From assembly GCA_965242615.1 (NCBI GenBank), contig CBDESR010000002.1, positions 4,035-68,034 on the forward strand: 64,000 nucleotides of DNA. Direction: 5' to 3'. The notes beneath the pieces were generated by a model. It searched no databases and had not been told where the DNA came from. It saw nothing but the letters and a program-made list of their open reading frames with translations. The stretch's first letter is position 1. Each line of letters starts with the position of its first letter. Origin of the DNA: Dehalococcoidia bacterium (GTDB lineage Bacteria > Chloroflexota > Dehalococcoidia > Lucifugimonadales > UBA3495). Below are positions 1-64,000 of the stretch, in pieces. The position numbers were made by a program, and so were the translations under genes.

Positions 1-233
1 AGAGGGAGCGGCGGCCGGGCGGTCCGGGCTTGCCGAGTGCGCGGCGGTGGGGTCGGGCAAGGCGGCGGCAACGGTGGGTGCGGCGGTTTCAGTGGACTGG
101 GAAGTGGCCGGTTCTGCCGGCGGCGCGGTGGAACCGCAAGCCAGCAGCAAGGCCAAGGTCAGTAGGATCAGGGCAAAGAGGCTAACCCGCGGGAAAAGTC
201 GTGGGGGGGGGGGGGGGGGCAGAATTTCGGCAT
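1..233 (-). CDS. putative secreted lipoprotein, 5' part only (continues past window start); frame broken by a poly-C tract
   Basis: AAGGAG lies 6 nt upstream of the ATG at 233-231. The ORF reads MPKFC and then enters a C17 tract. Past the tract, in another frame, the sequence reads RLFPRVSLFALILLTLALLLAC-GST, a textbook lipobox signal peptide. As assembled, the ATG frame stops at 170-168. Confidence 0.4.
203..219. repeat. G17 homopolymer (C17 on the coding strand)
   Basis: Counted directly from the sequence: positions 203-219 are all G. Confidence 0.9.
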
Positions 234-340
234 CGGTAACTCCTTGTTTCGGGATTTAAGGAGCCGAGTTCGCGTCAGGCAAGGCCGGCTCCAAACTGGG
301 GATAGTATAGCACCGATTGCGGGGATTGCAACCCGCAATG

Positions 341-565
341 TCAAAGGATTCCATCCTTTTCAGGATGAACCGGAAATTGCTCAAAGTGAACCGCCCCCTC
401 CTCCTCCCCCTCCCCCGCCACCTCCCCCCACTCCTGCTCCAACTCCCGCCGCCGCCGCGTCAAAAAAAAGGCATAGCCAAAAAACACCAGCCAGCACACC
501 GCAAAAGCGGCGAACAGGTAGGCCAAATTAGCCGGAGCTTGGCTCTGCAACAAAATAAATCCCAT
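341..565 (-). CDS. ccmD: heme exporter protein D-like small membrane protein
   Basis: 74 aa with a single TM followed by a basic patch (LAYLFAAFAVCWLVFFGYAFFLTRRRRELE), as is typical of CcmD. It lies directly downstream of ccmC. Confidence 0.55.
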   Translation of the reverse strand: MGFILLQSQAPANLAYLFAAFAVCWLVFFGYAFFLTRRRRELEQEWGEVAGEGEEEGAVHFEQFPVHPEKDGIL

Positions 566-717
566 ACCCCTTTAACTTCCTTTATCCTCTATCGTCCCTG
601 ACGATGGATGATGAATGGTAGATGATGAATGATAGGAATGGTAGCTGGTAAATGGTAGCCGATAGCCAATGCTTGTTGACCGCCGGCTAATGCCCGCCGC
701 CCCGGCCGATTAGCCCA

Positions 718-1456
718 TTAGCCGCCGCCCCGCCGCCCCACCGCCAAACGCCGCGCCGCCAGCCGATCCTCCCCCCGCCGCAGCGCCGTCCGCTCCAGCA
801 GCAGATACAAAAACAGCAGCAGAAACACCCCCAGCGAAAAAAACAGAATGAACTGCATTATCGGCTCCAACGCCCCCGACTCCGCCAGCGGCCCCACCAC
901 CGCCGACGGGTGTATCGACCGCCACCACTGCACCGAATAATACACAATCGGCACATCCACAAACCCGACAATCCCCAACGCCGCCGCATAAACCGCCCCC
1001 TGCCGCCGGTTCGGCACATACGCCCGCAGCATCAAATACGCCACATAAATCAGCCACAAAATCAGCGTCGTCGTCAGCCGCGGCTCCCAAGTCCACCACA
1101 CCCCCCACACCGGCCGCGCCCAAATCGCCCCGGTCAGCACCGCCAGCGTAACAAACACCACCCCCACCTCGGCGGCCGCATTAGCCACCGCATCCCACGA
1201 ACCCTTGCGGGTAATCAGATAGCCAATGCTGGCCACAAACACCACAAAAAACGCCGCAAAGGACACGATGGCAATCGGCACATGGAAGTAAAAAATCCGC
1301 TGCACCTCCCCCCAACACCGCATCCGTCGGCGCGACCAGAAATATCAGATACAAGTTGACCAGCATCAAGACGCCGGTCAGGATTAGCAGTACGCCGGCC
1401 AATCCCGGGAAAGCGGCCCGCCGCCGGCCCGCCAAAATCTCTTGCCCCCTTGCCAA
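718..1456 (-). CDS. ccmC: cytochrome c biogenesis heme exporter protein C, split by an apparent +1 frameshift at the C6/G6 run 1308-1313
   Basis: Two overlapping ORFs (1181..1456 and 718..1323) join as ...LIFLVAPTDAVLGEVQRIFYFHVPIAIVSF... if one G is removed. The WGxxWxWD-type motif is present (VWGVWWTWEPRL). Confidence 0.85.
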
Positions 1457-1477
1457 ACCCGACTCCTCCTCTCCCCT

Positions 1478-2159
1478 TTATTCCTCGACCACAATGGAAA
1501 ACAGCCACGGACATATTACCAGAAACAGCAGGTCGAAAACCGCCAGCAGCAACAGCCAACGAATCACCCCGCCATCAAACAGCCCGCCGCCGTCCATCGC
1601 CCGCCCGGAAACCTCCACCGCCCCAATCAATACCGGCAGGATGACCGGAAAAAACAGCGCCGGCAGCATTATCTCCCGGGCCCGGGTCTGCACCGCAATA
1701 GCTGAAAACAGTACCCCCACCGTCGCAAACCCCAAAGTCGCCAGCAGCAACGCCAGCAGCAACAGCGGCGAAAAGGCCGCAAAATTCAGCAAGGCGGCGA
1801 ATACCGGCAGCAGTGCCGCCTCGATAATCAGCATAAACAGGAAACAGACCGCCGTCTTGCCCAGAAACACCGCATCCCGGCTCACCGGCGCCAGCAGCAA
1901 ACCCTCCAGCCCGCCCTGCTCCCGTTCCCGCGCAAACGCCCGGCTCATCGCCAACACCCCCGGCAAAGGCAAAGGCCGTCCACAGTACCCCCGGCGCCAA
2001 TTCCGCCGCCCGCTGCGGATTAACCCGCAAGGCAAAGTTAAACACCACCGCCACCAGCAGCCCGAACACCAGCGCGGCGACAACGATGTCCCGGGAGCGC
2101 AGTTCCAGCAGCAAGTCTTTCCACACCAACGCCGCCAGCGGCCGCCAAAACCCCATCAA
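1478..2159 (-). CDS. ccmB: heme exporter protein B, split by an apparent +1 frameshift at the C5 run 1967-1971
   Basis: The N-terminal ORF (MMGFWRPLAALVWKDLLLELRSRD...WTAFAFAG) and the C-terminal ORF (VLAMSRAFAREREQGGLEGLLLAP...) join perfectly if one base of the run is removed. Confidence 0.85.
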
Positions 2160-2162
2160 TCC

Positions 2163-2498
2163 CTAGCCCCCCGGCTGCTCCCCCGTCAACGGCTCCAGAA
2201 TATCCAGCAGCGTCTCCATCCGGTCCAAACCCCGGTCAATCGCCCCGGAATTCAGAAACCGCCGCCGCGTATAAAAGAACCCGTGCATCTCGTTAGCCCG
2301 CCCCCGCAAGTCATCCAACCGGGCATCGCCGGTCAACTCAGCGGCTTGGTACATCACCGTAAAAAACTGGTCATGCTTCTTATACTCCCACCCCTGCGCC
2401 TCGGCCACCGCCTTGGCCATCCACGCCGCCGCGCCCCAGCCCTTCTCCGCCGCCTGATGCCAGTCCCCCGCCGCCAGATACTCCCGCCCCTTGCTCAA
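2163..2498 (-). CDS. PaREP1-like (HEPN-fold) protein
   Basis: The motif GDWHQAAEKGWGAAAWMAKAVAEAQGW ... MHGFFY matches my memory of the PaREP1 family pattern (GD..QAsEKaWGAAA.avKA ... H.nFY). It is a paralog of 42444..43017. The start is TTG, and an N-terminal extension (ATG at 2623, other frame) is possible. Confidence 0.5.
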   Translation of the reverse strand: MSKGREYLAAGDWHQAAEKGWGAAAWMAKAVAEAQGWEYKKHDQFFTVMYQAAELTGDARLDDLRGRANEMHGFFYTRRRFLNSGAIDRGLDRMETLLDILEPLTGEQPGG

Positions 2499-2735
2499 AA
2501 AGCCCGGGCCTGCTGCCGGTAATCCGCCACCACCCCCTCCCCCCGGTCCGCCGCCGCGCCCTCCCCCGGATCAGCCATCACGCTCTCCCCCGGGGCATAC
2601 GGTTCCATTGGCGACATCTGCATTGCGCTGCCCTCCTTCCTTTCCTTGCCCGATAACCTACAACGCAGAATAACCCACCACCCCCACCCCCCGCAAGGGG
2701 GCAGCTGTCAGTCACCCCCTTCGCTCTCGAAATAC

Positions 2736-2765
2736 TTGACAGCCCTAGCCCAATACCAGTAAAGT
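2736..2765 (+). promoter_or_regulatory. candidate sigma70-type promoter of the methyltransferase gene
   Basis: TTGACA (2736-2741), an 18-nt spacer, then TAAAGT (2760-2765), about 45 nt upstream of the 2808 start. Confidence 0.35.
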
Positions 2766-2807
2766 CCCCCCATCCCGCCTAACTGGCCGCGCCGGAGTAG
2801 TATCAAC

Positions 2808-3817
2808 TTGAGCGATTACCAAAGCCGCAGCTACCTGTCGGTGGTTGAGGTAGCCAATCATACCGGGTTGCCCGTGCCGGAGATTCACCGGCTAGTGGCG
2901 GCCGGGGCTTTGCCGGCAGCCAAATCCGCCAGCGGCCAGTATCGCTTTGACCTGAAAGACATTGCCGCTTGGCAGCGCAATGGCAAAGGGAATGGGGCGG
3001 GCTGCGGAGAGCCGGCGTCCCAAAGGATTGCGGTCAACGGCGCTACCCAGCAGGTTATCGCCGGCGACGCCCGCAGTATGTCGGAAATCGCCGCCGCCAG
3101 TGTTCACTTGGTCATTACCCTCGCCGCCCTACTTCAACGCCAAAATGTATTCCGCCGAGCCGGATAGTGATTTGGGCAACATCCACGACCTGGAGGAATG
3201 GCTGCACCAAATCGGCTTGGTCTGGCAGGAAGTTTATCGGGTTTTGCAGCCGGGGCGCAAGTTCTTTCTCAACATAATGAACCTGCCCATCCGCGAGGGC
3301 AAATCCTTTCGCGCCCTGAACCTGGTCGGCCGGAACATTGACCGGTGCGAAAGTATCGGCTTTGTATTCAAGCGGGATATTGTCTGGCACAAGACCAATG
3401 GTGTGCGGGGCGCATTTCGGCACCTACCCCTATCCCGGCGGCATCCTCATCAACAATATGCACGAGTCCATCCTGGAGTTTGAGAAACCGACTACCCGGC
3501 CGGCGCAGAAGTATGCCCATCTCACCGCGCAGCAGAAAGCGGATTCCAAGCTGGACAAGGAGTTTTGGCTGTCGGTGAAAAACTCTGATGTGTGGTTGAT
3601 GAAACCGGAGAAAAGCGGCCGGCATCGCGACCACGCCGCCCCCTTTCCGGAGGAACTGCCGGCGCGGCTGCTGCGGGCTTACAGCTATATCGGGGAAACC
3701 GTCCTTGACCCCTTCGTCGGCTCCGGGACCACGCTGGTAGCGGCCGCCCGGCACGGACGGAATGGCATCGGCTACGACATCAACCCGGATTTTGCCGTAT
3801 GGCGGCGCAACACCTGA
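2808..3817 (+). CDS. HTH-fused beta-class DNA methyltransferase (N4-C/N6-A family, SPPY motif IV) with two apparent +1 frameshifts
   Basis: The N-terminus is an excisionase/MerR-type HTH (YLSVVEVANHTGLPVPEIHRLVAAGALPAAK..YRFDLKDIAAW). Motif IV is VHLVITSPPYFN once the C3 at about 3119 is corrected. Motif I, DPFVGSGTTLVAA, is C-terminal, so the order is IV...I (beta class). The frames 2808, 2962 and 3338 join at short C/G runs near 3119 and 3409. Confidence 0.85.
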
Positions 3818-3841
3818 AAGAGGTTTTGCTATGTCCCCGAA

Positions 3842-4360
3842 TCACAGCCCCTGCCCCGACAATGCCCAGCATCTCATATCGCTAAACGATGCTCGTCGGA
3901 TCTGCCGGTGGGAATCCCGCAACATTTCTATATAGGCGTACGTCCACGCCGCCGAGTATTCTTTGTCGCTAAGGGCTTCCAGTACCCTATTGGGACAAGG
4001 GCGAGTTCTGGAAATGAGATCCTCCGCCGGTACGATAACCCAATAAGGAGACGGGAAACTGATAGCAAGGGCATAGTAACCGTAGGGCGTTGCTGTCAGA
4101 GAGTCAAAATCGGCTTTGGTAAGTTGCCGCAACCGCGGCTGGGTAACTTCCGCCTCTACCTCAAACCGGAACTCTCGCCCTTCCCGAAAGGCAGTTATGT
4201 CGGGGTGACCCTGCTGGTTAACCTCGGTTACTTGATAGCCAAGCCGCAATAGCACGTGCGCCGCCAATCCTTGGACTTTGTAACCAAAATTCGCCCAAGT
4301 CAAGCTGGAGCGCATACTTTCAATGCACTCAATTGCAACCGTGTCAGTTTGGCTATTCAC
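3842..4360 (-). CDS. small PD-(D/E)xK-fold (Hjc/Mrr-like) putative nuclease
   Basis: 172 aa. Residues 25-71 read FGYKVQGLAAHVLLRLGYQVTEVNQQGHPDITAFREGREFRFEVEAEV, which has the alpha-beta-beta-beta pattern and PD...E-x-E of the restriction endonuclease fold. The GTG start is 1 nt after the ATPase stop. It lies tail-to-tail with the MTase, 25 nt apart. Confidence 0.5.
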   Translation of the reverse strand: MNSQTDTVAIECIESMRSSLTWANFGYKVQGLAAHVLLRLGYQVTEVNQQGHPDITAFREGREFRFEVEAEVTQPRLRQLTKADFDSLTATPYGYYALAISFPSPYWVIVPAEDLISRTRPCPNRVLEALSDKEYSAAWTYAYIEMLRDSHRQIRRASFSDMRCWALSGQGL

Positions 4361-4361
4361 C

Positions 4362-6455
4362 TTAGACCAACAGCTGCGGGCCGCCGTTGCGAGACCAGTT
4401 GGTGGGTTCTACGATGACATAGCTGGCCGGCTCAAAGTTCTCCGGCAACAACTTTCGGAATCGGTCGGTCTCTTGAGACGCGACGATAAGTTGCACGTTC
4501 TCCCCCAATTCGGCCAAACGCTGAACCAGTGTCTCGGTATGCTCTTCGTCGAATGCCCGAGTAGGGTCATCCAGCATAACCAAATACACTTCAGTGGGGG
4601 CTTCCTCGTTCTGGCTGAACGCGAAGTAAGGCGCAAGCTCTGCGGCTCTCTCCGCTTGCCCATTAAGAACTCCAATGGGTTCCTCGTCGGGAAACGGGTC
4701 TCGGCTGCTTGCTACTTTTAGTTGTAGCCTGGTCGGCGCATCCTTGGCGATAACCAGTCGGTCATACCAAGGATGGCGCGCCAGTGCATCGAAAGCGCGG
4801 GAAAGGTCGTCAGAAACACCGGGTTTGCCCGCCTCGAGACGTTCGCTCACATAGGTTTCGATTGCCCGGTGTATCTTCTTGACGGATTTACCGAAAGCAA
4901 CCAGGTCGTCGTGAGCTTCCTCGACCCGTCCCAAACGGCTTTCGGATTGTCGGAGTTCACTCAACTCCTTGTTTAACTGGTGCAACTTCTCCTCTTGCCT
5001 CAGGTTAAGCAGCCGCAATTTAAGGTCGTTAAACCATCCCTCTTGATCTCGTATCTGCGCCTCAAGGGAGGTCTTACGCTCGTTGAGCCGAGAATTGACC
5101 GCTTCAATCTGAGGCACGACAACCGGCTCCGGAAGCGCGTCAAAGTCTTCGCTGGTAAGCTCTTCATGCGCTTCTTTTGCCCGTTTAACCAGCTTATCCA
5201 GCTCCTCGGCAAGTCGCTGAATTTGACGGGTTAGTTCCTCGGCTTGATTGAGCCGAGACTGAAGTTGGGAAAGGGTTGAATCTACTTCTTCGGGCAACTG
5301 TGCGGATATGCGCCGCAACAGGGACTCCAAGCCCACCCGGCTATGTTCGGTTTCGCAAACAGGACATACCGCGATGTCGTCGTCACCACGGCTTACCAAA
5401 GAAACGGATTCATCGACAATCTTCCGCCTCAAGTCCAGAGTATCTTTCGCATCTTGAACTTGAGCAATATGGTTACGGAGTTCGTCAATGGAGCCACCCG
5501 ACAAAACCGCGTCGAGGCGCGATTGAGCCGCTTGCTTGGTGGCTTGATGCTCTTGTATGCCCGAGTGTATCTTTTGGAGTGCATCCAAGCGGGATATGCG
5601 TCCCTCGATATACTCCCGTTCCCTTTTGAGACCGACTTGGTCTTGGGAACGCTTGGCTTTTAGAGCATCGTCGGCATCTTCAATAAGAGCGTCCAGAGAC
5701 GCCCCTGACAGAGAATCGCCAGGCTGTTGACCGGTAATCTCTGTTATCAGATCCCGAACTTTGTTTTGGGATTCGACCGGAGTAGGAACGTTGGTGCTAC
5801 CCCAAGGAACCGCCTTCAATATACCGGCGCGTTGACCCGACAAATCGGCAATCTGATTCTTAATAACTGAGCGCACATCAGTTATTTGCTGCCCAAGGTC
5901 GTTTTCGACCCCTTCTTGTAAGAGAACAAAGTCGCTCAACTGCCTCGAAAAAGATTGGGGATTGGTAAGACCAAGGTGACGGAAAACGGTTCGCTCAAAG
6001 GGCAAAAGGTCTTCCGGTTGACGGTGTAAGGTGGTACCTTGAGGCGCAAAGATAATGTGCATCCCTTCGCCGGCGTCCGCAGACTCCAGTTGGGGCATAA
6101 TCTCCCCCACGGGACGCTCCCGACCATTGTCGTCAGTTAAAACCGCGTCGCTTCCGCCCCGGGCGCCCTGTAACAAGAGACGGTTAAGGTTCCATTGCCG
6201 ACCTTCGCGCAAAAGGTTTATCCCCACGCGGCACCGACCCGAGTAACCCCGATTAGCCACGACCTCATTCGGCCTGCGGGTAGAACCGAACAGTCCCCAG
6301 CGGATAGCCTCAATGATGCTGGACTTGCCATTGCCGTTCCGGCCCAAGAGAAAAGCGTGACGCCCTTCAAGTTTAATAACTTGGCGGGTAGTGAAACCCT
6401 TGAAACCTTCGATGGCAACGCTCTGGATACGGAAACCGACCGGCATTGAACTCAC
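4362..6455 (-). CDS. Rad50/SbcC/SMC-like ABC ATPase with coiled coil and CxxC zinc hook
   Basis: Walker A is LLGRNGNGKSSIIEAI. A long heptad-rich middle carries CPVCETEH near the midpoint. The C-terminal head has LNGQAE (a degenerate signature motif), Walker B VYLVMLDDP and D-loop AFD. The more likely start is the ATG at 6446 (GGAGG 8 nt upstream). Confidence 0.8.
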   Translation of the reverse strand: MSSMPVGFRIQSVAIEGFKGFTTRQVIKLEGRHAFLLGRNGNGKSSIIEAIRWGLFGSTRRPNEVVANRGYSGRCRVGINLLREGRQWNLNRLLLQGARGGSDAVLTDDNGRERPVGEIMPQLESADAGEGMHIIFAPQGTTLHRQPEDLLPFERTVFRHLGLTNPQSFSRQLSDFVLLQEGVENDLGQQITDVRSVIKNQIADLSGQRAGILKAVPWGSTNVPTPVESQNKVRDLITEITGQQPGDSLSGASLDALIEDADDALKAKRSQDQVGLKREREYIEGRISRLDALQKIHSGIQEHQATKQAAQSRLDAVLSGGSIDELRNHIAQVQDAKDTLDLRRKIVDESVSLVSRGDDDIAVCPVCETEHSRVGLESLLRRISAQLPEEVDSTLSQLQSRLNQAEELTRQIQRLAEELDKLVKRAKEAHEELTSEDFDALPEPVVVPQIEAVNSRLNERKTSLEAQIRDQEGWFNDLKLRLLNLRQEEKLHQLNKELSELRQSESRLGRVEEAHDDLVAFGKSVKKIHRAIETYVSERLEAGKPGVSDDLSRAFDALARHPWYDRLVIAKDAPTRLQLKVASSRDPFPDEEPIGVLNGQAERAAELAPYFAFSQNEEAPTEVYLVMLDDPTRAFDEEHTETLVQRLAELGENVQLIVASQETDRFRKLLPENFEPASYVIVEPTNWSRNGGPQLLV

Positions 6456-6862
6456 CTCCCCTCAGCGACTTGGCTGAGCAGACGCTTTACGCGTTCTTCA
6501 AAGCTCTGACTCTCTGTAGCCAAGTGTTCCCTGGCCGCTTCGGGTCCCGCCCTGTCGTACTCTTGAGCTACAGCTAACCACAGAGTACGAGCGTCATCCT
6601 CATCCGACGAGAACAACTTCCCGACGGCCGCGATGAATTCGATAGGTTGTTCTTCGGGCATAAGCCCCCGCAAAGCAGGATGTTCGACGAAATAGATTGC
6701 AGTATCGCAAGCCGCCAATATAGTAACACGCTTTAGTTTAACCGTCAACTCCTTAAAGAATGGATTCTGTGATACGCCGGTTAGCCGCCACCACCTCCGG
6801 TCCCTTCTCAAAACCCTGAAAACCGCATCCCGCCCGGCCGCCACTATCCCCCGGCTCCCCAA
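6452..6862 (-). CDS. hypothetical small protein, first gene of the ATPase operon (start uncertain)
   Basis: The ORF stop TGA (6454-6452) is 5 nt from the ATPase ATG. The upstream third is GC-rich and lies upstream of a promoter-like site, so the real start may be the ATG at 6661 (69 aa, MPEEQPIEFIAAVGK...). I recognise no domain. Confidence 0.4.
   Translation of the reverse strand: MGSRGIVAAGRDAVFRVLRRDRRWWRLTGVSQNPFFKELTVKLKRVTILAACDTAIYFVEHPALRGLMPEEQPIEFIAAVGKLFSSDEDDARTLWLAVAQEYDRAGPEAAREHLATESQSFEERVKRLLSQVAEGR
6720..6748 (-). promoter_or_regulatory. candidate promoter of the small-protein/ATPase/nuclease operon
   Basis: On the minus strand: TTGACG (6748-6743), a 17-nt spacer, then TACTAT (6725-6720). 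It sits at the GC-content break of the island. Confidence 0.4.
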
Positions 6863-6887
6863 AAAAACGCGCCAACAGCCTTAATCG

Positions 6888-7037
6888 CAGCTCGTTTCCG
6901 GTTCCATCGCGGTTTGATTTCAGTTCCATCGCAGCTAGTTTTCAGTTCCATCGCGGTTTGATTTCAGTTCCATCGCAGCTAGTTTTCAGTTCCATCGCGC
7001 CTTGTTCCCGGTTCCATCGCAGCTCGTTATATCCCCC
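6888..7037. repeat. array of about 6.8 tandem 22-bp units (44-bp super-period) ending in GTTCCATCG
   Basis: Units run at 6888-6909, 6910-6931, 6932-6953, 6954-6975, 6976-6997 and 6998-7019, plus a partial unit. They alternate cggtttgatttcagttccatcg and cagctagttttcagttccatcg. The array is homologous to the inverted array at 61419..61577. Confidence 0.9.
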
Positions 7038-7196
7038 GGCCCCGATCCGCCGCCCCCAACTTCTGCTCCGCCCTTGGAAATCTGGCGCCGGCCGCCAAAA
7101 GCAAACGGAACCCGGCCGCCATTAACATTTTCCCGCCGGCCGATTTGTGCTACTATAGCTCTTTACTCCAATCCCACTATTGAAAGGGCTGCGGGC

Positions 7197-8876
7197 ATGG
7201 CTACGGCGCTGATTCGGGACACAATACAGGAACTGGTGGCGGCGGCGCTGACCCGCGCCCAGCAGGAAAAGGTTTTCCAGTTGGAAACAATGCCGGACAT
7301 CCTGATGGAACGGCCGGCTAACCCGGCTAACGGCGATTTTGCCACCAGCCTGCCGCTGCGCCTGGCCCGGGCTACCCGCATCAACCCCTTGAAACTGGCC
7401 GAAACCCTGGTGGAATACATCGCCGCCGCCCCGGAAGTGGAACGGGTAGCCGCCGCTCCGCCGGGATTCATCAATTTCTACCTTAACGACGGCTGGATTC
7501 AGCAGCAGGTCGAGACGGTGCGGCAAGCCGCCGCCGACTACGGCACGGTGGACGCCGGCCAGGGCCGCCGGGTGATGGTCGAGTTCGTCAGCGTCAATCC
7601 CACCGGCCCGGTTCATGTCGGCCATACCCGCGGTGCCGTGCTGGGCAGCGCATTGGCTAATACCTTGGCCGCCGCCGGCTATGCCGTTACCCGGGAATAC
7701 TATGTCAATGACGCCGGCACTCAGATGGATGCCTTTTATCGCTCCGTCTATGCCCGCTACCGGGAGGCTTTGGGGCAGGAGTCGGATTTTCCCGCCAATG
7801 GCTATGCCGGGGAGTATATAGCCGACTTGGCCCGGGAAATCGCCGCCGCCGAAGGCGGCCGCTTTCTGGAAATGGCGGAAGCTCAAGCCGTCAAGGAAAT
7901 CGGCGACATCAGCCGGGAAAAGATGGTTGCCCTGATCCGGGACGACCTGGCGCAGATTGGCGTAACTTTTGATAACTGGTTCAGTGAACGCTCCCTTTAC
8001 GCCAACCGGGAGTATGACGCGGCCATGGATTTGCTGCGGGCCAACCACTACCTTTCCGAAAGGGAAAACGCCTTGTGGTTCAACTCTACCTTGTTGGGGG
8101 ATGACAAGGACAATGTAGTGGTGCGCTCCAGCGGCGAACCTACCTACTTTGCCGCCGACATTGCCTATCACTACAACAAGTTTGTCGGGCGGGGCTTTGA
8201 GCAGGTTATTGACATCTGGGGGGCGGACCACCAGGGCCATGTGCCGCGGATGAAAGCCGCCGTCGCCGCTATGGGCTTGGCTCCGGAGCATTTGACGGTG
8301 CTGATTTCCCAGATGGTTACGCTGAAACGGGGTTCGGAAGTGGTGCGGGCGTCCAAGCGCACCGGCGATTTCATCACCCTGCGGGAACTGGCGGACGAGG
8401 TGGGCGTTGATGCCTGCCGCTACTTTTTCCTGGCCCGGACGCCCGCGACCCAAATGGAGTTTGACCTGGAACTGGCGAAAAAGGAATCGTCGGAAAACCC
8501 GGTTTATTACATTCAGTACGCCCACGCCCGCAATGGCAGCATCTTGAACCTGGCGCGCGAGCGGGGTATTGACTGGAGCGGCGGCGCGGTGTCCCTGCTA
8601 ACCGACCCCAATGAACTAAACCTGATTCGGACGATGTTGCGGCTGCCGGAACTGGTGGACCAGATGGCGCGCAGTCTGGAACCGCATCATTTGCCGCATT
8701 ACGCTATGGAACTGGCTACCGCCTTTCACTGGTTCTACGAAAACTGCCGGGTCATTTCGGCTAACGCCGAGGACAATGCCCTGACTTTGGCCCGCCTGAA
8801 ACTGGTAGAGTCGGCGCAAATCGTTTTCCGGCGGGCCTTGGAGCTGATGGGGATGTCGGCCCCGGAACGGATGTAG
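7197..8876 (+). CDS. argS: arginine--tRNA ligase
   Basis: Full-length class I aaRS signature: SVNPTGPVHVGHTRGAVLG (HIGH-type) and a C-terminal anticodon-binding domain. The ATG at 7197 (MATALIRDTIQELV) is chosen over the upstream in-frame extension, which reads through the repeat array. Confidence 0.9.
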   Translation: MATALIRDTIQELVAAALTRAQQEKVFQLETMPDILMERPANPANGDFATSLPLRLARATRINPLKLAETLVEYIAAAPEVERVAAAPPGFINFYLNDGWIQQQVETVRQAAADYGTVDAGQGRRVMVEFVSVNPTGPVHVGHTRGAVLGSALANTLAAAGYAVTREYYVNDAGTQMDAFYRSVYARYREALGQESDFPANGYAGEYIADLAREIAAAEGGRFLEMAEAQAVKEIGDISREKMVALIRDDLAQIGVTFDNWFSERSLYANREYDAAMDLLRANHYLSERENALWFNSTLLGDDKDNVVVRSSGEPTYFAADIAYHYNKFVGRGFEQVIDIWGADHQGHVPRMKAAVAAMGLAPEHLTVLISQMVTLKRGSEVVRASKRTGDFITLRELADEVGVDACRYFFLARTPATQMEFDLELAKKESSENPVYYIQYAHARNGSILNLARERGIDWSGGAVSLLTDPNELNLIRTMLRLPELVDQMARSLEPHHLPHYAMELATAFHWFYENCRVISANAEDNALTLARLKLVESAQIVFRRALELMGMSAPERM

Positions 8877-8965
8877 AGCAAGCGCCTCCCGAATTCCCCC
8901 CGGCGTTCGGAATACCAGCGGCGGTTGACTGCCGAATTGTAATTTACTTCAGACTGCTCCGCGCT

Positions 8966-9003
8966 AAAGGGGCGGCGGTTCACAACCCGCCGCCCCTTTT
9001 TGT
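8966..9003. terminator. bidirectional intrinsic terminator hairpin between convergent argS and the ABC exporter
   Basis: aaaggggcggcgg-ttcacaa-cccgccgcccctttttg: a GC-rich 11-13 bp stem flanked by A and T runs. Confidence 0.6.
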
Positions 9004-9038
9004 TCAGGCAGTTGGTAAGCGGCGGCGGCAGCGCCTAA

Positions 9039-10962
9039 TCAGTTATCTGCCGGGGCTGGCGACAGGTTGGGAACGCTGACGGGTTCCGCGCCGTTGTTGG
9101 CTTCGTGAGCCAAGCCGTAGTTGATGGCGTAGAGCCGGGCATAAACGCCGTTGCGCCGCAGCAGTTCCTCATGGCGGCCGGTTTCCACAATGCGCCCCTG
9201 GTCCAGCACCACGATTTTATCGGCGCTGCGGATAGTCGAAAGCCGGTGGGCAATGACGATGGAAGTGCGCCCTTCCAGGACATGGCTCAAGGCTTCCTGA
9301 ATCAGGATTTCGGTATGGGTGTCAATGTTGGCCGTGGCTTCGTCGAGAATGATAATGCGCGGGTCGCCGACGATGGCCCGGGCAAAGCTGATTAGCTGCC
9401 GCTGCCCCACGCTCAGGTTGACGCCGCGCTCGGCCAGCACCGTATCGTAGCCATCCTCCAACGCCATAATAAAGTCGTGCGCCCCTACCGCCTTGGCGGC
9501 GGCGATTACATCCTCGTCCGTGGCGTTGTCGTAGCAGTAGCGGATATTTTCCTTGACATTGCCGGAAAAAAGGTAGGGTTCCTGCAAGACCATACTCATC
9601 TGCCCCACCAGAGAGCGGCGGGTAACGGAACGCAGGTCGTAGCCGTCAATGGTAATGCGGCCCTGGGTTACATCGGCAAAGCGATGGGCCAGCGTTACCA
9701 AAGTGCTTTTCCCGGCTCCAGTGGAACCGACCAGAGCCACATTCTCCCCGGGGCGGATGTGCAGGTTAATATCCTGCAACACTTCCACGCCCTCGACATA
9801 GTGGAAATGGACGCCTTCGTAGCGGATTTCCCCGCGCACCGGCGGCATTGCCACCGCATCCGGGGCATCCTTGACCTCCGGCTCCAGGTCAATCAGCTCA
9901 AAGATACGGACGCCGGCCGCCATTGACCGCTGAAAGATGCCGTACTGCATCGTCAAGTGGCGGATGGGTTCAAAGAAACGCTGAATCCAGACGGCGAATG
10001 CCACTAGTACGCCCCACTCCAGGTTGTCGCCCCGCACCAGCAGGCCGCCGACCAGTACCACGCCAAAGCCCATCCCGACGCCAATCAGGAACTCGACCAT
10101 CGGCTGCAAGCCGCCGGAGAAGCGGCTGGCTTGCAAGTTGGCGTCGAGGTGTTCCCGGTTCAGTTCCTCGAAGTGCCGCAGGTTTTCATCCTGCCGGTTC
10201 AGGCTTTGCACTACCCGGATGCCGGTAATGTTCTGGTTGTATTCGCCGTTGACCATCGCGATAGCCCGGCGAATCCGCATAAAGGAACGGCGGGCAAACC
10301 GCTGCCAGTAAGCCAGGATAAAGAACAGCACCGGGACAATGCTGAGGCTGACCAATGCCAACTGCCAGTCCACAATCAGCATATAGATGATGATGAACCC
10401 CAGGGTCACCACATCGGCCAATGCCAACACCAGCATCTCAAAGGTTTCCTGAAGCTGCAAAACATCGCTCTGACTGCGGGACATTATGCGGCCCACGGCG
10501 GTGCGGTGGTAAAAGGCCGGGGAAAGGTTTTGCAGATGGCTGAACATATGGGTACGCAGGGCGTACAGGATACTCTGCCCCACCCGGGCCATAAAGACGA
10601 ACTGGAGATAGTTGGCCCCGAAGTGAATCAGGGTAACGGCCAGGAAAGCCAGTCCCATCAAGTGCAGGCGCGACACATCCCCGGTATTGATGCCCTGGTT
10701 GATACCCAGCATAATCAGCCAGGGGATACTGGCGTTGGCAATGGTATAGACCAGCACCGCCGCCAGGCTTTTGGCTACATCCGCCTTGAAGGGGCCCCAT
10801 ATAGGAGATGAGGCGGACGACTACCTTGTTGTTATAAGCCGCGCCCAGCTCGTTGTCGTCGCTGAGGTTGTCGAGGTTTACCGAGCGGATGCCGCCGGAC
10901 TGCAAGCCGCGCATACCGCCCATCATTCCGCCGAAACCGCCGCCAAAGCCGCCGCCGCGCAT
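9039..10962 (-). CDS. ABC exporter permease/ATP-binding protein (MsbA/MdlB-like) with an apparent +1 frameshift at 10801-10808
   Basis: Six-TM exporter domain plus an NBD with GSTGAGKST, LSVGQRQ and IIILDEAT. The Gly-rich N-terminus (MRGGGFGGGFGG...VVVRLISYMGP) joins FKADVAKSLAAVLVYTI if one base of GGGGCCCC is removed. The start overlaps the upstream gene's stop (ATGA). Confidence 0.85.
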
Positions 10963-12807
10963 CAGTCGTTCCCCCCAACTGCGCCGGCGGCCGCTGCTGC
11001 CGGGGCCGCGCCAATGGCGGCGTCCAGCAGCACCTCCTCTTGCGGCCGCAGTTGCAGCTCGTAAATGTCCCGGTAAATGCCGCGTTGGGCAATCAGTTCG
11101 TTATGATTGCCCCGCTCCGCAATTTCCCCGTTTTTCAGCACCAGTATCTGGTCCGCCTCCCGCACGGTGCTGAGCCGGTGGGCAATAACAAAGGTAGTGC
11201 GCCCCTGCATCACATTGACCATTGCCTGGTGAATCTGCCGCTCCGTTTCCACATCCACGCTGGAAGTGGAGTCGTCGAGAATCAGGATGGGCGGGTTGAC
11301 CAGCACGGTGCGGGCGATGGAAAGCCGCTGCCGCTGGCCGCCGGACAAAGTGCTGCCGCGTTCCCCCACCCAAGTATCGTAGCCGGCCGGCAGGGTCATT
11401 ATCTGGTCGTGCAGTTGGGCGATTTTGGCGGCGTTGATAATGTCCGCCTCGGTAGCGTTGGACACCCCGTAGGCAATGTTGTCCCGGATCGTGGCGTCAA
11501 AGAGAAAAATATCCTGCTGGACGATGCCCACATTGCGGCGCAGGGATTCCAGGGTAAAGTCCCGAATGTCCGCGCCGTCGATAACGACCCGGCCGCCGGT
11601 AACATCATAAAAGCGGGGCAGCAGGTTGACGATAGTGCTTTTGCCGCTGCCCGGCGCGCCCAGGATGGCGGTTATCTGGCCCGGCGCGGCGGTAATGTTG
11701 ACGCCTTTCAGGGCCGGGGAGCGGGCGTCATAGGCAAAGGAAGCGTTCTCGAACTGCACTTGTCCCACGGCCCGCCCCATCACCGGCGCCCCCGGCTTTT
11801 CCTCGACCGGGGAACGGGAATCCAGCACATCAAAAATCCGCCGTCCCGACGAAATCGCCCGGGAAAAGCTGTTGATAATCTGCGCCGCGGAACGAATGGG
11901 AAAAGTCAACTGGTTCAGATACAGGACGAACTTTGCCAAATCCCCCGCCGTCAAATCCCCCCGGATAATCTCCCAACCGCCGTACCAGACAATCAAACCC
12001 AGAGCAAAGGTGAAATACAGCGTCATCCATGCGCTGTTGGTGCCTTGCAGCCGCTCCGACTGATAGTATTCCTGCCGCAGTTCCCGGGCCTTGCGGTCAT
12101 ACTTGCGCCGCTCAAAATCCTCCGACGCAAAGGCTTTGACCACATGGATGCCGACCAGGTTCTCCTGCAACACCGTTACCAGTTCGCCGTTCACTTCCTG
12201 CACGTGCAGCCACATCCGCCGCAGCCGCCCCATCACCAAAGTGGAGCGCACTACCAGAAACGGCACAAAAATCAGGCTGATTAGCGCCAGTTCCCAGTTC
12301 AGCCAAATCAGAATGCTGGTAACGGCAATGGTGCGTACCACTACTTCCAAGGAACGCACCAAGCCCATATTGACGAACCGCCGGATCGCCTCCACATCGG
12401 CGGTCGCCTTGGACATCAGGTTGCCGGTGTGTTCCTTGTCGTGGTAGGCAAAGCTCACGTGCTGGAGCTTGTCATACAGCAAGTTGCGGAAATCGTAGGA
12501 AACCAGCCTGCGACAGGGAGTCGGTAGTGTAGGTGCGGGCAAAGTCAAAGAACCCGCGCATTATGCTGGCCGCCAGCAGCGCCGCCGCCAATCCGGCCAG
12601 CAGCCCGGTAGTCAAGTCGGGATTGGGCATTATCTGGCCGCCCTCGCCCAGCACCCCCTCGATAACGACCAGAGCGTCAATGGACTCGCCAAAGAGCCAG
12701 GGAATCATCAGGGAGAAGCCGATGGCAATAAAGAAGGACAGGTAAGCCAGCACCATCCGCTTGCGGTAGCGGAAAGCCATCGTAGTTATGCGGAGCAGAA
12801 TGTCCAT
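10962..12807 (-). CDS. ABC exporter permease/ATP-binding protein, partner subunit, with an apparent frameshift near 12505-12520
   Basis: NBD motifs GAPGSGKST, LSGGQRQR and ILILDDSTS. The N-terminal TM region (MDILLRITTMAFRYRKRMVLAYL...) is in another frame and joins ...TYTTDSLSQ-LVSYDFRNLLYDKL. Confidence 0.85.
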
Positions 12808-12916
12808 CGCACCGATACGCCTGGGGCGGCTGAATGCTGAATTAAGCCCGAGGGAAAGCCGTTGCGGGCTATAATATACCGCCTTTGGCAATAATGCAAG
12901 GGATTTTTAATCACGG

Positions 12917-14444
12917 TTAATAATAATGGGATAATTGCCGGTGACGACAAATCACTCGTCCGGTAAATGCCATCACCCGGAACCCGCCGGCGTCTGCTCT
13001 TGCCGGACCGCAAAATCCTCCCTCCGGGGACTTGACCAGCCGCCGCCGGCCCACCAGGGCAAAGTAGAGCAAGCCCAACCCGAACCACAGCGCGCAGCCG
13101 TAAATGCCTACCCGGTAATCGCTGTTCAGCAGCAGAAAGACCAGCGCAATCAGGGCAATCGCCCCGGCAACTATGGCCCCGGTTATCCCCAAGGGGCTGA
13201 CATAAGGGCGTTCCATTCCCGGGAACCGCCGCCGCAGTTGGATGAACGCAATCATCTGCATTACATAAGAAATAACCGCCCCGAATACCGCCATATTTAG
13301 CAGTATCTCCGCCACCGGCACCCCGCCGCCCAGCCAGTCATTGCCGAACTCAATCAGCAGGGCAATGCCATAGCCCACGGCCGCCCCGGTCAGCAGCGCA
13401 ATATGCGGCGTTTGTCGTCCGGGCAGGGTCAAAGAAAGCCCCCGGGGGGAAGTAGCCGGCCCGGGACAGGGAGTAGATGTTGCGGCCATAGGCGTAGATA
13501 ATGGCGTGAAAGCTGGCGACCAAGCCGGCCACGGCCGCCAGGGACAAAACGATTGCCCCCAAGCCGCCGCCGAATATGGTATTGAAAGCCAGGAACAGCG
13601 GTTCATCCGACCGGCCCACGGCCGCCGCGCCCGGAGCAATGCCGGCGTTCAGCAGCAGCGTCAACCCGGCGGCGATAAGCAGCGTCAAAATCCCCCAGAG
13701 CAAGGCTTTCGGCACATCCCGCCGGGGTTGGCGCGCCTCCTCAGCCGCCAAGGGAACCTGTTCAATGGCCAGGAAAAACCAGATGGCAAAGGGCAGGGCG
13801 TAGGCTACCCCGCTCCAGCCAAAGGGCAGCCAGCGGGATTGTCCCGGCTCCGGCGCGATATTCAACGCCAAATCCCAACTGAAATGGGGAATAGCCCCAA
13901 TCCAGAACACTAACAAAATCGCCAAAGCCAGCAGGGTAATAACCACGGTAAACCGGAAAGCGGCCGCCGCTCCCAGGATGTTAATGCCTACGAAAATGAC
14001 ATAGAAAATCAGCCACCACAGCGGTGCCGGCAGGACCAGCCCCAGCAGGCTGTTGACCACCGCCCCCATATAGCCGCCAATACCGACGACAATAACCGCC
14101 GGCGTAAGGATATACTCGATGCTGGCCGCTAGTCCGGTGCTGAACCCGCCCCACGGCCCCAGAGCCGTCCGGGCAAAGGAATAGGGGCCGCCGGCGTAGG
14201 GCATTGCCGGCGCCATTTCCGCCAGGGAATAGCACAAACCCAGATACATCACAGCGACAATGGCGGCGGCGATCGCCAACCCGCCAAAACCACCCACGCT
14301 TAACCCGAAGTTCCACCCGAAAAAATCCCCGGAAATAACTGCGCCCACGCCCAAAGCCCACAAAGCCCAAAACCCGGCGCAGCGGCGCAAGCCGCGCCGG
14401 GCAAAATAATCCGCCCCGGTTTCCTGATACTGCAACGCCCGCAA
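12917..14444 (-). CDS. APC-family amino acid / ethanolamine-type permease with an apparent +1 frameshift at the G6 run 13444-13449
   Basis: Polytopic membrane protein (about 12 TM) with a TTG start. The join ...NIYSLSRAGYFP-RGLSLTLPGRQTPHIALL is restored by removing one base. Confidence 0.75.
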
Positions 14445-14500
14445 CCTCTATTTGGTATCTATCGCAGCAAGATTTGCTCCTGATGGCGGCGCAACCGCCG

Positions 14501-14899
14501 CTAATCATTGCCGGCAACGGCCGCCGCCGGCAACAAGTCCCGCACCTCAATGCCCAGCAGTTTAGACAAGGCAGCCGCCATATCCGGCGTAACTTCCTGC
14601 CGTTCCTCCAGAACCGCAGCCACCGTTTCCCGACTGCCCAGAAAGGGAATCAGGTCATCCTCGAACAGCCCCAAAGCGTCCATCCGACCCTGAATCCGGC
14701 CGGCCGGGGACGGTTCCGGGATGGGGCAATGGATGTCCTCGTAGGCAAACACCAAGTCAGCGATGGCGTTCAGTTCCTCGTATTCGGGATTGCCCGGCCC
14801 GGCGTCCAGAATATCCGGGTTGGCCTTAAATAGCTCGTCAACCCGGGCTACGGCCGCATCCAGGTCGGCGTCGTTGTTGACTGCCGTGATTTTCGCCAT
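14501..14899 (-). CDS. higA: HigA-family antitoxin (HTH)
   Basis: 132 aa. The ATG at 14899 is 1 nt after the higB stop. The C-terminal region is HTH-like (TPDMAAALSKLLGIEVRDLL), as is typical of COG5499-type HigA. Confidence 0.7.
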   Translation of the reverse strand: MAKITAVNNDADLDAAVARVDELFKANPDILDAGPGNPEYEELNAIADLVFAYEDIHCPIPEPSPAGRIQGRMDALGLFEDDLIPFLGSRETVAAVLEERQEVTPDMAAALSKLLGIEVRDLLPAAAVAGND

Positions 14900-14900
14900 C

Positions 14901-15194
14901 CTACACCTCCAAGGCGTTGATACGGTCATATTCGGCGTGGTTGCCGATGAACCGCACATAAACGCGCTTCAGCCGGTAGTCAATGCGCGTTACCAGCCGA
15001 TAATTGTTACCCTTGATGTTAAAGACAACCCGGTTGTCCCGGAGAATGCTGGCGCTGGGGTAGTCCGCTTTGACCTGTTGCGGATTGTCCCAGCTGGCCT
15101 TTTCCGCCCGGTCGTGCCAATCCTCTAAAGCCGGCCTGGAATCCGGGTGCCGTTCCCAAAACTCCCGCAAAGTCCCCTTGGTTAAGACTCTCAT
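14901..15194 (-). CDS. higB: HigB-family type II toxin (mRNA interferase)
   Basis: 97 aa. MRVLTKGTLREFWERHPDSRPALEDWH...FNIKGNNYRLVTRIDYRLKRVYVRFIGNHAEYDRI matches the HigB toxin family pattern. The toxin-first order is that of higBA. Confidence 0.8.
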   Translation of the reverse strand: MRVLTKGTLREFWERHPDSRPALEDWHDRAEKASWDNPQQVKADYPSASILRDNRVVFNIKGNNYRLVTRIDYRLKRVYVRFIGNHAEYDRINALEV

Positions 15195-15394
15195 CAGTCT
15201 CCAATTCCATTGACCGCTTTAATGCCGTCAACCGCGCTTATCATATCATATCCTGGCCGCTTTACGGCGGTTTGACCCGGCGGCAATCCGGTTGTGCCAA
15301 TACTTTCCGAAACCGCGCCAATCTTTCGGCTCCCCCGGTAAAGGCCGCAAATCTGCTATAATTCCCCCAACTTGCCGCCGGGAGAATTATCCCT

Positions 15395-16675
15395 ATGTCC
15401 CATCCCGAAACTGACACCGCCGCTTTGCCCTTGCCGCTGACCGGCATCCGCGTTCTCGACGCCACCCACATTGTCGCCGGCCCTTTCTGCTCACTGATTT
15501 TGGCGGATTTGGGGGCGGAGGTTATCAAGGTTGAGCGGCCGGGCAGCGGCGACCTGGCCCGGGGGCGCGGCCCTTACATTACCGCCGCCAACGGCAACGG
15601 CATAAATGACGCCGGGTCTGGCGGCGAAAACCCGCCCCAAGTCAGCGCCCGCTACTTGGGCGTCAACCGCAACAAGAAAAGCGTTACCCTTGACTTGAGA
15701 AATCCCCGCTGCAAGGCGGCCTTTGAGCAACTGGTCAAAGCGTCGGATGTGCTGCTGGACAATTGGGGGCCGGGAGCCTTTGAGCGGTTGGGCTTGGGCT
15801 ATGAACGGTTGCGGGAACTGAACCCCGGTCTGATTTACGCCAGCATTACCGGCTATGGCGACAGCCCCCCTTTGCAAGGCCCCTATTCCCGTTGGCCGGC
15901 CAACAACTTGGCAATCCAGGCTATGGCCGGTTGGATGGAACAGACCGGCGCCCCGGACGGCCCGCCGCAAAGCGTTGGCGACAATATCGGCGACTCCATT
16001 CCCGGCGTCTGGACAGCTTTGGGCATTGTGCTGGCTTTGGAAACCCGCCGTCAGACCGGACAAGGGCAGCGGGTCGATATGGCAATGTACGAATGTATGG
16101 CCGCCCATCTGGTCAGCAATATGAATGTCTATCAAGCTACCGGCCGCAGCATCGGCCGGGACATCGACCGAATGGCTACCGCCGGCATCCCCCTGCGGGC
16201 CGCCGATGGTTATGTGGTGATGGCCGGAGCGCGGTTGGCGGAACGCTGGCGCGCCCTGTGGCAGCTGGTCGGCCGGCCGGAACTGGCTGCCGATGACCGC
16301 TATCTGGCTCCGGCTGATGGCGACTTTATCGCCGCAACAGTCATCCCGGCTATCGAGGAATGGTCAGCCCAACGCCCCAAATGGGAAGTTGCCGGCAAAT
16401 TAACCGAACTGGGTTTCTCGATGGGGGTAGCCCAAACCATTGCCGACTTGGCCCATTGCCCCCATCTGGAGTCCCGTCAAATGTTTGTTGACACCGCCGA
16501 CACCTTGGGCGGCCAATTCCGTTCCCTGCGTACCCCCATCCGCCTGACCGGGTGCGTTGAACCTCCGGCCGCCGCGCCGCCCACCTTGGGCCAGCACAAC
16601 CGGGAAATCCTCGCTACCATCGGCGGCCTGACCGACGCGGAACTGGCTGCTTTGGAACAGGAAGGCGCGGTTTAA
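15395..16675 (+). CDS. family III CoA-transferase (CaiB/BaiF)
   Basis: N-terminal LTGIRVLDATHIVAGPFCSLILADLGAEVIKVERPGSGD is the family hallmark. Confidence 0.85.
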   Translation: MSHPETDTAALPLPLTGIRVLDATHIVAGPFCSLILADLGAEVIKVERPGSGDLARGRGPYITAANGNGINDAGSGGENPPQVSARYLGVNRNKKSVTLDLRNPRCKAAFEQLVKASDVLLDNWGPGAFERLGLGYERLRELNPGLIYASITGYGDSPPLQGPYSRWPANNLAIQAMAGWMEQTGAPDGPPQSVGDNIGDSIPGVWTALGIVLALETRRQTGQGQRVDMAMYECMAAHLVSNMNVYQATGRSIGRDIDRMATAGIPLRAADGYVVMAGARLAERWRALWQLVGRPELAADDRYLAPADGDFIAATVIPAIEEWSAQRPKWEVAGKLTELGFSMGVAQTIADLAHCPHLESRQMFVDTADTLGGQFRSLRTPIRLTGCVEPPAAAPPTLGQHNREILATIGGLTDAELAALEQEGAV

Positions 16676-16758
16676 GAGTTGGGCAAGTTTGGGGTGTCAG
16701 ACTCCGGCGGAAGTTTTTGACCGGGAAGTGTTGCGCCTGAGCTATGAATTCACATTAT

Positions 16759-16778
16759 CACTTTCGTGGGAATGACGG
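16759..16778. repeat. REP family 2 copy (cactttcgtgggaatgacgg)
   Basis: It shares the gggaatgacgg / ccgtcattccc core with 19592, 27174, 43261, 52564 and 61627. Confidence 0.7.
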
Positions 16779-16878
16779 TTGCGATAGGCTATAGCTCCGG
16801 GATACATCGGGTCTAACTTGTCGCAGCAAAGGACAACTCGCTGAAACCGTCACGGTCGGGCTTGGGTCAGGATGGGCG

Positions 16879-17469
16879 TCAGGCCGGAGCCGCTCCCGGA
16901 AAATCACTGACCAAGTCAATTCGTTCCGCTATGGGTTTCATGCTTTGGATGATGAAGCTGATGTGTTCGTCGAGGTCGACGCCTAATTCGGCGGCGCCTT
17001 TGTGAATGTCAGCGCGGTTGACCTCTTTGGCGAAGTTTTTGTCCCGGAGTTTGCGGTGGACGGAGCGGGGAGTGAGGTCGTCGAGGCTTTTGCCGGGGCG
17101 CACCAGGGCTACGGCGCGGATAAAGCCGGAGAGTTCGTCCACGGCAAAGAGGGTATGCTCCAGCAGGGACTCCCGGGGGATGCCGGTGTGTTCGCCGTGG
17201 GTCAGGAGGGCGCGGATGATGTCCTCAGGGTAGCCGTGTTCCCGCAGGATTTCCGCGCCGTAGGTGGGATGGGACTCGGGAGTGGGGCAGATTTCCCAGT
17301 CGAAATCGTGGAGCAGGCCGGCAATGCCCCAACGGTCGGCATCCGCGCCGTACTTGACGGCGTAGCCGCGCATCGCCGCCTCGACGGTGAGCAGGTGTTT
17401 CAGCAGCATATCGGTTTTAATGTGGCGGGACAGGAAGTCCAGGGTATGGTCGCGGTTCATTACATCCAT
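16879..17469 (-). CDS. HD/HDIG-domain phosphohydrolase
   Basis: H...HD motif (IAGLLHDFDWE) and a downstream HG..H region. Confidence 0.7.
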   Translation of the reverse strand: MDVMNRDHTLDFLSRHIKTDMLLKHLLTVEAAMRGYAVKYGADADRWGIAGLLHDFDWEICPTPESHPTYGAEILREHGYPEDIIRALLTHGEHTGIPRESLLEHTLFAVDELSGFIRAVALVRPGKSLDDLTPRSVHRKLRDKNFAKEVNRADIHKGAAELGVDLDEHISFIIQSMKPIAERIDLVSDFPGAAPA

Positions 17470-17499
17470 TGGGCAAGCCTCCGCTGATAGGTTGGCCGC

Positions 17500-18375
17500 T
17501 TATTCCGCCGGCAAGGATTGTTCCGTTGACTCCCTTTGCTCCGTCGGGGCCGGATTGCCGGCGGTGCCGATGATGCGCGGTTGGCAGCGTACGGCCGTGG
17601 TCAGAAAGCCGCTGTGGGCCACCATCCGATGAGCCGGGCGGACGCTGCGCTCGGTTACGTGCCAGGGGCGCAGCAAGGTTTCGATGGTTTCAATCAGTTG
17701 AAAGCGTCCATCGGCTTGCAGCTGCCCCACCAGTTGATGCACTTGCAAGATGGTCGGCAGAAAGCTGAGCAGTATCCCGCCCATCACCAAGGCATCAGCA
17801 ACGCCGGCTACCGCCTGCCACGGTTCGGGAACATCAAGGATTACCCGGTCAATCTGGCGTTCCGGGATACCCTGGTAGATGTCGCCGACGGTTACGGTCA
17901 GGTTGGCCGGATTGGGAATGACCCGGCGGATGTTGTCCATTGCCTTGGGGATGACCGCTTCGTCGATTTCGTAGGTGCTGACCCGGCCCCGGTCGCCAAC
18001 AGCCCGCAGCAGGGCGGCGGTCAAAGCACCGGAGCCAATGCCGGATTCGATGACGGTGGCCCCGGGGAAAATATCGGCAAAGGCGATGATGTTGCCTAGA
18101 TCTTTGGGGTAGATGATTTGCGGCCCGCGCGGCATTTGCCGCACATAATCGCCCAAAGTGGGACGGACCGCCAGCAGGATATGGCCGCGGTCGGTGCGAT
18201 ACCAGCCGCCGACGCTTTGGCCGAGCAGCCCGTCGTGGGCCAGCCGCCCCAAGTGGCTGTGAAAGGTCTGCCCGGCCGCCAAGGTGGTCAGGTAGCGGCG
18301 GCCTTTGCGGTCCAGCAGCAAGGCCAAATCGCCGTCGTGAAAGAAGTTGGGGTCAAGGTTGCGGTCAGCAGTCAA
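17500..18375 (-). CDS. trmI: tRNA (adenine(58)-N1)-methyltransferase TrmI/GCD14
   Basis: N-terminal beta domain (GDLALLLDRKGRRYLTTL) plus a SAM motif (VIESGIGSGALTAALLRAVG). Confidence 0.8.
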   Translation of the reverse strand: MTADRNLDPNFFHDGDLALLLDRKGRRYLTTLAAGQTFHSHLGRLAHDGLLGQSVGGWYRTDRGHILLAVRPTLGDYVRQMPRGPQIIYPKDLGNIIAFADIFPGATVIESGIGSGALTAALLRAVGDRGRVSTYEIDEAVIPKAMDNIRRVIPNPANLTVTVGDIYQGIPERQIDRVILDVPEPWQAVAGVADALVMGGILLSFLPTILQVHQLVGQLQADGRFQLIETIETLLRPWHVTERSVRPAHRMVAHSGFLTTAVRCQPRIIGTAGNPAPTEQRESTEQSLPAE

Positions 18376-18469
18376 GCCAGCCCCCGGCTAAATCCCCGGC
18401 AAGGATTGTTCTGTGTGCTATGGTAGCGGCGAGCGGGGAATTTGTCGCCCCATTTAGGCGGCTTTAGTC

Positions 18470-19288
18470 CTAGCGGCGGCGATTGGGCTTGCGCTTGAAA
18501 ATCCAATTGCGAAAGAGGGCAACGCCACCGACAGCGCCGACAATAAAAACAACCAGTACCGCCTGCTCACCGCTCAACCACCCTACTCCCGGCGCCAGAT
18601 AACTCCAAGCTATAAGCCAGAGAACGGCTAATCCGACCCCGGAGAGAAAGGATGTGGTCAAGAGCCGACCCGGGATGGTAGCCGTGAACGAACGCCAAAT
18701 TTGAGCGTAGCTGGCGTTGGCGGTCGGGACGATGCCAAAGTCATCGTCTCTATTACGACGGGTCTGGGTGACTCTGTTGCGAGGAGTCCGGGTGACGCCA
18801 GAGTCATCGCGTCTGTTGCGAGGGGTTGGGAGGATGCCGGGGACGTCATTGTAGTCGCCGCTATTAGGGGTTGGGAAAATGCCGGGGATGTCGTTGTAGT
18901 CGCCGCTATTAGGGGTTGGAAAGATGCCGGGGATGTCGTAGTCGCCGCTATTAGGGGTTGGGAGGATGTCGGGGCCGTAACCTAGTGCGCTGATCGGGAT
19001 ATTCAGCACTTCCGCAGCAATGGCGGGATCCACATGGTTTATCCCCACCGGCGGAGTCGTTACCAGCACGGCCAAATCGTGAGCAGGGTCTTGGTAAGAG
19101 GCGTGGGCTTGCCGGTATCCAGATTCGCGACTGAACCGGACGCGGAACTGCGTTGCGCCGGCAATCACTTGGTAGTTGGTAATGACGTGGCCTCCGTCGG
19201 AGACGAGAAATCCAGGACCCTGTCCGCGCTCCGTCCAGACGTAGCACTCAGCTGCTTTAACTGCCTGCTCCGAGTAGTCGAAGTACAT
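18470..19288 (-). CDS. membrane-anchored protein with a partial trypsin-like (S1C) N-terminal half, tandem repeats and a C-terminal TM
   Basis: GFLVSDGGHVITNYQVI (His region) and HDLAVLV (Asp region) are present, but there is no GDSGGP serine region. Three PTPNSGDY(N)D(I/V)PGI(F/L) repeats follow, then a TM segment and a basic tail. Confidence 0.55.
   Translation of the reverse strand: MYFDYSEQAVKAAECYVWTERGQGPGFLVSDGGHVITNYQVIAGATQFRVRFSRESGYRQAHASYQDPAHDLAVLVTTPPVGINHVDPAIAAEVLNIPISALGYGPDILPTPNSGDYDIPGIFPTPNSGDYNDIPGIFPTPNSGDYNDVPGILPTPRNRRDDSGVTRTPRNRVTQTRRNRDDDFGIVPTANASYAQIWRSFTATIPGRLLTTSFLSGVGLAVLWLIAWSYLAPGVGWLSGEQAVLVVFIVGAVGGVALFRNWIFKRKPNRRR
18821..18976. repeat. tandem 45/45/42-bp coding repeats
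   Basis: aggggttggga(g/a)(g/a)atgccgggga(c/t)gtc(a/g)ttgtagtcgccgctatt occurs about 3.5 times. Confidence 0.85.
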
Positions 19289-19337
19289 CTCGGCTTCCCT
19301 CAGTGTTGTTTGGCATCCGCCGTACAGAGTGTAAAAA

Positions 19338-19412
19338 TGGAGCGGGCGATGGGATTCGAACCCACGACTCTTTGCTTGGGAAGCAAATACTCTACCACTG
19401 AGTTACGCCCGC
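19338..19412 (-). tRNA. tRNA-Gly (anticodon CCC), CCA encoded
   Basis: Reverse complement: GCGGGCG-TA-ACTC-AGTGGTA-GAGT-A-TTTGC-TTCCCAA-GCAAA-GAGTC-GTGGG-TTCGAAT-CCCAT-CGCCCGC-T-CCA. This gives a full cloverleaf with anticodon loop TT-CCC-AA. Confidence 0.9.
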
Positions 19413-19591
19413 CCGCATTGGCGCCCGCATTGGACGGAAGGAATTATAACACACCCCGATACGGTTTGCCAACCCTGATACCGCCGCAATTTGCATTTGA
19501 TTACTTTTCACCCACCCTGAACACGTTGCCGGTCAGGAATAACCAAAAGCAAACAGAACCTATGAGGATTTTGGCGCTATTACATAACTAT

Positions 19592-19632
19592 CGACTTACT
19601 TACCGTCATTCCCACTTTCGTAGGAATGACGG
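19592..19632. repeat. REP family 2 copy (hairpin ccgtcattcc-cactttcgt-aggaatgacgg)
   Basis: Inverted arms, plus the flanking cgacttactta that is shared (as a reverse complement) with 27210-27230. Confidence 0.75.
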
Positions 19633-19661
19633 TTTTAATGCGCCGAGGACGGCCGCGGCCG

Positions 19662-20450
19662 CTACTCCGGTGTTACTTGGGCAATGCCTAGATAGACGCC
19701 TTGGGGGTCTTTGATGAAGGCGAAGCGGATGTTGCCCTCCTGCGTTACCGGGACGATGATCTCCGCCCCCAAGCCTACCGCCTGCTGCAAACTGGCGTCG
19801 CAGTCGTCAACGCCCAGGTAGATGGACCAGTTGGGCGGCACTTCGCCCCACTCCGGCTTAATTCCCATCATCCCGGCGATGGGCTGCTCGCCGTTCTTAA
19901 AGATGGTGTATTCCTCTTGTTCCGAGCCGACGTGTTCCAGGTTGGCCGTCCAGCCTAGAAAGTCGGCGTAGAACTGGCCGGCTTTAGCCGTTTCATGGGT
20001 GTAAAGCTCGTTCCAGCCCATGGCCCCGGGCTGATAGACCAGTTGGGCGCCGATATGCTCTTTGGGCTGCCAGAGGCCAAAGGCGGCGCCGGTGGGGTCG
20101 ACGGCCATAGCCGTCCGGCCGGCGTCAAAGACATCGAACGGCTCCTGTATCAGGGAGCCGCCAACAGCCTTGACCCGGGCCGCGGCGGCGTCCACATCGG
20201 CAACGGCGATAAAACTCTCCCAATGGGCCGGGATGCCCTGTTCGCGCATCCCGGCGTCCATTTCGTAGAGGCCGACGACATTCTTGCCGTCCTTCTGGGC
20301 CATGGTATAGACCATATCCGGGCCGGCCGGGGCGTCGGTGTAAGTCCAGCCCATCAGTTGGGCGTAAAACTCTTTGGACGCCGCGGCGTCCGTAGTGGCA
20401 AGGTGGATCCAGCAAAAGTTTCCGGGGGCGTGGCTGTTCACTTCGACCAT
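19662..20450 (-). CDS. two-domain VOC (glyoxalase/bleomycin resistance/dioxygenase) family protein
   Basis: Two repeats of the beta-alpha-beta-beta-beta module, e.g. FYAQLMGWTY... and FYADFLGWTAN... Confidence 0.75.
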   Translation of the reverse strand: MVEVNSHAPGNFCWIHLATTDAAASKEFYAQLMGWTYTDAPAGPDMVYTMAQKDGKNVVGLYEMDAGMREQGIPAHWESFIAVADVDAAAARVKAVGGSLIQEPFDVFDAGRTAMAVDPTGAAFGLWQPKEHIGAQLVYQPGAMGWNELYTHETAKAGQFYADFLGWTANLEHVGSEQEEYTIFKNGEQPIAGMMGIKPEWGEVPPNWSIYLGVDDCDASLQQAVGLGAEIIVPVTQEGNIRFAFIKDPQGVYLGIAQVTPE

Positions 20451-20621
20451 AAGGGAAAACTACTCCTGACCAAGATTTGGAACACCTGTGCCAATATACC
20501 GCAAAGCAGTTCCCGGCGTCAAGGCGCAACTGTCAGTGATTTCAGGCATTATCGCCGCCGCCCCCGTCGCTTGCGACGCCCTGGTTTGGAGAGCATCCCC
20601 GGATTTATCCCCTCGCCGCAG

Positions 20622-22464
20622 CTAATTAGCTCCCGGCAAAGCAACTTCCCACAGCGCGCCCTCCGCCGTGAACTGTCCCGTGCGAATTTCAGTAATGGGA
20701 TAATTCGGCAGTTCCACCACCGCCAGGCATTTTCCGTCAAACCAATGCCCCCGCCGGTTAAAGTCAAAATCCAAATTGCTGAAACCGTGCGGCCGCCGTT
20801 CCGCCGGCAAATCCTCCGGGTTCTCCGGGATTAGATGCAGAAAGAACCGGTCGGCAACATCCGCCGGGGCACAACTTTCCTTGAAATAATACAGGGCATT
20901 ATCATAGCGGTACAGGTCAAAAATCCCCCGCGTCAGCGGTGCCCCGGCTTTCCCCCGGGCCACCGTTTGATACGCCGCCCGATAATAGTCCGCATCCAGG
21001 TCCAGACGGACGCTCCACAAGGGAACTTCCCGGAAATCGTCCTGGCCGGTGTAGATTTGGGCAATGGGATAGTCCGGCAGCTCGACCACCGCTACACACT
21101 TCCCGTCGCCGGACAGAAACCCTTTTCTCTTATCCTCATACCTGAAGTCCAGATTCTGGAAGCCCCTGGCCCGGTGGTCTGCCGGCAGGTCCGCCGCATC
21201 AATCGCCAATATATGCAGAAAAAACCGCTCCTCCAGCTCCAGCCCGCGGGCGCAAGCAGAATTCTTTACATAATCCAGCCATCCCGGCCGATAATAGAGA
21301 TCCCAGTAACCGGCCGACACCGTCGGCTGGGTAGTCAACCGAGTCTGATACTCCCGCTGCAAGGCCGCATCAAACTGCCGATCTAAAACGGCCAGCCCGA
21401 TACTGCCCCCGGCCACCAGCAGGCAAACCGCCGGCCACGCCACCGCCAGGAATGGTATCCCCACCTTCCGGCCCGGCGACCGACCTTCGACTTGGGGGGG
21501 GGGTACAATCAACCGCGACCTCCGGCCCTGCCCCAACCCGGCTGACCCGCCGCCACCAAGTCCGCCACGGCTCCCGGCCGCCATCCCGCAACGCCTGGAG
21601 TCCGTAAAGAAAAGCCGCCAATCCCAGCAGGTATTCTACTATTTCACTGAATGTCCAGTAGGCGTCTTCCTGATTTAGCAAAGTAAAAGTGCCGCGCACA
21701 CTGAATATCGCCCCGCTCAGCATAACAAGCGCTACGACGGCCAGCAGCAGCCTTTTATCCCGGGTCAGCAGGGCGACTCCCAGGAAAATCCCCATAATCG
21801 GGAGAAATGCCCCACCCTCCACAGCAATGGCTTCCGCCAGGGAAACCTCCCGGTGCAGCATTGCCGCCATTGCAAAGAAAAAAGCCAGCCAAAGGGACGG
21901 CAAAGGCAACTTGCCCAACCGGTATTTCCCCACAAGGAAAGCCGCTACCGTTGCCACGCACCCCAGCTCTGGAAGCCGGTGTATGAGCATTTGAAAGAGC
22001 CAGAATGAAATGATATTATGGAAGTTAGTCTCACCCTGATGATTGACTTCCTCCACAAAGCCCGGAGTAGCAAATCCAAAGATATGCTGACCCCAACTAA
22101 TCTCCTCGCCGGCAATAAAGAATAGACCCAGTGCCGCCAGAATATAAACCGGCGCAGCCCGCCCCACAGCCACCGCAGCCAGCAGCAGTGCCAAACCAGC
22201 CCCGACAAACAAAGCCGCCGTCAGCCGCTCAACCAGCGTTCCCTCCCTCTCCCCTCCCGCCAGATCGCTGTAGCCGGCAATTCCATAAAAATAGAGCAGC
22301 GTCAATGCATTCAGGCAAAAGACCGTAAAGCTGAACAGGGACAGCCGGCCGTAGAGACCCGGTGCCGCCGCCGTAATCCCGCCCTCCGTCACTACCGCGC
22401 GCATTGCCTTGCCCCCAGCGGCAATAACCCGTGCCGCCGCCAAACGAAAATTAAGCCAAGGCAT
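20622..22464 (-). CDS. large polytopic membrane protein with an extracytoplasmic repeat domain (paralog of 29780..31612), split at the C10 tract
   Basis: ORFs 21370..22464 (TM domain, motif FIAGEEISWGQHIFGFATP) and 20622..21584 (two FFLH...DLP..R..GF.NLDF...DGKC.AVV.LP.YPI repeats) are colinear with the single 611-aa paralog. Changing C10 to C9 restores ...AVDCTPPQVEGRSPGRK... Confidence 0.7.
21494..21503. repeat. G10 homopolymer (C10 on the coding strand) inside the membrane-protein gene
   Basis: Counted directly from the sequence. Confidence 0.9.
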
Positions 22465-22635
22465 ATCCTCCGCTCCGTCCGCTGTAGTAAGCTGGAATTA
22501 TAGCCGCGCCGGCCCCGTTATCAAGCCGCCAAGTATATGCAATTGCCTTGGGGACGGACAGCCCCCAATTGCCCCCGCCCCCCAATTTGATATATAATAC
22601 TCCCTGGAAACACCAACCCCCCACAAGGAGCTACT

Positions 22636-23436
22636 ATGACTTCCCTGGACGCAAGATTTCAACAGGGTCAGCAGATGCGCGCCACTATGGCCGCCGGCGA
22701 CCCCAGCCACTTCACCCTGCCCGGCATCGACCAGTTGGCCCCCGACCTGAAACGCATCGTTGACGAAGCCCTTTTCGGCTCCATCTGGAACCGCCCCGGC
22801 CTCGATGTTACCCAACGCTGCATCTGCACTATGTCCGCGTTGATGGCGATGGGCCAACTCCCCTTGCTCCACCGCCACATCGAGCGCGCCCTCAACCTCG
22901 GCCTCACTCCCGCCCAGGTCGTCGAAGTTTTCATCCAGATGACCTTTTATGTCGGCGTCCCCTCCGTGGAAACCGCCCTCCGCACTGCCAAGGAAATTTT
23001 CGACGAGCGCGGCATCCGTTTCACCCCCACCGAAGTGTACGACCCTGACCGCTCCGCCGATGACCTATACCAGTTGGGCCTGGCCACCCATGAGGAACAC
23101 ATGGGGGACATCACCATCTATTACACCGGCGACCCCAATACCCCCGAAATGCAGCTCGAGCGGCTCATTAACGAATACAATTGGGGCGCCATTCATACCC
23201 GCCCCCACCTCGACGCCAAAGCCCGCTCGATGTGTTCCCTGGCCGCCCTGACCGTGATGGGCCACTACGACCGCCAACTCCGCCGCCGCATTGCCGGCGC
23301 CTTGCGGGTGGGAATGACTCCCATCGAAATTATGGAAGTATTCATCCAGCTCACCCTCTACGGCGGCTACTTCAACACCCGCACCGCCATGCGTATCGCC
23401 CGCTCCGTATTCAGCGAGGAGGGCATCGCCGAGTAA
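22636..23436 (+). CDS. carboxymuconolactone decarboxylase (CMD) family protein, two CMD domains
   Basis: Two internal repeats (WNRPGLDVTQRCICTMSALMAMG... and HTRPHLDAKARSMCSLAALTVMG...). Confidence 0.75.
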   Translation: MTSLDARFQQGQQMRATMAAGDPSHFTLPGIDQLAPDLKRIVDEALFGSIWNRPGLDVTQRCICTMSALMAMGQLPLLHRHIERALNLGLTPAQVVEVFIQMTFYVGVPSVETALRTAKEIFDERGIRFTPTEVYDPDRSADDLYQLGLATHEEHMGDITIYYTGDPNTPEMQLERLINEYNWGAIHTRPHLDAKARSMCSLAALTVMGHYDRQLRRRIAGALRVGMTPIEIMEVFIQLTLYGGYFNTRTAMRIARSVFSEEGIAE

Positions 23437-23437
23437 A

Positions 23438-23578
23438 ATGGCTAACATCGCCGCCGGCCCCAACCTCGAACTGTCCCGCACCGTCGGCAAGATTGAAAGC
23501 TTCCTTGCCGAAATCCGCTGGACTAACCGCATCCTGGTCGGCGGCGTCATCCTGCTGATTATCAAGGAATGGCTCTAG
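23438..23578 (+). CDS. possible 46-aa membrane micro-protein
   Basis: The ATG is 2 nt after the CMD stop. MANIAAGPNLELSRTVGKIESFLAEIRWTNRILVGGVILLIIKEWL has one C-terminal TM. It is below the ORF-track length cutoff. Confidence 0.3.
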   Translation: MANIAAGPNLELSRTVGKIESFLAEIRWTNRILVGGVILLIIKEWL

Positions 23579-23642
23579 CCCCTGTTGAGCTGAACCGCCG
23601 GCCGCCGCCGGCCATCCCCTACCCAACAACCCGGGAGCTGCT

Positions 23643-24434
23643 ATGCAAGTCAAACTGCCCGACGGCGCGGAACTCTTTTACACCGTGGACGACTACACCG
23701 ACCCCTGGACGACGCCCGAAACCGTCGTAATGCACCACGGCATGGCTAAAAACCACCGCCTCTGGTATGCCTGGGTGCCGGTTATTGCCCGCCATTACCG
23801 GGTTATCCGCTACGATATGCGCGGAATGGGCCAATCCGCCGTCCCCGAACCCGGCTACCCCTGGTCCGTGGACAACTTCGCCCAAGACCTGCTCGACTTC
23901 CTCGACGCCTTGGACCTCGAACGCGTCCACCTGATTGGCGAAACCGTGGGCGGCTCCATCGGGATGCGCTTTGCCACTCTGCATCAGGAACGTCTCCTTT
24001 CCCTCACCGCCTGCACCTCCCCGGTCAGCTTCGACGACCCCCATCATCAGGAAAGCGCCGACTTGATTGAGCGGGAGGGCGTCGCCGCTTGGGTTGAAAG
24101 CACCATCGGCCGCCGCCTCGACCCGGAAATGGTCTCCCCGGACTACATCCGCTGGTACGCCGCCCAAATGTCCGCTACCCCGGCCCATGTGGTCGGCGGC
24201 TTTCAGCGCAACGCCGGCGGCGACTTGCGCCCCTTGCTCGGCAGCGTCCAAACCCCGGTACTGATACTAGCCGCCGCCCGCCTCCGCGAGGAAGTGTTAG
24301 GCGATTTCCGGGACGCAGCCGACTACTTCCCCAACGGCCGCCGCGTCGTCTTTCCCGGCGTCAACGGCTTTGTCCAGCACATCCTGCCTACCCCTTGCGC
24401 CCGCGCTTGGCTCGACTTCGCCCGCAGCCTCTAA
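23643..24434 (+). CDS. alpha/beta hydrolase (3-oxoadipate enol-lactonase-like)
   Basis: The fold pattern HHGMAKNHRLW ... VHLIGETVGGSIG is present. The nucleophile elbow reads G-E-T-V-G, with Thr where Ser is expected. Confidence 0.7.
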   Translation: MQVKLPDGAELFYTVDDYTDPWTTPETVVMHHGMAKNHRLWYAWVPVIARHYRVIRYDMRGMGQSAVPEPGYPWSVDNFAQDLLDFLDALDLERVHLIGETVGGSIGMRFATLHQERLLSLTACTSPVSFDDPHHQESADLIEREGVAAWVESTIGRRLDPEMVSPDYIRWYAAQMSATPAHVVGGFQRNAGGDLRPLLGSVQTPVLILAAARLREEVLGDFRDAADYFPNGRRVVFPGVNGFVQHILPTPCARAWLDFARSL

Positions 24435-24489
24435 CCCATTTCCCAATTCCCGCCCCAAATCCCGGTCCAAGATACAAGGATACAACGCT

Positions 24490-25899
24490 ATGTCCGATTC
24501 CCTCAGCCGCTCCCTCGCCCGTTTCACCGACGCCTTGCAGTACGAAACCCTGCCCCCGGAAGTCGCCGACAAAATTAAAGCCTCCCTGCTCCACGCCCTG
24601 GTCATCGCCATCCTTGGCGCGGAAACCCCCCACGGCCAAGCCGCCATCGCCTTGGCCAAAACCGAGGAGGGCAAACCCGATGGCGCGACCATCCTGGTTG
24701 ACGGCAGCCGCGCCACCCGCTGCGGCGCCGCCTTTGCCAACAGCAAACTGATGCACGCCACCAACCAGTCCGACTCCTATCGGATGCTCTTGCACCCCGG
24801 CCCCTGCCTCATCCCCGCCGGCTTGGCCACCGTCGAACTGGAACGCCACACCGGCCGCGAACTCATTACCGCCTTGGCCGCCGGCTATGAAGTCCAAGCC
24901 CGTATCGCCGCCGACTTCATCCCCTCGACCCAAGCCCGCGGCTTCCGCTCCAGCCCGGTCTATGGCACCATCGGCGCCGCCGTCACCGCCGGCAAGCTCT
25001 TGCGCCTGAACGAGGACCAGTTAGTAACCGCCATCGCCCTGGCTTGCACCTTTGCCGGCGGCACCACCGAAGGGGCGCGCAGCGGCGGCCGCGAAATGCT
25101 TTTCCACGAACCCAACGCCACCCGCAACGGCATTATGGCCGCCCTGTTGGCCCGGGAAAATGTCCGCGGCTCCGAAACCGCTTTAGAGGGCGACGCTGGC
25201 TTTTACAACGCCTTTACCGGCAACAACCGCGGGGAACTCTCCTATGTTTTCAGCGGCGACAAGCAAGTATTGTTGGATACCGTCGTAGCCGACCTCGGCC
25301 AGCGTTGGGAACTGCTCCATGTAACCCCCAAAATCTACCCCACTGCCGGCTACAACTGCCCGGTCATTGAACTGATGACCGACATCCGCGCCGCCCACCA
25401 GCTGCCCATTGCCAACATCGAAAAAATCACCGTCGACCTGAACTGGCTGGAAACTACCTACCCCTCTCCGGCCTTTCCCAATCCCGCCCGCAGCGCCGAC
25501 GCTCCCGGCATTGGCAGCACCCACTACTTCGCCGCCTACACCTGCGTTAATGGCCGCTACCCGCCCCTGAAAGCCCGCATCGACCCCGGCGACGCCGCCG
25601 CCGAGGACGACGCCGTAGTAACCTATCTTACCCGCCTGGTCGAAGTAGTCGGTCACCAGGACCGTCCCGCCTTTGCCCCCCGCATCACCATTGCGATGCG
25701 CGGCGGCACCGAATACCAGGGCGAATACCGGGGCAACGAACTGGAGTGGGACTTGGCCACGGAAACCGCCCGCCTCAGCCCCCTGTTCCCCGAAATCCCT
25801 TGGCCCCAAGCCAAGCTGACCGCCCTCTGCGACCTAATCGCCGCCCTCGAACAAGAACCTCGCATCGACCGTTTGCTCCAGCTCTGCACCCCGGACTAA
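24490..25899 (+). CDS. MmgE/PrpD family protein (2-methylcitrate dehydratase-like)
   Basis: Full-length similarity pattern (LARFTDALQYETLPPEVADKIKASLLHAL...). The ATG at 24490 is preferred over the upstream low-complexity extension. Confidence 0.8.
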   Translation: MSDSLSRSLARFTDALQYETLPPEVADKIKASLLHALVIAILGAETPHGQAAIALAKTEEGKPDGATILVDGSRATRCGAAFANSKLMHATNQSDSYRMLLHPGPCLIPAGLATVELERHTGRELITALAAGYEVQARIAADFIPSTQARGFRSSPVYGTIGAAVTAGKLLRLNEDQLVTAIALACTFAGGTTEGARSGGREMLFHEPNATRNGIMAALLARENVRGSETALEGDAGFYNAFTGNNRGELSYVFSGDKQVLLDTVVADLGQRWELLHVTPKIYPTAGYNCPVIELMTDIRAAHQLPIANIEKITVDLNWLETTYPSPAFPNPARSADAPGIGSTHYFAAYTCVNGRYPPLKARIDPGDAAAEDDAVVTYLTRLVEVVGHQDRPAFAPRITIAMRGGTEYQGEYRGNELEWDLATETARLSPLFPEIPWPQAKLTALCDLIAALEQEPRIDRLLQLCTPD

Positions 25900-26024
25900 C
25901 CGGCAGTCCCTTTGATTGTCGAAAACATCTCGAAAAATCCGCGAGAGTGGATTTGCCGCCGCCGCCGGTCAGTGCTATGCTGTGCGGGTGAAGGGCAGGA
26001 AGTCCCCTTCAGCAGCGAGGCTTT

Positions 26025-26417
26025 ATGTCCAGCGAAGTAATCGCCATTCTTGGCGTCGGCGTCGGTTTGGCGGCCCTTATACTCAGCTTGGGTGGGCTGC
26101 TGGTTACGCTGTTCATTCGGTCCGAACGGCGCAGTCAGGAACGGCATGACCGGTTGGAAGCCCAGTTCCACGCCTTTCGCGCCGAAATGCGAGCGGACCA
26201 AGACGCCCATCGCACGGAAATCAATGAGAAACTGGCTACCCACCAAGAGGAGCTGGCGGCGCACAAGGCGGATACCGCCAACCAGTTCGCCGCCGTGAAC
26301 GTCCGCCTGGATAACCTGCAAGCCTGCTTGGAACAGCGTTTTGACGCCATTGAGCGCAGCCAAGCCAAGCTGGAGGGCAGCTGGAGATTATTCAAGGGCT
26401 GCTGTTCCAGCGGGTAA
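26025..26417 (+). CDS. N-terminally anchored coiled-coil protein
   Basis: One N-terminal TM (VIAILGVGVGLAALILSLGGLLVTLFI) followed by a heptad-rich helix. Confidence 0.5.
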   Translation: MSSEVIAILGVGVGLAALILSLGGLLVTLFIRSERRSQERHDRLEAQFHAFRAEMRADQDAHRTEINEKLATHQEELAAHKADTANQFAAVNVRLDNLQACLEQRFDAIERSQAKLEGSWRLFKGCCSSG

Positions 26418-26547
26418 CTATCTCCTGAACCGGGCCCGGGTTACGGCAGGGGAATTTTTGCATTCATCCCCCCTTGCCAACCCCTCAATTCAACCCGCAA
26501 AATAAACCTTGCAAACCCTCAACTCCAACCCGTCGGGAGCGTACAAT

Positions 26548-27102
26548 ATGGTTGCCCAAACCCAACTTATGACCGCCGATGAACTGCTGGCCCTCCCCGA
26601 CGACGGCTATCGCTACGAACTGGTCCGAGGAGAATTGAGAAAAATGCCGCCCGCCGGCGCCGAACACGGCGAATTGTCCGTCAACATTGCGGTCTCCCTG
26701 TCCCTTTATGTGAAAGCCCATAACTTGGGCAAGGTTTATGCCGCCGAAACCGGGTTCCGCATCGGCGCTGACCCCGACCACGTCCGCGCCCCGGACGCCG
26801 CCTTTGTCCGCCAAGAACGGGTCGAAGCCGCCGGCGGCCGTATCCCCGGCTACTTTCCCGGCCCGCCTGACTTGGCAGTGGAAGTAATCTCTCCCAATGA
26901 CCGCTATACCGAAGTCGCCGAAAAAGCAGCCGACTGGCTGGCGGCCGGCGTCCAGCTGATAATCCTCGTCGACCCCCGCCGCCGTACCGTAACCTGCCAC
27001 GCTCCCGGCCAAGCCCCGGTCACCCTGACCGACCAGGACACCCTCGACGGCAATCCCGTAATCCCCGGCTGGCAAATGCTGGTAAGCGACATCTTTGCCT
27101 GA
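26548..27102 (+). CDS. Uma2 (DUF820) family endonuclease, copy 1
   Basis: MVAQTQLMTADELLALPDDGYRYELVRGEL..MPPAG..H ... PDLAVEVISP matches the Uma2/PD-(D/E)xK pattern. Confidence 0.8.
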   Translation: MVAQTQLMTADELLALPDDGYRYELVRGELRKMPPAGAEHGELSVNIAVSLSLYVKAHNLGKVYAAETGFRIGADPDHVRAPDAAFVRQERVEAAGGRIPGYFPGPPDLAVEVISPNDRYTEVAEKAADWLAAGVQLIILVDPRRRTVTCHAPGQAPVTLTDQDTLDGNPVIPGWQMLVSDIFA

Positions 27103-27173
27103 TCCCCAACAACGCCATCCATTATGCCCCATCCTCAGCCGCTGTACCCCAAAATCTCCATACCTTATCGAAA

Positions 27174-27230
27174 CCGTCATTCCCACGAAAGTGGGAATCC
27201 AGATAGACGGGAATGACTGTAAGTAAGTTG
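27174..27230. repeat. REP family 2 copy (double)
   Basis: ccgtcattcccacgaaagtgggaatccagatagacgggaatgactgtaagtaagttg. Confidence 0.75.
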
Positions 27231-27291
27231 CCAAGTATATGCGATAGCCTTGTCCAGCCTGTCCCCCATACCGCCCCAAGGAAAATCCGCT

Positions 27292-28245
27292 ATGCCCCCC
27301 ATTCTCAACAGACAGCCCCCCAAAGCCGCTTCCCTAACCGCCGCCGCCCTCCTATTGCTCCTCCTAATGACGGCGGCGGCCGCCTGCTTCTCCCCTCCAG
27401 CCGGCCCGCCCACTCCCCTGCCCGGCGGCCCCCAACACAGCGCAATAATGGTCAGCTCCGACCTCGCCGCCGGCCCCAACCGCATCGCCTTCGCCCTCGT
27501 TGACCGGGACAACCGCCCCGTCCCGGCCCAAACCGCCCAAGTCCGCGCCCTCTACACTCCCCCCAACGCCGACCAGCCAGTAGAAAAACAGACCAACCTA
27601 GCCCAGTTCCTCCCCTGGCCGCCGGAGGGCAGCAACCGCGGCGTCTTTGTAACCCACATCACCTTCGACCAACCCGGCGAAGCCATCCCGGAGAACCCCG
27701 GCTTGTGGGAACTGGAAATCACCGCCGTAACCGACAGCGGCTCCACCGTCCATGCCAAAACCGCTCTCCGGGTAACCGCAAAATCCTCCACCCCGGCCCT
27801 CGGCGCGCCGGCTCCCCGAAGCGTAACCCCCGCCGCCGGCCCTACAACTGACCTGGCTACCATCACCAGCGCTCCCGAACCCGATCCGGAACTCTACCAG
27901 CTCTCGGTACATCAGGCGTTAGACGCCGGCTTGCCCTTGGTCATCCTCTTTTCCACCCCCGCCTTCTGCGTCAGCGCCACCTGCGGCCCCCAACTGGAAA
28001 TCCTCGCCAACCTCAAAGACCGCTACCGCGGCCAAGCCAATTTCATCCACATCGAAGTCTTTGCCAATCCCCACCTAATCCAAGGCGACCGCCTCTCCGC
28101 CCAACGCGTCCCCGCCGTAGATGAATGGGGCTTGCCCACCGAACCCTGGACTTTCATCATCGACCGGCAAGGCAAGATCGCCGCCAAATTCGAGCAATTC
28201 ACCCCGGAGCCAGTATTAGCCGCCGCTCTGGAATCCATCCTGTAA
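27292..28245 (+). CDS. thioredoxin-fold lipoprotein (redoxin/SCO-like, C-x4-C)
   Basis: Lipobox LLLLLMTAAAAC. The C-terminal domain has LVILFSTPAFCVSATCGP and ...PWTFIIDRQGKI, typical of the redoxin fold. Confidence 0.5.
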   Translation: MPPILNRQPPKAASLTAAALLLLLLMTAAAACFSPPAGPPTPLPGGPQHSAIMVSSDLAAGPNRIAFALVDRDNRPVPAQTAQVRALYTPPNADQPVEKQTNLAQFLPWPPEGSNRGVFVTHITFDQPGEAIPENPGLWELEITAVTDSGSTVHAKTALRVTAKSSTPALGAPAPRSVTPAAGPTTDLATITSAPEPDPELYQLSVHQALDAGLPLVILFSTPAFCVSATCGPQLEILANLKDRYRGQANFIHIEVFANPHLIQGDRLSAQRVPAVDEWGLPTEPWTFIIDRQGKIAAKFEQFTPEPVLAAALESIL

Positions 28246-28361
28246 CGCTTACCTCCCATACCAGAAAACCGTTGCCCATTCCCCCCTTGCCAACTCCCCG
28301 TCCAACCCGTAAAATAGCCTCCTCCAAAGCCCGCCACATCCACCCGTCGGGAGCGTACAAT

Positions 28362-28919
28362 ATGGTTGCCCAAACCCAACTGATGACCGCCGACCAACTC
28401 CTGGCCCTCCCCGACGACGGCTATCGCTACGAACTGGTCCGAGGAGAATTGAGAAAAATGCCGCCCGCCGGATTCGAACACGGGGAATTGTCCCTCGACA
28501 TTGGTACTTCCTTGTCTCTTTATGTGCGCGCCCACAACCTGGGCAAGGCTTTACGGCGCAACGACACCGGCTTTCTGATTGGCTCCGACCCCGACCACGT
28601 CCGCGCCCCGGACATCGCCTTTGTCCGCCGCGAACGGCTCGAAGCCGCCGCCGGACGCATCACCGGCTACTTTCCCGGCCCGCCCGACCTCGCCATCGAA
28701 GTCATCTCCCCCCACGACCGCTATACCGAAGTCGCCGAAAAAGTAGCCGACTGGCTCGCCGCCGGCGTCCAACTGGTCATCCTCGTCGCCCCCCGCCGCC
28801 GCTCCGTGACCTGCCACACTCCCAACCAAACCCCGGTAACCCTCACCGAACAAGACACTCTGGACGGCAGCCCCGTACTCCCCGGCTGGCAAATGCCGGT
28901 TAGCGAAATCTTTGCCTGA
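28362..28919 (+). CDS. Uma2 (DUF820) family endonuclease, copy 2
   Basis: Roughly 80% identical by eye to copy 1, including about 70 bp of upstream sequence. It diverges locally at NLGKALRRNDTGF versus NLGKVYAAETGF. Confidence 0.8.
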   Translation: MVAQTQLMTADQLLALPDDGYRYELVRGELRKMPPAGFEHGELSLDIGTSLSLYVRAHNLGKALRRNDTGFLIGSDPDHVRAPDIAFVRRERLEAAAGRITGYFPGPPDLAIEVISPHDRYTEVAEKVADWLAAGVQLVILVAPRRRSVTCHTPNQTPVTLTEQDTLDGSPVLPGWQMPVSEIFA

Positions 28920-28920
28920 T

Positions 28921-29211
28921 TCAATCGGCCAAAGCCACCGCTACCAGCTTATCCCCCCGCCTTTCGTAAGTCACCAGCAGCGACTGCCCCAGCAACTGAT
29001 GCTCCCGTATATGGGACGGCGTAAAACCCACAAACCCCTCAGTAACAAAGCGATACTCCCGCCCCTCAACATCCCGTACCCGCAAACTCTCTACTTCCGC
29101 AAAATCCCGGGCGATTACCTCGATAACCTGCCCCCGCACCTGCATCGTCTCCCCACCGCCGCAAGCCGCCACTGCCAGCAGCAGCAAAGCCGCCGCCACT
29201 AGCCGCAGCAT
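28921..29211 (-). CDS. small lipoprotein
   Basis: MLRLVAAALLLLAVAAC-GGG lipobox; 96 aa. Confidence 0.5.
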   Translation of the reverse strand: MLRLVAAALLLLAVAACGGGETMQVRGQVIEVIARDFAEVESLRVRDVEGREYRFVTEGFVGFTPSHIREHQLLGQSLLVTYERRGDKLVAVALAD

Positions 29212-29225
29212 TAGCGGTAAAGCCC

Positions 29226-29648
29226 TCACAACGCCACCGCCGCCGTAGCCGCGGCCACTACCAGCCCATCCTGATTTTCCACCACCAACCGACACTCCAC
29301 CCACCGCCGGCCGTCCCTTTCCCCCTTGCCGGTTACCTTCCCGGAAATGCTGATGGTATCCCCGGCAGGAATGGGCGACCGGGATTGCCACTCCATCTGC
29401 ACCGCATCCGCCGGCTCCGGGGGAATGGGCAAACCCTTTTCCAGCGTTTCCCGCACATAGCCGGCCAGCATCGCCAACGGCACTACCGCGGCAGCATCGC
29501 CCTCGGTATCATCCTCAACCGCCGCCGCCGCCCTTTGCCCCCGAAACCGGGCTATCGAATCCGCCGTTTCCCACTTGACCACTATCGGCAGCTCATCCCC
29601 GGCCTGCACCGACTCGTAGGTAGCGGTCATCGCCCACAACCTTGCCAT
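29226..29648 (-). CDS. hotdog-fold (MaoC dehydratase-like) protein
   Basis: The size and the C-terminal pattern PAGDTISISGKVTGKGERDGRRWVECRLVVENQDGLVVAAATAAVA are typical of the hotdog fold. Confidence 0.45.
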   Translation of the reverse strand: MARLWAMTATYESVQAGDELPIVVKWETADSIARFRGQRAAAAVEDDTEGDAAAVVPLAMLAGYVRETLEKGLPIPPEPADAVQMEWQSRSPIPAGDTISISGKVTGKGERDGRRWVECRLVVENQDGLVVAAATAAVAL

Positions 29649-29779
29649 TTACCAACCCCTTTCGGACTGCCCGCCCGGTTTCAGCATCCGACTGCCCGGT
29701 CCAAACCCTGCCGGATAATTCCTCCGCTACCGGACGCCGTGCTATAATTCCCGCTTACTATACTCCCGGAGCTACGGAT

Positions 29780-31612
29780 ATGCCTCAGCTTGACCGCCCT
29801 TCCCCGGCCGGCCGCGGTAATGTTCTGGCCGCAGCCGGCCGGAAGCTGACGGAGTGGTGGTCAAAAGAACCGGAAACCTCTGTTACCCTGCCGGGACTCT
29901 ACGGCAAATTGTCTCTTTTCACTTTTGTCGTCTTTTGCCTGAATGTCCTGGTTCTGCTCTACTTTTATGTCATTACCGGCTACGGTCAGCTGGATGAGGG
30001 CGGCGAGAACGCCCCGGTTGAGCCGCTGACGGCCGCCCTGTTTGCCGTCAGCGGGATAGTCCTGTTTCTAGCCGCCGTTGCAGCCGGGCACCGGTGGCTC
30101 CGTTGGGTCTATATCCTGGGCGGCTTGGCTCTGCTCTTTGCCGCCGGCGAGGAAGCCAGTTGGGGACAGCATATCTTTGGATTCGCCACCCCGGAATTCC
30201 TGTGGGGAACCAACTATCAAGGCGAGACCAATTTCCATAATACTTACCTCCTCGGCGGTATCTTTGGCGCGCTCTCCTATGCCACGCCAACCCCGTTATA
30301 TGTGGCAACCGTTGTGGCTTTCATCCTGCGAAAATACAGTTTGGGCCCGCTGCCCTTGCCTTCCCTCTGGTTGGCATTTTTCTTTGCTCTGGGCATCGAA
30401 TTTAATCGCGGGCTTTCCCTGCTGGAAATCATTACTTTGGAAGGGCGGCATCTGCTCCTGATTTTGGGAATTTTCCTGGGGGTTGCCCTGTTGGCCCGGG
30501 ATAAAAAACTGTTGACGGCAGTTGTAGCGGTTATTGCCCTGAGCGGCGCAGCCTACTACCTACACGACCGGTTCCCCCTGTATAGCCAGGTAGCGTATTT
30601 GGAAATATCGGAATACTTGATTAGCCTGGCGGCGTTTCTCTATAGCCTCCAGCTGCTGCGGGACAGCGGCCGAGCGCGTTGGCCGGTCTATGGACAGCGG
30701 GTAAAAGTTCTTGCCGGGCGGATATGGACTCGGACAGCCGCCGAAAATTCCCGCCCGCCGCGCCGGGGTTGGGAATATCATTCCTGGCACTGGGCTTGGC
30801 CGGCGGCCTGCTTGCTGGTAGTCTTTGCCAGTATCGGGCTAATCCTTTTCGACCGGCAGCTTACCGCTTCCTGGAGCCGGGAGTACCAGGCTCTCCTGAC
30901 CAACCCGCCCACCTTTCAGTCCCCCTTCTGGAATATCTACCATACCCCGGGCCGCTTGACCTATGTAAAAAACGCCGCTTGTCCCCGAATTAGAGATAAA
31001 GAGCCCCGGTTTTTTCTGCACGTAATACCCGTCCACGAAGCTGACCTGCCGGCGGAAGCTCGGGAGACCGGCTTCCAGAACCTGAATTTTGATTATAACA
31101 GTGCAATCGAGCGTTTCCTGTCCCCCGATGGCCGGTGTATGGCGGTCATTGAACTGCCCGACTACCCGATGGCCCAAATTGAGACGGGGCAGCACGACTT
31201 CTGGGAGACCCGACTGTGGACCGCCTATCTGGACCTGGACGAACCTTATTACCGGGCGGCGTATCAACCCATCGCCGCCGGACAAGCCGGGCCGCCCCTG
31301 ACCCGGGCCGAGTTTGACCTGTACCGCTACAACAACGCCCTGTATTACTTCAAGGAAAGCTGCGCGGCGGCGGATACTGCAGCCCGGTTCTTTCTGCATA
31401 TTTACCCCATCCGAGTAGCGGATTTGCCGCCGGAACGGCAACCGTATCGTTTCAGCAATTTGGACTTTGACTTTAACCGGCGAGGGCAAGAATTCGACGG
31501 GAAGTGCATGGCGGTGGTGGCACTGCCGGATTATCCCATTGCTGAAATTCGCACCGGTCAGTTCACGGCGGGCGGCACAGTTTGGGAAACGGTTTTGCCG
31601 GCGGGGAATTAG
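29780..31612 (+). CDS. large polytopic membrane protein with an extracytoplasmic repeat domain (intact paralog of 20622..22464)
   Basis: The ATG at 29780 gives MPQLDRPSPAG... The motifs FAAGEEASWGQHIFGFATP and two FFLH..P....DLP.E....F.NL.FD...DG.CMAV..LPDYP.A.I.TGQ repeats are present. I can assign no function. Confidence 0.7.
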   Translation: MPQLDRPSPAGRGNVLAAAGRKLTEWWSKEPETSVTLPGLYGKLSLFTFVVFCLNVLVLLYFYVITGYGQLDEGGENAPVEPLTAALFAVSGIVLFLAAVAAGHRWLRWVYILGGLALLFAAGEEASWGQHIFGFATPEFLWGTNYQGETNFHNTYLLGGIFGALSYATPTPLYVATVVAFILRKYSLGPLPLPSLWLAFFFALGIEFNRGLSLLEIITLEGRHLLLILGIFLGVALLARDKKLLTAVVAVIALSGAAYYLHDRFPLYSQVAYLEISEYLISLAAFLYSLQLLRDSGRARWPVYGQRVKVLAGRIWTRTAAENSRPPRRGWEYHSWHWAWPAACLLVVFASIGLILFDRQLTASWSREYQALLTNPPTFQSPFWNIYHTPGRLTYVKNAACPRIRDKEPRFFLHVIPVHEADLPAEARETGFQNLNFDYNSAIERFLSPDGRCMAVIELPDYPMAQIETGQHDFWETRLWTAYLDLDEPYYRAAYQPIAAGQAGPPLTRAEFDLYRYNNALYYFKESCAAADTAARFFLHIYPIRVADLPPERQPYRFSNLDFDFNRRGQEFDGKCMAVVALPDYPIAEIRTGQFTAGGTVWETVLPAGN

Positions 31613-31693
31613 CCAGGGGCAATCAGGTTTGTTGACAACCGCCATCGCCGCCAACATAATGCTGCCTACTTTACGGACGGGGGCAAGGGGCTG

Positions 31694-32840
31694 ATGGCGC
31701 GGGAACTGCGGAGCCGGCGGCTGTGGCTGCTGGCGGCTTTGCTGGCAATGCTGGCGGTTCTGGTGGGATTGTATCTGCTGCGGGGCGCATTGCTGCCCCT
31801 CGGCATCAGCGCGGTTATCGCCTACATCCTGCTGCCGCCGGCCCGCCTGCTGGAACGGGCAATGCCCTGGCGGGAAAAGCGGCCGCTGCTCAGCCGGCTC
31901 CTGGCAGTGTCCCTGATTTTCTTGACCGCCTTGGGCGCGCTGCTCGCCGCCGGGGTAATGGCTGTAGCCTCGATTGTGCGGCAAGGGCAGCGGTTCGTGG
32001 CAAGCTTTCCCCAATTCATCGACGCCGCCCGGGCCCAAGTGGAAATTTGGGTCGCCGACTACAACCGACTGCTACCGCCCCAAGTGCGGGATCGAGCCGA
32101 GGAATGGTTGAGCAACGCCGGCGGCCTGTTGGGCGATGCCGCCTGGAATATCGCCAGCCAAACTATTGGCGCGATTACCGGCTCCTTTTCCTTTCTCATC
32201 GGCTTGGCTACTGCGCCGGTGCTGATTTTCTACCTGATGAAAGACGCCGACCCCATCCGCGAATCCCTTTACGCCCCCTTTCCGTCCCGGCTGCGCCCCT
32301 ACCTGCGGGATTTAATGGACATTGTGCACCGGTCGGTAGGCGGCTACATCCGGGGGCAATTGGTGCTGGGGCTGCTGGTCGGCGTAGTAGTAACGGCCGG
32401 GCTGCTGGCTTTGGGCATCCCCTTCGCCGTCATCCTCGGCATCGTCGCCGGCTTGACCGAACTTATTCCCATCATCGGCCCCCTGGATTGGCGGCGCCGT
32501 CGGGGTACTGGTAACTTTAGCCACCGAACCGGACAAAGTGTTGTGGGTTATCCTGCTCTATCTGACGGTGCAGCTGCTGGAAAACGCCTTGCTGGTACCC
32601 CGGGTCCAAGCCAATACTTTGGGGCTGCATCCCATAGTAGTCATTCTGGTCATCACCGTAGGCAGCCAGTATTTCGGCTTGTGGGGGGTAATTCTAGGCC
32701 CGCCCGTAGCGGCAATGGTCAAAGGAGTAGCCGTATATGCCGCCGGGGAATGGAACCGAATGGCGGCGGCAGAGGAAAATGGCGCTACTGCGGATACGGC
32801 AGTTGCAGTAGAAACGGGGGACAATACGCCGCCGGGGTAA
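31694..32840 (+). CDS. AI-2E family transporter (PerM/UPF0118) with an apparent +1 frameshift at the C5 run 32480-32484
   Basis: ...GLTELIPIIGP-WIGGAVGVLVTLATEPDKVLWVILLYLTVQLLENALLVPRV is restored by removing one C. Confidence 0.8.
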
Positions 32841-32891
32841 GCGCAGAATTTTCCCTGCCGCCCGATCTGTTACCCGCCCGATAAATCCTTT

Positions 32892-33584
32892 CTAGCCGCC
32901 CACGCCCTGCATAATCATAGTTGCCAGGGCGATGATGATACCGCCGCCAACAGTCCAGGTGGCAATTATCAAATGCCGCTGGCCGGAACGTCCCTCCCGG
33001 ATTTCCTGCCGGACATCTCGCATTTCCTGCCGAATGTCCTGCTGTCCGTCAGCCAACAGCTGAATACTCCGCTCCAGCCCTTCAATCCGCCCTGTAAAGC
33101 GTTCCACCTGCCGGCTCAATTCCTCCACCCGCCCGTCCAAGCGTTCCACTTTCCCGGTCAAGTCATCGACCTTTCCCTCCACCCGCTCCACCCGGCTGGT
33201 CAAGTCATCGACCTTTCCCTCCACCCGCTCCACCCGCCCCTCCAGTCGTTCCACCCGTCCCAGCAATTCCTGCATCTGACCGCCCAAGTGCAACAGTTGG
33301 GTAGTCAGTTCCCCAACCCGGCTCTCCAGGTTTTCCACCCGGCCGGTCAAGGCCGGCATCTGACCGACAAACTGCTCAAATTGACTGACCAGTTGCTGCA
33401 TCTGGCCGGTCAATTCCCCAATCCGGCACTCCAAATCCCCAATCCGACCAGCTAGGTTTTCCCCCCGGCCGTCCGCGTCTTGCAACTGAACGACCAATTG
33501 GCGTACTTGGCCGGTCAAATTCTCAACCTGGCCCTCCAGGTACTCCAGCGTCAAAGGGCGCGGTCCCGTTTCCGGCATCATCAT
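32892..33584 (-). CDS. C-terminally anchored coiled-coil protein with tandem repeats
   Basis: The ATG triplet at 33584 gives MMMPETGPRP. Repeated (V/L)E(R/N)LEGRVERVEGKVDDLT(S/G)(R/K) heptads fill the middle, and a C-terminal TM (LIIATWTVGGGIIIALATMIM) ends the protein. Confidence 0.55.
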   Translation of the reverse strand: MMMPETGPRPLTLEYLEGQVENLTGQVRQLVVQLQDADGRGENLAGRIGDLECRIGELTGQMQQLVSQFEQFVGQMPALTGRVENLESRVGELTTQLLHLGGQMQELLGRVERLEGRVERVEGKVDDLTSRVERVEGKVDDLTGKVERLDGRVEELSRQVERFTGRIEGLERSIQLLADGQQDIRQEMRDVRQEIREGRSGQRHLIIATWTVGGGIIIALATMIMQGVGG

Positions 33585-33712
33585 TGGCAGATTCCTCGGC
33601 GGCCGGTTGCCGCTGCTGCCTGTAAGATAAGGTAAGCAGTGGGGATTGTCAAGGATTGCCGAATTGCCCCAAAACCCGGTTTGACTTTTCCTGAATCCAG
33701 TGGTAATATGCC

Positions 33713-33976
33713 TTGCGCTTGGTGAGCGGGATGGTTTGGTGGCTGGTTGCCCTGCGCCTGACCGGATTGGGCTGGTATGTGGCCCTCTGTATCGTCGCGG
33801 GCATTCTAATCGGTATCGGCCTCGATAAGGCTGCCGGGACTTCGCCCTGGCTGCTATTGGCCGGGGTAATCCTGGGCAGCGTTGCCGCCTTTTGGGGCGT
33901 GTATAAGATGATACTGCCGGTGCTCTACGGGCGGAAAGACCCGGGGGAACCGGCAGGAAAAGGGAGCGACAAGTAG
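33713..33976 (+). CDS. AtpZ/AtpI-like small membrane protein
   Basis: Two TM segments, immediately upstream of atpB. Confidence 0.5.
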   Translation: MRLVSGMVWWLVALRLTGLGWYVALCIVAGILIGIGLDKAAGTSPWLLLAGVILGSVAAFWGVYKMILPVLYGRKDPGEPAGKGSDK

Positions 33977-35049
33977 TGCCTTCGGGGGCCGGAGCTAAAA
34001 GGTTTGCGCTGCTGGCCGGCGTGGTTATGCTGGCGCTGTTGATTGCCGGATTCGTGGTCGGGGCCATCGGTTCTACGATGTTCGGGCTGGAGCGGCCGTT
34101 TTTGGCGCAGCCGGAGATTCATTTGCCGCCGCAGCCGGTCTTTCCCCTTTCCGCCGTCAAAAGCAGCCTCGGCTATGCGGATACCCAATACCCCGCGGCG
34201 GAAAAACCCGCGGCCGAACACGCCACCCCCGCCGCCGCAGACGCTGAACAGCACCCGGCCGATTCCGGCGAACATAGCGAACATGGGGCGGAGGAACACC
34301 ACTTTACCCCTTTGGGCGTTACCCAATTCGCCGTTACCAACACCCTGCTCTCCGCTTGGGTCGCCAGCATCGTCATCGTCCTGTTCTTTGTCCTCGGGGC
34401 GCGCAAACGGGCGATGGTGCCGGGACGCTTTCAGGCATTGGTCGAAAGCATCTTTGAGGGGGTGCTGAACTTTGCCGCCAGTGTGCTGGGGCGGGAGATG
34501 GCGCGCAAAGCCTTTCCGGTAGTTGCCACTATCTTTTTCTTTGTGCTGTTCAACGCCTGGATTGCGCTGTTTCTGGTGCCGCTGTACCAAGCGGTGGGCT
34601 TTGGCAGTGGCGGTTGGTGGGACTTTCAGCTGAAAGCCCATCTGATTCGGCCGGCCGGCACCGATGTTAATATGCCCTTGGCCTTGGCATTGGTCTCCTT
34701 TGTCTTTGTCGAGTATTGGGGCATCCGGGTATTGGGCTTGGGCTATTTCAAGAAATTTTTTGCCTTCGGCAACCTGCTGCGGCTGCGGCCGAGCGGGCTG
34801 ATTGACGCCTTCGTCGGCATCCTGGAACTCATCAGCGAACTGGTGCGGATTGTCAGCTTTACCTTCCGCTTGTTCGGCAATATGACCGCCGGGGAAATCC
34901 TGGTGGTGATGATTACCTTCCTGGTGCCTTTCGTCGCCAATGTCTTTGTATTCGGCCTCGAGCTGCTGGTGGGGCTGATTCAAGCGGTAATCTTTGCCGG
35001 CTTGACGCTGGTATTCCTTTCTCTGGCGGTGCATCACGAGGAGCATTAG
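33976..35049 (+). CDS. atpB: F0F1 ATP synthase subunit a (with a long N-terminal extension)
   Basis: The C-terminal motif FTFRLFGNMTAGEILV contains the essential Arg region. Confidence 0.85.
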   Translation: MPSGAGAKRFALLAGVVMLALLIAGFVVGAIGSTMFGLERPFLAQPEIHLPPQPVFPLSAVKSSLGYADTQYPAAEKPAAEHATPAAADAEQHPADSGEHSEHGAEEHHFTPLGVTQFAVTNTLLSAWVASIVIVLFFVLGARKRAMVPGRFQALVESIFEGVLNFAASVLGREMARKAFPVVATIFFFVLFNAWIALFLVPLYQAVGFGSGGWWDFQLKAHLIRPAGTDVNMPLALALVSFVFVEYWGIRVLGLGYFKKFFAFGNLLRLRPSGLIDAFVGILELISELVRIVSFTFRLFGNMTAGEILVVMITFLVPFVANVFVFGLELLVGLIQAVIFAGLTLVFLSLAVHHEEH

Positions 35050-35180
35050 ATTGCGGTAAAATCGGGAACAACGCGATTAACCGGGACGGTCAACTAACCG
35101 GGACGGTCAACATCGGCGGTTAACGGGACGGGCTGCGGCCCGGAACCCGGAACCCAACACATAAGGGAGGACTCGGACAA

Positions 35181-35447
35181 ATGGCAGCACTGGAGCTACT
35201 ACCCCTTCTCTTGCAGCTGGAGCCGCAAGCGGCCAAGTTTCTGGGCGCCGGCTTGGCGATTGCCATCGGCGTCATCGGGCCGGGCATCGGCATCGGCATC
35301 CTGGGCGCCGGCGCGATGGGCGCCATCGGCCGCAACCCGGAGGCGGCCGGTTCCATCACCACCAATATGATCCTGGCGATTGCCTTCGCCGAGGCTCTGG
35401 GGATTTACTCCCTTATCGTCGCGGTAATCCTGCTGTTCGTGGTCTAG
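35181..35447 (+). CDS. atpE: F0F1 ATP synthase subunit c
   Basis: Hairpin with GAGAMGAIGRNPEA ... AFAEALGIY (carboxylate E). Confidence 0.9.
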   Translation: MAALELLPLLLQLEPQAAKFLGAGLAIAIGVIGPGIGIGILGAGAMGAIGRNPEAAGSITTNMILAIAFAEALGIYSLIVAVILLFVV

Positions 35448-35451
35448 CGTT

Positions 35452-35952
35452 ATGGTTGAACTCGGAATCAACCTGCCCCTGCTCATTGCCTACCTGATTA
35501 CCTTCGTAATCCTGTTGGCAATCCTCTATCAGTTCGCCTACAAGCCGCTGCTGGCGGCGATGGATCAGCGCACGGCCCGCATTCAGGAGGGGCTGTCGGC
35601 GGCCGAACAGGCCCGGGCGGAGGCCGCCACTTCCCAAGCCGCCGTCGAGGAGCAGTTGAACGAAGCCCGGCGGGAAGGGCAGCGGCTCCTCGACCAGGCC
35701 CGGGAAGCGGCGCAGCGTTACCGGGAGGGTGAAATGGAACGGGCCCGGCAGGAAGCCGAAGCCTTTGCCGAGCGGGCCCGGGCCGACATCCAACGGGAAC
35801 GGGACGCCGCCCTCGAGGAACTGCGCGCCGGTTTCGGCGACTTGGCTATCACCGCCGCCGAGCGGGTTATTCAGCGTTCCCTCGACCGGCAAGCCCACGA
35901 GGAGCTGATTGCCCAGGTACTCCAGGAAGGCGAAAGCCTGCGGCGGGGGTAG
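35452..35952 (+). CDS. atpF: F0F1 ATP synthase subunit b
   Basis: N-terminal TM plus a long charged helix, in operon position. Confidence 0.85.
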   Translation: MVELGINLPLLIAYLITFVILLAILYQFAYKPLLAAMDQRTARIQEGLSAAEQARAEAATSQAAVEEQLNEARREGQRLLDQAREAAQRYREGEMERARQEAEAFAERARADIQRERDAALEELRAGFGDLAITAAERVIQRSLDRQAHEELIAQVLQEGESLRRG

Positions 35953-35958
35953 GCAGCT

Positions 35959-36501
35959 ATGGCTAAACAAGTGGCCGGCAGCCGCTACGCCCAAGCCCTG
36001 TTTGAGTTGGCGGTACAGCAGGATCAGGCGGAACCGTGGGCGGCGGAACTGGACTTTATGGCGGCGGCCTTGCAGGATGGCGAATTTAACGCTTTCCTGA
36101 AACACGCCGAGGTGCCGCTGGAGCGGAAAATCGCCGCTTTGGCCGCGGTGCTGCCGGAAGTTGACCCCTTGGTGCGGAACTTGGGCGCGCTGCTGATTAC
36201 CCGCAACGCCGTCGACACCGTTGGGGATGTGGCAATCGGCTACCGCCGCCGCCTTGACGCCCGCTTGGACCGGCAGCAGGTCGCCGTTACCACCGCCGTG
36301 GAACTGAACGCCGAGGAAACGGAGCAAGTCCGCCAATTCGTCGCCGGCCTCATCCGCAAGGAAGTGGCGCTGACCGCCCGGGTTGACCCGGCCATCCTTG
36401 GTGGCATCATCATCCAGATTGGCGACCGGCTCCTCGACGGCAGCGCCCGGGCTAAACTGGAAGGACTGCGGAAACAACTGCGAACTGAGGCGGCAGCCTG
36501 A
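35959..36501 (+). CDS. atpH: F0F1 ATP synthase subunit delta
   Basis: OSCP-like pattern (RYAQALFELA ... GGIIIQIGDRLLDGS). Confidence 0.85.
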   Translation: MAKQVAGSRYAQALFELAVQQDQAEPWAAELDFMAAALQDGEFNAFLKHAEVPLERKIAALAAVLPEVDPLVRNLGALLITRNAVDTVGDVAIGYRRRLDARLDRQQVAVTTAVELNAEETEQVRQFVAGLIRKEVALTARVDPAILGGIIIQIGDRLLDGSARAKLEGLRKQLRTEAAA

Positions 36502-36624
36502 AGTTCCGGGGTTAGCTTTGGCTGGGGCCGGCGTCCCGCCGATCCGGTGAAATCAACGGACGGAGGGCAAGCGGCCAAAGCCGGGAGAAACCCGGAGAGT
36601 CTGAAATCGTAAGGAGAATGCCCC

Positions 36625-38133
36625 ATGGCCATCAGGGGTCAGGAAATCGTTTCGTTAATCCGACGCCAGATTGAGGAGTTTGGCGGCGACTTGAGCCTGG
36701 TCGATGTCGGCACCGTGGTGCAGGTTGGCGACGGCATTGCCAGCATTCAGGGACTGCAAGGCGTCCGTTCCAACGAACTGCTGGACTTCGGCAATGACAT
36801 TATGGGGCTGGCTCTGAACCTCGAGTCCGACATCGTGGGCGCGGCCATCCTCGGCGACGCCAACGCCGTCAAGGAAGGCCATCAGGTACGCTCCACCGGC
36901 CAGATTATCGAGATTCCGGTGGGGGATGCCCTTATTGGCCGGGTCGTCGATCCCATGGGCCGGCCGCTCGACGGCAAGGGGCCGATTAACACCACGACCA
37001 CCCGCCCGGTGGAACAGACCGCCCCCAATGTGGTGGTGCGTCAATCGGTCGATACCCCGGTGCAAACTGGAATTAAAGCCATCGACGCGATGATTCCCAT
37101 TGGCCGGGGGCAGCGGGAACTGATTATTGGCGACCGCTCCACCGGCAAAACCGCCATTGCCCTCGACACCATCATCAACCAGCGCGGCGGCGACCTGATT
37201 TGCGTCTATGTCGCCGTCGGTCAGAAACAGGGTAAAGTTTCCCAGGTAGTGGGCATCCTCGAGGAAAATGACGCGATGGCGCACACCATCGTTGTCAACG
37301 CCGGGGCCGCCGACTCCGCACCCCTGCAATTCATTGCCCCTTATGCCGGCTGCGCCATGGCTGAGGAGTTTATGGCCCAGGGCAGGGATGTGCTGGTCGT
37401 CTATGATGACTTGACCAAGCACGCTTGGGCTTACCGTCAGATGTCTTTGCTGCTGCGCCGGCCGGCCGGCCGGGAAGCCTACCCCGGGGATGTTTTCTAT
37501 CTGCACAGCCGCCTGCTCGAGCGGGCGGCCCGTCTCGACGCGGAACACGGCGGCGGGTCGATTACCGCCCTGCCCATCATCGAAACCCAAGCCGGCGATG
37601 TTTCCGCCTACATTCCTACCAATGTCATCTCCATCACCGACGGGCAGATTTACCTTGAGCCGGAACTGTTCAATATCGGCGTCCGGCCGGCGGTGAATGT
37701 GGGCTTGTCGGTCTCCCGGGTTGGCGGCGCCGCCCAAACCCGCGCCATCCGTCAAGTGGCCGGCCGTTTGCGCCTGGACTTGGCCCAATACCGGGAACTA
37801 GCCAGCTTCGCCCAATTCGGCACTTCCGACCTCGACGCGGCCACCCGGGCTCAGTTGGCTCGCGGCCAGCTTTCCACCGAAGTGCTGAAACAGCCCCAGT
37901 ACCAGCCCCTGCGCCTGGAGCAGGAAGTGATGATTCTCTATGCGGTCAACGCCGGCTTGACCGACGAGGTGCCGCTGGAGCGGGTGAACGCCTTTGAGCG
38001 GGAGTTGTTGGGCTACCTCGAGACGACCCACCCGGAAATCGGCCAGAGCATTGCCGACAGCGGCCGCCTCGAGGATGAGGTCGCCGCGCAGTTGACCCAA
38101 GCCATCAACAATTTCAAGGCTACTTTCAGCTAA
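36625..38133 (+). CDS. atpA: F0F1 ATP synthase subunit alpha
   Basis: [18 protein letters not shown] Walker A; full length. Confidence 0.95.
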
Positions 38134-38160
38134 CCCCAAACCTGAACCGGGAAAAACAGG

Positions 38161-39021
38161 ATGCCTAGCGTAAGGGACATCAGGCGGCGAATCCGCAGCG
38201 TGGAAAACACCGGCAAGGTAACTAACGCCATGTCGTTGATTGCCGCCTCAAAAATGCGGCGGGCCCAGAACGCCACCGTCCAGGGCCGGCCCTACGCCCA
38301 AAAAATTCACGAAGTCATCGCGCACTTGGCGGCGCAGCCCCGGGATGATGGAACTTTACATCCCCTCCTCGCCGCCCGTCCGGTGCATCGGGTCGGCTTG
38401 CTGGTCATCACTCCCGACCGGGGCTTGGCCGGCGGGATGCACTCCGCCATCAACCGCCGCGCCGCCCAGTTCATCCTCGAGCAGACCGCCCCGGTACGCA
38501 GCATTGCCTTGGGCCGCAAAGGCCGCGACTTTATGGCCCGCTACAGCCAGGACTTGCTCGCCGTCTTTACCGACTTGGGCGACCGGCCGGTAGTCGAGGA
38601 CACTCTGCCCATTTCCCGAATGATTATCGACCAGTTCACCGGCGGGGAAATGGACGAAGTGTATCTCGGCTATACCCGCTTTGCCTCCACTGTGTCCCAA
38701 GTGCCGACGGTGGAAAAGCTGCTGCCGGTCGAACCCAGCGAACTCGCCGCCGCCGACCGTTCCGGATACATCTACGAGCCGGACTCTCTGACGGTACTGG
38801 GGGAACTGTTGCCGCAATTCGTCGATATGCAGGTCTATCACGCCCTGCTCGAATCCATTGCCAGCGAGCAGTCGGCCCGGATGGTGGCGATGCGGAACGC
38901 TACCGACAACGCCAAATCTCTGGCCGGCGATTTGACCCTGGTAATGAATAAACTGCGCCAGGACAGCATCACCAACGAACTGCTCGACCTGGTCGGCGGG
39001 CAGATTGCCCTCGAAGGATAA
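38161..39021 (+). CDS. atpG: F0F1 ATP synthase subunit gamma
   Basis: N-terminal IRRRIRSVENTGKVTNAMSLIAASKMRRAQ and C-terminal ITNELLDLVGG. Confidence 0.95.
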   Translation: MPSVRDIRRRIRSVENTGKVTNAMSLIAASKMRRAQNATVQGRPYAQKIHEVIAHLAAQPRDDGTLHPLLAARPVHRVGLLVITPDRGLAGGMHSAINRRAAQFILEQTAPVRSIALGRKGRDFMARYSQDLLAVFTDLGDRPVVEDTLPISRMIIDQFTGGEMDEVYLGYTRFASTVSQVPTVEKLLPVEPSELAAADRSGYIYEPDSLTVLGELLPQFVDMQVYHALLESIASEQSARMVAMRNATDNAKSLAGDLTLVMNKLRQDSITNELLDLVGGQIALEG

Positions 39022-39028
39022 GCCTTAA

Positions 39029-40495
<1,467 letters not shown>

Positions 40496-40521
40496 GCGGA
40501 GCCGGCAAGGAGCGAATAGCT

Positions 40522-40962
40522 ATGCCCATGCAACTCGAAATCATCACCGCTGAGCGTCAGGTCTTTGCCGACCAGGTTGACAGCGTCGTCGCCCCCGGCA
40601 TCGGCGGCCAGTTGGGCATTCTGCCCCGTCATGCCCCCCTGATGACTGCCTTGCAGCCCGGCGAAGTTATGATTCGCAAAGATGGCGAACCCTCTTACCT
40701 CGCCGTTACCGGCGGCTTTATGGAAGTGCTGGCCAACAAAGTAACCATCCTCGCCGCCGCCTGCGAGTATTCCCAGGAAATCAGCGAGGAACGCGCCCAA
40801 ACCGCCATGACCCGCGCCCAGGAACGATTGCAAACCCACGCCACCGACTTGGAACTGGAACGCGCCGCCGCCGCCGTCCGCCGCGCCCAAGTTCGCCTCA
40901 ACATCGTCCGCCGTCGCCGCGCCCGGGGCGATATGCGCTCCACTTTGGGGGAACCCCAGTAA
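40522..40962 (+). CDS. atpC: F0F1 ATP synthase subunit epsilon
   Basis: Beta-sandwich N-terminus plus a helical C-terminus, last in the operon. Confidence 0.9.
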   Translation: MPMQLEIITAERQVFADQVDSVVAPGIGGQLGILPRHAPLMTALQPGEVMIRKDGEPSYLAVTGGFMEVLANKVTILAAACEYSQEISEERAQTAMTRAQERLQTHATDLELERAAAAVRRAQVRLNIVRRRRARGDMRSTLGEPQ

Positions 40963-41040
40963 AGGGGCGGCCGGCCAACGCCGCCCCGAAAACTCCCGTC
41001 CCCGCCGCCCTTCCCCGCTATATCATTCCCCCTACATACC

Positions 41041-41132
41041 CATCCCATTCCGCGGCAACAGCCCCCCTATACCATTCCCCCTACACCCCCATGTCATTCC
41101 GAGGCGACAGCCGAGGAATCTCAAATGCCGCC
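41041..41132. repeat. REP family 1 (degenerate half-copy plus a full copy: atgtcattccgaggcgacagccgaggaatctcaaatgccgcc)
   Basis: The same core recurs at 43074, 56621 (inverted) and 58674/58726/58800. Confidence 0.8.
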
Positions 41133-41172
41133 TCCGGCAACCACCCTCAACCCAACCAGCCCTCCCCAAAAA

Positions 41173-41228
41173 CTCAAAAGTTTTGAGGGGGTGCGGGGGA
41201 ACTTTTACAAAAGTTCCCCCGCCGTCTC
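41173..41228. repeat. REP family 3, copy a (two hairpins: ctcaaaa-g-ttttgag and gggggaactttt-ac-aaaagttccccc)
   Basis: Near-identical copies lie at 42286..42342 and 43153..43210. Confidence 0.85.
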
Positions 41229-41236
41229 TTTTTCCG

Positions 41237-41270
41237 CCCCCCCCCCCCCCCCCCCCCAAAAAAAAATTTT
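41237..41270. repeat. C21-A9-T4 compound homopolymer tract
   Basis: Counted directly: C at 41237-41257, A at 41258-41266, T at 41267-41270. The homologous position in the paralogous locus (about 61410-61425, reverse complement) has only C5-A7-T4. Confidence 0.9.
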
Positions 41271-41333
41271 GATTCTCGATCCACCAACCCCTCCGGTAGC
41301 CAACCCCTCCCAACCCCAATTTCCCCAAATCTC

Positions 41334-41438
41334 AAAAAAGGGCGTGATTTTTGTCAAGCAAAAATCACGCCCTTTTTTACCCTGTTTTTACCGGTTTTCC
41401 ACCGGTATTAAAAACGCCTGCCGCTGGGAGGTATTGCT
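41334..41438 (+). promoter_or_regulatory. conserved 5' leader of the secreted-protein paralogs (terminator-like hairpin, second hairpin, SD)
   Basis: AAAAAAGGGCGTGATTTTTG-TCAAG-CAAAAATCACGCCCTTTTTT, then TACCGG-ttttcca-CCGGTA, then ...GGGAGG...ATG. It is homologous to 61225..61329 (minus strand), with 3 compensatory base-pair changes in the first stem. Confidence 0.55.
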
Positions 41439-42260
41439 ATGCACCGCTACCGATTCCCTATCGCCATCCTAATCCTGTCCGCCTTGACCTTCGGTCTGTT
41501 CATCACCGCCAGTCCCACCAACACGACCCAAGCCGCCCCTCGTTCCATTCCTTGGGACTGCTCTGACTGGCAAGAGTCCCCGGCCGTTGAGGATGCCGGA
41601 CGATGCCCCGCGTCTCCCTTATCCTCGAATCCCTCGCCGCCAACCGCGGCAAAACCATCTACTGCGCCATCGACCAGTCCGACACCTTCACCAAAGCTGA
41701 AACCTGGGCCGCCGGCCGCCACCGCAACGAACGCGACGACACCGTCTATTTCGGCCAAAGCGGCAACTTCCCGCGGCTTCCTCGCCGCCCAAGAGGGTTA
41801 TCTCACCGACGGCGAATCCGGCGTTACCGGCGTCTCCCGCGACCTCATCTTTGAATTCCCCCGGGAGCAGCGCCGCGGCAAGAAAACCATAACCAAGCGC
41901 CGGGTAGTCCCCCACGACGACTCCCGCCGCCTCCGCACCCCTCAAACTGCTACCCATGCCCCGGCGCCAGATTTTCCCGAAGCCCAACGGCGCGCGCGAG
42001 TTGAATTTGGCAATAACCCGCCCAGCGGTTTTGCCCCGGCCCAAGCCGCCGCTACTTGGCAGGCTTTAGCTGAAACCGCCGCCGCCGCTTATTGCACCAA
42101 CGCCCGCTACCAGCGCACCGTGGGCGTCAGCACCAGTGACGATATTTGGGAATACACCGGCGACCAGAACCCCCACCCCCAAGGCGTCAATGTTCTTGCC
42201 AACAAAGCCCGCACCTGGACCGCCACCTGCGAAAAGAAAGTCCGCGTCCGCCGCCGCTAA
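41439..42260 (+). CDS. secreted protein of unknown function, paralog 1 (central part out of frame; about 3 indels)
   Basis: Signal peptide MHRYRFPIAILILSALTFGLFITASPTNTTQA. The segment homologous to paralog 2 (VSLILESLAANRGKTIYCAIDQSDTFTKAETW...VYFGQSGNF) is read in ORF 41603..41854. The shared C-terminal tail is CEKKVRVRRR. Confidence 0.6.
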   Translation: MHRYRFPIAILILSALTFGLFITASPTNTTQAAPRSIPWDCSDWQESPAVEDAGRCPASPLSSNPSPPTAAKPSTAPSTSPTPSPKLKPGPPAATATNATTPSISAKAATSRGFLAAQEGYLTDGESGVTGVSRDLIFEFPREQRRGKKTITKRRVVPHDDSRRLRTPQTATHAPAPDFPEAQRRARVEFGNNPPSGFAPAQAAATWQALAETAAAAYCTNARYQRTVGVSTSDDIWEYTGDQNPHPQGVNVLANKARTWTATCEKKVRVRRR

Positions 42261-42285
42261 CCCCGCCCAGCCAGCCATCCCCAAA

Positions 42286-42342
42286 TCCAAAAGTTTTGAG
42301 GGGGTGCGGGGGAACTTTTACAAAAGTTCCCCCGCCGTCTCC
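42286..42342. repeat. REP family 3, copy b
   Basis: tccaaaagttttgagggggtgcgggggaacttttacaaaagttcccccgccgtctcc. Confidence 0.85.
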
Positions 42343-42443
42343 CCATAACCCACCAACGGCAATCCGCCAACCCCCCGGCAGTTGTCAAAACCCCTCCTCA
42401 TCCCTTATAATCCCCTTACCCTGCAACCGAGGTCGTACTCCTT

Positions 42444-43017
42444 ATGACCCTGCCTTTAGACACCGCCCCCGGCCCCTCGCCCGACGCCATCCGCAACGCC
42501 GGCATCAGCCAGGAACTGCTGACCAACGCCCGCCTGGAACTCGACGCCGGCGACCTGCTCCAAGCCTCCGATAAAGCGTGGGGCGCCGCCGCCTTTGCCG
42601 TCAAAGCCGTCGCCGAAAAACGCCGCTGGTTCAACGACGCCGACTGGAAACTCGAGAAAGCCGTCGGCATCATCTCCACCGAACTGAATGACAGCGCTAT
42701 CCGCGGCAACTATCAGCAGTCCCGCAACGCCCACTACAACTTTTACCACCACGAATACAGCCCTTGGCAGGTAGCCAACATCATCGCCGGACACCGCCGA
42801 GTTGATTGCCCGGCTGGCGCCGCTCCTGTCCCCCAACTACATCCCGCCCTACATCATCCCCGAAATGGAAGCCGAAAAGCGGCGACTGGAACAGCCCACC
42901 AGCCAACGCGACCACGAACGTCTGACCAACGGCCGCCCCCCAATCGAGCAGCGACCGCCCCTTGCCCCACCGCCCACCCCGGACACCCCACCCGAAAACG
43001 GCGCCGCCCCCCAATAG
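42444..43017 (+). CDS. PaREP1-like (HEPN-fold) protein with a Pro-rich tail; apparent +1 frameshift near 42790
   Basis: GDLLQASDKAWGAAAFAVKAVAEKRRW ... AHYNFYHHEY. The join ...ANIIAGHAELIARLAPLLSPNYIPPY is restored by removing one C. Confidence 0.55.
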
Positions 43018-43073
43018 CCCCCTTCCCCTCTGCCATTCCGCCCTTACCCACCGGCTTTCCCGGCCCTTTTCCC

Positions 43074-43117
43074 CATGTCATTCCGAGCCAACAGCCGAGG
43101 AATCTAAAATACCCGCC
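43074..43117. repeat. REP family 1 copy
   Basis: catgtcattccgagccaacagccgaggaatctaaaatacccgcc. Confidence 0.8.
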
Positions 43118-43152
43118 TTAAACCCCTCCCAAAACCCGCAGCCATCCCCAAA

Positions 43153-43210
43153 CTCAAAAAGTTTTGAGGGGGCGCGGGGGAACTTTTACAAAAGTTCCCC
43201 CGCCGTCTCC
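43153..43210. repeat. REP family 3, copy c
   Basis: ctcaaaaagttttgagggggcgcgggggaacttttacaaaagttcccccgccgtctcc. Confidence 0.85.
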
Positions 43211-43260
43211 CCGGCTGACAACCGCTATCCCCATCCTCCGGCAAACGTCCCACCCTTCTA

Positions 43261-43288
43261 CCGTCATTCCCACGAAAGTGGGAATCCA
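43261..43288. repeat. REP family 2 copy
   Basis: ccgtcattcccacgaaagtgggaatcca. Confidence 0.8.
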
Positions 43289-43335
43289 TAACCTTCAATT
43301 CCCAAAATATATCCGAAAATCCGTCTTAAACAACC

Positions 43336-43365
43336 TTGACAACTATAACCCCCATCCTCCATAAT
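43336..43365 (+). promoter_or_regulatory. near-consensus sigma70-type promoter with no ORF downstream
   Basis: TTGACA (43336-43341), an 18-nt spacer, then CATAAT (43360-43365). Confidence 0.5.
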
Positions 43366-43371
43366 AAGAAT

Positions 43372-43845
43372 CGCAAAGTCAGACTTGGCCCCGGGACGCC
43401 GGGTGTAAAACGATACGCTAGCTTACCGTGAAACTATAGCTCACAGCGCGCTGTGGGTCCCATCGTCGTAATGCGGCTTTAGGGACCCCGCTCCTGACCC
43501 CGGAGAACGGGACTAAGGAACCCCGTATCCCCAACCGGAGCCGCGGAAAACGGCAAATCCCAATCGCCGCCAAACCGCCGCCCCTTCCTACCAGGAGCTG
43601 GAGTTAACAGGTTGACTGGAGGTCGGTCAACCAACGGTAGCTGGACTGGGCCAACCCGCCGGAATGGCAACCATACCAACCGGCGTTAGTAACCAATTCA
43701 AGGTCCGTTACCGGACGGCGAATCTGGTCGGGCAAAGCCGACATGACCAGCGAGGAGAGCAATCGGTGTTTCGCAACCCGCATGGCCAGATTTGCCAACC
43801 GCCTCCCGCACGGGCGGAACCTCCGGCCAGGGGTTCCGCCCCCCG
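43372..43845 (+). ncRNA. candidate structured non-coding RNA (class unknown)
   Basis: No credible ORF on either strand. There are many local GC-rich hairpins with GNRA/GAAA-type loops on the plus strand: CACAGCG-CGCTGTG, GGGTCCC...GGGACCC, GCCG-cggaaaa-CGGC, GGTTGAC-tggaggtcg-GTCAACC and GTCGG-gcaaag-CCGAC. A terminal hairpin GGGCGGAACC...GGTTCCGCCC lies at about 43812-43842. Confidence 0.35.
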
Positions 43846-43941
43846 CGAACTACCCCAATAGCAATCGGCAAACCCCAACCCGCCGGGGCGGCCCCAAGCC
43901 GCCGCCCCGGCCATACCCCGTACCGGGGCCTGCCCCCCATG

Positions 43942-43972
43942 CTTATTGACGCCCCGGCTAACCAACGCCATC
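43942..43972. repeat. solo copy of the TIR sequence of the 58631..58857 element
   Basis: cttattgacgccccggctaaccaacgccatc compared with caattattgacgccccgggtaaccgacgccata. Confidence 0.6.
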
Positions 43973-43977
43973 CCGCC

Positions 43978-44271
43978 CTACTGCGCCAACGCCCACCGCG
44001 GCACCTTTGTAATCCGGATGTGCGACACCAGAAACAGCGCCTGATTCGACCGCCGCACCTCAAACTCCTGAAACCCCTCCCCCACCTCCAAATGCCGCGA
44101 AATGGTCAGCAGCATATCCCGCCGCAGCGCCTCCAGCACTTCCGGGGCCACCAAGTCAAACCGATCCCGGGTAATCGCCGTTTGCAGCCGCTCCCGGGCA
44201 ATGTTTTTCGTGTAATCCGGGTTCTCCCGGACTTCCTTGCGGCTCCGCGGCCGGCGCAGCGCTTTAAGCAT
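43978..44271 (-). CDS. minE: cell division topological specificity factor MinE
   Basis: N-terminal KNIARERLQTAITRDR and its position after minD. Confidence 0.8.
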   Translation of the reverse strand: MLKALRRPRSRKEVRENPDYTKNIARERLQTAITRDRFDLVAPEVLEALRRDMLLTISRHLEVGEGFQEFEVRRSNQALFLVSHIRITKVPRWALAQ

Positions 44272-45082
44272 GGGAATACTCGCTTCGGCTGATGCCCATA
44301 ATGCTCCGCACCTTGTCCATCAGCCCATTCTTGTCCTCCGGCTCCAGCAGCGGCACCTCATCCCCGTCAATCCGCGCCGCAATCCGGGAAAACGCCATCC
44401 CCGACGGCGCCCGCTTGTCATGAATCACCGGCACCCCCTGGTTCGTCGCCGTAATCAGTCGGTCATCCGCCGGCACCATCCCCAGGATATCCACCGCCAG
44501 CAGCTCCACGATGTCATCCTTATCCAGCATATCCCCGCGCTTCACCATCCCCGGCCGGATCCGGTTGATAATCAGCCGGGGATTATGCAGCTCCGCCGCC
44601 TCCAGCAGACCAATCACCCGGTCGGCGTCCCGAATGGCTGACACCTCCGGCGTCGTTACCACTATCGCCTCCTGCGCCGGCCCGATGGCATTCTTGAACC
44701 CCTGCTCAATCCCCGCCGGGCAGTCAATCAGCACATAGTCAAACTCCTCCGCCAACTGCCGGCACAGCCCTTGCAGCTGCTCCGGATTGATGCAGTTCTT
44801 ATCCCGCGTCTGCGGCGCCGGTATCAGGTACAACTCATGGTTGTGCTTGTCCCGAATCAACGCCTGATGCAGCTTGCACCGCCCCTCGATGGCATCCACC
44901 AAATCGTACACGATGCGGTTCTCCAGTCCCATCACCACATCCAGGTTTCGCAAGCCAATGTCGGTGTCGATAACCACCACCCGCTGCCCCCGCAGCGCCA
45001 GCCCCGTGCCGATATTCGCCGTGGTAGTCGTCTTGCCCACGCCCCCCTTGCCCGAAGTGATGACTATGGTCTTACCCTTCAT
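44264..45082 (-). CDS. minD: septum site-determining ATPase MinD
   Basis: MKGKTIVITSGKGGVGKTTTTANIG deviant Walker A; full length. Confidence 0.95.
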   Translation of the reverse strand: MKGKTIVITSGKGGVGKTTTTANIGTGLALRGQRVVVIDTDIGLRNLDVVMGLENRIVYDLVDAIEGRCKLHQALIRDKHNHELYLIPAPQTRDKNCINPEQLQGLCRQLAEEFDYVLIDCPAGIEQGFKNAIGPAQEAIVVTTPEVSAIRDADRVIGLLEAAELHNPRLIINRIRPGMVKRGDMLDKDDIVELLAVDILGMVPADDRLITATNQGVPVIHDKRAPSGMAFSRIAARIDGDEVPLLEPEDKNGLMDKVRSIMGISRSEYSHA

Positions 45083-46169
45083 ACAGTATCCCTCCCTGGT
45101 ACTCCTCTTGCCGCCGGGTGAACGGCGCCACAAATATGGAACGCCGCCGCACATACGCCACCTGCGGCGTCCGCCCTTGACTCTTACTCCGCCGCACCCG
45201 GGCCGGGGCTTCCCCGATATGCGGCCCAATCTGAACCCGATGGGACTCCAGATTCAGCGCAATAATCGTGGCTTTCAAGTCCCCGGCCGCCCCGGCATGA
45301 GCCAATCCCCGCAACGCCCCAAAAACCACAATATCCCCATCAGCGATGATTTCCGCCCCCGGGTTCACATCCGCCATCGCCACCACATCCCCCGGATACC
45401 GAATTACCTCCCCGGAACGGCAGGTCGTCTTGATAATCAACGCCGGCGCCCCCCGCTGCGCGCTAACCGCCATCTCCCCAACCGCCCCTACATCCGCCCC
45501 ATCATCATCCCCCGCCGGCAGCGCCGCCCCCCTTTCCTCAGCAACTTCCGCCGCCGCCGCACCAATCACCGCCGCAGGTTCATCCCCCGCCCCATCATCC
45601 CCGGCCGGTTCGGTATCCGCCGGCTGCACGGCCGCCGCTTCATCAACCGCCGCCGCCGGCTTCGCCGCTTCTGCATCCGCTACTGCCGGCTCATCAACTA
45701 CCGCCACCGCCCCGCTTGCCGCTCCCGCCGCCGCACCCGGCAAGACCGCCGCACCACCCGCCGCCTTAACCCCATTCCTCGCGCGGCCCCGCCGTTCCCC
45801 CGCCGGCGAACCATCCTCCGGAGCCAAAGCCTCATCCAATTCCCGGCCGCCATCGCCAGCAACCTCCGGGATTGCCGCCTTGGCCGGACTGTTCAAGGCT
45901 TCCTCGATGATTTCCGGAGCGCACCAGTAGCGGGACACCGTCAGCCCCGACTCCTGATCCAAAATCCGCTTAATCCCCGAAAGCTCCGCCGCCTCCAGAA
46001 TCCGCCGCCCCACATTCACCGAAATCGTGCCGCGGGAGTAAAGCCCGTTGCACTCCGCTAGGTAACTGCGGAGCCCCTGCACCGCCGTCTCGTAAGGCAC
46101 CGTGTCGTCAATGGTAAAGTCCACATTGGCGCCCCGGCCCATCACCTGAATCGTTTCCGTTTCCGGCAT
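45072..46169 (-). CDS. minC: septum site-determining protein MinC (with a linker of over 100 aa rich in Ala/Gly/Asp)
   Basis: The C-terminal beta-helix region is GDVVAMADVNPGAEIIADGDIVVFGALRGLAHAG. The ATG at 46169 gives MPETETIQV. Confidence 0.8.
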   Translation of the reverse strand: MPETETIQVMGRGANVDFTIDDTVPYETAVQGLRSYLAECNGLYSRGTISVNVGRRILEAAELSGIKRILDQESGLTVSRYWCAPEIIEEALNSPAKAAIPEVAGDGGRELDEALAPEDGSPAGERRGRARNGVKAAGGAAVLPGAAAGAASGAVAVVDEPAVADAEAAKPAAAVDEAAAVQPADTEPAGDDGAGDEPAAVIGAAAAEVAEERGAALPAGDDDGADVGAVGEMAVSAQRGAPALIIKTTCRSGEVIRYPGDVVAMADVNPGAEIIADGDIVVFGALRGLAHAGAAGDLKATIIALNLESHRVQIGPHIGEAPARVRRSKSQGRTPQVAYVRRRSIFVAPFTRRQEEYQGGILYEG

Positions 46170-46487
46170 CCGACTTTCTCTAAATCGAAAAGGATTGAAA
46201 AGTAACGCAGCTTTGCGGGGAATCCCCGGCACGGCACGGCAAAAACCGCCCCGCCGCCCCTATTGCCCCCAGCTCACCCCGGGTTATAACAAGCCCCCGC
46301 CGTTTCTTTCAAGGCTTATGTTGACCCGTTTTGCGGCAAAATCCGACCGCGCCCTTTACTCCGGCTGGAAAAGCATACTTGCCGGCAAGCCCGCCCCTTT
46401 AACCGCCGTGGCCAGTCGGCTATAATATCCCCGCCTCAAACGGCGCAATTATCAACTTTCAGCAATCCAGGCAATAAAGGAGGATTT

Positions 46488-46811
46488 ATGCCCGATACCG
46501 ATTTTGTCAAAGTAGCTGCCGTCAGCGAACTGCCCCCCGGCGATATGAAAGTCGTGGATGTGGGCGACGAACAGATACTCCTGGTCAACGTGGACGGCGC
46601 CGTCCACGCCTGCGATGACATCTGCTCCCACGCCTACGCCTCCCTCTCCGAGGGCGACCTCGACGGCGCGGAAGTAGAGTGTCCCCTCCACGGTGCCGTT
46701 TTTAATGTCGCCACCGGCAAAGCCCTGACCCCGCCGGCTGTCGACGCCCTCCGCACCTTCGCCGTCCGGGTCGATGGCGATGACATTCTGGTCGGCCCAG
46801 CCCAAGGGTAA
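46488..46811 (+). CDS. Rieske [2Fe-2S] ferredoxin-type protein
   Basis: CSH (ACDDICSHAYA) and CPLHG motifs. Confidence 0.85.
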   Translation: MPDTDFVKVAAVSELPPGDMKVVDVGDEQILLVNVDGAVHACDDICSHAYASLSEGDLDGAEVECPLHGAVFNVATGKALTPPAVDALRTFAVRVDGDDILVGPAQG

Positions 46812-46907
46812 GCCCAAGCCCGCCCGTCCCGACGCCGCAAAAAAACCGGCCCCGGATTGCTCCGGGGCCGGCTCCGACAAAAGGGAAATCGGGAGCGCAG
46901 CTGCCGC

Positions 46908-47501
46908 CTACTGCGGTATCCCGAAACTGTCAAAAGGCCAATATACTACCCAGACCTGGCCCACGATGTTCTGCTCTGGCACTATGCCCCAATCCCGGGA
47001 GTCATTGCTGTAAAGCCGATTATCCCCCAGCACAAAATACTCCCGCTCCCCCAGCAGCACCGGCCCGATATTGTCGTAACCAACATTTTTCAGATACCAC
47101 TCCGGGAAAATCGCCCCGTTCACCCGCACTTGCCCCTCCACAATTTCCACTTCATCCCCCGGCGTGCCGATTATCCGCTTCACAAAATCCCGGTCGGGAT
47201 CCTCCGGGGAGTGAAAGACGATAATCTCCCGGGCTTGGGGCGGCCGCAGCGGATACCCTGGCACCTCTGGGTCAACTCTCCAGAAAGGGATTATACGGGA
47301 CAGCCGCGCCAGGTCCACCCGGGTATAAATCAGCTTGTTGACCAGCAGATACTGCTGCCCTTCCAAAGTGGGCGACATACTGGAACCTTCCACCCGAAAG
47401 TTCTGGATGCTGCCCTGAATCAGAATAAAGGCGATGACCGCCATCGCCAGGGCTTCCAGTATCTCCCGCGCTGCCGTTGACATTGACGCCGCTCTCCGCA
47501 A
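46908..47501 (-). CDS. lepB: signal peptidase I
   Basis: GSSMSPTL (catalytic Ser), KRIIG..GD (Lys) and GDNRLYSNDSR boxes. Confidence 0.9.
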   Translation of the reverse strand: MRRAASMSTAAREILEALAMAVIAFILIQGSIQNFRVEGSSMSPTLEGQQYLLVNKLIYTRVDLARLSRIIPFWRVDPEVPGYPLRPPQAREIIVFHSPEDPDRDFVKRIIGTPGDEVEIVEGQVRVNGAIFPEWYLKNVGYDNIGPVLLGEREYFVLGDNRLYSNDSRDWGIVPEQNIVGQVWVVYWPFDSFGIPQ

Positions 47502-47649
47502 AACCGACGGTAAGCAAGTTGCCTACTAGATTACCGTAAAATCGGGTAGATGGCAACAACTTTCCCTGCCGGCGGCGCAGAGTCGCCGCAAACCGCCCCA
47601 TCTGCTACAATCCCCGGCAATAAATTGACAGCAAGCAAGGGAGGGCGTT

Positions 47650-48564
47650 ATGGCTTGGCATTACGATTACCGGTTCGAGTTGCTCAACCGTCCTTATGGC
47701 GGCGTTAGCGAAGGGCCGGTTTGGGATGGCGAATCCATCCTATTTACCCACATTCCCAGCAGCCGCATTATGCGCTACGACCCCAACTCCGGGGATATTG
47801 CCGAGGATCGGGGCAATACCAACCACACCAACGGCTTGGCTTTTGACGCCCGGGGCAACCTGTTCGGTTGCTGCTCCGGCGGCCGGGCTATCGTCCGCTT
47901 TAACCCGGACGGCACTACCACTACCGTCGCTGACCGGGTGGACGGGCAAAAACTCAACACGCCCAACGACTTGGCCATTGACCGCCGCGGCCGTATCTGG
48001 TTCACCAACCCCTGGAACGCCGGCAACATCGACCCCAGCGAAGTCGAGGAACTGGACAACCGCTCGGTGCTGTGCGCCGCCCCCCAACCGGACGGCAGCT
48101 ATACGGTAACCCGCGTTACCTTTGACACCACGATGCCCAACGGTATCCTGGTTTCCCCCGACCAGCGCACCCTCTATGTGGCGGAAAGCAACAGCGACCG
48201 CCCCGACCTGAACCGGGAACTGCGGGCCTATCCCATCAATGACGATGGCAGACTGGGGGCTTACCGCACCCTGCACACTTTCGGCGCCGACACCGCCGGG
48301 GCCCAGCGCGGCATTGACGGGATGTGCCTCGACGCCGAGGGCAACATTGTCGCCACCGCCGGCTGGGAAGTCAGCGGCCCCGGCGGGATGATTTATGTAT
48401 TCTCCCCCACCGGCCGGGTGCTGGAAACCCATCCCATCGCCGCCAACCGCCCCACCAATTGTTGCTTTGGCGGCCCCGGCTTGACTACCCTGTATGTTAC
48501 CTCGACCGACGGCCACTTTTACCGGGCTGAAACCGACCGGGTAGGCTGGGCTATCTACCCTTAA
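47650..48564 (+). CDS. SMP-30/gluconolactonase/LRE family protein
   Basis: EGPVWDG, PNDLAIDRRGRIWFT and PNGILVSPD are six-blade propeller motifs. Confidence 0.85.
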   Translation: MAWHYDYRFELLNRPYGGVSEGPVWDGESILFTHIPSSRIMRYDPNSGDIAEDRGNTNHTNGLAFDARGNLFGCCSGGRAIVRFNPDGTTTTVADRVDGQKLNTPNDLAIDRRGRIWFTNPWNAGNIDPSEVEELDNRSVLCAAPQPDGSYTVTRVTFDTTMPNGILVSPDQRTLYVAESNSDRPDLNRELRAYPINDDGRLGAYRTLHTFGADTAGAQRGIDGMCLDAEGNIVATAGWEVSGPGGMIYVFSPTGRVLETHPIAANRPTNCCFGGPGLTTLYVTSTDGHFYRAETDRVGWAIYP

Positions 48565-48601
48565 ACCGGGTTACAAACCGTCCTCTGCCCAGGAGCGGCT
48601 T

Positions 48602-48958
48602 ATGCAGAATATGGATTTGCGGGGACATGGGATTGGCCGGCGGCAGCTGCGGCAGGGCGGCGGCCGCGGCAACGGCAATGACCATGTCGAGGATTTGTAC
48701 GGCTGCACCGAGCTTTATGTCTATCAGCCGCCCAACAAGCGGGTAACCGGCTACGAATCCCTCAAGCTGTTTCTCGAATCCGAAGGCTGCGAGGCGCTCT
48801 TTACCGCTGACGCCCCGCCGGAGTTAAACGGCTATGAAACGCTGCGGATTACCCAGCGGCAGGGGCAGCCCATCCCGGCGGCCGTAGTCAAGCGCGCCCA
48901 TTCCTGGGCCCACCAGCGCAACTTTCTGCACAGCTTTTTCAAGCCGCTGTACCGCTAG
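48602..48958 (+). CDS. hypothetical protein
   Basis: An ORF with coding-like composition; I recognise no motif. Confidence 0.35.
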   Translation: MQNMDLRGHGIGRRQLRQGGGRGNGNDHVEDLYGCTELYVYQPPNKRVTGYESLKLFLESEGCEALFTADAPPELNGYETLRITQRQGQPIPAAVVKRAHSWAHQRNFLHSFFKPLYR

Positions 48959-48975
48959 GGCGGCCGGGGTAAACC

Positions 48976-49755
48976 TTGACCTACACCGATCTTAAACTGG
49001 AAACCGCCGCCGCCGTTGCTACATTGACCCTGAACCGGCCTGATGCCCTGAACGCTTTAAGCCCGGCTCTGTTGGCGCAGTTTTCCGCCGCCGTGGCCGC
49101 CGCAGGCAAAGATGAATCGGTCAAGGCGTTGGTTATCCGGGGCGAAGGGCGGGCTTTCTGCGCCGGGGCCGATTTGCTGTTCTTTGACACCGTCTTTGCC
49201 GAGCTATCCCGCCTGCCGCCTTATGTCAAACTGCTGAACGACTGCCTCTTGCAGCTCGAGGAATTGCCCATCCCGACCATTGCGGTAGTGCATGGCTTTG
49301 CTCTGGCCGGCGGCTTGGAGCTGATGCTGGCTTGCGACCTGGCTTTGGCGGCAGCGGATGCCCGTATCGGCGACCAGCACGCCAACTTTGGCTTGATGCC
49401 CGGCGGCGGCGCCACGCAGCGACTGCCCCGCCGTATCGGGATGCAGCGGGCGATGGAATTGCTGACCACCGGCCGCCATCTTTCCGGGAGCGAAGCCGCC
49501 GAATGGGGATTAGTCTTGCGCGCCGTACCCCCGGAATCCCTGAACGCCGAACTGGAGTCCTTGCTGTCCCAACTGCGGAACAAAAGCCGTACCGGCCTCG
49601 GCTGGATAAAATCCATCACCCAACGCGGCAAAGACCTGCCCTTGCGGGAAGGCATCGCCCTGGAAAGCTTGGCCTTTACCCAATACTTCGCCACCTCGCC
49701 CCACCCACAGCAAGGCATCCAGGCATTCAAGGAAAAACGGCCGGCGGAGTTTTAG
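48976..49755 (+). CDS. enoyl-CoA hydratase/isomerase (crotonase) family protein
   Basis: TLNRPDALNAL ... FCAGADL ... GFALAGGLELMLACD. Confidence 0.9.
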   Translation: MTYTDLKLETAAAVATLTLNRPDALNALSPALLAQFSAAVAAAGKDESVKALVIRGEGRAFCAGADLLFFDTVFAELSRLPPYVKLLNDCLLQLEELPIPTIAVVHGFALAGGLELMLACDLALAAADARIGDQHANFGLMPGGGATQRLPRRIGMQRAMELLTTGRHLSGSEAAEWGLVLRAVPPESLNAELESLLSQLRNKSRTGLGWIKSITQRGKDLPLREGIALESLAFTQYFATSPHPQQGIQAFKEKRPAEF

Positions 49756-49781
49756 GGGGGATGTTATTCATACAAATCTAA

Positions 49782-49988
49782 TCACGCATGGTATCCTCGC
49801 GTCTTGCTCTGTCCCCGCTCAATCCGCAACGCACGGGACCGGGTTTTAGCCCGACCGTCCACTGTCAGATTGCCTCCGCCCCGCGCTCGCCGGTGTTCCG
49901 CCTGCCGCCGCGCCGGGTTGTTGGTAATCCCCCGGTGGGAAACCCGGCGGCCGACCCGGAAAGTATAGTTGTAGGTACTCCGCGCCAT
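49782..49988 (-). CDS. small GIY-YIG-like protein
   Basis: AAGGAGG lies 7 nt upstream of the ATG at 49988. YNYTFRVGRRVSHRGITNNPARRQAEH ... ALRIERG fits the GIY-(8-11)-YIG..R..H...E pattern of UPF0213-type proteins. Confidence 0.4.
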   Translation of the reverse strand: MARSTYNYTFRVGRRVSHRGITNNPARRQAEHRRARGGGNLTVDGRAKTRSRALRIERGQSKTRGYHA

Positions 49989-50004
49989 CGGTATCCCCTC
50001 CTTA

Positions 50005-50919
50005 CTAACCACATTCCTTAGAAACTTCGCTTGAAGTACTCTTTTTACTCCCCTGGGAATTCTGCTCCAGCCAATCCTTTAGCAGATTGCCAAGACCCGA
50101 AAGAGTCTTCTGAAAATCCTCCCTAAACTTCTTTTCTTCCGGTAGCTCGACCTGTCGAGTTTCATAAATAAACGCATCCACTACCTGATCCAGGAGAATG
50201 GCGGTCAACATCGTGATGTGTTGGACGCCCTTATCAGATGGTTCGACAGCAGGGATCTCGTCCTGTTTCAACTCGACACTAGGACGCTTTATCATGCTGA
50301 GAGCAGATGCGTGAACCGATTTACTAGCCAGTTGATAATCCCGGCAGTAGAGGTCAAGCATTCCGGCCAATTTAGCCCGGTTTTTCATACGTCGGGCAGG
50401 CTTCGCTTTTATCCACCCATCTGCCTGAGTAATCTCCTTGCCGTACGTGTTTTCCAAGAGGCTCAAGGCGGCATCGAGTTCGCCGAAACCAACCGAACTC
50501 GTTTCCAAATCCATAGCGATTTCCCGTTCGTGGTAGTGAAACTCAGCCAGCGAATAATCCAAGTACCGCTCCGCCGTTTTATCCGGGTCGTCGCTGTTAA
50601 GTATGTCTGACAAAACCACAGCTATGTTGAACAAAGTCCGCCAACTTTCATAGGCGGCGTCCGCATAGCCATGCCACAGGAGGCAAGAGATTGCCCCTGA
50701 GGTGTACCAAGCTCTTTGAGCCAAGAAGGAGCCAGCTATTAGGTACGATTCGGTCTTGGAATCCTTGCTCTCCTCTACTTCAGACAGAGCTTGCTCCCAA
50801 GCATACTTATCGTGTAGCTTGATCCTCACAAGGGCTATCTGGTTGAGAATGTCCAGTTCGCGTAGCATCTCGCCGTGTGCTTCCGATACTTTTACGAACA
50901 TTTCCAACCTTGCTTGCAT
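50005..50919 (-). CDS. hypothetical protein in a low-GC island
   Basis: A 304-aa clean ORF with GC visibly lower than its flanks. I cannot assign a domain with confidence; it vaguely recalls DUF5677-type helical proteins, from memory only. Confidence 0.5.
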   Translation of the reverse strand: MQARLEMFVKVSEAHGEMLRELDILNQIALVRIKLHDKYAWEQALSEVEESKDSKTESYLIAGSFLAQRAWYTSGAISCLLWHGYADAAYESWRTLFNIAVVLSDILNSDDPDKTAERYLDYSLAEFHYHEREIAMDLETSSVGFGELDAALSLLENTYGKEITQADGWIKAKPARRMKNRAKLAGMLDLYCRDYQLASKSVHASALSMIKRPSVELKQDEIPAVEPSDKGVQHITMLTAILLDQVVDAFIYETRQVELPEEKKFREDFQKTLSGLGNLLKDWLEQNSQGSKKSTSSEVSKECG

Positions 50920-51040
50920 AACTCGTCCTGCCAGCTACTTAAGTGAGTCATATCATACCGCAACCAACACTCCCTTTGTCAATCCCCGGGGTGTCACAGT
51001 TCCGTTCGATTGTGGGGTGCGGCGAATTCCTCCAGATCGC

Positions 51041-52473
51041 TTATGGCGGAAAACCCCGCCCCAAGTGCAGTTGCACCGGCACCGGGTAGTTGCCGGTAAA
51101 GCAGGCATCGCAGAAACCGCTTTCATCGCCGTTGACTACCGACAGCAAGCCCTTGACGCTCAAGTAGCCCAAGGAATCGGCGGCGGTCAAATCCCGGATT
51201 TCGGCTACCGACTTGCTGGCAGCAATCAGTTCCTCCCGAGTGGGCATATCCACGCCCATATAGCAGGGGTGTTTGATGGGCGGCGCGCAGACCCGGACAT
51301 GGATTTCTTTAGCCCCGGCTTTCCGCAGTACCCGAATGACATGGGGCATCGTGGTGCCGCGGACGATGCTGTCATCCACTACCACCAGCCGCTGCCCCTG
51401 AATTACGGCGGTCAGCGGGTTCAGTTTCTGGCGGACGCCCAAATCCCGCAGCCGCTGCTCCGGTTCAATAAAAGTCCGCCCCACATAGCGGTTTTTAATC
51501 AGCCCGTCGCTGTAGGGGATTCCCGATTCCCGGGCGTAGCCCACGGCCGCCGCCGTCGAGGAGTCGGGAATTCCCACTACCAAATCGGCGTCAACCGGGT
51601 GTTCCCGGGCCAACTGCGCCCCCATTTCCCTACGGGCGGCATAGACCAGGATGCCGTCGAGGACGCTGTCCGGGCGGGAAAAGTAGATATGCTCGAAAAC
51701 GCACATTGCCCGCCGTTGGGGGGTGCGTTCATAGACGGCGGAACGGAGGCCGTTGCGGTCAATAATCACCGCTTCGCCGGGTTGAATGTCCCGGGCGTAC
51801 TCGGCGCCCAAGTGGTCTAGGGCGCAGCTTTCCGAAGCGACAACCCAGCCTTCCTCAAGTTTGCCCAGGCACAGGGGACGGATGCCTAATGGGTCCCGAG
51901 CCGCCATTAGCGTATCCTCGGTCAAGGCCACCAGGGAAAAGGCCCCGACAAGGTACGCATACAATGGAAAATCCGCTCCTCCCAAGACACTCCGGGGGCG
52001 TTGACCAACTGGTAGGCAATGACTTCGGAGTCAGTGGTAGCAGTAAAGCGGCAGTCCCACTGTTCAATAAGCTGCTGCCGCAAGTGAGGAGCGTTGATGA
52101 TGTTGCCGTTGTGGGCCAGGGCCAGCCGCCCGGCCCGGCCGCGGACCAGCAAGGGCTGGGCGTTGCAGAGTTGGCTGGCGCCGGTGGTGGAGTAGCGGGT
52201 ATGACCGATGGCAAGTTCGCCGGTCAGCGGCCGAAAGTCCGGCTCCCGGAAAATCTGCGTGACCAGGCCCATATCGACCCGGAGGTTGATGTCCTGGCCA
52301 TTGGCGGCGGCGATGCCGGCGCTTTCCTGCCCCCGGTGCTGCAAGGCGAATAAGCCAAAACAAGCCACCCGGCTGGCCGCTGCGCCGGGCAGATAAACGC
52401 CGACGACACCGCACTCCTCCCGTGGGTGGTCAAAGGGTACCTGGAGCTTGGTGCCGGTCAGTTCATTACCCAC
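51041..52473 (-). CDS. purF: amidophosphoribosyltransferase with an apparent -1 indel at the G4 run near 51948-51951
   Basis: GTG start, then the CGVVGV Ntn nucleophile. The N-terminal and C-terminal ORFs join as ...ERIFHCMRTLSGAFSLVALTEDTLMAARDPLGIRPL if one G is added. The PRT motif is VVVDDSIVRGTT. Confidence 0.9.
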
Positions 52474-52563
52474 GCGGCTATTTTAATTTCCCTTAACCTT
52501 TGCGGTCAACCGAAATTAACCCGTTTCCCAAGGCAAATCGCAGATACCTGACAACTTACCTAT

Positions 52564-52645
52564 CGTCCTTCCCGTGAAAGCGGGAATCCAGAGTTCCGGC
52601 CTTTCCGGCTTCCCCCTTTCGTGGGAATGACGCTTACTATAGGTG
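52564..52645. repeat. REP family 2, two inverted copies
   Basis: cgtccttcccgtgaaagcgggaatccag ... cccctttcgtgggaatgacgcttacta. Confidence 0.75.
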
Positions 52646-52695
52646 ACAGCCCTAACCGGTTTCCCGCCGGATTTAACCCGGTAGCCGGTTGACGG

Positions 52696-53448
52696 CTACC
52701 GCTTGGGGATGATACTGACCTTGCGGTCGTCGCCGTAGCCCACGCTTTCGGTATCGACATTGGGGTTGTTGGACAGGGCGAGGTGAATGATGCGGCGGTC
52801 GGCGGGCGACATCGGCTCCAGGGTAATGACGCGGCCGGTCTGGACAACCCGCTCCGCTACCTTGCGGGCCATATCGCGCAGGGAGTTTTCCCGGCGGCGG
52901 CGGTACTGCTCCACATCGAGGGATACCCGAATGCCCTCGCCGAACTCCCGGCGCACAATCATACTGACGATGAACTGCAAGGAGTGGAGGGTCTGCCCGC
53001 GCCGGCCGATCAGCAAGCCGGAGTCGGGGCCGGTGATGTCAATGACGGGGCCGCCGGCCTCCGGGTCGTGGGCGGCTCGGATGACACAGGAGACATCGAC
53101 GCCGGCGGTGGTCATTATGTTGTTGACGGCAATGAGGGCCAAGTCGGCGGCGCTGCCGGCGTCAGCGGCGGAAACGGCTTCCGGGGCGGCCGCTACGGCG
53201 GCCGGGATGATGTCCTCGGCGTCGGTGTCGGCATCGGCATCCGGGACGGCGGCCGCTTGGCGGCCGGCGGGGCTGCGGAGCGTTACCCGGACCCGGGCGG
53301 CCTCGCCGCCGATGCCCAGGAAACCGGTTTTGCCCCTATTTAGTATTTCGACCTCGACCGCGTTGCGGTCGACGCCGAGCTCTTTCAGCGCCAGCTCTTC
53401 GGCTTCTTCGACGGTTCGGGCGGTTCGCACGACTGCTTCCATCGTCAT
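52696..53448 (-). CDS. jag: Jag/KhpB RNA-binding protein (Jag_N, KH, R3H)
   Basis: MTMEAVVRTARTVEEAEELALKELGV..., a KH-like middle and an R3H-type C-terminus (LEPMSPADRRIIHLAL). Confidence 0.85.
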   Translation of the reverse strand: MTMEAVVRTARTVEEAEELALKELGVDRNAVEVEILNRGKTGFLGIGGEAARVRVTLRSPAGRQAAAVPDADADTDAEDIIPAAVAAAPEAVSAADAGSAADLALIAVNNIMTTAGVDVSCVIRAAHDPEAGGPVIDITGPDSGLLIGRRGQTLHSLQFIVSMIVRREFGEGIRVSLDVEQYRRRRENSLRDMARKVAERVVQTGRVITLEPMSPADRRIIHLALSNNPNVDTESVGYGDDRKVSIIPKR

Positions 53449-54259
53449 CTATCTCCTTGGCCGCGGTATTCGCTGCGGCGGATTGGGGGGCCGGGGTCGG
53501 CGCGGATGCAGCCCGGGGGAACAGGGGGAACAATGGACCCCAACCGGTGATGAAGTACTGTATGCCAACGCCGATTACATTGGAAACTATCCAGTAGAGC
53601 GGCAGTCCGCTGGGCCATTGCAGGGAAAAGAAACCCAGGAAAATGGGAATCATCCACAGCATCATATTTTGGCTGGACTGCTGCCGGGGGTCGGGGGACG
53701 GCATCATGGTCATCTTTTGCTGAACCCAAGTGGTTGCCGCCACCAGAATAGGGAAAATTATCGGCGACGGGTCCGGTTCGCCCAAGCTGAGCCAGAGGAA
53801 CCGGTCGCTGAGGGGCGCCGCCGAATGGATGGGGACAAAGGTTATCCAGGAGTAGAGTTTTTGGGACAAGCCGACCAAATCCTCGGGCTTGGTGAACAGG
53901 GTTTGCACGAGGACGCGGAACAAGCCGATCAGGATGGGCATTTGGATAATGAGCGGGCCGAGGCAGCCGACGGGACTGACGCCGGACTCCCGGTAGAGGC
54001 GCATCGTTTCTTGAGAGATGCGGGCCCGGTCGCCGCTGTAGCGTTCCTGAATTTCCCGCATCCGGGGTTGCAGTTCGCTCATCCGCCGCATCTGGCGAAT
54101 CTGCTTCAGGGTCAGGGGCAAAGTTACCAGCCGCACCAGGATGGTAAAGGCGATAATCGCCAAGCCCATATTGTTGAATAGCAGCACATACAACACCATC
54201 AAGGTGTTGAGCATGGGCCGGATGATTACCTCGGTCCAGAGGAGAAAGAGAAACTCCAA
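53336..54259 (-). CDS. yidC: membrane protein insertase YidC (raw ORF; the likely true stop is at 53449-53451)
   Basis: Short YidC type with PLTLKQIRQMRRMSELQPRMREIQERY. The raw ORF overlaps jag by 113 nt. Removing one base of the C6 run (53487-53492) gives a basic tail ...APNPPQRIPRPRR* that ends right at the jag ATG. Confidence 0.85.
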   Translation of the reverse strand: MEFLFLLWTEVIIRPMLNTLMVLYVLLFNNMGLAIIAFTILVRLVTLPLTLKQIRQMRRMSELQPRMREIQERYSGDRARISQETMRLYRESGVSPVGCLGPLIIQMPILIGLFRVLVQTLFTKPEDLVGLSQKLYSWITFVPIHSAAPLSDRFLWLSLGEPDPSPIIFPILVAATTWVQQKMTMMPSPDPRQQSSQNMMLWMIPIFLGFFSLQWPSGLPLYWIVSNVIGVGIQYFITGWGPLFPLFPRAASAPTPAPQSAAANTAAKEIDDDGSSRANRPNRRRSRRAGAERARRRPQRGRGRNTK

Positions 54260-54302
54260 GGGGACTCCTACCCGGCCGGTTGGGGCCGCTGTGCCGCGCC
54301 GT

Positions 54303-55787
54303 CTAGCTGCACGGCTGATGTTTGCTGATGTCGAAGCACCAGATAGCTTCCTTGTCTTGCCCTTCGGTTACGGCAATGCGGCGGACGCTGCCGTTGTCGC
54401 CGCTGACGAATACCGAATGGCGTTCAATTATGGACAGACTGCCCACATCGCCAGCCAACCCGGGACTGCCCGGCGCGCCGGCGGCCAAGGGGGATTTGAT
54501 TTCCGACTGCTCGAGGCTGGGCAAGTTGCTGACTACTTCTCCGGCTTCCAGGTTGGTGGGCTGGACGCTGAGCAGACGCATCCGCCCGTCCACGGCAGCG
54601 ACCGCCAAGCCCAGCGGCACCAGGGCCGGGCGGGAAACGATGGGGCTTTCCATATTGTGCCGCCAACGGGCTTCCTTAACTTCCCCCGGGGCCGGCGCAT
54701 CAAAGTCCAGGGCGTACAGACTCCCGTCCATCGACGGGGCAAAGATGGTTTCGCCGTCAGTGATGGGGCCGGCCCAGAACCAGTTGCCGCCCTCAAAAGT
54801 CCACTCCAGTTCGCCATCATCGGCGTCGAGAGCGTAGAGTTTTTTGTCGAAGGAACCGATAAGGACCAAGCCATTGGCGACTAAAGGCCGCCCCATAACG
54901 GCGCCGCCGGTTTGATACTGCCATAATTCGCTGCCGTCGCGCAAATCGACGGCGTACACGCTCCCATCCTGGGCGCCGAAGTAAGCGATGTTGTTGTGGA
55001 CGGCGGGGGTGGACCAGATTTTGCCGCCGGCGGTAAAGGGCGACCAGTCGAGTTCGGCGCCATCGGCGGCCTGATAGCCGTAAAGATTGCCATCCTCGGA
55101 GCCGATTATCACGATGGGAGTGGCTGCGCCGACATTAGCCGGGTCCGCCAGGGCAACCTCAGCCAGCACCGGGCCGCCAATCAGGGACAGCGGATCCCGG
55201 CTGGGGTCAGAGCGGAGGTTGCGTTCCCAAGCGGCAGCGCCGGCGGTTCCGGCCGCGTTGGTAGTGTGGATGGCGTAAAGTTTGCCGTTGACGCCGCCGA
55301 CAAAGACCAATCCCAAATCCGGGCTGACCGCCGGGGGGCCAAAGACGCCGCCCAAGCCTTGGCCGCTGCCCAAGGGCGGGAAAGTCCAAGCCACCCGGGG
55401 CGTCCCGGAGCCGAAGTCATCCAAAGCCCTGAGTTTAACCTGATTTTCGTCGCCGCTGAGGTTCATACCGCCCAAACTTTGCCCCAAGTCGTCGAGGTTG
55501 CGGTCGAGCGGCCCGGCGGCGTAGATGCGGGCCGGTTCGCCGGGAGTAGCGGAGAAATGGACGGATAGCGGCGACCAGCCGAGGTTGTCGCCGCCGAGGT
55601 TGGGGGTGCAAGCCAACAGCAACAGCAAGGAAAGGGCGGCCAAGGGGAATAGCCCCCGGCGCCAGGTTAGCCGGAATTGGCCGGCGGGAGCCGCTGCCGG
55701 GGTCGATTGTTGAGCCCGGGACCGCCGAGTCAGGAATAGGGCCATTGCGGCCGTTGCCCGGAGGAACCGAGGTAAAAGAGAAGTCAT
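54303..55787 (-). CDS. PQQ-like / BamB-like beta-propeller repeat lipoprotein
   Basis: Repeated G.(L/V)YA.D..DG.E.W blades (GKLYAIH, GNLYGYQAADGAELDW, GSVYAVDLRDGSELWQY, KKLYALDADDGELEWTF, GSLYALD). An N-terminal signal with LLLLAC is present. Confidence 0.7.
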   Translation of the reverse strand: MTSLLPRFLRATAAMALFLTRRSRAQQSTPAAAPAGQFRLTWRRGLFPLAALSLLLLLACTPNLGGDNLGWSPLSVHFSATPGEPARIYAAGPLDRNLDDLGQSLGGMNLSGDENQVKLRALDDFGSGTPRVAWTFPPLGSGQGLGGVFGPPAVSPDLGLVFVGGVNGKLYAIHTTNAAGTAGAAAWERNLRSDPSRDPLSLIGGPVLAEVALADPANVGAATPIVIIGSEDGNLYGYQAADGAELDWSPFTAGGKIWSTPAVHNNIAYFGAQDGSVYAVDLRDGSELWQYQTGGAVMGRPLVANGLVLIGSFDKKLYALDADDGELEWTFEGGNWFWAGPITDGETIFAPSMDGSLYALDFDAPAPGEVKEARWRHNMESPIVSRPALVPLGLAVAAVDGRMRLLSVQPTNLEAGEVVSNLPSLEQSEIKSPLAAGAPGSPGLAGDVGSLSIIERHSVFVSGDNGSVRRIAVTEGQDKEAIWCFDISKHQPCS

Positions 55788-55811
55788 AAACCTACGCTGA
55801 CCGGCAGCCGG

Positions 55812-56021
55812 TTACGGCACCGGGTCATAGCCTTTGCCGCCGCCGGGGCGGCAGTTCAGGAGTCGTTTCAAGGTCAAGCCGCTGCCTTTCCGGATGCCGT
55901 GCTGCCGGATGGCGGCGGCGGCATAGGCGGAACAGGTCGGCGTGTAGCGGCAGGTGGCCGGCAGGTAGGGGGAGATACCCCCTTGATAAATCCGTATGGC
56001 CAGCAGGGCGGCCGCTTTCAT
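55812..56021 (-). CDS. yidD: membrane protein insertion efficiency factor YidD
   Basis: IRIYQGGISPYLPATCRYTPTCSAYAAAAIRQHG is the family hallmark. Confidence 0.9.
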   Translation of the reverse strand: MKAAALLAIRIYQGGISPYLPATCRYTPTCSAYAAAAIRQHGIRKGSGLTLKRLLNCRPGGGKGYDPVP

Positions 56022-56027
56022 TATGGA

Positions 56028-56393
56028 TTATTCCTCGGCGGCCGCGGGGCCGCCGCCTTTCCTGGTAATGGACAACCGGGTGCGGCGCAGCAGGTTGTCG
56101 GTAGCCCGTTTCAACTGATGGTAGTCGGCATTTTCCGCGCCGCGGCGGGCGATAAACACGGCATCCCAACCGCCGTGGACCGGGGTCTGGCGGACGGCGG
56201 CGCGCAGGCGGCGTTTCACATAGTTGCGGGTAACGGCGTTGCCGATCCGCTTGCTGACCACGAAGCCGAAGCGGCTGTAGTCCCGCCCGTTAGCCAGCAC
56301 ACGGAGGACCAGCAGATTGTGAACTACGGTGCGGCCCTCCTCGTGAACCCGGGAAAAGTCGCGGTTTCGGGTCAGCCGGAACTGACGCTGCAT
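56028..56393 (-). CDS. rnpA: ribonuclease P protein component
   Basis: FRLTRNRDFSRV ... RFGFVVSKRIGNAVTRNYVKRRLR (RNR motif). Confidence 0.9.
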   Translation of the reverse strand: MQRQFRLTRNRDFSRVHEEGRTVVHNLLVLRVLANGRDYSRFGFVVSKRIGNAVTRNYVKRRLRAAVRQTPVHGGWDAVFIARRGAENADYHQLKRATDNLLRRTRLSITRKGGGPAAAEE

Positions 56394-56412
56394 TGCGTTG
56401 GGCCCGCCGGGC

Positions 56413-56550
56413 TTAAACGGTCAACTGATACCGCCCCTTGAAGCGGCGGCGGCGCAATACAGCACGGCCGTCGGAGGTGCGGGAACGGGCGCGAAAGCCG
56501 TGCACCCGGGCCCGACGGCGTTTTTTCGGTTGATAAGTGCGTTTAGGCAT
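56413..56550 (-). CDS. rpmH: 50S ribosomal protein L34
   Basis: [45 protein letters not shown]. Confidence 0.95.
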
Positions 56551-56620
56551 TGTGTTTATCCACCCCCCTCCAGTGCAAGGGATTATAGGGCGGGAAAGCG
56601 GGTTAGTCAAGGGTATGATG

Positions 56621-56690
56621 GCGGGCATTTTAGATTCCTCGGCTGTGCCGCGGAATGATATGGGCAACAGTACGGGGAATGGCATAGGTA
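56621..56690. repeat. REP family 1 copy (inverted orientation)
   Basis: ggcgggcattttagattcctcggctgtgccgcggaatgatatgggcaacagtacggggaatggcatagg. Confidence 0.8.
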
Positions 56691-56736
56691 GAAAGGATGT
56701 GGATGCCAGAGTTTCAGCCGGCCGTTGGCCGATGGG

Positions 56737-58542
56737 CTAGTCCGCGAACATACGGTTGGGCTTGATTTCCTTTTCCCACCGTTCCTTGGCCCAAGCCATT
56801 CGGCGGCGGAAAGTTGCTTTTTGCTCCTCGAGTCGCGCTTGGGTAGGTATCCGGCCCCTTTCATAAGCCAGGTCAATGGCCTGCTCCGGGGTCAGGCGAT
56901 TGCTTTTGTCCCCGTTGCAGTCAATACAAGCCAATGCCCGGTTCCAGCAGTCATCGTTGGAGCCGTCCCGCTGGTTGGGTTCCACATGGTCGAGCTGCAA
57001 AACGCGGCGGGAGTTATCCTGCGTCCGCCCGCAATACCAGCAGTCCGTCCCCCATTCCGCAACGAAAGCGTCCCAAATCTGGTCTTTGGTTTCCTCCGGT
57101 TGGGTGCGATACTTGGGGTCAGCCCGATGAATAACCCCTTTCATCACGGCTTGGGCTTCGGATTCCACCGGCTCCGGCAAATCCAGAGGGCCGCGCACTT
57201 TGATCAGTTTGCCGAGTAGCTGGAGTTCGGCAAACAAATCCGGGTTGTCGGCGTCGGGCGGCAGCTCGCCTTCGGTCTGGACGCCCAAATCCGGGTGTTT
57301 GTGAAACTGGCGGCGGATAACGGTCCAAGCCCGCGGCGACATATCGCAGGCAATCCACCGACGGCCGGTCAGTTGGGCGGCCACCGGGACATAGGCGCAG
57401 CCGGCAAAGCAGTCCAGAACAATGCCATCGGGCGGGCAGCTGGCCTCAATGATGCGCTGGGCCAAAGTTTGCGGCTTCTGGGTAGGGTAGCCGACGTACT
57501 CCCGGCCGCTTACCGGGTCAATATCATCCCACAGGCTGCCGGCGGTAGTCCCCCGCCAATCATCCTCGTACTTGCGGCGTTGGAGTCGCCCGCCGGGCAG
57601 GATGACAATGTTGCCTTTGCGGTATTCCTCCTCGAGACGCTCCCTTTCCAGACGCCAGCCGCTGGGATGGGGATTGGTAAAGGTATAACCTTCCTTTTCC
57701 CAAGAATAGCAAAGGTTGGGCCTAGCTCCCATATTTGGAGAACTCCAAATATGGGAGCTATCGTTGTAGTACCGGCGTCCATTTTCGTCGACGCGATTAA
57801 ATTTTTTTTCGCGTTCCTGCGGAGTCAGCGGCCGCCAAGGCTCTACGGTGGCTTGCCGGGACTTGGCATAGAAAAGAATGGTATCCAAGGTATTGCCCCA
57901 AGACTTGGGGGTGTGCTGGGAACCGCGTTGGGTAGAGGTATGGCGTTCCCAAATGATTTCATTACGGAAGTTGGCTTTGCCAAAGACCGCGTCCATCATT
58001 TGACGCAGATAGCCGTTGGCTTCGTTATCGCAGTGCAGGTACACGCTGCCGGTGGGTTTCAGTATCCGCTTGATTTGGAACATCCGCTCGGCCATAAAGG
58101 CGATGTAGGCGGCGATGCCGTCGTTCTGGGTATAACGAATGGATTTAATCAGGAAATCCAAGCCGGGGTTGACCAGTTCCAGCTGCTCAATCCAACCGGC
58201 ATAGACATGGCGGCTGAAGTTCCAGATTTCCTCGAATTTAGCGGTGGTACCCTCTTGGTCGGGCCATTCCAAGCCGGCCTCGTAGGCGCTGTCCGGGTCA
58301 GTAACCCCCCAGCTTTGCAGCAGTTCTTTCTCGATGCGGAGTTCGTCTTTGGACAGGGGCTTGACCAGGGTGCCGACAAAGGTTTGCTTTTTGCCAAAGG
58401 GCGGGTCAATGCAAACCAAGTCGATGCTTTCCGACGGGATAGCCTTGAGAAAGGGCAGGTTGTCGCAGATGAAAACCGTACTGGTCAAGTCGTCGATGTT
58501 GACTGCGTTGACGGCCACCGGTTCCTCCTTGCTGCGGGCCAA
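56737..58542 (-). CDS. DNA methyltransferase (N6_N4 family, DPPF) fused to a C-terminal HNH nuclease domain
   Basis: Motif IV DLVCIDPPFGK. GSVYLHCD. Motif I VLDCFAGCAYVPVAA. The C-terminal CWYCG...LQLDHVEPNQRDGSNDDCWNRALACIDCNGDKSN has the CxxC...H...N...CxxC HNH pattern. Confidence 0.8.
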   Translation of the reverse strand: MARSKEEPVAVNAVNIDDLTSTVFICDNLPFLKAIPSESIDLVCIDPPFGKKQTFVGTLVKPLSKDELRIEKELLQSWGVTDPDSAYEAGLEWPDQEGTTAKFEEIWNFSRHVYAGWIEQLELVNPGLDFLIKSIRYTQNDGIAAYIAFMAERMFQIKRILKPTGSVYLHCDNEANGYLRQMMDAVFGKANFRNEIIWERHTSTQRGSQHTPKSWGNTLDTILFYAKSRQATVEPWRPLTPQEREKKFNRVDENGRRYYNDSSHIWSSPNMGARPNLCYSWEKEGYTFTNPHPSGWRLERERLEEEYRKGNIVILPGGRLQRRKYEDDWRGTTAGSLWDDIDPVSGREYVGYPTQKPQTLAQRIIEASCPPDGIVLDCFAGCAYVPVAAQLTGRRWIACDMSPRAWTVIRRQFHKHPDLGVQTEGELPPDADNPDLFAELQLLGKLIKVRGPLDLPEPVESEAQAVMKGVIHRADPKYRTQPEETKDQIWDAFVAEWGTDCWYCGRTQDNSRRVLQLDHVEPNQRDGSNDDCWNRALACIDCNGDKSNRLTPEQAIDLAYERGRIPTQARLEEQKATFRRRMAWAKERWEKEIKPNRMFAD

Positions 58543-58630
58543 GGGTTGGGGGTTATGGGCAGGATGATAGGGTATCCAAGCCGGGGCGTCAACAGGGCGG
58601 GCGTCAGGGGATGGAGGAATTTAGGGCGTG

Positions 58631-58857
58631 TTCACCCCAATTATTGACGCCCCGGGTAACCGACGCCATAGCTATGTCATTCCGAGGCGACCGCCGAGGA
58701 ATCTAAAAATCTTGAGAGGAGTCAAGGGCGGGCATTTTAGATTCCTCCCTTTGGTCGGAATGACATAGGTGGGGGGCGTTGGTATGACATAGGGGCCGCG
58801 GTCGGAATGACATGGGTGGGGCGTCGGTTATCCGGGCTGTCGATAATTAGGGTGAAT
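58631..58857. mobile_element. MITE-like composite palindromic element (about 227 bp) with 37-bp terminal inverted repeats
   Basis: Left TIR ttcaccccaattattgacgccccgggtaaccgacgcc. Right TIR (reverse complement) ttcaccctaattatcgacagcccggataaccgacgcc. The interior carries three REP family 1 units in opposing orientation. Confidence 0.55.
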
Positions 58858-58892
58858 ACGCACCGGTTATAAAGGCGTTGGCAGTAGGTTAT

Positions 58893-59894
58893 TTACCCCG
58901 CAACTCCTAGAACTTCGGCGGCGTTTTCGCCGAGGATGCGGCGTTTCTCGAAGGCGTTCAGGTATTTGAGGCTGTTGAGCCAGCCGACCGGGTCGGCGGG
59001 GCCCATATCGAAGGGGAAGTCGTCGCCGAGCATTACCCGGTCAGCGCCGACCCGGTCAACCAGGTATTTCAGTCCTTCGTCGCTGTGGGTGATGGAGTCG
59101 TAGTAGAGATGGCGCAGGTAGTCGCTGGGGGCGTGTTGGATGTGGTTGACTTTAGGCTCCGGGCGCACTTGGGCGCCGAAGTCCATCCGGCCGATGCCAA
59201 AGCAGGCGTAGCCGCCGCCGTGGGCGAAGCAAAGTTTCAGGGCGGGGTAGCGGTCGAGGATGCCGCCGAAAATGAAAGAGGCGATAGCTATGGTGGTGTC
59301 CACCGGGAAGTTAATCAGGTTGGAGAGGTAGTAGCGGCCGGCCCGGTCGGCGCCGGCCGGGTTGTGGGGATGGAAAAAGACAAAAGCGCCCAACCGCTCG
59401 GCGGCGGCAAAGAAGGGCTGAAAGCGAGGTTCATCCCAATTATGCCCTTCCATATTGGTGTTCAACTCGACGCCTTTCAAGCCCAAGTCCTGCATCGCCC
59501 GCTCCAGTTCGGCAGCGGCGGCGGCCGGTTCCTGCATCGGGACGGTGGCCAAGCCGATAAAGCGTTGCGGGTAGGCTTGGGCAACCTGGGCGATTTCGTT
59601 GTTGAGTTCCTGGGCGGATGCCAAGCCGGGGGCGGCGTCCAGGTGGTAGTTGGTCAGGTAGGGGGCGACGGAAAGGAGGTGAATGTCCACGCCTTGGCTG
59701 TCCATAAAGGCGATGCGCTGCTCCGGGGTGAAGCGCCATTTTTCATCGATGGGGCCGGCGATGCGGTTGGTGGCTGCGATGAATTCGGCGCCGTTCCGGG
59801 TAAAGAGGCGCGCGCCGTACCAGTGGCCGGCTTGTGCGTTGGCTTGCCAGAAGCAGGGGGGGACGATGTGGCTGTGGATGTCGATGACTTTCAT
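58893..59894 (-). CDS. amidohydrolase-2 (ACMSD-like) family protein
   Basis: MKVIDIHSHIVPP metal-binding HxH start and a conserved ...FHPH... and ...D... pattern. Confidence 0.8.
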   Translation of the reverse strand: MKVIDIHSHIVPPCFWQANAQAGHWYGARLFTRNGAEFIAATNRIAGPIDEKWRFTPEQRIAFMDSQGVDIHLLSVAPYLTNYHLDAAPGLASAQELNNEIAQVAQAYPQRFIGLATVPMQEPAAAAAELERAMQDLGLKGVELNTNMEGHNWDEPRFQPFFAAAERLGAFVFFHPHNPAGADRAGRYYLSNLINFPVDTTIAIASFIFGGILDRYPALKLCFAHGGGYACFGIGRMDFGAQVRPEPKVNHIQHAPSDYLRHLYYDSITHSDEGLKYLVDRVGADRVMLGDDFPFDMGPADPVGWLNSLKYLNAFEKRRILGENAAEVLGVAG

Positions 59895-60128
59895 TGACGC
59901 GGCCGCTCCTTGAGGTTGGGGGTATAGTATCGCATTTGGCGGCGGATAAGGCAAATGGGGGCGGTGGAGGGGCGACAGTGAAATCCAGCCCAAATAAAGA
60001 CTGGCCCCTAGCCGCCGCGGCGGCCGGCGCCCCATTAAGGGGACCGTTCGGGACCAGCCTGTAGGGGTATATTATCCGCCGGCAAAGGGGCGGGTGTCAA
60101 GGGGCGGGTGTCAAGGGATTGCGTTCCG

Positions 60129-60205
60129 ATTTAGGTGGTTTGATTGGCAAATTCGGGTTTTGCAGTAAGGGTACAAGCCCAATTGCTGGCTAAACCACCT
60201 AAAAT
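60129..60205. repeat. lower-GC long hairpin element
   Basis: ATTTAGGTGGTTT ... AAACCACCTAAAT outer 13-bp stem, with inner pairing (GGCAAATTCGGG / GCCCAATTGCTGG). It is flanked by three gtgtcaagggg(cgg) motifs. Confidence 0.5.
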
Positions 60206-60312
60206 GCAACGCTATCGTGTCAAGGGGCGGAAGGGCAGGGGCGGCAACCGGAATCCGGCGGCCGGGGCGTGGCCCCGGCCGCCGTTGCGCCGGCTGGCGG
60301 GAGGGCCGCCGG

Positions 60313-61224
60313 TTAGCGGCGGCGGACGCGCACCTTCTTTTCGCAGACGGCGTTGTAGAGGCGGAACTGCCGCGTCCTTATCGCCCACCCGCCTACATCC
60401 TCGATCTCGTATTCCCAATGTCCAAAGCCCCGTCCCGGGACGTCCCGATCCGGCGGCCCCGGGTCGACGATGTCGGCGCTGGTGATGGTCCTGAGGCGGG
60501 GGTAGCCCCGGGCAATGCACTCCGCTTCGGCCGCCGTCTGGGCCCTGCCCGTCCAATCGAGGGAAGTAGTGATGCAGCGAGCCTCGATCGGGCCAGTCCA
60601 GGACGCGCCGACACTGGCGTGGATACACCAGTTGTTCCGGGCGTTTTCGATGAGCGTAGTGGAAGCGTTATCAGGGCCACTGAGTTCGTGAGCAGACGGT
60701 TGATTGGCTGAATTAGCGCTGGCGGCGATGTAGTTCCCCCAGGGAACCCGCTCGGTCAGGCGGAGGCGTTTGATGACGGTTTTCTTGCCGCGGCGGGGTT
60801 CCTCGGGGAATTCAAAAATGCGGTCCCGGCTGATGCCGGTTACGCCGGATTCCCCATCGGTCAAGTAGCCCTCTTGGGCGGCGAGGAAGCCGCGGAAGTT
60901 GCCTTGTTGGCCGAAGTAGACCGTATCATCCCGCTCGTTGCGGTCCCGGCCGGCAAGCCAGGTTTCGGACTTGGTCCAGGTGTCGGACTGGTCGATGGCG
61001 CAATAGATGGATTTGCCGCGGTTGGCGGCCAAGGATTCGAGGATCATCGAGACGCGGGCATCCTCGGCATCGGCCACGGCCGGGGTCTCTTGCCAGTCGG
61101 AGCAGTCCCAAGGGATGGAACGGGGGGCGGCTTGCGCGTCCGGGGTAGGACTGGCGGTGACGAGCAGTCCGAAGGTCATGACGGACAGGATTAGAATGGC
61201 AATAGGGAATCGGTAGCGGTTCAT
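60313..61224 (-). CDS. secreted protein of unknown function, paralog 2 (intact)
   Basis: Signal peptide MNRYRFPIAILILSVMTFGLLVTASPTPDAQA. The N-terminal roughly 130 aa closely match paralog 1, and the shared tail is CEKKVRVRRR. Confidence 0.7.
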   Translation of the reverse strand: MNRYRFPIAILILSVMTFGLLVTASPTPDAQAAPRSIPWDCSDWQETPAVADAEDARVSMILESLAANRGKSIYCAIDQSDTWTKSETWLAGRDRNERDDTVYFGQQGNFRGFLAAQEGYLTDGESGVTGISRDRIFEFPEEPRRGKKTVIKRLRLTERVPWGNYIAASANSANQPSAHELSGPDNASTTLIENARNNWCIHASVGASWTGPIEARCITTSLDWTGRAQTAAEAECIARGYPRLRTITSADIVDPGPPDRDVPGRGFGHWEYEIEDVGGWAIRTRQFRLYNAVCEKKVRVRRR

Positions 61225-61329
61225 CGAAATACCTCCCGGCGGCAGGCGTTTTTAATACCGGTGGAAAACCGGTAAAAACAGGATAGGAAAGGGCGGGCTT
61301 GTTGCTTGACAACAAGCCCGCCCTTTTTT
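61225..61329 (-). promoter_or_regulatory. conserved 5' leader, copy 2
   Basis: Reverse complement: AAAAAAGGGCGGGCTTGTTG-TCAAG-CAACAAGCCCGCCCTTTCCT ... TACCGGttttccaCCGGTA ... GGGAGG ... ATG. Confidence 0.55.
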
Positions 61330-61418
61330 GCGATTCGGGGAAATTGGGGCGGGGTGGGGTTGGCTACCGGGGGGAATTTCGCGAAAATTTTCGCCGCACT
61401 GCCCGCGAAAATTTTTTT

Positions 61419-61577
61419 GGGGGATATAACGAGGCGCGATGGAACTGATAACTAACTGCGATGGAACCGGAAACAAGGTGCGGTGGAACTGATAACTAAC
61501 TGCGATGGAACCGGAAACAAGGTGCGGTGGAACTGATAACTAACTGCGAAGGAACTGGAAACAAGGTGCGATTAAGG
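61419..61577. repeat. array of six tandem 22-bp units (inverted homolog of 6888..7037)
   Basis: Units run at 61437-58, 61459-80, 61481-502, 61503-24, 61525-46 and 61547-68. They alternate cg(a/g)tggaactgataactaactg and cgatggaaccggaaacaaggtg. The flanks gggggatataacgagg and cgattaagg are shared with array 1. Confidence 0.9.
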
Positions 61578-61626
61578 CTGGGGAAAGGGGTTGGGGGGTT
61601 GGGGAGTTTTTAAGGGCGGCGGTTCT

Positions 61627-61653
61627 GGATTCCCCCTTTCGTGGGAAGGACGG
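61627..61653. repeat. REP family 2 copy
   Basis: ggattccccctttcgtgggaaggacgg. Confidence 0.7.
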
Positions 61654-61843
61654 CGGGAGGTTGGGAAGGACGGTGGGGGAGCCAATGGGTATATAGGCGA
61701 TAGGAATGAGGTTGGCGGCGGCCGGGGCGTAGATATACCGGGCGAGGCGTGTTAGAATTAGCGGAAAGTTCGGGAAAATCGTCCGGGGAGGATTAACGAT
61801 GACGGCCTTGAGCAACGGCGCAACTAACGGGACGACCCAACGG

Positions 61844-62998
61844 ATGAAGTTCGGGGTTTTTATGGCGCCCTTTCACCGGCCGGGGGAGAACCCGACCCTG
61901 GCCCTGGAGCGGGATTTGGAACTGCTGCAATGGCTGGATTTGCTGGGCTTTGACGCAGCCTATATCGGCGAACACCACAGCGCGGGCTGGGAAACTATCG
62001 CCTCCCCGGAGGTGTTTATCGCCACGGCGGCGGAGCGCACCCGCAACATCCGCCTGGGTACCGGGGTCATCAGCCTGCCCTATCACCATCCCTTGATGGT
62101 GGCGAACCGGATGGTGCTGCTGGATCATCTGACCAAGGGGCGGGTTATCCTGGGCGTCGGCCCGGGCGCGTTGGCTTCGGACGCTTTGATGTTGGGCATC
62201 AACCCGGCGCGGCAGCGGGAAATGATGGACGAGTCTTTGGGCATCATCCTGCGGCTGTTCAACGAAACGGAGCCGCTGTCCTACAAGAGCGACTGGTTCG
62301 AGTTGAACGAGGCGGTGCTGCAACTGCGGCCCTACCAGCGGCCGCACTTGCCGGTGGCGGTGGCGTCGGTGCAGTCGCCGGCCGGGGTCAGCTTGGCCGG
62401 CAAGCACGGGGCGGCGGTGCTGTCGATGAGCATCCCCCGGGATACGGTGCGGGCGACCAGTCTCAAGGAACTGTGGTCGATTGCCGAGGATGCTGCGGCG
62501 GAACACGGCAAGACGGTGCATCGGGAGGATTGGGGCTTGGTAGTGGGCTGCCATCTGGCGGAAAGCAAGAAAGAGGCGATGGAGGATATTCGGGTCGGCG
62601 GGGGCCGGCTGATTACCGAGTATTTCGGCAATACCCTGGGCAACGAAACGCCGCCGGTGCCGGCGGAGCAAATCGTGGACTATATGGTGGAGCATAACCA
62701 GTGGATTGTCGGCACGCCGGACGACTGCATTGCCGGCATTGAGCGGTTGCAGGAAATCAGCGGCGGCTTTGGCAGCTTTATGATTCGGGTCGAGGATTGG
62801 GCGCCGCGGCACAAGGTACTGCACAGCTACGAACTGCTGGCGCGTTATGTAATGCCGCGGTTCCAGGGCAGCCTGGACGGGATTATGGCGTCGAACCAGT
62901 GGGCGGCGGAACGGCGGATTGCGCTGCAAGAGAATCGGGTTACCGGGCTGCGGGCTGCGACCGATTCCTACTTTGCCGGCCGGGAATCGGGTCGCTAG
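61844..62998 (+). CDS. LLM-class flavin-dependent oxidoreductase (luciferase-like monooxygenase)
   Basis: MKFGVFMAPFH ... LGFDAAYIGEHHS ... TIM-barrel pattern. Confidence 0.85.
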   Translation: MKFGVFMAPFHRPGENPTLALERDLELLQWLDLLGFDAAYIGEHHSAGWETIASPEVFIATAAERTRNIRLGTGVISLPYHHPLMVANRMVLLDHLTKGRVILGVGPGALASDALMLGINPARQREMMDESLGIILRLFNETEPLSYKSDWFELNEAVLQLRPYQRPHLPVAVASVQSPAGVSLAGKHGAAVLSMSIPRDTVRATSLKELWSIAEDAAAEHGKTVHREDWGLVVGCHLAESKKEAMEDIRVGGGRLITEYFGNTLGNETPPVPAEQIVDYMVEHNQWIVGTPDDCIAGIERLQEISGGFGSFMIRVEDWAPRHKVLHSYELLARYVMPRFQGSLDGIMASNQWAAERRIALQENRVTGLRAATDSYFAGRESGR

Positions 62999-63134
62999 GA
63001 AACGGCCGCCGGTTCCGCTTGCTTTAGGGGTTTTGCCATCCGGTAGTAGATGCCGGATTAGCGGGAAATCCGGGAAGCAAGCGGAAACCTTTTGTTTCCC
63101 GATCCGCTTATCCTGAACTTGTCGCAGGGACGCT

Positions 63135-64000
63135 ATGCGGAAAACCAAGATTATCGCCACCATCGGCCCGTCCTCCAACACCCCGGAAAGGCTGGAGCAG
63201 CTGATTCTGGGGGGGATGGACTGCGCCCGGCTTAACTTCTCCCACGGCACCTTTGCGGAGCATGAGGAGATAATTCACGCTGTCCGTCAGCTGGCGCAGC
63301 GGCACGGCCGCCATGTGGCGGTGCTGCAAGACCTGGGCGGCGTCAAGCTGCGGTTGGGGCAGTTGACGGAAGCCCGGCAGCTGAATCAGGGCGAGGAGTA
63401 TTGGGTAACCCCGGTCGAAGGGTCTGACGACCCGGCGGTTATTCCTTTCCCGGAGCCGGGGGTGCTGCGGAATCTGCGGGAGGGCAACCTGGTTTTCGTT
63501 TCCGACGGGATTGTCTGCTTGGAAGTGCTGGAAAAGCACGAGTTGGAGTTGAAAACCCGCGTCCGAAACGGCGGCATTATTTCATCCTTCAAGGGGGTCA
63601 ACCTGCCGGGGGTGTCCATTGACCTGCCGGTGTTGACCGAGGAGGACAAGGCCGCCCTGCGCTTTGGCGTGGAGCAAAAGGTCGATTGGGTCGCGGTTTC
63701 CTTTGTCCGCACCGGGGAGGATGTGCGCTACGCCAAGGCTTATCTGAACAGTATCGGCAGCCGGGCGCCGGTGATGGCAAAGCTGGAGCGGGGCGAGGGT
63801 ATCGACAACCTGGATGAAATCTTGGCGGAAGTGGATGGGGTAATGGTGGCCCGGGGCGATTTGGGAGTAGAAATCCCGATGGCCCGGGTGCCCTTGGTGC
63901 AAAAGGAAGTGGTGCGGAAAGCCAACGAAGCGGCCAAGGTATCCTGCATCGCCACGCAGATGCTGCGGTCAATGGTGATGTCGCCGACGCCGACGCGCGC
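63135..64000 (+). CDS. pyk: pyruvate kinase, 5' part (runs off the window end; not in the ORF track)
   Basis: Own translation: [45 protein letters not shown]... [22 protein letters not shown] ... [21 protein letters not shown]. Confidence 0.9.

Follow-up and report, generated by a model that had tools for sequence, protein, structure and literature searches.

The 64,000-nt stretch of Dehalococcoidia DNA analysed here (the window) encodes a trio of tightly coupled genes, for a small acidic protein, a zinc-hook ABC ATPase and a small nuclease, which we interpret with moderate confidence as a self-contained, horizontally mobile operon representing a new Lamassu-like, SbcCD-derived DNA-sensing defence module, with the neighbouring methyltransferase (MTase) no required part of it. 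We read the trio as an uncatalogued Lamassu-like or SbcCD-like variant, its function being one that we infer, and not as an MTase-dependent restriction system. The features of the locus are as follows.

2732..6877, no strand: 4.1-kb shared block of MTase and trio, from blastn and indel maps against the related loci L002 and L003
2736..2765, plus strand: MTase promoter-like site TTGACA-18-TAAAGT, a consensus match only, upstream of the MTase
2808..3817, plus strand: MTase gene (HTH_17 and N6_N4), Pfam matches on pieces, frame broken
3842..4360, minus strand: 172-aa PD-(D/E)xK nuclease gene, GTG start at 4360
4362..6446, minus strand: 694-aa SMC/Rad50-like ABC ATPase gene, ATG at 6446, TAA at 4362-4364
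6452..6661, minus strand: small acidic protein gene, 69 aa, ATG start, TGA at 6452-6454
6720..6748, minus strand: trio promoter-like site TTGACG-17-TACTAT, TG ahead of the -10, kept in L003
6884..7028, no strand: 22-bp repeat array between the trio operon and argS

The operon runs 5' to 3' on the minus strand in the order small protein, ATPase, nuclease. Its coupling is as an earlier reading of this DNA (the sequence-only reading) had described, with the TGA of the small gene 5 nt ahead of the ATPase ATG and the ATPase TAA 1 nt ahead of the nuclease GTG; an alternative ATPase start, GTG 6455, would give 697 aa. The promoter that the same reading had proposed is also present, at 6748-6720, while in the scan overall promoter-like sites were no commoner than in shuffled sequence. 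The MTase promoter-like site lies at the left-hand boundary of the block.

The ATPase contains a Walker A (GRNGNGKSS), a Q-loop, a mid-protein zinc hook (CPVCETEH, of the form CPVCExxH), a signature variant (LNGQAE), a Walker B (LVMLDDP) and a D-loop. All four of the spelled-out motifs had been picked out beforehand, and their key residues are invariant in homologues, the invariant columns of alignment A2 comprising Walker A, Q139, C364/C367/H371, LNGQ, LDDPT and D636. The two halves of the head are set apart by a coiled coil with the CxxC(+H) hook at its apex; the hook-interrupted coiled coil is as first described, but its length is ~380 aa by the boundaries used here and not ~450 aa. Pfam SMC_N (2.4e-15) and AAA_23 were matched, as was a PHROG SbcC-like family (1.5e-19, 71 bits), and the best library match was the PADLOC LmuB model PDLC03859 (94 bits, 2.3e-27), which all 29 of the family members tested also matched modestly (best E-value 2.5e-29). 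A profile of the family had archaeal Rad50 heads as its best PDB matches and also found SMC heads, and weak matches to the PADLOC PtuA and GajA models were confined to the N-terminal P-loop region (~50 residues). These results bear out the assignment as a Rad50/SMC-like zinc-hook ATPase. The scores for the curated SbcC and Rad50 families are far under the NCBIfam cut-offs (26.8 bits vs 478 for sbcc and 40 vs 700 for Rad50). The LmuB score of just 94 bits and the Rad50/SMC heads found in the PDB count against a defence reading.

We are confident from modelling that the 172-aa protein is a PD-(D/E)xK nuclease of Hjc/RecU-like fold. The AF2 model (pLDDT 89.4) predicts a core at approximately residues 1-111, a short linker and a helical C-terminal region at residues 124-167, and the leading Foldseek matches in PDB and BFVD are the PD-(D/E)xK proteins RecU, Hjc, Hje, I-Ssp6803I and PvuII, with a best match probability of up to 1.0. 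The Hjc/Mrr-like core proposed from the motifs GHPDITAF and FRFEVEAEV, both present, is therefore backed by the predicted fold, and Pfam Hjc was weakly matched by 7 of 32 family members. Invariant residues in alignment A1 are H52-P53-D54 and E67-x-E69; catalysis is presumed, because E-x-E stands where (D/E)-x-K is expected, and this too weighs against a defence reading. The family is small (106 clusters among 1.84 billion proteins) and closed, every member being stand-alone and at most 191 aa, with none fused to a larger LmuA-like body.

The small protein is acidic (pI ~4.5), with a predicted three-helix structure (AF2 pLDDT 79) and a conserved core, R.LW.P.A..F.R.GP.AA..YL.AE.Q.L. The gene had earlier been read as a 136-aa ORF from a TTG; that version overlaps its own promoter, and the homologues are 63-80 aa long, so the 69-aa ATG version was adopted. 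Wherever a locus extends far enough upstream of the ATPase, the ORF was recovered, also in the distant clade. Foldseek gave no match for this protein, and neither it nor the nuclease matched a model in PADLOC, Pfam, NCBIfam (June 2026) or PHROGs. No catalogued system therefore matched the whole trio in these profile searches, a check suggested with the sequence-only reading; the minimal, undescribed Lamassu-like variant which that reading offered stays a fair one, because the two small partners of a conserved trio match no model.

Conservation of the trio was assessed across 51 related loci, drawn from Dehalococcoidia, Latescibacterota, Binatia and metagenomes. In all 51 every gene within reach of the contig is present, and the order small protein, ATPase, nuclease never varies, even at 24-28% ATPase identity; the ATPase-nuclease pair is present in 50, the contig of the other (L043) stopping ahead of the nuclease. 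Clustering of neighbouring ORFs returned the trio as the sole recurrent families, so that the neighbourhood comparison, likewise suggested beforehand, identifies a conserved unit that mostly occurs without the MTase. All three genes are under purifying selection (overall dN/dS 0.07-0.25; ATPase heads 0-0.08). Some neighbours are restriction-modification (R-M) or defence genes (type III R-M, a 920-aa N6 MTase, GmrSD_C, DUF4238, AAA_15/21); the defence-island signal is modest, since most are metabolic or housekeeping genes, a point against a defence reading.

The cassette is foreign in composition and mobile. In the window the trio has 54.1% GC, against 60.5% for the window and 62% and 60% for the flanks, and it is the lowest-GC 2.8-kb stretch of the whole 64 kb, ~3.5 SD under the mean. 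The low-GC island noted earlier is therefore real but consists of the trio only, the MTase having a host-like 59.3%. Across loci the trio stays at 46-59% GC while that of the hosts ranges over 40-65%; it falls under the flanking values in 24 of 27 loci and exceeds them in the three low-GC hosts. The 4.1-kb block is 93-94% identical in nucleotides to L002 and L003 (blastn); beyond it the window shares its flank with L002 on the argS side only and with L003 on the ccm side only, synteny being lost at both edges of the block. The 22-bp array (period 22 bp, super-period 44 bp, 6.6 copies) delimits the block on the right and is shorter in L003. It had been taken to bound the island and does lie there, but it belongs to a dispersed repeat family and is not island-specific, because a second copy is found at 61436-61560. 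The trio is tandemly duplicated in L027 and carries an IS insertion in L005. The ATPase family is small (347 clusters among 5.8 billion proteins), and the cassette is rare and patchy across unrelated phyla at ~50% identity; it was not found in the plasmid and phage collections searched, which also tells against a defence reading.

A nuclease of Hjc-like fold teamed with a Rad50-like protein would be just as fitting for repair, and the trio might be a DNA repair or recombination complex, an SbcCD/Mre11-Rad50 analogue in which an Hjc-like structure-specific nuclease replaces the Mre11 phosphoesterase and acts on the host chromosome at hairpins, stalled forks or junctions. The closest folds of the nuclease are Holliday junction resolvases, and the Rad50 heads in the PDB, the PHROG match, the mainly housekeeping or metabolic neighbours and the strong constraint on the ATPase head motifs all agree with such a role. 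We nevertheless consider it unlikely, given the patchy distribution, the GC that the cassette keeps whatever the host, the synteny breaks, duplication and IS disruption, the sub-cut-off SbcC and Rad50 scores, and an operon without an Mre11/SbcD gene.

The neighbouring MTase raises the alternative of an ATPase-coupled R-M system, at least in this Dehalococcoidia lineage, in which the HTH-MTase would protect the host while the ATPase-nuclease restricts unmethylated DNA. The enzyme is beta-class (SPPY ... FVGSGTT), with Pfam HTH_17 (3e-10) at its N-terminus and N6_N4_Mtase (3e-25 and 5e-10) on separate pieces. These domains and motifs agree with the earlier description, which overlooked that the frame is not a single open one: relative to intact 341-aa orthologues in L002 and L003, three 1-nt homopolymer indels (+C 3118, +G 3407, -T 3789) spread it over three frames. 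Its stop also differs, and since the orthologous TGA reads TGT here, an indel-free frame would continue to TAA 3883-3885 (358 aa). The breaks are probably assembly errors, because housekeeping genes in the window carry the same kind of break, comparable 1-nt indels, mostly in G or C runs, interrupting CcmC, CcmB, two ABC transporters and a permease. N-terminal HTH domains of this kind are seen in self-regulating R-M methyltransferases. MTase and trio stay together as one block across three different flank combinations, their genes are arranged tail-to-tail with a gap of 7 nt in L002, selection on the MTase is purifying (dN/dS 0.087, L002 vs L003), and in L029, L044 and L021 a DNA MTase is encoded no more than four genes from the trio. 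A homologous MTase, however, adjoins the trio only in the window and the 93-95% identical L002 and L003; in L029 the distance is 4.7 kb, with four genes between, and the MTase was not found in the remaining ~35 non-redundant loci, where the trio is evidently kept without any linked MTase. With its host-like GC and a frame broken three times, though probably by artefact, the MTase is a lineage-specific neighbour and local passenger, which makes coupled R-M improbable; the claim that the locus combines Lamassu and R-M logics is not supported as a rule. Weak matches in the locus to the mad1 (HTH), mad3 and mad8 models of PADLOC recall MADS, an 8-gene system detected by a model in which MAD6-8 are mandatory (bioRxiv 10.1101/2023.03.30.534895), genes absent here.

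For the defence module that we favour, the ATPase is predicted to dimerise via the zinc hook, and ATP-driven head engagement may recognise DNA ends or abnormal DNA, candidate targets being hairpins, branched DNA and the intermediates that invading elements form during replication or recombination. The nuclease could be held or licensed via its helical tail, and the small protein, encoded in the slot just upstream of the ATPase gene that belongs to the "middle component" LmuC or to the SbcD C-terminal domain, might act as adaptor or inhibitor. Sensing would then activate the nuclease and the DNA would be cut, which would make the trio a Lamassu-like defence module, derived from SbcCD, whose effector is minimal.

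An ordinary member of a catalogued Lamassu subtype (LmuA/LmuB/LmuC), missed by the libraries used, is very improbable. LmuB is the best-matching model for every ATPase family member, and known Lamassu systems vary widely in their effectors and middle components (CTD1-12 and MC1-8; bioRxiv 10.1101/2025.03.14.643221). The trio, however, matched no LmuA or LmuC model in PADLOC at E <= 0.1, its LmuB score is modest, no chain named LmuB or Ddm was among the best 60 of 75 PDB matches (E <= 10), and its order, small-ATPase-effector, differs from the effector-middle-ATPase order LmuA-LmuC-LmuB; the unmatched models and the gene order also count against a defence reading. LmuA proteins are roughly 350-400 aa and LmuC roughly 150-250 aa, so the closed nuclease family and the 63-80-aa small protein appear much smaller.

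Compared with type IIP R-M systems of PvuII type, the locus has the same tail-to-tail pairing of a beta-class SPPY MTase bearing an N-terminal HTH with a small PD-(D/E)xK protein, but across the family the nuclease is linked to the ATPase and not to the MTase. A PvuII-type stand-alone restriction enzyme was rejected, since every nuclease gene in the loci examined is accompanied by that of the ATPase. PARIS AriA/AriB, Septu or retron PtuA/PtuB and Gabija GajA similarly combine an ABC/SMC-type ATPase with a small nuclease, in the general logic of an ATPase sensor that holds or licenses a nuclease; their ATPases, however, are without a long coiled coil and zinc hook, and their nucleases are TOPRIM or HNH.

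With SbcCD/Mre11-Rad50 the trio shares a zinc-hook coiled-coil ABC ATPase co-transcribed with a nuclease, whose helical tail could act as the Rad50-binding domain of Mre11 does. It differs in having a PD-(D/E)xK enzyme instead of a calcineurin-like phosphoesterase, a much shorter coiled coil, DD instead of DE in Walker B and LNGQ instead of LSGG in the signature, and in being rare and mobile where SbcCD is core. The resemblance to Lamassu (also DdmABC or ABC-3C) is especially to the "long" Rad50-like sub-family, whose LmuB has a single CxxC and an hhhhDD Walker B (PMC12663957). The trio ATPase has both of these features at a length between short (~600 aa) and long (~800 aa) LmuB, and the two systems are alike in their three components around a zinc-hook coiled-coil ABC ATPase, in a small protein encoded directly upstream of it, in an effector whose nuclease domain precedes a helical C-terminal region, and in being accessory, horizontally spread modules.

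The three minus-strand genes that make up the trio (small protein, zinc-hook ATPase and nuclease) are tightly packed in the window, with the spacings and all of the protein motifs that the sequence-only reading had quoted for them:

6452-6661, minus strand: small-protein gene, 69 aa, ATG start
4362-6446, minus strand: ATPase gene, 694 aa, ATG at 6446 (5 nt past the TGA of the small ORF), TAA at 4362-4364
3842-4360, minus strand: nuclease gene, 172 aa, GTG at 4360 (1 nt past the ATPase TAA), end at 3842

The product of the first gene is taken to be the 69-aa protein encoded at 6452-6661, since its homologues are 63-80 aa long and start at the ATG equivalent to 6661. The promoter-like TTGACG-17-TACTAT element that had been placed at the GC break is present at 6748-6720, inside a 136-aa ORF with a TTG start. 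The low GC content described for the island belongs to the trio (54.1%, compared with 60.5% for the window, and the lowest for its length in the 64 kb) and not to the adjoining methyltransferase gene, which at 59.3% lies outside the dip. An Rfam scan gave no match within or near the island, and therefore no riboswitch or T-box is indicated upstream of argS.

The trio forms a unit. Gene neighbourhoods were compared in 51 related loci from Dehalococcoidia, Latescibacterota and Binatia MAGs and unassigned metagenome contigs (the genome-collection scan used narrow peptide patterns, and locus counts are not prevalence), and the three genes, which had been read as one operon, were kept together wherever the contigs cover them. 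The order small protein-ATPase-nuclease is found in 51/51 loci. A homologue of the 172-aa protein lies directly 3' of the ATPase gene wherever the contig reaches, down to 24-28% ATPase identity, and a small acidic helical protein is encoded 5' of the ATPase in every locus with upstream sequence, the distant clade included. After clustering of all neighbouring ORFs, the only recurrent families were those of the trio itself. Purifying selection acts on all three genes, at dN/dS 0.07-0.16 (small protein), 0.10-0.16 (nuclease) and 0.23-0.25 (ATPase, where the heads have 0-0.08 and the coiled coil 0.30).

One metagenome contig (L027) carries tandem copies of the whole trio at 1397-4210 and 6796-9610, which share 87.6% nucleotide identity over 3,035 nt and are separated by four small ORFs. 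At a Latescibacterota locus (L005), an 853-nt IS5-like remnant, a frameshifted DDE transposase on the opposite strand, lies between the ATPase and nuclease genes (10083-10935).

The sequence-only reading had put the module forward as a candidate new one. In profile HMM searches, the nuclease and the small protein have no significant match, and the ATPase modestly matches PADLOC LmuB. The ATPase has Pfam matches to SMC_N and AAA_23, and its best match in any library is the LmuB model PDLC03859 (E 2.3e-27, a modest 94.5 bits, best stretch residues 187-688), which is also matched by 29/29 ATPase family members tested. A PHROG SbcC-like family scores 71 bits, and the NCBIfam SbcC, Rad50 and SMC models are missed by far, with 26.8 bits against a cut-off of 478.5 for sbcc and 39.8 bits against 700 for the Rad50 model PRK03918. 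Compared with the PDB, the ATPase family profile matches archaeal Rad50 and SMC heads, with no LmuB- or Ddm-named chain among the best 60 of 75 matches (E <= 10). Residues invariant in the ATPase family alignment include the Walker A motif GxNGxGKSS; Q139; the hook C364-x-x-C367 with H371 at mid-length; V-L-N-G-Q, which replaces the LSGG signature; the Walker B motif L-D-D-P-T (LVMLDD, D629/D630); and D636. The Walker B of classical Rad50/SbcC proteins is hhhhDE. A single CxxC and a Walker B of the form hhhhDD are reported as traits of the 'long', Rad50-like LmuB (PMC12663957), and both are seen in the ATPase, at a length of 694 aa compared with ~800.

The 172-aa protein gave no significant match in Pfam, NCBIfam, PADLOC (E <= 0.1) or PHROG, and the nuclease family profile found nothing among PDB sequences; weak Pfam Hjc matches occur in 7/32 members of the family. 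Its AlphaFold model (pLDDT 89.4) has the topology H-H-E-E-E-H-E-E followed by four short helices, and Foldseek against the PDB ranks PD-(D/E)xK enzymes first (RecU/PrfA, Hjc, Hje, I-Ssp6803I and PvuII), with probabilities mostly of 0.9-1.0 (0.96-1.0 in 9/10 best matches, to RecU, Hjc and Hje), TM-scores of 0.4-0.58 and E-values of only ~1e-2. Matches in BFVD, with E-values as low as 5e-4, are small phage proteins, some of them named as a PD-(D/E)xK nuclease or as a Holliday junction resolvase. Membership of the PD-(D/E)xK superfamily was judged by an alpha-beta-beta-beta-alpha-beta core that carries acidic residues where strand 2 begins and within strand 3; as modeled, the 172-aa protein has both and falls in the superfamily as an Hjc/RecU-like member. 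The residues invariant in the nuclease family alignment are H52-P53-D54 and E67-x-E69, with Glu in place of the canonical Lys, a substitution that constitutes a BamHI-like variant. All nuclease relatives from an exhaustive profile search stand alone, at <= 191 aa each, and the database names of six family members include one JGI label only, 'Holliday junction resolvase'. The 69-aa protein, which has no PADLOC, Pfam, NCBIfam, PHROG or Foldseek match, is modeled as three helices (pLDDT 79); its homologues share the core R.LW.P.A..F.R.GP.AA..YL.AE.Q.L, and nearly all have a pI of ~4.2-6.3.

Pairing of the nuclease with the tail-to-tail methyltransferase had suggested an ATPase-coupled restriction-modification (R-M) system, and this coupling is not a property of the family. 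A methyltransferase homologue adjoins the trio only in the window and its two closest relatives (L002 and L003), and in a distant locus (L029) it lies 4.7 kb upstream behind four genes. To judge from these sequences, the link would be at most a local association in one Dehalococcoidia lineage. In the window, the HTH_17 and N6_N4_Mtase Pfam matches are spread over three separate frames. In each of L002 and L003 the orthologous methyltransferase (93-95% identical) is encoded by one continuous ORF of 341 aa, under purifying selection (dN/dS 0.087 between the two). Against both, the window sequence carries one additional C at 3118 and one additional G at 3407 and lacks one T at 3789; all three changes lie within homopolymer runs, and TGT stands where the orthologues have a TGA stop. 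Other 1-nt indels relative to intact L002/L003 orthologues, mostly in G or C runs, interrupt CcmC (1308), CcmB (1957), two ABC transporters (10795 and 12507) and an amino-acid permease (13020 and 13444). Because ~12 kb of coding sequence contains nine frame breaks, several in genes that look indispensable, the breaks are probably assembly errors (a long-read artefact) rather than decay. The methyltransferase breaks are thus unusable as biological evidence for or against a role, and the view that this gene is a genuine pseudogene, a strong argument against R-M coupling had it held, was dropped on account of the like indels in the five other genes. Homopolymer indels in this assembly can mimic pseudogenes, and apparent pseudogenes in the window are not to be trusted.

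The trio has the marks of a mobile and rare cassette. Its GC content is 46-59% across hosts of 40-65% GC, below that of the flanks in 24/27 loci and above it in the three low-GC hosts. A 4.1-kb block comprising the methyltransferase gene and the trio (2732-6877) is common to the window, L002 and L003, and beyond it L002 matches the window on the argS side only and L003 on the ccm side only. The ATPase family comprises 347 clusters among 5.8 billion proteins and the nuclease family 106 clusters at 50% identity among 1.84 billion proteins. No match was found with the ATPase in plasmid and phage collections (tblastn), with the nuclease in the plasmid collection (tblastn) or with the ATPase profile in viral contigs.

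In L003, past the point at which synteny with the window stops, 935-4091 holds the gene of a phage portal protein (PF04860, 3e-69) together with a 620-aa ORF, possibly a terminase, whose only matches are weak P-loop ones. The two lie ~4-7 kb from the block and among further foreign genes, which suggests a prophage remnant at the breakpoint. Directly left of the block in the window, a 111-aa PaREP1/PaREP8 family protein (2163-2498, minus strand; Pfam 1.4e-9) is encoded; the family is archaeal by its Pfam description, yet is found here in what looks like a Dehalococcoidia genome.

Neighbours of the trio are mostly metabolic genes, and a minority are R-M or defence genes: a type III Res/Mod pair (L044), a 920-aa N6 methyltransferase with a GmrSD_C protein (L021), and DUF4238 and AAA_15/21 proteins. 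A defence role is favoured over repair because the cassette is mobile and rare and now and then lies near R-M or defence genes; repair stays a serious rival for the role of the trio, as the nuclease has a resolvase-like fold and the surrounding genes are mostly ordinary. A distant trio with an ATPase 34% identical (L029, 772-9125) is preceded on the same strand by genes for an N6_N4 methyltransferase, HATPase_c_3, Methyltransf_35 and PDDEXK_4 proteins and a 238-aa protein without an assigned family. This run possibly constitutes a modification-dependent system of its own next to the cassette.

The 22-bp repeat array at 6884-7028 had been taken to bound the island; it is not specific to the island, as an equivalent array lies at the other end of the window:

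61436-61560, plus strand: second 22-bp-period repeat array (compare 6884-7028), unit GCGATGGAACYGRAA plus 7 nt

Both arrays share the conserved ends GGGGGATATAACGAG ... GCGATTAAGGCTG, the repeat pattern occurs 13 times in the window where 0.6 would be expected, and copy number differs in L002 and L003. The arrays belong to a dispersed intergenic repeat family, and an island-specific role for 6884-7028, as boundary or att-like site, was rejected. The second array is intergenic, upstream of a putative luciferase-like monooxygenase gene (61799-62998).

Elsewhere in the window, a further islet of low GC (49% across 1 kb) holds genes for a 304-aa DUF5677 protein (50005-50919, minus strand; Pfam 1.4e-15) and, adjoining it, a 76-aa basic protein without a family (49782-50012, minus strand), set among housekeeping-looking genes beside a putative amidophosphoribosyltransferase ORF. 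A 601-aa fusion protein (56737-58542, minus strand) joins an N6_N4 DNA methyltransferase (6e-33) to an HNH endonuclease domain at the C terminus (1.7e-5) and may combine modification and restriction in one chain. An Rfam DUF3800-IX RNA motif (59994-60060, minus strand) scores 48.7 bits (gathering score 36.8), and tRNA-Gly(CCC) at 19338-19412 is the only tRNA of the window.

We tentatively propose, with confidence that falls a little short of even, that the trio is an undescribed methylation-independent immune (or DNA-surveillance) system, in which a zinc-hook ATPase of the Rad50/long-LmuB kind would act via a tiny acidic adaptor to control a minimal Hjc-like resolvase directly. It would be a compact intermediate between SbcCD repair machinery and Lamassu. 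Its signal may be branched or hairpin intermediates of replication and not plain DNA ends, and it spreads as a 2.8-kb cassette among uncultured phyla. If it works as a defence or surveillance module, no SMC-type sensor-effector system known would be smaller (~2.8 kb, 935 aa in all), and the evolutionary series from SbcCD to Lamassu, put forward in 2025, would gain a third gene arrangement. The cassette would further allow a simple test of nuclease licensing by a zinc-hook ATPase, as the effector is little beyond a bare catalytic core with a short tail, and would provide a defence candidate for Dehalococcoidia, Latescibacterota and Binatia, where such systems appear little charted.

Among known systems, type II R-M differs in that the trio nuclease is always linked to the ATPase and, across homologues, not to a cognate methyltransferase. 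MADS was suggested by weak, partial matches to mad1 (HTH, 4e-8), mad3 (P-loop, 6e-10) and mad8 (6e-7) and by the L029 neighbourhood; it has eight genes compared with four at this locus, its detection model makes MAD6, MAD7 and MAD8 mandatory (bioRxiv 10.1101/2023.03.30.534895), and it was rejected because the matches are weak and mandatory genes are absent. The trio is built like a Rad50/SbcC-type sensor to which a nuclease of its own and a small accessory protein are added, a logic that SbcCD and Lamassu share, and by analogy the cassette would work like either. It differs from SbcCD/Mre11-Rad50 in that the ATPase fails the curated SbcC/Rad50 thresholds and the trio operon has no Mre11/SbcD metallophosphoesterase, the only partners being the 69-aa helical protein and the PD-(D/E)xK nuclease. 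Lamassu has the order LmuA-LmuC-LmuB, compared with small protein-ATPase-nuclease in 51/51 trio loci; LmuC (MC1-8) lies between LmuA and LmuB, whereas the 69-aa gene precedes the ATPase gene without an effector gene before it. LmuA proteins are far larger than the 172-aa effector, which matches none of the PADLOC models at E <= 0.1; in architecture, its nuclease core and helical tail are analogous to the LmuA layout of an N-terminal enzymatic domain and a conserved C-terminal docking domain (CTD1-12). We do not file the cassette as a Lamassu member because the effector gene follows the ATPase gene and its product falls far short of LmuA in size, with no sequence relation to any of the LmuA/LmuC models searched. 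[quoted passage not shown]
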